A stretch of DNA of 63,299 nt, counting the filler, from Kipferlia bialata (Eukaryota): the NCBI GenBank assembly GCA_003568945.1. It is 7 parts of 6 records of this genome, joined end to end, with 100 filler letters (N's around TTAATTAATTAA, not from the genome) between each part and the next. Parts side by side here need not be neighbours in the genome. Positions count along the whole stretch, not along the records: positions 32,489 to 43,205 come from BDIP01001367.1; 6 more parts are not named here. One strand, written 5' to 3'. The first letter of the stretch is position 1. Each line of letters begins with the position of its first letter. The notes beneath the pieces were generated by a model. It made no database searches, was not told the DNA's origin, and saw only the letters and a program-made list of their open reading frames with translations. The translations under genes and the position numbers were made by a program. This document shows positions 1 through 63,299 of this stretch, piece after piece.

Positions 1-271
1 GGGTTCGAACCCCAGACAAACCGGGAACCAACTCAACAGAATAATCGGGGAGGATAGACCTAAATCGGGAACCACTTCCCGATTTTACCATGCCTGCTCT
101 CCAACCGTTCCCGGTTATACCAGGCCTGATGGAGTGGCAATCGTCTGATGGGAGTGGTCCACTGTAGACAGTACTGTACACATCTACAGTTACCATTCGA
201 AAGAGGTCTCCAAGTGTGTGTGACACACACTGTGTGTCTCTTTACCTCTCAATTGGTTGTCGATAGAACTC

Positions 272-1237
272 ATGTTTGACTATCCGGAGCTGTTTTTTGC
301 GTTTCAGTCGGTCGGCCTTCTCCCGGTTACTTGCGCTGCCGTGAACTCAATCGGCCACAACACACTGGCCGTATTACCACTCCAGCTCCTGGACCAGCAG
401 CCAGACTCTGGCCCAGAGATTCGCATCATAACGCTGAATTCCGACAGGAGTGTTGCAAGTGAGAGTCTAGCATTGCCACAGATAGCAGATCACCTCTATT
501 GTCTCGAAGGGGTGATCTATGCTGACCACGGCTCAGATCTATCAATGATCACGCTTGACACTCTCTCTTGCATTACATGGGAGGGGAGCAGGCACCTTCC
601 ATTCCCCTTCTCTGAGTGCTGCGCATTTTGGCACTTCACCCTGGACGGTCAAGGATTCCTTGTGGACGACGCTTTCTCTAACGAGGACGGGTGCCACATG
701 TGGCATCTAGGGGAGGATAGGAACACGTGGGTCGAGTCCGAGTTCTTGGCCCCTGTGCTGGTCTGCGATCCGTGTGTGATTGGACTCAGGGCATATGGGG
801 TAAACACGCAAGGACACATTGTGTCGTTTGACATCGCTAGCGGTTGGTCTGCTCCTAAGGGAAGTATGCCTCTCTGGGGTCACCCCATGCCTGTAATCGA
901 GGTTGATTCTATGTGCGTGGGACACTTCTTGCTGATCACACACCAGATAGAGACGGAGGACCGGTTCCGTGTGTGGAGGGTGTATGACACAATATCAGGA
1001 GAGCTGGGCACGCTCCCTATATTGTCGCCGGGACTCTGGTATGGGATGTATTCTCCTGCTCTATGCGTTCTGGATGTACCATACATGGGGACTGGTAATC
1101 TTGGCCTGGCCCAAGGGCCTTATGTCACCCAAGGCATTGCGTACTCGGTGAACCCTGCACTTGCATACCCCGACATTGAGATGGAGTGGGGCATACTACC
1201 CTGTGGACTACTAAACCTACCCGAGTCTCAGGACTAG
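272..1237 (+). CDS. Intronless hypothetical protein (~320 aa), possibly a divergent kelch/beta-propeller-like protein
   Basis: Long uninterrupted ORF with first ATG at 272 and TAG at 1235-1237. It has beta-strand-like segments with G/W motifs (MWHLGEDRNTWVE, IVSFDIASGWS, WRVYDTISGEL). The fold is inference only. Confidence 0.6.
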   Translation: MFDYPELFFAFQSVGLLPVTCAAVNSIGHNTLAVLPLQLLDQQPDSGPEIRIITLNSDRSVASESLALPQIADHLYCLEGVIYADHGSDLSMITLDTLSCITWEGSRHLPFPFSECCAFWHFTLDGQGFLVDDAFSNEDGCHMWHLGEDRNTWVESEFLAPVLVCDPCVIGLRAYGVNTQGHIVSFDIASGWSAPKGSMPLWGHPMPVIEVDSMCVGHFLLITHQIETEDRFRVWRVYDTISGELGTLPILSPGLWYGMYSPALCVLDVPYMGTGNLGLAQGPYVTQGIAYSVNPALAYPDIEMEWGILPCGLLNLPESQD

Positions 1238-1488
1238 GTAGAAGTCTCCGACTGGGATGAGATCAATGTGGAACCTATTAGAGGGAGTTGGCTTCGGTTA
1301 GAAGTTGAGTCAGTAACAGAGAGCTAGAGACCACTCTCGATAGATATATCATATAGTATATGTGCAATACCCAACACTTATGAGGGAGGTATAAATTTCC
1401 GGCAGCGCCTTGCCATCCGCCTTGGGTATAGCCACTACAATAATGAACCTGCATGAAATAATGACCAACAAGTATGAACATATACAGC

Positions 1489-4400
1489 TCAGCCTGAAGC
1501 ATTCATCCTGTCCCTCTGTTCAGGAGCGACGGTTGCGTGGGGCTGACGCCCACTGTCTCCCGTGGCTGTGTCCTCCCGGTGGCCCCCATCTATCACCTGA
1601 GATGATTCATCTCCGCCCTCCCACACCGACCTAGAGTGGAAGTCCTTCCCGATGAGTGCCGTCTGTTCCGAGTCTCCCTACCAGGTAGGGAGTCCCTACC
1701 TCGCCTGGAGGGCTACCGATCAATTTGAGAGAGAGGGATACACAGGAGGGCATTATTAGACAGTGATCCGAGAGAAAGGCAAGTTGAGTTTGCAATCCTA
1801 TTATACTGTTCCTTCAGAGAGACATATAGTCTATTCGGCCATCTCTGGGATGGTGAGCATGCCATCCACCCCTGGTGTGTTCCACCCCTGGTCTCTCTTG
1901 CTCAGTCTCTCCCTATGCGTGCTCTTGACACTGCCACTACCGGCAAGGGAGAGAGAGAGGGGCGGGAGTACAATCCCACCAGAGGTGAGTACCCCTCCCT
2001 CCTCCTCCCCTTGGTTCTTGGGAAGGTTGGAGTATCGCCGGACCTGGGAATGAGATAATGCCAATCGTACATAGATATATCACTCACACATACTGACAAT
2101 CAAGGTTGGAGTACCGCCTGACCTTATTATGGATAGAGCATTTGAGAGAAATAACATTGTACATGATAAATCATGTATAGTAAAGAAATACAACACAATG
2201 GGTTATCCCAAAACGTACCCTACAAGCATATGGATGGGTTAATACACACACATATATATATATACTGGAAGGTACCTGGAAAGAGGCTGCAACCTTAGGT
2301 AGCAGAGATCGTCGCCGGGCAGAGCTTCCACTGTTGGTCAGTGCATGTCTAATAATATCGTGACATATAAATGTACGTACGGTGTGGAGCGTGCTGACCC
2401 CCTCCTAGACCCAGTCACTGATGCTGACCCATTGAACATTGGTGTCTGCATGTAGCTGTTGGCTCTCTCCCTCTCTCTCTCTCTCTCCCTGTCCGGCTCA
2501 GGGGTGGAGTCTACCATGCCACTCGATGCCGCATTGCGCTCCCAGTGACTGCCGGCAATGGCCTGGTAATGAGGGATAAACAGACACTGACATAATACTA
2601 CTATATATATCGAATACATATACTACTTATGCGTACCTTCTCCAGCTTCTGTGCAGGGGATGGAGCACCAGAGTATGTCTCCTGTTCCCCATTGGGGTCA
2701 ATGCTCTCCAGGGAGTTGACGTCCCGGAGCCAACCTGCAAACTTCCTGAGGTATCAGAACTCATACTATATTCCTTGAATTATGCAATAAGTATAATTCT
2801 AGGCCTTGAATATATGATACTGATACTACATACCTCCTTAGGTCGTCTGCACAACTACCAGGCTCATCACTGGACCCATTGACTAGCAGCTGCACACTCG
2901 AGGAGAGGGTACCTAGAGGGTCAGACATGACCGAATTAATGTCCCGTCATCCAAATAGCATTAACATTCGTAATCGAAAATATGACTATTCACTACTCAC
3001 AAGTACCTGCCATCTGTAGCTTTGGAGGTCTCATTCGAGAGAAGCGTACAGAGTTATAGCCCGATCTATGGGAGGCCAGACCAGATCTGGAAGGTCAGTA
3101 ACACATAAACAACGATGAGTATGCTTCTTCACTCATACACAATCCGAGTACCATACGAGCAAGTGCTTGTACCTATATCGTGATGGGATGTAGGGCGATG
3201 CAAAGGAGAGTGAAGTCATGGCGCCATGCTGATCCACCACAGACTGGAGGAGGTTGAAGGCCCTGGGGGTTAGGCAGAGTATCGCGTACAAGAAACAAAT
3301 ATACATAGTCATATATATATATAAACTATGTCAACCACAGACTGGAGGAGATTTAAGGCCCTGGGGTGAACAAGGTATCGTGTGGGGAGATAATCTATTC
3401 ATGTCACCATATAGAACAAAATATGGAATTCACTATATACAAACAATAACATGTGGTACCTTAGCTCTGCCGATCTTGCAACAGGGCACTGACTCCACTT
3501 GGGCATGGCTGGGGTGGGGAGAGAGAGAGAGAGAGAGATACAAAGAGATGCTGGGGTGGAAATAGTCACAATACACAAGACATAGAGAGATACAAAGAGA
3601 TGCTGGGGTGGGAAATAGTCACAATACACAAGACATTGGGGACTTGGATTATGTGAACATGGATTATAAGACAAACAGGTATATGGTTATAATACCCTAA
3701 AGCTGAGACATGAATATAAACATACCCTCCTCCATCAGCTTGAGTGCCGACACTCTCACCAATAGGTAGATCAGGGGTACATGCACAGAGTAATGACGCC
3801 TCAGCATCCTGAGAGTGAGGAGAGCATCTGCTATGCATCGATATATAAGTACTAACATGAATATAATGAGGGTGAGAACACGTCGGTTATCGAAACAAGG
3901 AGAGAGTAAAAGTAATACTATGGATCTCATACTATGGCTCAGCGTCCAGAGAGAGAGACCTCACCTTCTTGATGTGACTGGCAGCGACTTGGACAGATAC
4001 TCATCCCGGAGCTGTCTGAACCTTTGGTCAGAGAAATCGTACTTAATACCAATAGATAACAGTATTCAACCTATATGAGTAATTGAGTCATACCTCTCAA
4101 ACCGCCACTTCTGTCTGGTGGCAACATTGGCATGGGCTAGGTCGAGCTTCTCTTCCTCCATCTCGACCTGGACCTGGGGTTAGGCAGCATTGTTTACGTA
4201 TATATCATAACATGAGAGATACCGAATTGTATAAAGCGTGGCAGAGGCATATACTGTTCATGTGGATACTCCAATATTTCCTACAGAGTAGAGAGAGATG
4301 AAAGAGGCTGTGTAGTATATACCTGGAGATCCATATCTCCTGAGAGGGACGGGAGCTTCTTCAAGGCTCTCAGCCTATAGGTTAGAGGGAAATCAAGAAG

Positions 4401-7400
4401 AAACAATAATGCTAACCACAAATGCAACTATAGGTATAACTAACTTGTGGATTGTCCTGTGGATTGCCTTATAGAGTGACCCGTATACTGATACATACAT
4501 ACACTCACACACATATACACATATACTGGGAATAATGCAATGTCCGTACTTGTGGAACGTCCTAAGTATTGCCTTGTACAGGGGCACGTGTCTGTCATCA
4601 TCGAGTAACTGTCTGGACACCGCAGCCCTCTCACTCACATAGGCCACAAAGTCACCTGGAGAGTGAGACAAACACGCACACACAAAGTAAATATTGTATA
4701 CACGTATGTATGAATACACATATGTATACATAATATATTACCTATATATACGTGATAACACCAGCTCTGAGAGAGTAGTAGTATCACATTACGTCGTATC
4801 ACGCAATGATTGTGTGTCACACACACTGCATCATAGTTTAGTAGAAGATAGTATATTATTACCTGCCACCAGCTCTGAGAGGGATGCCGCAGATGTCGCC
4901 TCTCCACTGGCCAGAACAACAGCTACCTCAGACCTGGGGGGTTAGACAGAGGAGAGAGTCAGAAAGATAGAAAGTACGACGTAGAAGGAGGAGGAGGGGG
5001 AGAGAGAGAGATAGAGATGCTGAAGTCAGGACAACGGCTACCTCAGACCTAGGGGTTAGACATTGAAGATAGAATGGGAGAGAGGGGTGGACTTCATGAT
5101 AACGACTGCGAAAAGGTAAGGAGAGATAATGAGGGAGGAATAGAGCAAGAATACACCATATAGAGTAATACCTCAGTCTCAAGAACTTCTCTCTGGCCAG
5201 CTCCTTCTGGCGTGTCGCCGCCATAAACATAATGAATGTAGACTACATAATTACAATATAATATGCATCCGAATACCTAAGCTTTAAGAACTTCTCCCTG
5301 GCCAGCTCCTTCTTGCGGGTCTCACCCATCTGAGCAGACTCTGCGGGTCGAGAGTTGTAGAGATGGGCGCCGAGACTGCCTATTGTCAGTATGGATGATA
5401 CACATAGTAGTACAGTTCAATAGGTAGTTGACCATATTAGTTATTAGCACACTCACCTGCAATCTCTGGCATGAACACTGTTGTCCATGCCAACTCGTGC
5501 AACAGTATAGTTGTATAATGAATATATATGANNNNNNNNNNNNNNNNNNNNNNNNNNNNNNNNNNNNNNNNNNNNNNNNNNNNNNNNNNNNNNNNNNNNN
5601 NNNNNNNNNNNNNNNNNNNNNNNNNNNNNNNNNNNNNNNNNNNNNNNNNNNNNNNNNNNNNNNNNNNNNNNNNNNNNNNNNNNNNNNNNNNNNNNNNNNN
5701 NNNNNNNNNNNNNNNNNNNNNNNNNNNNNNNNNNNNNNNNNNNNNNNNNNNNNNNNNNNNNNNNNNNNNNNNNNNNNNNNNNNNNNNNNNNNNNNNNNNN
5801 NNNNNNNNNNNNNNNNNNNNNNNNNNNNNNNNNNNNNNNNNNNNNNNNNNNNNNNNNNNNNNNNNNNNNNNNNNNNNNNNNNNNNNNNNNNNNNNNNNNN
5901 NNNNNNNNNNNNNNNNNNNNNNNNNNNNNNNNNNNNNNNNNNNNNNNNNNNNNNNNNNNNNNNNNNNNNNNNNNNNNNNNNNNNNNNNNNNNNNNNNNNN
6001 NNNNNNNNNNNNNNNNNNNNNNNNNNNNNNNNNNNNNNNNNNNNNNNNNNNNNNNNNNNNNNNNNNNNNNNNNNNNNNNNNNNNNNNNNNNNNNNNNNNN
6101 NNNNNNNNNNNNNNNNNNNNNNNNNNNNNNNNNNNNNNNNNNNNNNNNNNNNNNNNNNNNNNNNNNNNNNNNNNNNNNNNNNNNNNNNNNNNNNNNNNNN
6201 NNNNNNNNNNNNNNNNNNNNNNNNNNNNNNNNNNNNNNNNNNNNNNNNNNNNNNNNNNNNNNNNNNNNNNNNNNNNNNNNNNNNNNNNNNNNNNNNNNNN
6301 NNNNNNNNNNNNNNNNNNNNNNNNNNNNNNNNNNNNNNNNNNNNNNNNNNNNNNNNNNNNNNNNNNNNNNNNNNNNNNNNNNNNNNNNNNNNNNNNNNNN
6401 NNNNNNNNNNNNNNNNNNNNNNNNNNNNNNNNNNNNNNNNNNNNNNNNNNNACACTGATGGGGGAGACAAGCTTCAATACAACCTTGGCGTGAGGGGGTA
6501 TATACATACAAATACAGAAGGAGGGGGGGAGAGAGAGCAATACCAGTCTGACACTGATGGGGGAGACTACCTTCAGAACAACCTTGGTGTGAGGAGGTAT
6601 ATACATACAAATATAGAGGGGGGGAGAGAGAGAGAGAGAGAGACAGAGCACTACCAGTCTGACACTGATGGGGGAGACAAGCCTCAATACAACCTTGGCG
6701 TGAGGGGACATTATAGTATAACCACAGGGAGAGAGGGAGTCAAAATAGTGTGATCCACTAATATGTTTAAGCTTCCATGGACAGTAGGAGATGAGAGAGG
6801 GAGAGAAGCAGAGTACCATGCATGTACCTGCTCCCTCTCCTTCTCTGAGGTCAGGCCCACATCAAATCTACCCGATGCCACCAGCTTGGCCATGCCCTCG
6901 AGGTACCTATGGGTTAGTATATAGACTTATATATATATATATATATATATGTATGCATCAGTAGTATATATGTAACTGATGCCACCAGCTTGGCCATGCC
7001 CTCGAGGTACCTGAAGGTGAGTACAGATAGAGGCTCAGTACATAAGTGCCGGAGAGTAGAAGTGACTCTTAGAATGAGTGGGAATACATATACACATATA
7101 CCACTAGCTTGGCCATGCCCTCGAGGTACCTAGGGTTAGTATATACACACACACATATACCTATCTATATATAGAGCACGTGTCTTAATGTAAGTAATAC
7201 ATATGCCACCAGCTTGGCCATACCCTCTAAGTACCTAGGGTGGGTATTTAGGAGGCATTCTATAGTACTATAGCATGAGTAACAGTACATCGGTACTCTA
7301 TGATATACCTGAGTGCATCATTCCCCGACACCCTGAGTGACGTCCAATATAGTTTTATACAGTACATAGTATATACATATGTATCTATATATACACTCAA

Positions 7401-10400
7401 TATACCTCAGTGCATCATTCCCTGACACTCTGAGTGACATTCTCATCTGGGAGTCACACTGCACCTCGTCACCCGGCCTGGATGTAAGAGGAAAGAGTAC
7501 ATCCATTTATAAATCGCACTGGGTACAATCATAAATGGAACTATACCATGCCTGCCCTTTGCAACATCTCTGTTTGGCCGTGTCCCCTCTGGCATGTCCT
7601 CATCTGACACATCGAGGTCGGGGGTGTCTAAGAGTTAGTGGTAGTATACTAAACTATAAATACAGGTCATGTAAACACTGATGTAGGGGAGTATGTCATC
7701 TGACACATCGAGGTCAGGGGTGTCTAGAGTGAGTGAGGGAATATATACAGACATATATATATGTGAACATGTGAAATTCTATATATATGTTACACATACA
7801 CTGCAATATATCAAGTGCATATCATTGTCTGGGTCTAAATATAATCACAGAAGATGCAGGGTGGGGTGGTATAATGGTATAACATGGGGCGACTCGCTTC
7901 ATACCTCCCAGTGCCTCCTTGGACTCCTCCTCATCAAACTCCTTACCAGCCTTCTTGGCTGCGGCCTTGGCAGCGGCCTTCTTCTTTGCCTACACGGTCA
8001 GAGAGAGACTCAGAGAGAGACCGCGTAACATATACACAAAGTGAAAGAATATGTGCCATGTGTGCGCATTATATATATCCATATAGCAGCACTATATGTG
8101 CAGCCGTACCGCCTGTCTCTGTAGCTTTGCCTCTGCCCTAGCTCGTCTGGCCCTGTCGACACCCAGGGCAGAGTCGAGGTCCTATCAATGAGTGATGTAA
8201 TAAGAATAATATATGTATATATTGATATATATATATATATATAAATTAATACATATAATTAGGCACGTCTGGAAGTCCACACCCAGGGCAGAGTCGAGGT
8301 CCTAAATATGAGTGTTAACTGTACATATACATGAGGGAGATACACATACACCCAGTGTAAAGGTCCTGGGAGAAGGGATATATTGAATGAGGACAGAGTC
8401 CATGAGAGGACTAATAATACATGACATATAAATATGTGTGTGTGGGCGTGAGAGGGAGGGGTGTCAGACAATGTACACATATATATCACCTGCATGACTG
8501 CCTGGCTCTTGTACTGTATTATACATGTATATATAGAGATGAATTCATACACACACACATATATATACTCTCAATATGTATACTCTTGTACCTGCATGAC
8601 TGCCTGGCTCTTGTACTGTGGCTTCCTGGGTGCTAGAGGTTGGTCATCGGTCATGACTAGGATATACCTCTCCCACAGCTGATATCAGTATATATATCAG
8701 TACATCATAAGCGGAAAGCTAAGAGATATCCACCAACATGTATATATACATATATATACCACCCACCTCATCTGGGGATATGGCACCAGCATTGAACACG
8801 CTCTTCTCCTGACAGTGAGCGGGATGGATAAGTAAAATCATATACATATAGTGTGAGAGAGAGAAGGATAGAGAGAGAGAGACACACAGTACTTGATTGT
8901 CTTACCTCTACCGGGTCCGGTTGGAGCCTCAGAGGCTTGTATGCAGCACCCTCTGGAGGTGAGAGAGTCTAGACATATAACATAGAGAGAGAATGATCAT
9001 AAATACACTACTCACGCTACCTGCGTGTCTGTTGACTGTGGATATATTACTATAGATATAGTATGAAATATAATATATCTAGGGGGTAAACCTCATATAT
9101 GAGTGCAAACATAAGATGTAAATGTATCCTACCTGCGTGTCTCTTGACTGTGGGCTGTATATCCTTGATAACAATGAGTGAACAGTCTCTTTCGTATCAT
9201 ATACAGTAGTAGCGACAGAGACATACATACACATGCATACTACCTGCATGCCTCTTGACTGTGGGCTGTATATCCTTGATAACAATGAGTGAACAGTCTC
9301 TTTCATCTCATATATACATAGACATACCCATATATACACACTACCTGCGTGTCTCTTGACTGTGGGCTGTGGCTGGAAGGGCACGATGATACAGTCCTGG
9401 ACATAAGAGATATAGAGCAATTATTACAAAACTGCGAAATATCATATTCAAATATTATACATAATACAATACTACATGCAAGATTACTACAGTCAATTGT
9501 TATATTCGTATACACTCCTACCTGAGTGAACTGTGCATGGTGGGTCAGGATCATAACACAAAATACAATGCATATAGTATATATATGATATACCATTAAT
9601 AACACACTATCTATTTCAACATATACACTGAATACCCCACCTGTGTGAACTGTGCGTGGTGGGTCAGGATCAGAAAGTCCTTTCGCCGCATCACTGGGGT
9701 AAGAAGAAGAGCGAGGAAAATGAAGAATAGGGCGAAGAGATACCAGGAGAGTAGAAGTAGAACTAGAGAGTGTTCAGAAAAAGGGCACCCATGCTCTTAA
9801 CTGTGTCACGCACATAACAATGGAGATACACCAATTGCTACCTAATACAACATTCTTGTGCCAACATTACAAATCATAATGACCACGTACCCATGTTAGT
9901 GTTCCTGACTGTGGCATGCACACCCAGTCTCTTGCAGTACTGGGCTGCTAGCTCAGGCAGAAGCTGGTGTGAGAGAAATAGAACTCTGCATATTTGTATG
10001 TATAGAAAGGTACAATTGTAAGACTAGATAATATATAGTATTGCAGTACTGGGCTGCTAGCTCAGGAAGAAGCTGGAATAAGGAAACATTCAAACGTAAT
10101 ACTGTTGGACAGAGAGCGGATGACCCTGCAATGAAGTATTAATGTATGTACACAATAATACCATTACAAATGGAATCACATGACTATATATAGTATATAT
10201 GCCCTAAAATATGGAGAATACTTGTTTGTATAATGTGTACCTTCTTGAGGGCCATTGCATTCTCAGCATCGGACCTCACACGTCCCATACCTGTGAATGA
10301 GTATATGAGAGAGGGTACAAAGAGAGACATATAGGAATAATGGATTTGACATCAGAGTAAAGATTATGGTATGGGAGAGAGAAAGGGAGTAAGGGAGAGA

Positions 10401-10546
10401 GAGACAGAGAGACCAGTACGTTCCATCCCTGTAGTTGATACACAAGAGAGAGGGTCTAATGGGAGACAGGTGGATGGACAGACAAGTTAATTAATAACAA
10501 ATGATTATGCACCATATTGAGAATTGAGAAGTATAAGAGAGTGAGA

Positions 10547-10579
<33 letters not shown>

Positions 10580-10662
10580 TATCCCGTACCGAGTCCATAG
10601 TGGTCCAGGGGTATGATGAAGGGTCGGGTGTCAGTGACACCAGGGGTGTGGTCAGGATTCAT
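1489..10662 (-). CDS. Large multi-exon hypothetical protein (5' partial, spans an N gap; could be more than one gene)
   Basis: GT-AG-bounded GC-rich exons on the minus strand translate openly, e.g. MNPDHTPGVTDTRPFIIPLDHYGL, LLPELAAQYCKRLGVHATVRNTNM, LWERYILVMTDDQPLAPRKPQYKSQAVMQ, AKKKAAAKAAAKKAGKEFDEEESKEAL, AFNLLQSVVDQHGAMTSLSFASPYIPSRY. The terminal exon ends ...RDRMNASG* (TGA at 1491-1489). No family recognised. Confidence 0.55.
5532..6451. other. Assembly gap (N run)
   Basis: Continuous Ns; ORFs crossing it are artefacts. Confidence 0.99.
6874..7240 (-). repeat. Intronic tandem copies of an acceptor plus exon 5' edge (4 copies)
   Basis: CCACCAGCTTGGCCATGCCCTCGAGGTACCT recurs at ~6878, ~6983, ~7101 and ~7206 with substitutions; only the 6826-6908 copy is a full exon. 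Confidence 0.85.
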
Positions 10663-10739
10663 CTATGAGCACCAGTGTCCAGAGGGGGGGGGGGGGGGGG
10701 GGGGTTTTTTTTGGGGGGGGGGGGGGGGGGGGGGGGGCC

Positions 10740-10839
10740 NNNNNNNNNNNNNNNNNNNNNNNNNNNNNNNNNNNNNNNNNNNNTTAATTAATTAANNNNN
10801 NNNNNNNNNNNNNNNNNNNNNNNNNNNNNNNNNNNNNNN
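10740..10839. other. Artificial contig-joining linker N44-TTAATTAATTAA-N44 (also 21572-21671, 32389-32488, 43206-43305, 54012-54111, 58743-58842)
   Basis: The identical 100-nt linker, with stops in all six frames, occurs six times. Segments are about 10739, 10732, 10717, 10717, 10706, 4631 and 4457 nt, i.e. non-increasing length, consistent with concatenated unrelated contigs. Confidence 0.97.
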
Positions 10840-10846
10840 TAAGGGT

Positions 10847-10894
<48 letters not shown>

Positions 10895-10897
10895 TAC

Positions 10898-13800
10898 CTG
10901 CTGGCACATGTCAGTCCACTGGATGAGTCCGGCAGTCAGAGTGAGCTGGCCAGGCCACTTGGCAATCCACCTGGTAAATCAGAATGTATATACACACATG
11001 AGAAAGCATGTATGGGTATATGCTTCGAATACCAACCCAATTACACACATACCTCTCATATCCAGCCCTGGACCGGAGCTCGTGGAGGGACTGGCCTGAG
11101 GTTAGGGATGAATATACTAGATGAGATCCACAACAGTATAGGTACCCATATATTCATCCATATCCATATAGACATACCTAGAAGTACAGCGAGTGTCTTC
11201 CTCATTGCCGACTCAATGAGTAGCAGCCATCCCTCCACTGCACCTGAGCAGGTGACAGGCTGCTGGAACATGACCTAAGGTCAGATATATACATTAAATA
11301 TGAATATATATATTGAGAGAAAGGATAGGTCACAGACAGCATCATATGTATGTAAAACTATAATGTGTCGTAAACATACCTTCTCCCCGTCCCCGGCTAT
11401 CAGGGCAGTCGCCTGGAGTACAGTGGTGTTACGTGCATTCCTAGATGTAAGAACTTGAAACAGTATGTATATTAAGTATATGTGTATATAATTCGAATAC
11501 ACACCTGCTTGGACTGGCCTGCAGGTCAAGCATCTTGACTGCGTCGAAACACTTCTTCATGTGGGGCTGGACAGCCTCAGGGTTACGGGCCTGGCCTGAT
11601 ATAAGACTGAAGAGAGAGAGAGAGAGAAAGAGATACTAGATGTACGTACCGAGGATCTCCAGGAGCTCATCGTTGGACAGGAAGTAGAACCTGGGGAGTG
11701 AGAAAGAGTATAGCAAAGAGAAGCCAGATGTATAGGACATATGCAGTATATGCAGTATATAGTATCGTTGGACAGGAAGTAGAACCTGTGGAGTGAGGGG
11801 AAGGGTACCTAAGATATAATATACATTACTGATACTGTGACTATATCAATAGAACACCAAATGTATACCTTGGGAATGCCTGTCTCTTGACCTCGAGGTA
11901 GTTGTCGAGCTGGCGCTGGATCTGGGGGTGGGAAGGTATATGCAGACACGAATAATATACGGAGATAGATATAGTATTGATGATACGAGTATTCCAGGTA
12001 CAAATATGCAATATATACCTGCTCCAGTGTGGTCAAGAGGTTCTACAGCTAGATAATCTCAGAGTATATAGTACTAATATGTATACACACATCTCATACA
12101 TGTATGATATACTGTATAGTACTAATACGCTTACACACATCTCATACATGTGTGATATACTGCATACGATATTACCTGCTCCAGTGTGGTCACCATGTTC
12201 TGCAGCTTGGTGGCAACGGGCTTGGTCAGGCAGGACAGGGCAAGCTTCTTCCTAAGGGGTTAGAGTGCATGGGGGATACAAAAGACTCACTAACTTGATT
12301 GTATAATAGAACAGTATACAATGTATATTGTAAATGGTCAGACAGGACAGGGCAAGCTTCTTCCTAAACGGTGAGAGAGCATGTATGCATGCAAGATATA
12401 TATATATATTATATAAATATCTTTCTTATGCCCTGTACCTGTGCATCTCTGTCATTGTCTCCCCCCAGGCAGTGTTGACCTCGAGGAACATGGCAGTCTC
12501 GGAGGGCAGCTGGCGCCTGTTGTAAGTGTATACATGCATATATATATAGAGAGAAATAGAGAGAGATACCTGATATCCTCTGAGCCCATAAAGATGGCCT
12601 CGAGGTACAATTAGTACATTTACCTATATATATATATATACATATATATATATCCTATATTATACCTGATATCCTCCGATCCCATGAAGATGGCCTCGAG
12701 GTACAATTAGTACATTTACCTATATACGAATATATATATATATGTATATATAGTTATCTATACCTGATATCCTCCGATCCCATGAAGATGGCCTCGAGGT
12801 ACATCCATGACCTCTGGGTGGACAGGATCAGCTCAATGGTGTCTGCCACTGCTCCTGGATGTGAGAAAAGAAATCTACACAAAATATTTCTTAGAAACTA
12901 CATATACTATAAATACCAAGTGTATCTGCGTGGGTATCAGTATACTTAGTAAACTCTTATCCAATCTATATACCTAGTGTCTTCTCCCACTGCTCCAGCT
13001 GGGACTCGAAGGCAGCCACAAAGCGAGAACCCTTCATCGTGCTGGGGTTAGACTGCATGTGTATCACAAATGGAAAAGTCCTAATAAATCATGGTTCTGG
13101 AAATCAATAATTGTAATGAACAGAACGAGAGGCCTTCATGGTACTGGGGTTAGACTATATATGTACACATATACATATATATATATGCATATAATAATGT
13201 ATGTGCATGCATATTACCTCAGTGTGAGTGTGTTGTCCTCGAGCAGCTCGAACACCTCCTCGGCACCGTGCAGAAGGTAGAAACCCTGAGAGTGAGACAA
13301 TACTACTATACATATAGATGACAATAAGGAGTGATATAATACTATTGACTATAAGTAACATATGTCCTACCTTTGTCTTCGAGTATGCCCTGATGTCGAG
13401 CTCCAGTACCTGCCATCCCTCCTGAGATCAATAAGGGGGCTAGAGAGAGAGAGAGAGTGATGTGAGAGAGAAGAATATTCAAACTATTTGAATGATATAT
13501 ATGACTGACTACGGTACTCACCTTGATGGAAGTGAGGCTGTTCTCGATGCCCAGCTCCTGCTCAGCAGACTCAGACAGGGTCATGATGACCTCGGCGTGC
13601 TCATCAAGGCCTAGAGTGAGATAGTATGATTATAAACAATATGTCTACTAATAGAGATTTTCGTTTACTTATGTCCAGGTTTATGTACCTAGCTCATACA
13701 CTGTGGCCAGTGTGAACTCTGGCTTGAATGGATCCACAACCTGGCCAACCTCAGCAGAGAGCTGCTGGAAGTGCCTAGAGTTAGTCTGTAAATAACAATT

Positions 13801-25059: not shown

Positions 25060-27149
25060 CAGGCATCTGTTTTTTTGTAACAAGGTACATAAATTTTGAA
25101 AAGGAACATTTCGAGATTCAAAATCGGAACTTATCATTCCGTCACAATATATACTTTTCACCGAAATGGTCATGCAAAAACTCTGTTGTATACAAATTAG
25201 ATACCTTGAAAAAGGGTTGACCAAGGGGTCCAGGGGTCTAGTCTCTCGAGGTTTTTGAGGGCCATGACCATCATTTTAGAGCAATACAAAGAGCTTGCTT
25301 GCTCTAGAGGCTCCATCCTTCATCAGTATCGTTGACAACCACCCCAGGGAAAACTTGTTGGGTTCAGGTAATTTTTTACTATGTACTTTTTGCCACACCT
25401 TAGATTCATATACATGTAGGTGGCGTCAGGGTGGGGCTGTGTGCGTGCTGGGTGATTCATAGCCAAAACGGTACCGGTACCGGTGCATTTACCATAATTC
25501 TCTCTGATTGACCTGACACCGTATATGTACTATCCAATACTGCATGCCTGTTTTAGAAGGATGTCAGTCTCTGCCCCCCTCCCCATCTGATCACAGGACC
25601 CCGAGGTCAGGTGGTGGAGTCTTGGTTCTGGCACCAAGTGGTGCAGAGACAAGTTACGCTGGGTTCAGTCGTGGCTGGCCAAGGAGCAGAAGGACCTTGG
25701 CCCCTTGTTCTGGGTGCTGTTCCTTGTGCTAGATGACATCCTTGAGGACTTCAACAACTGCTTCAAGGTGCTCCAGAACCCCAGATCTACCATTGAGCAC
25801 CAGCAGCGTGGGTTCGAGGGACTAGTGGATGCACTGGGTGCCCGCATTGAGTGCCAACTCAACATGGTTGATGCTCCCTTCAATCCCGACCTGCCCTTTG
25901 AGTATATGGAGCGGCACAACAAGTGGGAGGCCAAGACCTCCACTGTCTACCAGTACATGTGCTGCAACAACCTTGTCATCTCTGACCTGCTCGAGGGCTA
26001 CCAGCAGCCCCCATACGATGGTGTGATGTGGAACCCCGCACTCTACGACACCATCAGCCAGGGTGCCCACTTCCTGATGGATGCCATGGAGAGAGTGGAG
26101 AGTATCCACGTGATCAGAGACACCAACAACCAGGGGTGCCCTTACACTGATGCCCCCCCCTGTCTGCCTCTCTCACTGCTCGGTCTCAGTCCTGCCAAGT
26201 TCTCCAACTACGTCAGGTTGTACAGGAAGAAGCTCCTCACTGTGTACGACGATGATTTCATCGACCGCATTGTGGAGGAGGCACGCCTGCTGAGACGGGA
26301 GCTGCAGTCTAGCCCTGACCTTAGGGATAGGCTAGAGGTAGCGGACAACAGGGAGTATGTCACCATTGCGGACAGTGAGGGCAACAAGACCCAGAAGATT
26401 AACTACGACTTCGACACTGCCTGGGCCCCCCTCGATGTTGCCAGGTACCCTGCCTTCTGTGCCTTCGCCGACGGTCTGGGCTCCACCTTCCCTGGCAGCT
26501 CCAGAGTGGAGTTTGAGTTCTCCATCATCAACAGTATCAAGGTATGGTATACAGACACTTCTTCAATCCATTCCGGTGGATATATTTATATATATTCCTG
26601 TAGACTGACACATAGACAGAGTACATGTCCCAGATATCCAACTTTGCCCTCGAGGGCATCATCTACGCCAAGCAGTTCCTGGAGCTCCTGGCTGGCCTAG
26701 AGGCTGCACGGAGGGCCCCCCACTCCATCTCTGACCTCAGTCGCATGAGTGAGGCAGAGGTCGATGTACTCATGGAGAGAGAGTGGTCGGAGGTAGATGT
26801 ATCTGATGATGCAGATGTGATTGCTGACGAGGGAGTGGGAGAGGCAGTTGGGTCTGCTCTACCATCTCCCTCAGACGGTCCAGTGGCTGCTAGTCCAGAG
26901 TCAGAGGATGAAGTGTGGGATTTCTCATAGTTTCTATATGCAATAGACGCAGTGTACATATGAGTGAGTGGCAGAGAGGCCTGTTTTTGTCTATTTGGCA
27001 TGAGGGTGTAGGTGTTTTTGGTAAGGGTGTAGGGGCATGTACCGAGGAACGTTGGAGGTACGTCCGAGGAACATTTCGGGAGTCTGAAAAAGGAACATAA
27101 ATGGACCCTTATGTACCTCTGTACCCCGGTACACAAAAAAAGATGCCTG
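25060..27149 (+). mobile_element. hAT-superfamily DNA transposon, 2,090 bp, probably non-autonomous/internally deleted
   Basis: Left end CAGGCATCTGTTTTTTTGT (from 25060) and right end ACACAAAAAAAGATGCCTG (to 27149) form imperfect TIRs. An exact 8-bp direct repeat AAAGGGTC lies at 25052-25059 and 27150-27157, the hAT-type TSD length. Transposase-like coding sequence lies inside. Confidence 0.9.
25597..26930 (+). CDS. hAT-like transposase, C-terminal half, with an intron at 26542-26615
   Basis: Open frame from DPEVRWWSLG (cf. hAT RW.S motif) to AWAPLDVARYPAFCAFADGLGSTFPGSSRVEFEFSIINSIK. Splicing GTATGG...ACTGACACATAG continues in frame into TEYMSQISNFALEGIIYAKQF, the hAT C-terminal catalytic-E/dimerisation signature. 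An acidic tail runs to TAG at 26930. The N-terminal DNA-binding and first Asp regions are not seen. Confidence 0.8.
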
Positions 27150-27400
27150 AAAGGGTCTTGTCTGAGTGTTTGGCGTACGGGCAGAATAGGGATCTGCATA
27201 GTTGAGTAGTGTGTAAGGAGAGTGGGCTGTATTAAGTGTCAATACCCCCAATCAGTGACAGAGTGTCACGTATACCAGAGTGCAGTGGCAATCCACTGGC
27301 TAATAGTAGTAAATAGTGTATATTGTCGGTGTATTAGAAGGTGTGTTGCTCTATCAATGGGCTTGTCGTTCCACACTGTATAGACTATACAAAGAGTATC

Positions 27401-29440
27401 ATGAACCCAGACCGTTCAGAGAACGGTGAACAGAGTCAATATGTGACTGGGTGTGTCCCTCTCTCTAGGACTGCTACTTGGAGGCCTGTATACACCCATG
27501 GTATCATGGCCTGATGATGCCCGGACCCTCTTCTGGGAGCAGTGCTCTGCCTGGATGAGTGTGGCCCTGTACTCCATGTGCATGGTGGTGTCAGTGGTCA
27601 GAAGGTGGGTGTTGACATGTACCTGTCTCTCTCTCTCCCCCTCCTCCCACACTCAGAGAGGTTCTGACCACTGGTGTACTGTGCTCCCTCCTTGTGTTCT
27701 GTGGCACCCGTGCATTCACATGGGCCCTGCATGGACTGGACTGGTTCACAGACCTGCCGCAAATAGGTACCACATTGACAATCAGTGTGGTCCCAATATG
27801 TGAGCCCCCTCACCCCAGCCCAGCACCTTGTGTTCCTAGCCCCCCTAGGTCCCCTGTTCACTGGGTTCTGCCACACTGCATCTGGGCTATTTGCACTGTG
27901 CCAGATGCTGCCTAGGTATCACATGTCTCTGACTTTACAGGACGGGCTCATATATATATATATATATATATATGGAGTGTATATAATAGGTGGGACAAGC
28001 ATTGGTTCTCTTTGTAATAACATCCCCCCCCCCTCTCTGACCCCCAGGCAGCGCTCCTTCCGCGCGTTCCACATCCTCTCCACCGTCATCATATACACCA
28101 TGATAGGTAGGGGCTGCGGTGGCCACGGCCGTGGAGTACTACAGCTATATATGTATATATATATATATATTACAACACGTACCCCCCCCCCTCTCTCTCT
28201 CTCTCTCTCCAAGCTGTGTCCCTTGTTGGACTACAACTCTCTATGTCTATGTCTATTATTATATGTAGTATCTCCTATCCAACTCCCAGCTGTGTCCCTC
28301 GTGGCCTATGCCCTGTTGGACTACCGGGGTGACCCAGACCTCAGGATGGTGGTGGTGGGGTACGGGGGTGGATGTCTCTCTTTCTCTTTCTCTCTCCCCC
28401 TCTCTCCCCTTCCATTCGAGACTAAGTTGAACTCTCTCTGCCTTCGTGTCAATTCTTCATCAAGTATGGTGTCTCTCTCACACCAGCTGGACCAACCTGT
28501 CCCTGTCCCTCGTGATGCTGTCCCTGGGCGTGTGCATCACTGTGTTTGCATGGGGTGCATACTCAAAGATCAAGAGATACTCCATCGACAAGTGCATGGG
28601 GCAGATTGTGTCTAATAGGTAGCATAACCTTCTGTGTAATAGTCTAATACTCATCTGTACCTCTGGTCTAACTGCTAGGCTTGTGCTCTTCACATCCATA
28701 GGGTCGATAGGCTTCATTGGCTTCAGCCTCGCTCTGGTATGTGTGACTGTATCTCGCTTTCTCTCTCCCCCACCCCACTCTCTCTCTCCCTCTCTCTGTG
28801 TCCTAGACTCTGCCCTCATCTAGGTAGCCTTCTCAGTATCTGCCTAGAGATACCGAAGTATATGATTTGTATATGTTTGTACATAGACTGTGGCACTCAC
28901 CCCCAGTTCATCGAGGGAGTGTACTCAGTATCTCTATAGATGTATATATATATAGTGTTTGTATAGATACTGATCTTCACCCCCAGTTCATCGAGGGTGT
29001 GTACTTCATCAGACACGAGGCATTCATGCACTGGATACACAACGAGTACACACAGGTACATCTTATCGGTTGCTGCCCATTGTTGAGTGGTAGTAGTCTT
29101 TGAGTACCTCTTTCCCACCCATGGAGGCCCTGATCACATAGATATAGTACAGTTCTGAATAGGGTATTTTCCTATCTATCCCCACCCCTCTCACCCCAGA
29201 CCCCACCGATGGAGGCCCTGTACACTGTATTACAGGTGGCTGTGTGCATCAGTGCAGTCCTGATGAGGCAGACAAGGAACGAGACGGAGAGGAAGAGGGC
29301 ATACATCAGGTGTCATACTATTGATATAGATACATATTATCCTAATATAGTTTACTATGTATTATGTATAGTAATTACTATATAACCCCAGGAATGGGTG
29401 CAAGGCATGCACCTCAGTGGCGGGGACAGGGACGGTGTAG
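27401..29440 (+). CDS. Multi-pass membrane hypothetical protein, multi-exon
   Basis: Several hydrophobic exons: WMSVALYSMCMVVSVVR, HLVFLAPLGPLFTGFCHTASGLFALCQ, FHILSTVIIYTMI, MEALYTVLQVAVCISAVLM. Plausible ATG at 27401 and TAG at 29438-29440. Confidence 0.6.
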
Positions 29441-29925
29441 GGTACTAGTAGCAGTGGGTAGTTAGAGTGCGCAGGACACACCATTGCTCCTAGCGATGCT
29501 TGGGTTTCCTATGACGAAAAGGGGGCCTGCTTCTGGCCCGTAACCCAGGTGGGATGGAGTGTCAGAGCCAGTGTGTATGGTTGAGTGTTATGGTTCAGAC
29601 TTGATGCAGAGCCCTCCCCGGTCTATGTGGCAATCACGTCTTCATGGCCTTGCACGAGTGTATGTCTTGTGCAGTGGGAGGGTTCTGGATAGCAGAGTAC
29701 ACACTGGTTGCAGAGGGTCCGGGACAGAATATCTCTGACGAGTGGTATTGGTTTGTATTATTAGAGGCGTAAGTGAGTAGAGCATAGTAGATTTCGTGTT
29801 TACGGCGTTGTAGGTACAGTCTCTATTGACCATCCTGTGTATGTGACATACCACCTCCATCCACTCTCAATCTCCTGACAATCTCCTCTTAGCCCTAGTT
29901 CCACCCTATTCTGTTCTTCTCTCCT

Positions 29926-32314
29926 CTACTCAGTCTCTGTCACTGGCACTGCATTCACTGTGAACTCAACCTCAACCCCATAGTGGTCACTGGGGGTCAG
30001 AGAGTGGTCACTTGAACTGTACGAGGGATATCCATAGAGAGGTATCAGAGTGAGTGTCCCTGACCTGAGCTGTGTGGGTGCTCCCTTCTGTGTTGAGTAT
30101 AGCCGGAAGGGCTCCACCCTAGCAGTGACACTCGTGATGTTGAGACAGGCCTGGGGGTAAGGTGGTGTTTATGGACTTCTCCCTAAGTGTATAGATGCGT
30201 GCTGGCGCATACCCTTGGCACCATGGCCACAGTGGGTGGTGGCTGGAGGGGTGTGTCTGCGTCCCCTGCCTGCTGGGTCACATGGGGGTGGGGGTGCATC
30301 AGGAACACATAGTCCAGTCGCACACAGCAGCCCTGGGGGTCAACGAAATCGACACCAGTCACACAACTAAGACACACACACATAGTATTAGTGTACATCT
30401 TCTTACCTGTATGTCCTGTGCTGTCAGCACCTGCTCCCTGGGTACCAGTCTCAGCCGGTGCTTGTGGGTGCCAGGTATGGAGAGGGGCAGAGACTCAGAG
30501 TCAGGGTCCCCTCCCTCACTCTCTCCCTCTTCACCCTCCACCCCCTCTGGCTCTCTCTCAAACACCACATCCCCAAAGGTCACGGGGTGGCCTTCTAGAC
30601 AGTCGACAAGGAGGTCATCCACCTGGGGTCAGACAGGGAGAGAGCGATAGTGGATACCAGCAGGTGGAGTATGTGGGTAAGACTGAGTCCCCACCTCCCC
30701 GCATGTCCCGAGCAGTGTTAGCAGCCTCTGGTACTCAGTACTGCCCTCAAGGTCAGAGCTGAAGGCACCTGGGTTAGAGACGCATGCGTATATAGACAGA
30801 TATAGAGACTACATATGCGCACATACCTGTGTAGCACGATGGCAGGAGGAGTGCCTTGGCGTCTGGGTCGGGAGGTGAGTCAGAGGCAGTGCCCTCAATC
30901 TCAGCATCGGCCAAAGGGGGTCAGGGAGAGAGTGTATGTATTAGGGCTACAGCTATACGTGCAAGAGACAGAGCGTACGGGGGTATGTATATATTATGCC
31001 TATCTGTGCAAAGAGTGTCCCCACCTGCAGCACCCTCAGGTATGTGACATATATACATATATATACTATGCCTATATGTCCCCACCTGCAGCACCCTGAG
31101 GACTGACAGGTCAGACCCCGAGGGTGATGAGGGGGCACCTGGCCTGACTGGGTCAGCTGGGGTGGACAAGCCCTTGACAGGGTACAGGGAAGGGCACTCG
31201 GCCTGGGGGGTAAGGGACAGAGAGACTGGTATTACTATATATGTTTGTCCACTGCCCACACCTTGATCTGAGTGAAGTCTATCCTGTGGAAGTCCAGTCC
31301 CCTCAGCACGGCTGGCTGGACAACAGAGGTGGACGGGCAGGGGAGGGACCTGGGGTGTAAAGAAGAAAGAGAAAGAGACATAAAGATGTTAAGAAGGACT
31401 ATTCAGAGGATATGAAGGGGGGGGGGGGGTACCTGTCTATGACTGGGACTGTATCCAGCCTGGACCTTGCCAGGTAGTTTATCTCCTTGACCCCGCACTC
31501 ATAGGTGTAGGGGGACGGGTTGGTCTCGAGAGACTGCAGAAAGGCAGCCACACCTGGGGTGAGGGGGCACACCAATAGAAGGGTATATACATGGATTACT
31601 CCTTGTACCTGTTGTTGTTGGGTCCCTGGCCTTGATGGAGTTGACGTTGAAGTCACCAAACAGGAGGACGGGCTCCTGGGGTCAGACACACTCTCTCTCC
31701 TCACACATCCACCCTTAGAGAGAGAGAGATCCTTACCTGTGGGTGTGCGTCCAGCAGTGACGCCTTGATGAAGGCAACCATCTCCTGGGGGTGAGGATGG
31801 GCTGGTATCCATCCTTTACATACTGACTTCCAGCTTCGCATCTGAATACCCTCTCTCTCTACATACCTCCAGCTGCTTCATCCTCACTTTCTTGCTAGTC
31901 TTGTGCAGCTCTTCCATCTCTGTGTAGGGGACAGACCCCTCGTTGGTGTAGGAGGCCTCTGGGGTGAGACGTGATATATGTCATACTTGCCATGCATAGA
32001 ACGGGGAGAGAAGACAGAGAGGGTATGTCCCACCTGTACATTATATTAACCATGGTTACCTGTGTGTGTGTTGAACACGTGCAGTGTCACCATGGATACA
32101 CCATCCTTGGTGGGCACACCCAGCCTGGTGTAGAGCACACCTGGGGTGGGGGAGAGTGGCGGAATATGACAGCGAGAGTGAAGGTGTGTCATTCCCACAC
32201 ACCCTTGCTGCTGTTTGCATCTCCAGGTGACCGTCTGTGCTTGTATGCGTGTTGGGCTGTGCGTAGCATGGGGAACCTGGATGCTATGAAGAGACCCCCA
32301 TCCACGGCCCTAGT
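29926..32314 (-). CDS. Endonuclease/exonuclease/phosphatase (EEP) family protein, neutral sphingomyelinase/Isc1-like; 5' partial
   Basis: Exons carry the ordered EEP/SMase motifs VDGGLFIASRFP, D.NSSKGVLY, LHVFNTHTQ, VLLFGDFNVN, RLDYVFL and TPSDHYGVEVEF. Stop at 29926-29928. Confidence 0.85.
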
Positions 32315-32542
32315 CTGGGGTTAGTGGAGATGGTAAGGGGTGTGGGGGGGGGGGAGAGAGAGACAGAATAAATGAAGAGACCGGTCCANNNNNNNNNNNN
32401 NNNNNNNNNNNNNNNNNNNNNNNNNNNNNNNNTTAATTAATTAANNNNNNNNNNNNNNNNNNNNNNNNNNNNNNNNNNNNNNNNNNNNGAGAGGGTGACA
32501 CTGCCACATGTCTCTCCCCTCCTATCCCCCCCCCCACCCCAG

Positions 32543-33609
32543 GCCGTGTGCTGTCCCACATGCACTGGGTCACCATGGTTGACATCAGCCACAACAACAT
32601 GTCTGTCCACTGCGCTGGGGGTACGGGGGGTAGTTGATAGGGAATATTATTGTGACTGGTACACTTTCTATCTATTTCTGTGACAGCCTCTCTCACCCAT
32701 CAGCCATTGTTATCGGGGCATCTCGGATACCAGCCTTGAAGTCACTATACATAGGTACCGAGTGATGTGAGCCAGTGAGTAGATACAGGCCTCAGACTTC
32801 AACCGATTCTCCGTGTACCTATCAGTACTCACTGTGATATCACTCACCCGTCCAGGTGGCAACTGTGTGGGCAGGGGGGCTGGAGCCGCTCTGCTACCCT
32901 GGATACACGGAGGGGAGGTGCGGCACTGACTGTGTCACTCCCAATCAGATGGTGGATGTTGACGCGTCATCGTGTAGTGATCTAAATGCATTAATTTCAC
33001 CTTTTAGCCTAACCCCCAGAACCTCACTCTGGCCTTCCTCCCTGGTGATGTATCCCAGGGGGAGGGGGACTTCCTGGAGAATGAGCTGCAGACCATTCCA
33101 TACAGGGTGAAACCAGGTGGGCACTGACTATCTATAGGTTCATTCTCTCCCCCTCCCCCTCATCGTCAGGCCACTCGTCGTGTCTCAGACTCCTATGTCT
33201 GCACCCATGGCTCCATGAGCCATACACGCAGGCACTCATGGAGTTGTTTGTGCACTCCAACCCCAAGCAAGGTGAGGGTCGATACCTTGACTTGTAATCT
33301 CTCCACATGCTCTCTTTGATGTGTCTAACCATAAGGGCAGCGCTACTCCGGCCCCCCCATCCACTTTGATCTGGAGGGCCATGTTCTCACAGACGCAGAG
33401 TGCGACACACTCACCTATCTGTTCGAGACAGCGAGGTACATGTGTATATATGCATTTACATTGGCACGAATCCTCCACTCTACCGAATCCCAACCACAAC
33501 GAAGTGCTCACCCCCCAGACTCGGTGCCACCTGCTCTGCCACAGGCTGTACCCCAGACAAGGACAGGCTGGTGCTGCTGGAGGACTCGGCCTCATACAAC
33601 GTGTACTAG
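32543..33609 (+). CDS. Hypothetical protein, 3' exons (5' partial)
   Basis: GT-AG-bounded open exons (RVLSHMHWVTMVDISHNNMSVHCAG; VATVWAGGLEPLCYPGY; ...LVLLEDSASYNVY*). Confidence 0.5.
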
Positions 33610-34589
33610 GATGGGAGATAGTTGTAATGTAATTGCGTGTTCTCCACTGGCTGTTTTCATCAGGCGAGTGTCGAGACACGTGTTTCCTTTAGTTTTGATA
33701 TATAGTGTGTTGTGTCATGTGTTCTTTGTGTTTAATAGACTCTTTAGACATCAACGTAAGAGTGTAAGGAGTAGCTTCTGAGACGATATTTACCCGGAAG
33801 AGCAGTGACAATGTGCCCGTTGCTGGACCCTTATCGGTTCAGGTACCATACTATAGTATATAGTGTATACTACATACTATATACAATATACTATATACTA
33901 TATACTATATACTATACATGTCAGGGTGGAGGCATCGTATAGAACAGAATGATGAAGTGGCGGTCTATTCTTCTGAGTAAGTGTCGAAGTTTGGGTCTCC
34001 AAACATGGCCTCCATGAGAGGATAGTCATTTAGCATCATCTCCCTCATGGTGGCCTCGTCCAGACTACACGGGTCCCTCTTGTAGTCCACCCGCTGCTGC
34101 ATCCTAGTACAGTGGGCCTCCCTTGCCGCTGCCCTCTGCTCCAGTCTCTGCTTCCTCATAAGGCCATGCCTGTCTCCCCAGAGCGGCAAAGAGAGGGAAC
34201 GGAGACCACAGAGTTCCTAGGAGTGAGTGTACTAGTGAAATAAGGCTTCACAACTAACTAAAGGTAGGTCGAATGGGTACTTCTCTGTATATGTCTACAA
34301 GTGCTGAAGGACGCCACATATCGGGAAGTGAGTAATGACGCACCTCACAGTCGATGGACAAGACCCCCGCCTCCATCTCTCGATCCGGTTCCTGATCGAT
34401 GCATTGCTCATACTCAGACGAGAACTCTGAGTCATCGTACTCTTGTGGTGAGACGACACAGAGAGTGTATTCGAACTAATATGTCGAGGACTACATGAGG
34501 CGAAGATACAAGGGCTACTGATACTCTCAGGAAGAATTAACTGTCGTATGGACCAGAAAAGCACCTTCTCCCTTGTACAGGACTAGGAC

Positions 34590-36900
34590 TAGCGTGTCCA
34601 TGCCACAATAACCAAAGGGGGCGAGGAGGGCTTCGTCAAACCTAAGGGTCAGGACTTGGTCTCGTCAAATACACTAATAGTCACTATGCGCACCGGTACT
34701 GTGATACAGTTGTGTTCCAGATCCCAGAGACATGTGATGGAAAGAGGTGCCCCACATAGAGCCACTCGTCAGACACCATGTCTAGCAGGGCAGACTGTAG
34801 TGAGAAGAAAGGTGAACAGAGTAGAAGTGATACCACCTGTACTGTACCGGGCACATGCCTTATCCTGACATAATGACCAGACAACATACACTGATATACC
34901 TCATTGCCTGCCTCGCCAAAGCAGAGGATCTTTTGCTGTGGGAGATGTGGGTTAGGACGGTCGCCGAGTGAGAAACAATCAGCGTTCAACTACTAGTATG
35001 TGGTGTATCAGACATGTGTCAGATGTTTCAAAGGATGCACCACACTCTACCGTACCCCAATGATCTGTCCCGACGGCTGAGAGCCTATGGGTGGACTTGA
35101 CACTGTCCATCTCCCCTGTGCGCGTGTTGCAGTGTCAGTCTCAACCAGTGACAGCGTGACATGGTGTTCAGTGGTGAATATGTGGAGAACGTCGCCACAC
35201 ACTGTGTATCTTTGATTAGATCGATCATTTTGGAGACTACTACTGAGGTTGCTGATGAACCACGTCATGAAAGGGGAGGGAGACCCACCGGTTTGTGTTC
35301 CACCGGGACACGTCCACCTCCCTAGGTATGTCGGGTAGTGGTACCCAGCAACTGACGATGAGTTTACATTGCTATTCTAGGGTCGCCCTACTACGGTGTG
35401 AATCACCGTGAAATCAAGAAGTGAATATAGAGTATGGACTTCTCATATTCAAAGTATATTAGATACATATTGACACCATTCAACTTACGTATCCGCAGGA
35501 TCATAGCAGAACGCCTTGCGACTCCATGTTGGCTCAATGTTGCCCTCCTGTGAAGAGATAGACATGCCACCAGTCAGAACATACTAAGTGAGACGGGGGA
35601 GGAGTCACCCTTGAGATCTTGACACCCTTACTTGTAATTATGAATACTGATATATCGGTACATGACACTCTAGAGACACGTGTACGGCAAGATGAATATC
35701 ACTCACCATACTGTCGAGGCAACACGCAATGCTCTTTCTAGATGGAGGGGGCCAGATGATACCACTCTCCCCAGCTCCACCGGTCCTGTCCCACTGTTCC
35801 ATACGGCCCATGAACTCTTCCTCTGCTTGACGCCTTACACCCGAGAGCTTGGTTTCAATACAGGTCAGAGCACGGTGAATACGCCCATGTAGCTGGATCT
35901 GCTGGTCTGTGACTGTCGCGTTGCAGTCTGACGCAAGGTCCTCATGCAGCCTCCGTCGGGCAGTCTCTACAGCCTGTATTTCCTTGGCCATGCTCCGTCG
36001 GGCTGCCTCATACATCTGTTGGACATATGCCTTTTGTCTGACCCGACGCCGGGCCATGACTACAGCTATACGATCTCTCTGGGGTCAGAGTCCAATAGTG
36101 TAACGTATGAACAGACATGACACCAGTACGATAGGTGCCATTGATACTGGCGTCCGCACTACTTCGTACTAGTATTATACACATATTGGCTGAGTGCCTG
36201 GGTCATCACTGCTTGTCGAACAGCCACTCACCACTCCAGTCCTAGTCCACCTGTGGGTGTCTAACTCGTATTCAGATAGGGTGCCCTGGAGTTCTGTCTG
36301 ACCTGAGACAACCTATGGTCAGTCAACGTGAGGGATGCTGGTAACGGTGGGAACCCATAACCCAGGAAGCAGGGTCATATAGTATAGTTGTCATCTTGAC
36401 ACTCGTGTAGCACATCACTTAGGGATGAATACATCATCTGTTACCCACCTGGCTGCCCCCGAACCCATAGACTCTGCCTCCCACCGTGACATATACAGTG
36501 TCTGGCGTTATTAGGAGGATCCACTGGGAACTCTTCGAGTCTCCTGTATGGCACCTACCTGCCTCTCTCGACTCGAGAGTGGTACTCAGTGTGTAGTGGT
36601 TACTGTCAGCGACATTGCAGCAAAGCGTCACAAGTCCCTGAGGCGTGTGTACTGTGGAATGTGTCGCATATATAGGTGGTGCAATGTCTTCGTAATTCCA
36701 AAACACCACTTTTTACCATACACACATACACACTTGAATATCAAACTAACCTGAGGGAAGTACTCTCTGTTAGTGTCTCCACTATCTTCGTCCACATCCT
36801 GCCATCCCTCTTCATCCATGAGCAGGGCACATCTCTGTCCTATACCAGCCACACATCCCACAGAGTGGCTGAGAGGCAGATCGGAGGTGATTCCACCCAT
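34590..36900 (-). CDS. Cluster of poorly resolved minus-strand hypothetical coding segments (possibly kelch-like family fragments and a short helical ORF at 35638-36057)
   Basis: Segments such as VGCVAGIGQRCALLM, VTVGGRVYGFGG and RYTVCGDVLHIF resemble divergent beta-propeller blades. Exon joins could not be resolved and the region may be pseudogenic. Confidence 0.3.
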
Positions 36901-37228
36901 GCCATATGAGCTAGTCTCCTCAGCATTATGGAGAGGTGTGAAGGCAAAAGGAAGGGGCAGGGGTTTGGGGTCCTGGACATAAGGAAGGAGACACCCGCCT
37001 AGTCAGTGTCGAAGGTATGGAATGGGTGGGACATGCATTCAACATCTACTCAAACGAAACACCTCTCCACGCTGTCCACAGAATTGAACAAGACGATACC
37101 TCTCTGCTTCTCCCTGTCATTGTAAGGAGCGTCTTTTGCCACTCTTTGCTTGTCACTATGCCACTAGAAGGAATGCGCCACTGGTCAAAATTGGGTAGAA
37201 TAACCCTTTATTTCGTTTTTGATTACTA

Positions 37229-40223
37229 TTGTTAAGTATAACTTACTTTGTCCAGACCTCCCCTGCCACCCAGCACGAGTCTGCCCAGGCCGACAGCATC
37301 CCTGACACCGCTGCCCGCACCGCCCCTGACGCCACCCCCTCGGCCCCCGAGCGCAAGCCCACCCAAGCCGACAGCATCCCTGACACCGCTGCCCCCGCCC
37401 CCAAGCACAGGTCTGCCCCCAGACGTGAGTCGGTTTGGACTGCCACCAAGTCCAAGCCCACTCGGCCCCGCACCGCCTCTGCCCATGCCGCCCCTAGCCC
37501 TAGTGACAGCGACACATCCCCCAAGACCCACACCCACAGGACATCCCGCTACAACAGGAAGCCCCGGTTCTCTGATGTACGCATGCGCCAGTGTGTAGTG
37601 TGTGGAGACCGCCACAAGACTCGCGCTGAATGCATTCAGCATGAGATTGAGACGCACAACCTATACAGAGGGGAGTCCCGGTACCCCCTCTGCAGGGCGT
37701 GTGGCATACCCATCTCCACCCTGAGGGATCTTATTCCTCATCTGGACCAGTGCAACCCAGGTAGGGGGACCGCACACAGCGCCTTTGCCCTCAGGCTGTC
37801 TCTCTCCGAGAGAGCGAGAGGTGCTCTCCGCGCTGACACCACCCAGACCGCTGGCCCTGTCACTGCCTCTGCTCCTGCCGACAAGGCCGTTGCTTCCACG
37901 GCTGCTGGCACCACCCAGGCCACTGGCTCTGCCACTGCCGATGAGGCCATAGCTCCCTCTGCTACGGATGCTGCCCAGGCCACCGCCTCTGCCCCTGCTG
38001 ACGAGGCCACCGCTCCCTCTGNNNNNNNNNNNNNNNNNNNNNNNNNNNNNNNNNNNNNNNNNNNNNNNNNNNNNNNNNNNNNNNNNNNNNNNNNNNNNNN
38101 NNNNNNNNNNNNNNNNNNNNNNNNNNNNNNNNNNNNNNNNNNNNNNNNNNNNNNNNNNNNNNNNNNNNNNNNNNNNNNNNNNNNNNNNNNNNNNNNNNNN
38201 NNNNNNNNNNNNNNNNNNNNNNNNNNNNNNNNNNNNNNNNNNNNNNNNNNNNNNNNNNNNNNNNNNNNNNNNNNNNNNNNNNNNNNNNNNNNNNNNNNNN
38301 NNNNNNNNNNNNNNNNNNNNNNNNNNNNNNNNNNNNNNNNNNNNNNNNNNNNNNNNNNNNNNNNNNNNNNNNNNNNNNNNNNNNNNNNNNNNNNNNNNNN
38401 NNNNNNNNNNNNNNNNNNNNNNNNNNNNNNNNNNNNNNNNNNNNNNNNNNNNNNNNNNNNNNNNNNNNNNNNNNNNNNNNNNNNNNNNNNNNNNNNNNNN
38501 NNNNNNNNNNNNNNNNNNNNNNNNNNNNNNNNNNNNNNNNNNNNNNNNNNNNNNNNNNNNNNNNNNNNNNNNNNNNNNNNNNNNNNNNNNNNNNNNNNNN
38601 NNNNNNNNNNNNNNNNNNNNNNNNNNNNNNNNNNNNNNNNNNNNNNNNNNNNNNNNNNNNNNNNNNNNNNNNNNNNNNNNNNNNNNNNNNNNNNNNNNNN
38701 NNNNNNNNNNNNNNNNNNNNNNNNNNNNNNNNNNNNNNNNNNNNNNNNNNNNNNNNNNNNNNNNNNNNNNNNNNNNNNNNNNNNNNNNNNNNNNNNNNNN
38801 NNNNNNNNNNNNNNNNNNNNNNNNNNNNNNNNNNNNNNNNNNNNNNNNNNNNNNNNNNNNNNNNNNNNNNNNNNNNNNNNNNNNNNNNNNNNNNNNNNNN
38901 NNNNNNNNNNNNNNNNNNNNNNNNNNNNNNNNNNNNNNNNNNNNNNNNNNNNNNNNNNNNNNNNNNNNNNNNNNTGCTGCTGTTGCTGCCCAGGCCACCG
39001 CCTCTGCCCCTGCTGACGAGGCCATCGCTTCCTCTGCTGCTGAGGCTACCCAGGCCACCGCCTCTGCCCCTACGGACGAGGCCATCGCTCCCTCTGCTGC
39101 TGAGGCTGCCCTGGCCCCTGCCTCTGCCCCTGCCGCCGAGGCCAGCGCTTCCATGGCTGTTGACACCACCCAGGCCCAGGCCCCTGCCACTGCCGCCGAG
39201 GCCATCGCTTCCTTGGCCGCAGACATCGCCCAGGCCCTTGCCTCTGCCACTGCCGACGAGGTTATCGCTCCCTCTGCTGCTGGCGCCGCCCGGACCCCTG
39301 TCCCTGCCCCCGCTATCACAACAGATGCTGTCCTCTCGGATGAGGAGTCCTCAGACTCTGGTGACTCCCTGTCCCCCGTCCCACCTCCCCCCCAGATGAC
39401 CTCCTCCCCAGAGGTCATCGACCTACCACTAGGTCCCATACGCCAAGGCCCTCCCCCCCCCTTCAACGACGTAGGTGCCATCACCCGGGAAGACCTCCAG
39501 GAGATCCTCAAGAACGGAGACCTCTGGTTCCACGCTCAGATGCTTGATGACTGGATGCAGAAGTGCCTCCATCTACCTGGGGTAGACCAGGCTCTCGTCC
39601 AACGTGCCCCCCCTATCGCCCTAGAGCACTCATGGGCGCACCTAGACACCCCAGGCCACACTCAGGTGTTCACCAATGAGGATGGCGACATGGTTGGTAT
39701 GCTGCGCCTGCCCCGCAGACAACACTATGTCACCTTCTCTGTCTTTGGCGGGAACAGGGTGGAGGTGTGGGACCCTGTGCCCCAAGACACCCCAGAGGAG
39801 GAGCTCATCCAGTTGCTTCGGTTCCTCCTTCCTGACCACATCAAGGCCAGGGGCCTGCAGCTCATGTCTGGCTGTCTCAAGCGTCAGGTTGGGGGATCCA
39901 GCTGCGGTGCCATTGCGGCTATGATCTTCTACATACTTGTGTCCAACCTCCGCCCTAATCTAGTGGCCTTTGGACAGGACACAATCAGGAAGGCAATCCT
40001 GCAGCACCTCATGGACATTGACTGCCCCATCCCCTTCCACTCCCGGAGAGACACCAAGCCCAGACCGTGCACCAACCCGTGCATATACCCCATCCCAGCC
40101 GGGGTCCCCCCTGAGGGCTCTGACTACTGGAGGAGCGGAGGAGTCGCTGACCAACACGCGGGCAGCGGCCCCACCGAGGTACTTACCTTCAGTGACTCTG
40201 CCCCTGGTCCTGCCACGGAATAG
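37229..40223 (+). CDS. Retrotransposon ORF1: two zinc fingers, Ala-rich 20-aa repeats, Ulp1/C48-like cysteine protease
   Basis: CVVCGDRHKTRAECIQHEIETH (C2H2) and CRACGIPISTLRDLIPHLDQC (C2HC) at ~37592-37752. The same AQATASAPADEAIAPSA repeat flanks both sides of the 38022-38974 gap, implying one ORF. Protease-like motifs: His 39723 (QHYV), Asp 39771 (VWDP), Gln 39885 and Cys 39903 (RQVGGSSCG). Ends at TAG 40221-40223; true start uncertain. Confidence 0.8.
37844..39290 (+). repeat. Coding 60-bp (20-aa) tandem repeat in retrotransposon ORF1, partly hidden in the N gap 38022-38974
   Basis: Units such as GCCCAGGCCACCGCCTCTGCCCCTGCTGACGAGGCCATCGCT(T/C)CCTCTGCT recur on both sides of the gap. Confidence 0.9.
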
Positions 40224-40257
40224 GATGAGGTGGACCACAGCCCCCAGGTTGTGGTCC
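40221..40257 (+). promoter_or_regulatory. Candidate translational readthrough signal: UAG + 8-nt spacer + 11-bp stem-loop
   Basis: TAG (40221-23), GATGAGGT (40224-31), then GGACCACAGCC-CCCA-GGTTGTGGTCC (40232-40257; 10 Watson-Crick pairs + 1 G-U). ORF1 and ORF2 are in the same frame. Confidence 0.55.
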
Positions 40258-43205
40258 CCCCTGACCCCCACCTAGCTCAGATTGAGGTCCCCTTGTCCCC
40301 CGCCGACCTCCTCGAGGCCGTGCGTGCCCAGAGAGCCATTCTAGCAGCTCATCTCGGTCTGTTCCCAGGAGACGCTATTGCCAGGCACCCCCTCAACGAC
40401 AGCACCCACGGACAGATCGTCTTCCGCTGTTGCCGCCGCTGTAAGGGTATATGCGTGTCCACCTCCTCGTCCACCAAGGTGTGCTTCCCCTGCACCGGCA
40501 GTAAGAAGCCCAGGGCTAATGACATTGGAGACAGAACACTAGGCACTCACCCCAAGACGAGGGAGAGGTGCACCAACTTCACCTACACTGGGGAGAAGTA
40601 CATTGACCTCCTAGTCAAGAGACGCTTCCCCAACGGCATCCCACTCACTGCCCCACCACCCAGGCCCGCCCCTACCCCCAAGCCTAAGGTTCACCTTCCC
40701 GCCTCTCGCATCAAGTCGCCCCGCCGCCCCAGACTGACCCGCCGAACCCAGAAGCTGCCCCACAGGCTCCGACCTGGGGTCCCTGACTCCCTGATCCAGG
40801 CCATCGTGACCAGGCTACTGACTCTCGTTAGCCCCAATAGTGACAGGATAGCGCCATTTGCATGGCACGACCTGTTTGACACCCTGTCCCTCCTGCGCCT
40901 CAAGGGCAATGGCAGAGATAAGAGGATAGCAGTCCGCCTCGACCAGATCGAGCAGGGGACATATATCCCCCATGCTGCCCCGACGCTCAAGCTCAACAGC
41001 CAGCGCTCCAGAGAGAGGGACGTCAAGCATGCTATGAGGCTGATCCATGAGTATCGGCCAGCGGCCTCCTGCAGCCTCTTGGACCGTGACACCTCCATTG
41101 CCAAGCATGGCGCTGCCACCCTCCTGGCTCTCCAGAAGCTACACCCCGGGGACCCCTTCGAGGAGGTCTCTGCCTATATCGACATCGTGCGAGCCACAGC
41201 ACGGGCCGACATAGCCGAGTTCAAGCTCCCCGTCTTCACAGCCGGCACCGTGGCCAAGCAGATGCAGGAGCTGAGGAGTGGATCCTCCGCTGGCCCCTCT
41301 GGTCTGAGCGCCAAGATGCTCAAGCAGCTGAGGTCCAGATGCCCCCAGGAGCTTAAGAACAGCTTCGACGGAGCCCTAGCCAGAGTGGTCAATGCCATCC
41401 TTGCTGGACGCATACCGGTGGAGATGTTTAACAGCAGGTTGGTGGCACTGAACAAGGGCCCCAATGGCATCAAGGGCATCAGGCCCATTGCTGTCTCCGA
41501 GGTCCTCATCCGCCTGGCAGGCTGCTGTGCCAACTCCGTCTGCACCGAGCCCCTCAAGGAGCTCTTTGGATCCACCCAGTTCGCCCTCCAGCAGTGCTCC
41601 ACCGAGACCGTAGCCAGGCTGCTCCAATATCACACAAGCAAGGGCCGCTTTATCTGCAGCTCCGATTTCCGCAATGCATTCAATACCCTCCTGAGACAGG
41701 CCATCATTGCTGCGGTCCGCCTCCAGTTCCCAGCCCTCCTGCCCTATGTTACCGCTGCCCTTGGCGGGGTGGGCAACAATGCCTCCCTCTTCTGGGGCAA
41801 TGAGACCATTGAGTCTGCCCGCGGTGTGCGCCAAGGTGATCCCCTCTCCCCCATCCTGTTCTCCCTGACCGTCCTGCCTATCCTCCGGACCCTAGAGGCT
41901 GAGTTCCCCGGCCTTATTGTCATCGCTTACCATGACGACGTCTACCTGATCTCTGATGATGAGGAGATGCTCCAGAGGGCCTGGGCCCGCTTCCTCTCTC
42001 TGGCAGGCAAGGTCGGCCTTTCCCCCCGTCATGACAAGTGTTTCGCCAACAAGGGCAGGTTCTCCCTCGAGGATGAGGACGGTGTCACCAAGCCAGTCAC
42101 CATCACCCCCGAGTTTGTTGCCCTGGGTGTCCCCATTGGATCCCCTGCCTACATCACCAAGCACGTCAACAAGGTGACGGACAAGGCCCTCAGGCTTGAG
42201 GGTCACATCACCCCCTTGGAGGTGCATGAGTACTGGCTTGTCCTTACCCGTTGCATTGTCACCAAGGTCACGTACCTCACCAGGGCGGGCCTAGATCCCG
42301 ACCTGTTGATGCCCCTTGCCAAGGGCTTCGATGCCGAGATTAGACGCCGCCTCTGCAACAAGTTTGGTATCAGCCCCTCCATCCTTACCCCTATGCTTCA
42401 CCTCCCCGCCTGGGCCAGGGGTCAGGGCCTACCCTCCATGCAGGTAGACACACTTGTCGGGGCCATTGCCGGACTCACTGGCACGGTGCAGACCATCCTT
42501 TCCCTCCACATCGACGTGGACCTCCAGTCCCTTGCCGCTCCCCTTCAGAACAGCCAGATCATCTTCTCCACCAAGGAGCCAGGCTGGCCCACCTCTGCCC
42601 AGAACGCCATTGACCTCGCAAGCACAAGCCGTGCTCTCCACTTTGTAGCCCACAAGAGAGTCCTCACCCACCTAGTCGAGAGGGACCCCCCCCCCTTCTT
42701 CCCTTTCGACCTCGACTTAGGTATCACCCCCGACCCCCTGACAATGGCGCAACTGGTGGAGTACCTCGCCCTCCCCAACTCCGCCCCAGCCAAGGGCCAG
42801 AGCCAGACCAGTGGCAGGCTCTCTGTCTTCCACACCTTACCCACAGCTTACTGCAGAGCCTCCAATGCGGCCATGGCCCTGCAACTCCGTATCAACAACG
42901 GCGCCTCTCTTGGCTCTGACTCCGCCATCCCTGGCCCAGATCCTGTCTGCCCCAGGTGCACCATGCCCCTCATTCACGGGCATGGACATCAATGCTCTAA
43001 GCGCACCAGTTTCATCAGTGCCAGACACAACATGATCCGCGACTGTGTGGCCAACCTCGGCAAGAGGGGGGGCCTGACCACAATACCTGAGGCCCTGCTT
43101 CAGGACCACCAGGGCAACCCTCTCCTCCCTCTCTCCCCGACCCCCCCCTCTGATGAGTTTACATCACCGAAGTCCGGCTATGGCGTTTCCCCAAGAGGCT
43201 GCCAG
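40224..43205 (+). CDS. Retrotransposon ORF2: Cys-rich segment, reverse transcriptase and start of the restriction-like endonuclease region (3' partial)
   Basis: RT motifs SSAGPSGL, IRPIAVSEVLIRLAG, SSDFRNAFN, RGVRQGDPLSPILF, AYHDD (41928-41939) and LGVPIG. C-terminal CPRC-x8-H-x-C...ARHNMIRD is typical of RLE-type elements. First in-frame ATG is only at 41034. Confidence 0.93.
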
Positions 43206-43349
43206 NNNNNNNNNNNNNNNNNNNNNNNNNNNNNNNNNNNNNNNNNNNNTTAATTAATTAANNNNNNNNNNNNNNNNNNNNNNNNNNNNNNNNNNNNNNN
43301 NNNNNCTACTAATATCTCTTCATATACATATGTAGACAGTAACAGTGAG

Positions 43350-43568
43350 TAGATGAACACTTCCTGGTGCTGGTTCTGGAGATGAGCACCTGTACATAAT
43401 GGATATTATGTGTTCATGTATTCAGTATACCAATGAGTTTATTGACACACAGTCTTGCAGATGAACTCAACCGTACAAACATAGTGGTGGGAATACATAC
43501 ATATAAATATACATTGAGAGTTTAATACCTGTGCAACAACCCAGCCCTGTGCCCGTATGATCTGGGCA

Positions 43569-43605
<37 letters not shown>

Positions 43606-46600
43606 GTATACATGTATATGCACTACATTGAATGGACACCTGAGCTACAACCCATCCCTGTGCTCTAATGATCTGGGCATCTCTCTCGGTAGTAGCCGCA
43701 CTCTGCAGTATCTAGGGGTGAGGATACTTCCAATAATATATATACAAGCAACAAATCTACTAATATATGTAAAGTTAAGTACTTACCTTCAATGCATCCT
43801 CTGCCTGTACCTCTGTATTACTTGCTACTAACAATGTATGGTACACTTGATCGAAGCTATAAACACACTAATAGAGTAGTATACATACATCTATATATAT
43901 ACATAAATATACACCCACCTCCAATGCATCCTCTGCCTGCACCTCTGCTATGCCATCCCTCAATATGTATATGTAATACATATACATATACATATGAATA
44001 CGCATGTGTATATGTAAACAGTACATTAACCCACCTCCAATGCATCCTCTGCCTGCACCTCTGCTACCCCATCCCTACCAGGCTGGTCCAGCAGGACACG
44101 GCCCTCGCCCTCTCTACAGGGTGAGACATTAATATACAATAGATAATCAATATGGCATGTATGCTACAAAAAATGTAAGCATTATGGTAAGAGGCTGGTC
44201 TAGTAGGACACGGCCCTCGCCCTCTCTTGGAGGTGAGAACAATAATGAACAAGAGAAAGATGTAAGAGGAAAACGTAGATCTATACATATATAATGAGTA
44301 AATCCTACCTCAGCATGAGGCTCTAGTCAAAGGACAGACTTATGTGTATAATACTGTGTATATATGACGATGCGTATATGACTATGTATATGTAACTAAG
44401 TACAAAATATGAGAGATCACTGCCTCAGCATGAGGCTCTGGTCAAAGGACAACATAATAATGAAATACATATAATAATACTATGTATATACATATATTAA
44501 TATAGTATATATACATAAACTGAGTACCTCAGCATGAGGCTCTGGTCAAAGGACAACATAATAATGAAACACAAATAATATAACTATATACATATATTAA
44601 TATAGAATATACATAAACTGAGTACCTCAGCATCAGGCTCTGGTCAAAGGACAGGAGGTCTCCCATGGCCACGTCCCTGATGGTGAGAACAGTATATGAT
44701 AGTCCATATATAGAATATGTACTATGTATATACTATTGATATCTCAGATATGTTACAAGTGTGACCATTACGTTTCTGATGGTGAGTAATAATAGATATA
44801 CAAATATATCTACCTATATTTGTTCATGGCCACGTCTCTGACGTGAGTAAAATGAAAGTAGAGTGTGAGACACTTCGTCTATATATATCCCACAAATAGT
44901 CATTGGAGAGACAGTCTTAGTGAACCCACCTTACCTCCAGATCAAAAATATAAATATAATCACATGGATATATATATATGTGTGTGTGTGTCTTCGACCT
45001 TACGTGTCTTCTCAGCTTCATCCTCCCCCAGGTCATCCCAGTCATCCAGCATGTACATTATGTACATATATATACGTATATAAATATAAATATGAGTGTA
45101 TCTATACACATAGTCACCCTTGCCTAACATGCCTCCTCTGCTCTCTCCTCCTCTCCAGGTCATCCCAGTCATCCAGCATGCCCTCAGAGGCCTCACTGTC
45201 GGATTCCATGTCCCTAATAATGAGATAGAGCAAATACATGATACATTAGAAATATATAGCACACGTATATATATATATATAATGATAAAATGATGCCCTC
45301 TGAGGCCTCACTGTCCATGTCCCTATCAATTAGCAAATAGAACTTAATATACTTTACAATTCAATACTAGCACACCAGTCTATAATTATTCAATACTCAC
45401 TTATATCATATTATACAATGAGAAAACATAATAGTATAATAGTATAATAGTACAATATACTAGTATATATTAGTTCATACATATATGTAGTAAGGTTGTG
45501 AGAATATACCCTCGGAGGCCTCTGATTGTATATATTAATTAATATATTCAGAATGGGTATATATTCACCTGTCCAATGGTTGTACTGCAAACTCAGGTGC
45601 GTCTCTCTTGGTAGGCACATAGTGCAATGCCCTGATTGCAGACTGCAGGTTGAAGTCAGTCACCACACTACGGGAACTGGGGTGAATAGGCTCCTACAAT
45701 GATATATATATATATTAACTAGTGTGAAAAGTATAGAATATATATGCTAAATTGCAAAAATGGAAACCCATTGGCAGACTGGAGGTTGAAGTGGGCTGCA
45801 ACTGGCTTAGACATAGAATCTAACTTATTACATACACTAGAGTACCATGCAACCCTACTCTGAAGATTGGGGTGAGGGTATAAACACCCAGGGTGGTGTG
45901 TGATAAAACAAGTTTCTACATATGGACAACCTAGTGAGTTCTCTGTGTGCCGCAACTGGGTCTCTGAGCACATACACTCTAGCGCCCTCCTGCACATCCA
46001 GAGCATTGTCACTACTCGACAAGTGTGACACTCTACACGATGAGTGTGACACGGCAGATGCCACGTTGGTGACAAGTACCACCCTTCCACACTCGGTGCC
46101 CGCTATCAGAGAGAGACTGGAACGAGACGCGTACTAAGGTGAGATCAAATTCAAATATACCGCAGAGAGCATAACGATGTATCATATGTGTAGTAGAAAC
46201 TAATTCAATGTATGTATGTACCTGTGAACATTTGAGCACCAAAGAACCACGGAGTGAGAAGAATATGCAGTGACATACACAAACAGTGTATATATATACT
46301 AATAAGTGTAAATATATACTAATTGTAAATATATAATAATAAGTGCATATATACTAATAATACACATTGACAGTACCTGTGAGTCGATGCAGTTCAGGAA
46401 GAAACTCCTGCAGCAGACAACCCTATCGACTCTAGACCTACTCCTTCTCCTCTTGGAGGCGTTTGAAACGCTGGAGGCGTTTGAAACGTTTCCGAAGAGG
46501 GGTATAGTCAGAGACAGTGAGGGGGGAGGTGTGTACATGCGTGAGCCCTGTATGTCTGACTGACAGAACCTGGACAGCACTGCGTACTCAAGTTTGATGG

Positions 46601-46741
46601 AGGTGGAACCTAATGATTAGACAAAGGAAACACTACGGCTATGAAAACACAGTCGATACACCTGATACTGATGCGTCACTGACAGCAATGGGTTCATAGT
46701 CTAATGAGGCCACACAGAGTATGGGACATAGATACCATATA

Positions 46742-46795
<54 letters not shown>

Positions 46796-47858
46796 GCTAC
46801 CTGCAATTGATGCGTCACTAACAGCAATGGGTCCATAGTCAGATGAGGCCACACACAGTATAGGGCACGGGTGGGGCACAGGCAGACGGGGGGAGCAGGG
46901 TGAGGGGGAAGGTGCCTCCTCAACAAATGACACGCCATCCCTAAGGGGCCTGAGGGGTCAGATGCGTACACACACAAACGCATACGGTATTATATATATC
47001 CAAACATACCTTATATCTTTCAAACACCCTCTCCTTACCCCCTCATGGTCAGAAGGGTGCAGAGAGAGCCTCGCAGTCTTGGCCGTCTCGGACTGTCCCC
47101 TAGTGCCCACTATAGATTCAGCCTTGTCCAGAAGGATGACCTCAAGTGCAGAGACAACGCCCTCTCTCTCCCCCTCACTATCTCTGTGGACAGCGGATAC
47201 GGAGAGGCGCCTCTTCCAACCCAAGTCAGTACACGCATCCCTTACACCATGCGTAAGGGGTGTAGATGATGTGAGTGTTATGGGCTGTGACACATACCAC
47301 CCGTGGCCACCTATTGGTACGTCGCCCTCATCGATGGAGAGACACAGTACAACAGTGTCGCCATCTACCCCTCTTATACTAGAGGGACCAGCTGGAGAGT
47401 CCACTCTGCATACCACACAGAGTGTGTTCTGCAACATGTCACTGACATCCAGGAAGCATAGGGGGTGGAGGGGGAGAGTGGTACTATGCATGGACTCTAG
47501 TGTATCATCAGGGATGTGTGATGACACACTGACACCAGGTGTCGGTAAGGCCACACTGGTACTGATACTGACACTGACTCTGGATGGCAGGGGGGCAGAG
47601 GGGTGGGGGCGGTGGCTGACCTAGACGTTAACTACTTACCATATACTACATACACACATATACACATATACACATAGGAGACATAGAACCGATGCTGACC
47701 CGGATATTTTTGAATGGATTACAATATGAGAAGAATAATTCTCATTCCTTGATGTTATAGATACAAACAGCTTGTGGCACTTGTTGACAGAAGGTCAATA
47801 ATCACTGGGTATGTTCCAAAGAGACAGAATGGAGTCTAATTTCGAGGAATCGTATCTG

Positions 47859-47900
<42 letters not shown>

Positions 47901-50900
47901 GATAGAGAGAGAGTATACCTTGACAGGTCCAAAGTCCACAGAGGCCACACTGGCATGGTACTGGAGGGTGAGTGCTGAAATCCAGTAGAAACATACTCTG
48001 ACGCCATATAATGCTATATACACTGAATACATTGACGCTAGAATGGTACTGGGTGAGAGGGAGTGTGACTATGAATCGATAGACAATGTCAGCCATGAAT
48101 ACATGAATGAAACAAACTTGATTGTACTTATGTATATTCACTATTTGGATGTAGAACTACCAGAACAACATATACATAGATTGCATACATACCTGGTTGT
48201 ACATGGATGAGATGGCAGGCACAGTAATCTCCTCCCACATAAAAATATATATCATAGGATGTTACATATATGCATAGTACATGTGCATATATATGTATAT
48301 ATGCATATACCCACCTGGTTGTACATGGATGAACTGGCCGGCACTGTGAACACCTTGCAGGAGCCACAGTCACTCTGGGGGTGAGAGTGGAAATTACAAT
48401 ATATACCATCAAAAAATATGATACCCTCTACTCTACCTTAACCAATACGTGATACTCCCTATAGAGTGATACCACATCCAGCACAGTGTCATGCAGTATA
48501 TATAGCATGGAGCAGTACATATACCCTAATATATATATATATATATATATATAGTGTGTATCTACCTTTGCCAATACATGGTACTCTCTGTACAGTGACA
48601 CCACATCCAGCACTGTGTCATGTAGAATGGGGACATCCTTGGCCAGGGAGAGCTCACTGACACCCTCGGGGTCTGACTCTGCAGAATGAGACTGTGATAC
48701 ATTTATATACACAAGATATTTAGACTCAATATATACTATTATGGTAATAATACTTATAGAGAGCTCACTAACACCCTTTTAGTCTGTGTCTGATGTATTT
48801 GATGGTGTAAAGGAAAGAGTAAATACTGTATACACAACAATACTAACATATCTGATTCTGCAACATAACATATTTCCAGACACACCACAGACTTTCCATA
48901 GAAGCTATACACACCTCTCGCTTCAGCCAACTCAGCAGTACTTGGCGCCTTGATGACTGAGTGTGTGAACGGCTCATAGAAGGACAGGGGCACGGAGGGT
49001 AGGCGGGACTTCCTGAGGGGTGAGAGATACATCCAAACTACGATAATCATATATATACACATATATGAATATACCTTTTAACTGATCCCCCCCTGACCAG
49101 TCTGACCACACTCAGGAAGGCATATATACACACCAAATATAATGATTGTCTAGTATATAGACATATACATGTACAAACACATACCTTTTTACTGATCCCC
49201 CCCTGACCAGTCTGACCACACTCAGGAAGGCAGTACAGAGGGCACCAGAGTCTGTTAACATCACTGTCGTGAGATATATGCATACATACAGAATCTATAT
49301 ATGCATAATATAGTAGATGGATGATATACTCAAAAAGGCAGTGCACAGGGCACCAGAGTCAGTGAGCATCACTAGCGGTTAGAAACACGCACATATGTTA
49401 TGTACTATATATATAGAGAGAGAGAACTATAGTTATGATATACTCAGGAAGGCAGTGCACAGGGCACCGGCATCGGTAAGCATGACTGGGGATAGAGAGA
49501 TATGGGTGTACACATACTCTATATATTTTCTATTTAGGATTATACAAACTATACATACTATAACATTTCAAATGGACGCATCTTGGCCGTACCCATCATA
49601 ATGCCTCTGTCAACCACTCTCTCAGCCCCGGTCTCTCTCTCTGAACCATCTCTCTCCCCCTCTGTCTTTGAATGTGGGCTTGGACCACCTATCCTCTGTT
49701 TGACATCGGTCACACACCCAGCGCTGATATGAGATACACACATCAATATCAGATATAAATAATAACTATTATAATAATAACACATAATAATTATTATAAT
49801 AACTAATTATAATAACTATTATATGGACACACATTCATAACACATCCTCTGCTTGACATCGGTCACACACCCGGCACTGGAGGTAGAAACATAGATACAC
49901 ACATTGATATACTGAACTATTATACTAACATATCCTCTGCTTGACATCGGTCACACACCAGGCACTGGAGGTGAGAAGAAATATAATACATAATATATAT
50001 ATATTATATATATACTATATTTATTATATGGACACATAAATCATATGCTTGACATCGGTCACACACCCGGCACTGGTATGAGATGTAGAGTATGTGTCCA
50101 TGAACTCTATATACATGCATGCAGATAGGTATAATATGTATATTCTAGAGATGCATACCTTGTGACACACCCTGCAACTATAGTATCCCTATATACCTAT
50201 CATATCACAAGTGCGCATACTTATGTATATATATGTATATATATGAGTATATATTAGTATATATAGGTATATTTATATATACATATACTCTATACTGCAC
50301 ACCTTGTGACACACCCTGCACACAGCACCGATGCCTCTCTGTCCATGTCACCTCCCTAGTGGTGAGAGTATGATATATACGAAGATACTAAGTACAATAA
50401 CATATACATGTACTGATATACGATATATATGATAAATGGCACCGATGCCTCTCTGTCCATGTCACCTCCCTGGGGGTAAGAGTATATATACTATTATATT
50501 ATTAATTCTAGACTAATGAACATAGAAATTTATATATATATATATATATATATATACTGACATATAGCACCGATGCCTCTCTGTCCATGTCACCACCCTG
50601 GGGGTGAGAGTATGATATCCATATATAGAATGAGAGATTCATATACTGATGATATATGATATATATAGAGAGAGATGCATGTACTCATATACGATATTTG
50701 ATATTCCTCTATCCATGTCAGAGAGAGAAAGAGTTGCTATGTTGGTCAGGGTAGCGCATGAATAATAATAATCACCATCCTGGGTGTCAGAATAGTGATA
50801 CACCACTAAACGGCCAATATATGGATGTATATGCACATTATGTACTACCTGCATGTCCTCACATCCCCTCATAATATAACAAAGTATGTCATCTTAACCC

Positions 50901-53103
50901 GTGTGTATACCACTATAAGTACAAGTAATACAAATATCAATGATAGCATTACCTGCCCATCCCCACATCCATATATATTCTAGTATATATGAGAATTTAT
51001 ACCAGTATGAGTATAAGTTCATACATATATATGTACTCAATATATGTATATACATTACCTGCCCATCCCCGCATCCCCCAACACACCCAGGTAGAGAACT
51101 GCAACCAGGCTGGGGGTGAGGATACGCTGAAAGTAACTTGCAGCCTACAAAATACATCACATTGTTGAAGGAGAAATGAAAACTAAAGATCCAATGACAA
51201 ATACCCCGTCAAGCCTTGCCATGGTCCTCCCGACTGCCTTGGATCGGCACACAGACAGCCTGGAGATAAGCTTTCTAGGAAGATTGGATATATAGAAAGA
51301 AAGAGACTATCAAAGGATGTGAGCAAATAGTTATCAAACAGGAACAAAAGAAAGTAGACTGCAGCTTTCTTGGGGTGCGGCATAACACAAATCAGTATTT
51401 GCTTAATTATCAGAACAACATCTCATGATAGTGACTTCAGTAGAAATTCATATATGTATATGTATACTAACCTTGGGCTGGAGGTGTCCACCACATACAC
51501 CCCTATTGGTGATGTGACGAGTGCATAGATGTAATTATGTCACTATATAATAATACATATGTAAACATGAGTGTGTAGTGTAAAAGTAGGCCACAAGTAT
51601 ATACACATAGTGCTAACCTTGGGCTAGACGTGTCCACCACATACACCCCAACTGGTGATGTCACGAGTGCATAGATGGTGTGCTTAAGAGAGGTGAAGGA
51701 GTGCCTCTGGGTGACCCTAGGATAAGGTATATATAAGAGTATATACATACATACATTATTATGAAGAGAGAGAGTGTGTGCTTGAGGGAGGTGAAGGAGT
51801 GCCTCTGAGTAATTCTGACATCAGATACATATAGAAACAAATGTATACGTACGTATATATATAAAGAGAGAGAGTGCTTAGATGGTGTGTTTGAGAGAGG
51901 TGAAGGAGTGCCTCTGAGTAACTCTGGCATAATATATATATATATATATATATACTAATATATATATGGCGAATGAGAGAGAAAGAGACAGAGGAAGGAG
52001 TGCCTCTGGGTAACTCTGGTGTGAGATGTGTCTCATATATACGTAACTGAATGTACTAGAAGGAGAGAGTAGGGGATGGGGGTGAAATAGTGCATCTATG
52101 TCACCCGTAGTGAGACGTATGTATATATAGAGAAGTCTACCATATATATATATATACAGAGCCAGACATGAAGTCGAAAACAGTATACGAATATACATAC
52201 CTTACTGCAGGTAGGGACATGGATGCCAGCAAGGAGGGGAGATATGCATGAAGAGGGATAGAGAGAGAGAGAGAGAGAGAGAGAGGTGGTGGTTATGTAC
52301 TCTATATACCTCACTGCAGGGAGTGACATTGATGCCAGCAATGAGGGGAGCCTAGGCCCCACTCTGGAGACACAGACAAGGGCTGGGGTTAGTAAAGGTA
52401 CTAATAGTATGGGAATATATATACACTCATATATATAGTATACATCTATACATATATAGATATGTATTGGGATGGGAGTCTAGGCCCTACTCTAGAGACA
52501 CACACAAGGGCTGGGGTCAGAAAGGTAGTTAAATAGTATGCGCCAAACACACTCATATTAATACAAATATATACATACATAATGCAAAACTTCATTAATC
52601 ACTATACCTGCAGGTTTGAGTGTAGACGTACATATATGTATATATAGTTACATAGAGGACATACCTGCATGTTTGAGTGACCACACAGACACAGTCCCGT
52701 CTGCCATGACACACACCACTCTCAGGGAGACACTCTCTCCCTTCCTCTCTCTCTCCCCCACATCAGCCTCCTTCTCCCTCTCTCTCCGGCTAGACCCTTT
52801 CTGTGTCTGTGATTGTGTCTGGGGGAGAGGAGGAAGGGCACTGGTTGACTGCTCCCTGGGAGTCAGTAGATATATGTTTAGGGTAAGTATGTAAAGCATA
52901 ATCACAAAAACATAAACACATATAGAAGTATTTAGAGGTATATATATATAGGTATATATACATATATCACAATGAATATATGATACACGTATGCACACCT
53001 AGAGTGTGTGGGTGAGGGGTGTGGTGAGTTGGGCAGGGATGGCCTGGTCCTAGGGGCATGGGTAGATAAGGGGTCAGAGAACCTGTAGTTATTATGGGTG
53101 GGT

Positions 53104-53151
<48 letters not shown>

Positions 53152-53595
53152 TGGCATGATCCTAGGGGTAGTTTGGACACCATAAAATATATGTATATAT
53201 AATTATGTACATATTGAGAGAGATCGAGAGAGAAAGAGAAGAAGCCAGAGAGAGGCAGAGAAAGGGAGTGAGAGAAGAAGAAGAGAGAGAGGGAAAGACA
53301 TAGAGAGAGAGATGTATATACTCACATGGGCACTATGGACACCACAGGTGAGAGAGTATATATATACACGGGTGTATAAATATATATAAGGAGAGAGAGA
53401 GAAAAAAAGAGAGAGAGAGAGACTGACTCACATGGGCACTATGGACACCACAGGTGAGGGCAGCCCAGAGTGAGAGAGTATGAGTCTCTTGACAAGGTGG
53501 GTGGGATGGGGGGAAGCATCAGAAGGTGTTGTGTCAGGGCCTCTCTGCTCTGCCTCATACACCAGGATGGAGCCCTTCTCAGTGCCCACAAAGAC
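43350..53595 (-). CDS. Large multi-exon hypothetical protein, WD40/beta-propeller-like N-terminal region; 5' open at the contig edge, 3' end unresolved
   Basis: Exons encode VFVGTEKGSILVYE, VVCVMADGTVSVWSL and HTIYALVTSPVGVYVVD (WD-like strand/turn motifs), with a long exon at ~47030-47620 and acidic/helical exons toward the 3' end. Confidence 0.5.
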
Positions 53596-54117
53596 CTGGG
53601 ATGAATACAGACACAGATAATATAGATAGATAGAGAATATGTGTATATATAGAGAGGTGGGGGTATATCAGGATGAATCCCTTCTCAGTATCTACAAAGA
53701 CCTAGGATAAATAGAGACACACATATATAGTATAAATAGAGAGAGGGGGAGGAGAGAGAGAGAGAAAGAGAGTAGGAGCCCTAATTTGTACCCACAGATA
53801 CCTAGGATGAGTAGAGTAATTTATATATATACATAGAGAGAGAGAGAGAGTATACAACGAGGATGGAGCCGTTCTCAGTGTCTACAAAGACCTAGGGGGT
53901 AGAGACACACAAAGAGAGAGGGTGAGAGAGAGAGCATACCATAAAGAAAACAGTAGAGAGAGGTGGACGGGGGGGGGGGGGGGGGGGGGGGGGGCGTCAC
54001 ACCGGCAGAGANNNNNNNNNNNNNNNNNNNNNNNNNNNNNNNNNNNNNNNNNNNNTTAATTAATTAANNNNNNNNNNNNNNNNNNNNNNNNNNNNNNNNN
54101 NNNNNNNNNNNTCTTAC

Positions 54118-57100
54118 CTCTATAGCACTCGAATGCCTCTATGGATGCATACTCAAACATGTCATACAGACCACAGGTATGCACGGAGGGCCACTTGATG
54201 GCGGCACAGCCCTGAGGGTGTTAACAAGAGAGACACATAGAATGGGACATCGAGTAACATATGAACATATCGTACACTTATACACCCACACCCACCTCCC
54301 TAGCCATCTTGATGTCCAGCTCAGGCATCTGGTCTATGACACCACCTGAGTGTCAGTAAAATACAAACATCATGCCCTTGTCAACATGTCCCCAGGAGTG
54401 TCAGGGTATGTATTATGATCACTATACGCTGTACAGAGGTACCCACCTCTGTATGCCCCCATGACATCCTCGAGTAGGTCACGCTGGTCTGAAAGGTGAG
54501 GGTAGTGGGGGGGAGTCGGAGTAATGCTGAACGTGATGCATGATACCACATATCAGTGCATACCCACGTGTTCCAGCCACTCACGTGCTGCATTGTAACG
54601 CAGAGAGTCACCCTGGGGGTCAGTACTAACAGCTTGCCTAATATTATACTACAGTGGAAAGATGTCAGGGAACTTTAGGAGCACTCACCTGTGTCATCCA
54701 GCCCCCAAGGTCACCAGTACCCACACAGGCTAGCTGGGGGTGAGTACCATCAGATTGAAGAGACACCTTTCGACCCACAGATGCATAGCGATACCTGCCA
54801 CAGTATTCTATCCATATGTTAGGCTAAACATATACCATATACGAATTATGCATACCTGCCCCAGTATGTGTTCCATGCCCCCTGTCACCTCTGGATCTAC
54901 AGCCAGGGACAGGTACTGGGACTGGGCATCGGCAGAGCAGCCTGGGATTAGGAAAGAAGTAGCCTCTGAGTATGCGAAGACACACGGGATAGTGCGAGGT
55001 CAGAGAAGATACAGGTATCATCATTGGGACTGGGCATCGGCGGAGCAGCCTGGGGGTAGATTGATATACCATATACATCACTGTGTATGTATACATGTAT
55101 ATGATATATAGTATATGGGACTGGGCATCGGCAGCCTGAAAGTGAGGGACAGTAGCAGAGTACGAGACTGTAAAGAATTCACGGGATGACGCGCTCTCAG
55201 ACAATATGTAGTTAACACTATTCTTGTGACAAAAGTACCTGCTGTCATGACGCCCAGTCTGGACCAGGGCTGGGCCATGATGTGCTGGGGTCAGTGGAGA
55301 CAACATGAGGAGTGATACACCGTATATATACATGTATAGTATATATATGTACTATATACACTATTTACACAACATATACGATACACAATGACTGGGCCAT
55401 GATGTGCTGGGGCCAGTGTTCATAGTAGATAGCATCCTGAATGCATACACACATACTGTATAGTAAATATTCTATGGAGTCTATATTCAATGATTGGGAC
55501 ATGATGTGTTGGGGTCAGTTATGTCAGCACAGTCTGTCTAGAGTCACTGTATATGATCCTTGTCAGGCTATGGTATGTGAGCACTCTTCCATAGACACAC
55601 CTCTATCACTGATGCAACGTCTGTGGGTGCCTGTGCCCACAGGTCAAAGACACCCCCACTATTGTGCATGCCCCTGGGGGTTAGGTTATTAGAGTATATA
55701 TATATATAAATAATCATTTATATACATACGAGATAGAGGGGGAGAGACACCCCCACTCTTGTGCATGCCCCTGGGGGGTGAGGTTATTAGAGTATATATA
55801 CATATATATATACGTGTGTATACGAGATAGAGGGGAAGATATACCCCCGCTCTTGTGCATGCCCCTGGGGGGTTAGATAGGCAACACTCCATGTATTGAA
55901 AGTATATACACAATGAATATACAATGAGAGAGACACCTCCACTCTCTTGTGCATGCCCCTAGGAGGGTTAGGGAGAGAGACATGTGTAAACATAACTGGT
56001 GTACAGAGAGTGAAAGAGTACCACCCCCACCTGATGTCTATGGCCACTATACTATATGTATATACATCCACATACACATATATATACATATACAGAGAGA
56101 GAGAGATATATAGAGCCATCCCCACCTGATTTCCATGGCCCCTATAGTATATATATATATAGAGAGAGAGAGAGACAGAGAGAGAGAGACAGAGAGAGAT
56201 TAAAAGACATATATATCCCCACCTGATGTCCATGGCCACTATGTGCATGTCAGTCACAGCAGGGAAGATCTGGGTGTGAGTGTATCTCCATGGAGAGAAC
56301 AACCAGATAGGAGACAATCCTCTGTGAATGTCTCTGCAAATGTACATATACCTCTATACATATATATAATGTATGTAGCTATACACACACCTTCAAGTAG
56401 AATGGATCCAGCCTGTCCCCTGTGAATGTGTCTGCGTTGTAGGGTGTGATGATGAGTAGGACAGGGCGGGGGTCGGGGGACGCATCGTGTCTCTCTGAGG
56501 GGTGAGGAAGTGGAATATGCACACATACACACACACGTTACACGTGAGTATGCGTTAGATATATATACTGACACGTACGGTAGTGTAGGAGCACCCCATC
56601 GTCAGTCTCCACATAGAAGGAGAGGAGAGGGTCTTCCTCGTCATCAGGAGGGGGGAGGTCGTCATCGTCGTCCAGGATATCATCATCAAGGATATCGTCA
56701 TCGAGTATGTCATCGTCAAGGATATCGTCATCAAGGATATCGTCATCAAGGATATCGTCATCAAGGATATCGTCGTCAAGGATATCGTCATCCAAGTTAT
56801 CCCCTGGTATGTAGTCACACTCGGAATACTGGGGGTGAGAGACTAAGATAGAGACAAACCAAGAGGAAGGTAGAGAATAATTGGCGGGACAGGAGTAGGT
56901 TGATATCATCATCGAGTATATAGTCACACTCGTCATACTGGGGGTGGGACTCTATCTCATGATGAATGGGTACCTCATCTTTATAAGAAGAATATACATA
57001 TACATACACTGATAGGTCTAATACCTCTATGCCCCACATACACTCCATATCTGCTACCATATACATGGGTTGGTGTACAAAACGGAATGATATGAGTAGT

Positions 57101-58630
57101 GGACGTGACAAGCTTACCTCCATGCCGCACCTGTACCCCATGTCTGTGTCCATGGGTGTGCATACTAGACCAGGGTTGCATTGTACAGACAGGCCCTGGG
57201 TGAGGGGGATATCATTGACAACTATTGAAAGATATGGTGGGGGGGGATGAGGGTACTGCAAGGTTGCACTCGAGATACATACTCTAGGAGTGGTGCGTCT
57301 GAAGTATACAGGAGAGAGAGGTCGATAGATACTATACCTGCATGAAGTCCATTTCCACCACACTCTTGGGGACAGGTCCAGACAAAAAGGTGGTAGGACG
57401 CCAAATATATACAAATATATTGATATGTATAGTCTACACATGTATATCATACCTGCATAAATGGCATGTCCCCCACACTCTGAGGCACTGATCCAGACAG
57501 GTCATTGTGGGGGACAGAGAACTCACGCAGATACGTCATGTCTGGGTGAGAGAGGGAGAGACTAGTGGCATATGTATTGACAAAGGACACGAATACTATA
57601 TGCTATGGTATATATACTATACCTATGTATATACTCTATACCTGCCATACAAGATGGTATCTCCCCACTGTTACTGTTGTGTCCAGCATGGATGTACTGG
57701 ATATGCTCCATGGTACAGAGGCAGGGGGGGAGGGGGCCAGTCAGGCCTGGGGTGATATGCTGAAGATTCATAAACTAGATTACTGAAGAATCACATAACA
57801 AATTTATCACTAAGGTCACTTGGGGGGGGGGGGGGGGATAATCATACCCATATGAAGACACTAGGGAACATCTGCTACCTCAGCTCTGAAGTTCTTAAGA
57901 CTCCTCGTTTTCCCATACACAACTATATACTATATATACACCTGTATAGTATATACACACCTGCTCCCACCACTGTGAAGTACTTGAGACTGACTAGGTC
58001 GCAGAAAGAGTCAGGGAGGGGGGAGGAGAGGGCATTGTCAGACAGGGTCAGGGACTGAGGGTGAGGAGGGTCACATATATGGACACACACGGAGGAAGAG
58101 AGAGAATGGGGAGCAAATGTTCTCAGTGAGGATATATAGGAGTAAGGAGAGAAAAGAGTATAGAAGACGCTGGGGAGAGAGAGAGAGAAAGAGAGGCTAT
58201 TAATGTCTAACCTTCAGAAACTGCAGACACCCAATCTCCCCTGGTATCTCACCCCTGAGTCCCATACCACTTAGGTCTAGGCCTACCACAGAGTCAGTGC
58301 CAGGCAGACACGTGACACCGGACCTGGCGTGGGTATGAATGTCCACATTTGTTGAAGAGGGTCAGAGAGAGAGAGACACGCGGCTCCACTCTATTAGAGG
58401 CAAAGGTCAGCGAGAAGTGGGGGGGGGGAGAGAGAGAGACCAGTGACACAACAGTATAAGAATCACCGGGAGAGAGGGAGATAGACGATTAGCTTCGTGA
58501 CTACATACACTCACCATGAGCAGTGATGTGATGTTGGGTCAGACACGTCCCAGTTGTTGGCACCCCATGTGTCTCCATGGGTGGATGTGTACAGGGCAGA
58601 GAGGGCAGCGCGGTCAGAGACACCGTCACA
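54118..58630 (-). CDS. Leucine-rich-repeat protein with plant-type LRR N-cap, Cys-rich segments and acidic DDDIL repeat (likely extracellular/surface); partial
   Basis: Exons encode CDGVSDRAALSALYTSTHGDTWGANNWDVSDPTSHHCSW / GVTCLPGTDSVVGLDLSGMGLRGEIPGEIGCLQFLK / SLTLSDNALSSPLPDSFCDLVSLKYF, i.e. LRRNT_2 plus LxxLxLSxNxLxGxIP-type repeats. Confidence 0.8.
56660..56796 (-). repeat. Coding 15-bp tandem repeat encoding (DDDIL) x ~9
   Basis: GA(T/C)GACGATATCCTT units lie within a GT-AG-bounded exon (YSECDYIPGDNLDDDIL...DDDDDLPPPDDEEDP). Confidence 0.9.
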
Positions 58631-59107
58631 CTGGTGGGGTGAGAAGGGAGGAGAGAGAGTGGGAGAGAGACAGAGGGCTCAGGGCACCCCAATCAGACAC
58701 ACTGGGGGGGGGGGGGGGGGGGGGGACCGGGGGACCCCGGGGNNNNNNNNNNNNNNNNNNNNNNNNNNNNNNNNNNNNNNNNNNNNTTAATTAATTAANN
58801 NNNNNNNNNNNNNNNNNNNNNNNNNNNNNNNNNNNNNNNNNNTTTTAAACCGTAAAAATCACACCCCCCCCCCCCCCCCCCCTTATCTCTCTCTTTCTAA
58901 CCCTCTCTCTCCGTCTCCTTCTCTGACACCTAGCCATGACCACTGTGACCACCACATCTCTCTCTCTCACACACACACACACTCTAATACCTAGCTATGA
59001 CCACATACTTCCTCTCCCCCTTTCTCTCTACGTGTCTCTCTTCCTTTTCCTCTCTCTCTTATCCCTATCCCTCTCTGATGTATCTCTAGTATGTCTCTTA
59101 TCCCTAG

Positions 59108-59435
59108 CCATGACCACTGTGACCACTCCCACCACCTGGACTCTGTGGTGCAGTGGCTCAAGGACAGACAGGTAGATATATATATATATCACATTTGAAT
59201 ATACATTCTTGGTGCGGTGTAGATGCATCGCTCAGGTATGTGTACATATAGGAGTATCACATTTGCATCCATCTGTGTGTGTATAATTCATGTATTTGCA
59301 TGTGTATTCGTTATATATTACGTATAAGTATATATATATATATGTCTCCTCTCACTGTGTCTCATACCCAGCATGATGTGCACCTGAAGGATGCCATGCT
59401 CAACACAAGTGACAAGGTATCAATGTATCTATCTC

Positions 59436-59470
<35 letters not shown>

Positions 59471-62400
59471 ATCAACGTATATATATATATGGTTCCAAAG
59501 GATGCATCAACACAAGTGACAAGGTATCAATCAACGCAACACCAAATATCTTCTCTGACTCGTTGTGTATCCATTATGACTGTTTCTCTCCCCCCCCTCT
59601 CTCTCTTTCTTGTTCCAGACTGGCACACCAGTGTCTCTTACTGAAATGCCGCACTTCTCTGACAATCACTGTGTCAATATGTGTATACTTCACCCTCTAT
59701 CTATTTCTGACAATTACCATATACCTGTGATGCCATGCCTGGACCCTGTCACTAGATGCCTTCACATCCGTGACATACACTGTGTCAATGTTTGTATACT
59801 GATGTTTCTCTTCATATATGATATTTCATATTCCAGGCCGATACATCAGTATCCCTTGGTGCATTCACATCCTTGACAGACACAGTATTAATATGCGTAT
59901 ACTCCTACCTCTATCTGTATCTGAGTATTACCATATGTCTGACACTAGGCCGGGACACCAGTATCCCTTGATTCCTTCTCTGCCTTGACAGACTCAGTGT
60001 CAGACTGGGCAGACAGAGTGGTGTCAAGTGCAGATCACAGGGGAGAGACTAGGGTTCTGAGGCTTGGCCGTGAAAGGAGGTACATGTATATATATATATA
60101 TATATGTATATACTCATATTCATATTTGTGTGGGTGTCAGACTGTGACAGACAGGGTGGAGCCAGTGATGATCATATAGGAGAGACTAGGGTTACTATTT
60201 GACAACGCCTTGGGTATTGAATAGTTCAATACACTATAATTACTGTCTGGTATATATACATATCTGTGTGATATAGTGATTATACTTGTATTGTGTCTCT
60301 CACCTCCTTCACCCTAGTGGCACTGCATGTGAGCTTCGTGTGCATGTACCAAGTGAGTATGTGCCAGAGAAGGGGTACTGGGACATCAATCAGGTTTGTG
60401 TCGCCCATACACAAACACATACAAGACACATACCTCTATCAATATTCATGTTCAACACAATCTGTGTTACTGCTTGACTGACTCCTCTCTCTCCTTCCTT
60501 TGTAGGATATATATACATTTGGAATGTGAATATCTTTTGCGTTGCTCGTCATATATATACTGACTCCCCTAGGAGTCTCTCTCCTTCCTGTTGCACATTG
60601 AGTCCGAGGCTACAGCCTCCTGTGGACACATTCTGATGCCATCAGACGCATACATGGCAGGTACATATAGATAAATACATATTTGTTGCTATTTTAATCT
60701 ACATGGCAGGTATATATACTGCTAAGGAAGTGTTCTCTCTATATACTCATTGTATTGTACAGTTTTCTGTAACACCTCCTGATGCCATCAGACGCATACA
60801 TGGCAGGTATATATATATATATATTTGTATATATATGTATATATGAATGTGTATGTATCTGCCTACATTTGGTAAGGAAGTGTACTATCTGTGCGTACTA
60901 TTATATACTGAATATGCTGATGCCATCTGATGCATACATGGAAGGTATATATATCGGTTAAGGAAGTGCTCTATCTATATACTCAGTGTATTGTATAGTT
61001 TTCTGTAACACATCCTGATGCCATCAGACGCATACATGGCAAGTATGATGCTTCGCTGTTGCAATGCTACTATATATATCCCTGATACACTGCATCTGTA
61101 AGATAGGACATCCGACACATACAAGGCAGGTATATATAATCGCTACTATATGTGCACACTATATACCGTTGTACTATGTATGTGGGATATTCTGGAATCT
61201 GGGGCTGGTGGATAGGAACACAACATCGTTGCGCTCACCATATATATATGGATCTGACCAGTCAGTGACACAGCATGTAATCAGATTATAGTTCAGTGAC
61301 TTGTGTTTGTGTCTTTGAACATAAGTCACAGTGTTTCCGTCTCTATTCATTTGCTGTCTCACCGGTCAGTGTGGCACAGCTTGTACACAGAGTATCTGGC
61401 AGAGCACCCAGAGTCACAGTGCGTGCTGTTCAAGGTATACTCAGTATCAAGCAGTACTATATACTCTAACCAGTTATGACGTTCAAGGTATCACCCTCCT
61501 ATTATCTGCTGCTGTTGCTTGTGTCACTACTATAATATGCTCTACCTGGTTATACATCAATGTGCTTCAACACCACACTCCATACAATTCTCGACTTACA
61601 ATTCTTTTACTCTCACTCAGACCACCCACCACGGGTCTCTGCCCAACAAGCACCTCCCAGACCCAATGACAATCATTCCACAGATGGTGAGTACATAATT
61701 TACATAATAATCTACGTATTGTTGAGTACTCCACACGTATATATATATGTCCTCGGATAACGCCCTTGGTTCTAAATCTCTGATTTATCAGGAGGTGACA
61801 CCCCAACGGATCCTGGTCACAGGATACATCCACGGGAAGTGCGTCCAATAGTACCCATATCTACTGGATATACTTCACCATACTAGACACTGCTTGATTG
61901 AAATGCGTGTGATGTATCCCTAACCCAGGTATGGACGCATGACCCAGGATGCCACCGCTCTAGCACTGTCTCGCTATGCCATGGAACACCCCGAAACAGA
62001 GTGCATATACCAGGTATCGTGTATCATTCTCTTCCTCTTAATTGATACATCTTTCCTACACGGTCCTCTGACACAAGTGGCTCAGCAGGGGCGCTGTCAG
62101 TTCTGACCATACCACTCTCTATGGAGACAGTATGCACAGGGTAGAGGGTGTGTATGTCACAGATGCACCTGTTGATGCTGCATCACTGGAAGAGTACAGG
62201 TGTGAGGTTGGGGTCAATGAGTCTGGTGCATTCAGGGTAGTGGACTCTGGCCAAAAGAGAGGCCTAATCCTCTCAGACCGAGGAATGGACTATGGCTGCC
62301 AGGTACTGTACATGTTCTAGACCATGATATCCTTCATATTCCCTTCTCTTATTACAACATCACTGCTCCATGTCTAACTTGCCAGGCCAAGTACCTGGAG

Positions 62401-62977
62401 GATCCGTCCGCAGATATTCAGGTGCTACTTCTACTTGGTCCTCTGAGAAGCATTGCTCTGTAAGTGATTCTTTTTCTTGTGTACTACCATGAATAGTTAG
62501 TTCAGTCGGCATCCTGAGTCAGTTCCGTTTTGTCGTTCTCATCTTAGGTCCTAACAGAGGCTGCTCTCGAGCATCTAGTGGAGGTCCACATTGTCTACAG
62601 GTACATCCGTATCGGTCACATCGTTCTACTGTCTAGATATGAAGTCTCACAACCACAGAAACAAGCCCAAGCCGGTCTGGAAGCCACGCACACCCACACC
62701 TTCAACACCAACACCATCTGGAAAATCTGACATTTCTACTCCAGATGCCAAGCAGAAGCTCACCATCACTACGACACCCAACACGCCCTCTGGTTCCTCC
62801 CGTCTCAGACACCCACCCAAGTTTGTCTCGCCTGTCTCCTCTCGAGTTCCGAGGGTGCCGAGCAAAACTCCAACTGGTCTCTCGGCCCTGGTTGTCGTTC
62901 CTGTGGGCATAGTTGTACTGACTGCGGCTGTCGGTGTTCTTCGGGCCTTCCGTCGTGTGAAGAAGGCCCACAAATAG
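59108..62977 (+). CDS. Multi-exon hypothetical protein with C-terminal transmembrane tail anchor; 5' partial
   Basis: Open exons (HDHCDHSHHLDSVVQWLKDRQ; ELRVHVPSEYVPEKGYWDINQ; MHRVEGVYVTDAPVDAASLEEYRCEV). The last exon is P/T/S-rich, then LSALVVVPVGIVVLTAAVGVL-RAFRRVKKAHK*. Confidence 0.6.
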
Positions 62978-63299
62978 ACCCCTTGTGTAGTCCAATGAGA
63001 AGATGAAGGGTAATTGTCAAGAAGAAATACAGTCACGTATGCAGAACATCGAAGCACTCTTTCTGTAAAGAGTGTAAAGAGTGATGGCACTGATCAGGGA
63101 TGGTCTCAAACGGACAATTGATAGTATCAAGTTGATACCGTCAGACTAAGGTCAACAAATGAGAGCCATGACTCTCTACCCATACCAACCCTGGACACAC
63201 ACCCATGTCTGACACCCCACCTGCTGGTTACGAGGGCAGTGGCTTACACGCCTCTCTCTGGGGCAGACGCTTCCCCACGATAGGGGACCTCCTGTACCA

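What the first reader, a model, noticed from the sequence alone, without database searches (positions are those of the whole stretch)
40200..40270. Candidate programmed UAG readthrough (MLV-type layout) joining ORF1 and RT in a non-LTR retrotransposon
Seen: ORF1 ends GAA-TAG at 40221-40223 and the frame continues open (GAT GAG GTG GAC CAC...) for ~1,000 codons through RT, with no in-frame ATG until 41034. After the TAG come a G at +4, an 8-nt purine-rich spacer (GATGAGGT) and an 11-bp hairpin GGACCACAGCC-CCCA-GGTTGTGGTCC. Established: murine leukaemia virus gag-pol readthrough uses UAG-G, an 8-nt purine-rich spacer and a downstream RNA structure (a pseudoknot). RLE-type non-LTR elements usually have one ORF or separately framed ORFs. 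Host genes here end in TAG (21127, 29438), so this is not code reassignment. Inference: the element makes abundant ORF1 and a rare ORF1-RT-RLE fusion by readthrough, a retrovirus-like strategy I do not know of in this element group.
Basis: partly seen in the sequence, partly recalled or inferred. Interest (0 to 1): 0.88.

Follow-up and report, generated by a model that had tools for sequence, protein, structure and literature searches.

The report
Retrotransposon with conserved leaky-type stop junction
A jumping gene in a single-celled eukaryote has its protease gene and its reverse-transcriptase gene in one reading frame, split by one UAG stop that is followed by the element's strongest predicted RNA hairpin; related elements end the first gene at the same spot, so the enzyme is likely made when ribosomes occasionally read through that stop, as in mouse leukaemia virus.

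Summary
TAG 40221-40223 is the only in-frame stop between a Ulp1/C48-protease-like ORF1 and a 994-codon RT ORF that has no in-frame ATG for 270 codons. An 11-bp stem starts 8 nt after the stop and is the strongest local fold among 4,971 windows of the element. The codon before the stop is GAA, which the element nearly avoids (3 of 67 Glu codons). The 32 codons after the stop score as in-frame coding. Three related ORF1 proteins (two families, 33-36% identical) end 102-106 residues after the catalytic Cys, as this one does (106), so a private nonsense mutation is unlikely. Best reading: programmed UAG readthrough (about 0.68). Main rival: restart at a non-AUG codon (about 0.2). Not shown: the relatives' DNA could not be fetched, so frame, stop identity and hairpin conservation are untested; no pseudoknot was found; nothing tests translation. 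Readthrough has already been proposed in print for APE-type Paramecium LINEs; I found no report for an RLE-type element. New variant of a known kind.

The parts
37223..38021 (+). ORF1, 5' part: open frame with two short N-terminal repeats and two Cys/His (zinc-finger-like) motifs; no ATG before 37583; true start unresolved
   Evidence: weak zinc-finger Pfam hits below cut-off; coding-like codon score from about 37283
37850..39332 (+). Array of 60-nt (20-codon) Ala-rich repeats in ORF1, interrupted by the assembly gap 38022-38974; frame across the gap is inferred, not seen
38976..40223 (+). ORF1, 3' part, ending at TAG 40221-40223
39480..40090 (+). Ulp1/Peptidase C48-like cysteine protease domain (His at 39723, Asp, Gln, Cys at 39903)
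   Evidence: Atlas top hits 0.94-0.96, C48 on 16-39% of cluster members; HMMER hit P0045 (E 1.5e-4) is Pfam C48; Gln and Cys-Gly invariant in alignment; no direct Pfam hit
40218..40220 (+). GAA codon 5' of the stop (two adenines at -2 and -1)
   Evidence: 3 of 67 Glu codons are GAA; 14 of 1,675 codons end in AA
40221..40223 (+). In-frame UAG stop, proposed readthrough site
40224..40231 (+). 8-nt spacer GATGAGGT; holds an out-of-frame ATG (40225, 16 codons, stop at 40273) and the first two bases of an in-frame GTG (40230)
40232..40257 (+). 11-bp stem-loop, predicted readthrough stimulator
40224..40319 (+). 32-codon linker between the stop and the point where relative P0001's called protein starts; scores as in-frame coding
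40428..40493 (+). Cys-rich motif shared with P0001 (partly with P0002), about 200 codons upstream of the first in-frame ATG
40224..43205 (+). ORF2: RT (Pfam RVT_1 at 41469-42044) and the CCHC/RHN/E part of an RLE domain (42948-43091); cut by the scaffold end

Best explanation
This RLE-type non-LTR retrotransposon has ORF1 (zinc-finger-like motifs, repeats, Ulp1-like protease) and ORF2 (RT and endonuclease) in one frame separated by a single UAG, and it likely makes its RT as an ORF1-ORF2 fusion by programmed stop-codon readthrough. Most ribosomes would stop at the UAG and release ORF1 protein. A minority, favoured by the AA before the stop and delayed by the stem 8 nt downstream at the mRNA entry channel, would insert an amino acid and continue. 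Shown: frame, single stop, no ATG for 270 codons, conserved protein sequence upstream of that ATG, the stem as a computed fold, the shared end point of ORF1 in relatives. Inferred: that readthrough happens, its rate, the role of the stem and of the AA, and that the relatives use the same route.
For: (1) ORF2's N-terminal 270 codons must be translated without an in-frame ATG: they align with P0001 (53% over the aligned N-terminal stretch) and P0002. (2) The stop is not private: HMMER over 1.84 billion representatives gave 3 hits for the protease part; P0043 (33%) and P0044 (36%), plus P0046 (13 of 138 residues differ from P0044), end 102, 106 and 106 residues after the catalytic Cys-Gly, against 106 here. 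P0043 and P0001 both have a longest contig of 6,557 bases, so they are probably ORF1 and ORF2 of one element. No fused protease-RT protein came up (no length limit, 728-2075 aa). (3) The strongest 30-nt fold of 4,971 windows starts 8 nt after the stop (about 0.3% by position), the spacing reported for MuLV, alphavirus and tobravirus readthrough structures (PMC3159437, passages and Introduction). (4) GAA before the stop is rare here (3 of 67), and adenines at -1/-2 are a reported 5' stimulator (PMC3159437 Introduction). The relatives end in Gln, Gln, Gln and this one in Glu, all codable as NAA; Glu+Gln+Lys are 11% of residues, but their codons were not seen. (5) The 32 codons after the stop score +9.2 bits as in-frame coding (in-frame windows 8.3 +/- 5.1; best of 84 out-of-frame windows -6.7; best of 206 flank windows 6.6). 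(6) An ATG one base after the stop leads into a dead-end 16-codon frame, which should trap restarting ribosomes (inference).
Against: No DNA of the close relatives could be read, so frame, stop identity and stem conservation there are untested. P0001's called protein begins with M at the position of codon 32 after our stop; if that is a real ATG, the relative may restart there. In-frame GTG/TTG codons lie at 40230, 40251, 40293 and 40320. No pseudoknot. A second hairpin in ORF1 has an equal synonymous z-score. The full-length element looks single-locus (DNA depth 517 inside, 532 on a contig reaching about 3.3 kb upstream of the open frame), so fixation across copies could not be tested. Of 80 distant loci (best 80 of 110 confirmed; scan stopped at 28 of 64 parts), none shows this layout; 23 were open to the contig end and uninformative. 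Candida Tca2 has an MLV-like stop, 8-nt spacer and structure, yet its junction gave only background readthrough in yeast reporters (PMC2194720, passages). The 5' adenine preference is described as not absolute (PMC13517186, passages). The GAA and stem statistics were chosen after seeing the site.
Confidence: 0.68

Rival explanations
1. Termination and restart (L1- or SART1-like): ribosomes end ORF1 at the UAG and restart at a non-AUG codon, such as GTG 40230 or GTG 40320, making ORF2 as a separate protein; the stem would aid coupling.
For: In-frame GTG at codon 3 with purines at -3 and +4, and GTG at codon 33 next to where P0001's called protein starts with M. SART1 coupling needs a structure downstream of the stop-start site, and L1 uses unconventional restart (PMC5972666, passages). 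A conserved ORF1 end fits this reading equally well.
Against: The linker scores as coding up to codon 32, which argues against a start at codon 32-33 but not at codon 3. The out-of-frame ATG at 40225 should compete (inference). GTG 40230 overlaps the base of the stem, a poor place to start (own knowledge). It does not explain the rare GAA.
Confidence: 0.2
2. A minor RNA form removes or recodes the stop: a 69-nt in-frame intron (40179-40247) or A-to-I editing of UAG to UGG.
For: One AG|GT...YYYCAG pair spans the stop in frame; the host is intron-rich (PMC6679479, passages).
Against: Such pairs span 10 of 84 control positions in ORF2, so one is unremarkable. A spliced RNA that is retrotransposed would lose the stop, yet relatives keep the ORF1 end (inference). 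The UAG is outside the predicted stem.
Confidence: 0.06
3. A private nonsense mutation in a dead copy of a single-ORF element; stem and context are chance.
For: The element looks single-locus; most CRE, NeSL and Utopia elements have one ORF (PMC12278014 and PMC4640811, passages).
Against: Three related proteins of two families end at the same place; no fused form found; no other stop or frame break in the 1,675 readable codons; stem and GAA each unlikely by chance.
Confidence: 0.04
4. UAG is a sense codon in this host (Hexamitinae-type code, TAA/TAG = Gln), so the element has one ORF.
For: Hexamitinae, relatives of the likely host lineage, use this code (PMC11437800, passages).
Against: 68 Gln codons in the element are CAA/CAG and there is no other in-frame TAG or TAA; P0001 (1,083 aa) and P0002 (1,063 aa) were called as single open proteins; a sense TAG would not fall at one spot in every relative.
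Confidence: 0.01

Closest known systems
Murine leukaemia virus gag-pol UAG readthrough (PMC3159437 Introduction and passages; PMC13517186 passages)
   Same: In-frame UAG between a first ORF and the RT ORF, G at +4, 8-nt purine-rich spacer, downstream structure.
   Different: Plain stem-loop with no pseudoknot found; host element is a non-LTR retrotransposon; ORF1 is protease-bearing, not Gag; no experimental test.
Stem-loop-stimulated readthrough in alphaviruses, tobraviruses and benyviruses (PMC3159437, passages)
   Same: 11-12 bp stem 8-9 nt after the stop; xxA before the stop in tobra-type sites.
   Different: Most use UGA-C and a long loop; here UAG-G and a 4-nt loop; those stems have covariation support, this one does not yet.
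Paramecium tetraurelia non-LTR Group 3 (PMC5405496; passages and one row of Table S3)
   Same: Non-LTR element with ORF1 and ORF2 in frame across a stop; authors suggest readthrough from consensus sequences.
   Different: APE-type, not RLE-type; in the passages seen there is no stimulatory structure and no test; ciliate genetic code (own knowledge).
Candida albicans Tca2 LTR retrotransposon (PMC2194720, abstract and passages)
   Same: In-frame stop, 8-nt purine-rich spacer, predicted structure.
   Different: LTR element, UGA; its 300-nt junction did not drive readthrough in yeast, a caution for this case.
CRE clade (SLACS, CZAR, CRE1/2, MoTeR, FoTeR) (PMC12857005, PMC12278014, passages)
   Same: RT followed by a CCHC-RHN-E RLE signature matching the published SLACS/CRE pattern; N-terminal zinc-finger-like motifs and internal repeats.
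   Different: Most have one ORF; no protease mentioned in PMC12278014 (0 hits for Ulp1 or protease); target site and RT clade not established here.
NeSL and Utopia-1_TSP (PMC4640811, passages)
   Same: RLE-type elements with an N-terminal Ulp1-like protease.
   Different: There the protease is part of one protein with RT; here a stop separates them.

Membership tests
MLV-type (gammaretroviral) readthrough signal | In-frame UAG between upstream ORF and RT ORF | tested here: met
MLV-type (gammaretroviral) readthrough signal | 8-nt purine-rich spacer starting with G | tested here: met
   GATGAGGT, 6 of 8 purines
MLV-type (gammaretroviral) readthrough signal | H-type pseudoknot after the spacer | tested here: not met
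   No partner for the CCCA loop within 80 nt; only 4-bp matches that need stem bases (simple complementarity search, not a pseudoknot program)
Structure-stimulated stop-codon readthrough (general) | Stable stem 8-12 nt after the stop | tested here: met
Structure-stimulated stop-codon readthrough (general) | Stem conserved or covarying in relatives | not testable with these tools
   Only proteins of close relatives were reachable; DNA scans did not return their contigs
Structure-stimulated stop-codon readthrough (general) | Measured fusion product that depends on the stem | not testable with these tools
   needs reporter assay, ribosome profiling or proteomics
RLE-type non-LTR retrotransposon | Non-LTR-type RT | tested here: met
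   RVT_1 E 1.3e-16; nearest solved proteins are R2 RTs, E 4e-15
RLE-type non-LTR retrotransposon | C-terminal CCHC, RHD/N, E and PD-(D/E)xK-type RLE core | tested here: inconclusive
   CCHC-RHN-E present in window and P0001; the RxD...ExK core is seen in P0001 only, because the window copy is cut at 43205; P0002 did not match the strict pattern
RLE-type non-LTR retrotransposon | 3' tail, target-site duplication, multiple insertions | not testable with these tools
   3' end outside the scaffold; no genome held
CRE clade | RT groups with SLACS/CRE/Cnl1 in a tree | tested here: inconclusive
   Quick tree of 29 rows without labelled references: window, P0001 and P0002 form one clade (SH-aLRT 98), deeper position open
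CRE clade | Site-specific insertion in a repeat (spliced-leader gene, telomere) | not tested
   Element ends not defined; no Rfam match of note on the scaffold
Ulp1/Peptidase C48 | His-Asp-Cys triad order with Gln before Cys | tested here: met
   Motifs in order; Gln and Cys-Gly invariant with P0045, a Pfam C48 member; Atlas
Ulp1/Peptidase C48 | Fold match | tested here: inconclusive
   Models had mean pLDDT 44 and 33; Foldseek found nothing at E <= 0.001

The most novel reading that the evidence does not exclude
A lineage of RLE-type non-LTR retrotransposons in fornicate protists has independently evolved a retrovirus-style recoding cassette (AA-UAG-G, 8-nt spacer, stem-loop). It sets a fixed ratio between an abundant stand-alone Ulp1-like protease protein, possibly acting against host SUMO/ubiquitin-like silencing, and a rare protease-RT-endonuclease fusion. 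It would be the first structure-stimulated readthrough signal in an RLE-type element that my searches could find.
Probability: 0.5. Interest if true: 0.76.

Novelty: new variant of a known kind. Interest (0 to 1): 0.6.

Why it matters
How LINE-type elements express their second ORF is a long-standing open question; the worked-out cases are restart mechanisms (SART1, L1) and 2A peptides. A compact 40-nt signal with a rare 5' context, a UAG and a strong stem is directly testable in a standard reporter. If it works, it extends structure-stimulated readthrough from viruses to an early-branching retrotransposon group and to a metamonad ribosome. It would also suggest why an element would want far more of a SUMO-protease-like domain than of its RT.

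Tried and rejected
No whole genome is held, so copies could not be collected. No RNA holder is listed on record; X1 is only guessed to be RNA. Its depth relative to X2 is 33-fold higher on this element than on a paralogous stretch, which hints at RNA but is not used as evidence of expression. No joint or A-to-G change at the stop appeared in contigs, but contigs drop rare forms. Small shares in two metagenome runs (X3, X4) laid as four short near-identical pieces, none at the junction. A read-based check of the element's 5' end and of host single-copy depth was not obtained, so copy number rests on one flank contig. Scans of viral and prokaryote contigs found no relative. The metagenome scan gave 80 distant loci, none with this layout; L014 has a long in-frame ORF before a stop, but that stop lies inside the RT region. 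L057 has TAG-GAT-GAA before its RT ORF but no downstream fold and lies outside the stretch shared with L056; rejected as chance. A search for N-terminal ORF2 fragments of 54-245 aa found none. Ten exact look-ups of window-derived proteins found none. Structure predictions of the protease were too poor to use; PDB sequence search gave nothing. Rfam gave two chance-level matches; no tRNA in the window. An Atlas search of the ORF2 N-terminus did not complete. The careful tree did not finish; only the quick tree is cited. A frameshift rescue of the +1 ATG frame was considered by eye and dropped: no X-XXY-YYZ site in its 16 codons. Paper searches for readthrough in non-LTR elements listed no RLE-type case; the library lacks most subscription papers and Repbase reports, and these searches also missed the Paramecium paper, so absence from print is not established.

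Full report
Setting. The window is a string of separate scaffolds joined by N-linker-N spacers. The finding lies on the scaffold 32489-43205, which has a gap at 38022-38974 and ends inside ORF2. The host is an intron-rich eukaryote. Two close relatives of ORF1 are named Kipferlia bialata by their source, so the host is probably that fornicate or near it; this is an inference. No whole genome was held.

Observation. The sequence reads GAA-TAG-GATGAGGT followed by an 11-bp stem with a CCCA loop. The frame is open for 415 codons before the stop (back to the gap) and for 994 codons after it; the first in-frame ATG after the stop is at 41034. Contigs of two runs from one sample cross the site with no difference. 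The stem is real as a computed fold: z -4.62 with 0 of 200 shuffles, 3 of 3000 synonymous recodings, best of 4,971 30-nt windows in the element, pair probabilities of 0.97 or more. One other hairpin, at 37421-37459, has a similar synonymous z-score but is weaker in energy. I found no pseudoknot partner for the loop.

What the element is. ORF2 has a non-LTR RT (RVT_1; nearest solved proteins are R2 RTs) and a CCHC-RHN-E signature that matches the SLACS/CRE pattern given in PMC12857005 (passages; test). The endonuclease core lies past the scaffold end but is present in the 55%-identical relative P0001. ORF1 holds zinc-finger-like motifs, 20-codon repeats and a Ulp1/C48-like protease (folds uninformative). 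Ulp1-like domains are known from NeSL and Utopia-1_TSP, in one protein with RT (PMC4640811, passages). Window, P0001 and P0002 form one clade in a quick tree of 29 rows; its clade name is not settled.

Is the stop private damage? Probably not. A HMMER search of 1.84 billion representatives with the protease part returned 3 proteins. One, P0045, is a distant C48 protein with another C-terminus. P0043 (33%) and P0044 (36%), and P0044's cluster mate P0046, end 102, 106 and 106 residues after the catalytic Cys-Gly; the window's ORF1 ends after 106. P0043 and P0001 share a longest-contig length of 6,557 bases, which suggests one element with a separate ORF1 and ORF2. P0001's and P0002's called proteins begin about 32 codons past our stop. 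No fused protein was found. These are gene calls; I did not see the DNA, so the frame and the stop codon in the relatives are unknown. The window's own full-length element looks single-locus: DNA depth is 517 inside it and 532 on a contig running about 3.3 kb upstream of the open frame; the tool warns that depth is a poor copy count.

How is ORF2 reached? The 270 codons before the first ATG include a Cys-rich motif and other blocks conserved in relatives, so they are translated. Four points favour readthrough. The stem sits at the 8-nt spacing reported for MuLV and several RNA viruses (PMC3159437, Introduction and passages; PMC13517186, passages). The codon before the stop is GAA, though the element uses GAA in 3 of 67 Glu codons and ends only 14 of 1,675 codons in AA; two other long ORFs in the window show the same avoidance, and adenines at -1/-2 are a reported stimulator, though not an absolute one. 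The 32 codons after the stop score +9.2 bits under the element's codon model, inside the in-frame range (8.3 +/- 5.1, 42 windows, in-sample) and above all 84 out-of-frame and 206 flank windows; mere openness would be weak, since 34% of out-of-frame 32-codon windows are open. An ATG one base after the stop opens a dead-end 16-codon frame, which a restart mechanism should be selected to lose (inference).

Rivals. Restart at a non-AUG codon remains possible: GTG at codon 3 is not excluded by codon scores, P0001's called start could be a true ATG, and SART1 uses a downstream structure for stop-start coupling (PMC5972666, passages). A 69-nt in-frame cryptic intron spans the stop, but such pairs span 10 of 84 control sites. 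Reassignment of TAG to Gln, as in Hexamitinae (PMC11437800, passages), does not fit 68 CAA/CAG codons against one TAG. Tca2 shows that an MLV-like layout need not act as a local readthrough signal (PMC2194720, abstract and passages).

Breadth. Among 80 distant metagenome loci (best 80 of 110; 28 of 64 parts scanned) none has this layout; 23 were uninformative. The trait seems limited to this small lineage so far.

Comparison with what is known. It works like structure-stimulated readthrough and matches the MLV signal in stop, +4 base and spacer, but it fails the pseudoknot test, so it is not an MLV-type signal in the strict sense. Readthrough between ORF1 and ORF2 of a non-LTR element was suggested for APE-type Paramecium Group 3 (PMC5405496, passages and one Table S3 row). 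I was led to that paper by earlier AI notes of this scan, which also list other LINE cases, one NeSL/Utopia-like with UGA and a hairpin; those notes are leads, not support. My paper searches listed no RLE-type case, but they also missed the Paramecium paper, and Repbase and subscription papers are not covered. PMC5009743 was seen as passages only.

Verdict. Real feature; readthrough likely (0.68), restart the main rival (0.2). New variant of a known kind. Interest 0.6; 0.76 if the stem-dependent fusion is shown.

Noticed in passing
window 37223-37582: ORF1 is open and scores as coding for about 120 codons before its first ATG (37583), just after an AT-rich stretch ending in a possible splice acceptor near 37256; the start may be non-AUG or on a spliced exon.
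   Followed up: partly
window 37421-37459: A second strong hairpin inside the ATG-less 5' part of ORF1, with a synonymous z-score equal to the junction stem.
   Followed up: no
window 43151-43200: In run X2 depth rises (875 against 471) and a contig joins other sequence at 43151, which may be a 5'-truncated or chimeric copy and may explain the scaffold break.
   Followed up: no
window 41430-41501 and 41779-41953: Paralogous RT stretches at higher DNA depth (1,273 and 1,811 against 517) point to at least two more families, probably multi-copy, in the same genome.
   Followed up: partly
beyond window 43200: An X1 contig of 6,988 bases continues unbroken about 2.8 kb past the laid stretch, far beyond the expected ORF2 end: a long 3' region or flank.
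   Followed up: no
window 25591-26700: Intronless 369-codon ORF that looks by eye like the C-terminal part of a DNA transposase; no Pfam hit.
   Followed up: partly
element ORFs; window 224-1237 and 25591-26700: Near-total avoidance of AAA and GAA codons (0 AAA among 56 Lys codons in the element).
   Followed up: partly
X3, X4 on window 40746-41084 and 42148-42914: Short pieces 98-100% identical to the element occur in two metagenome runs; too little to name a habitat.
   Followed up: no
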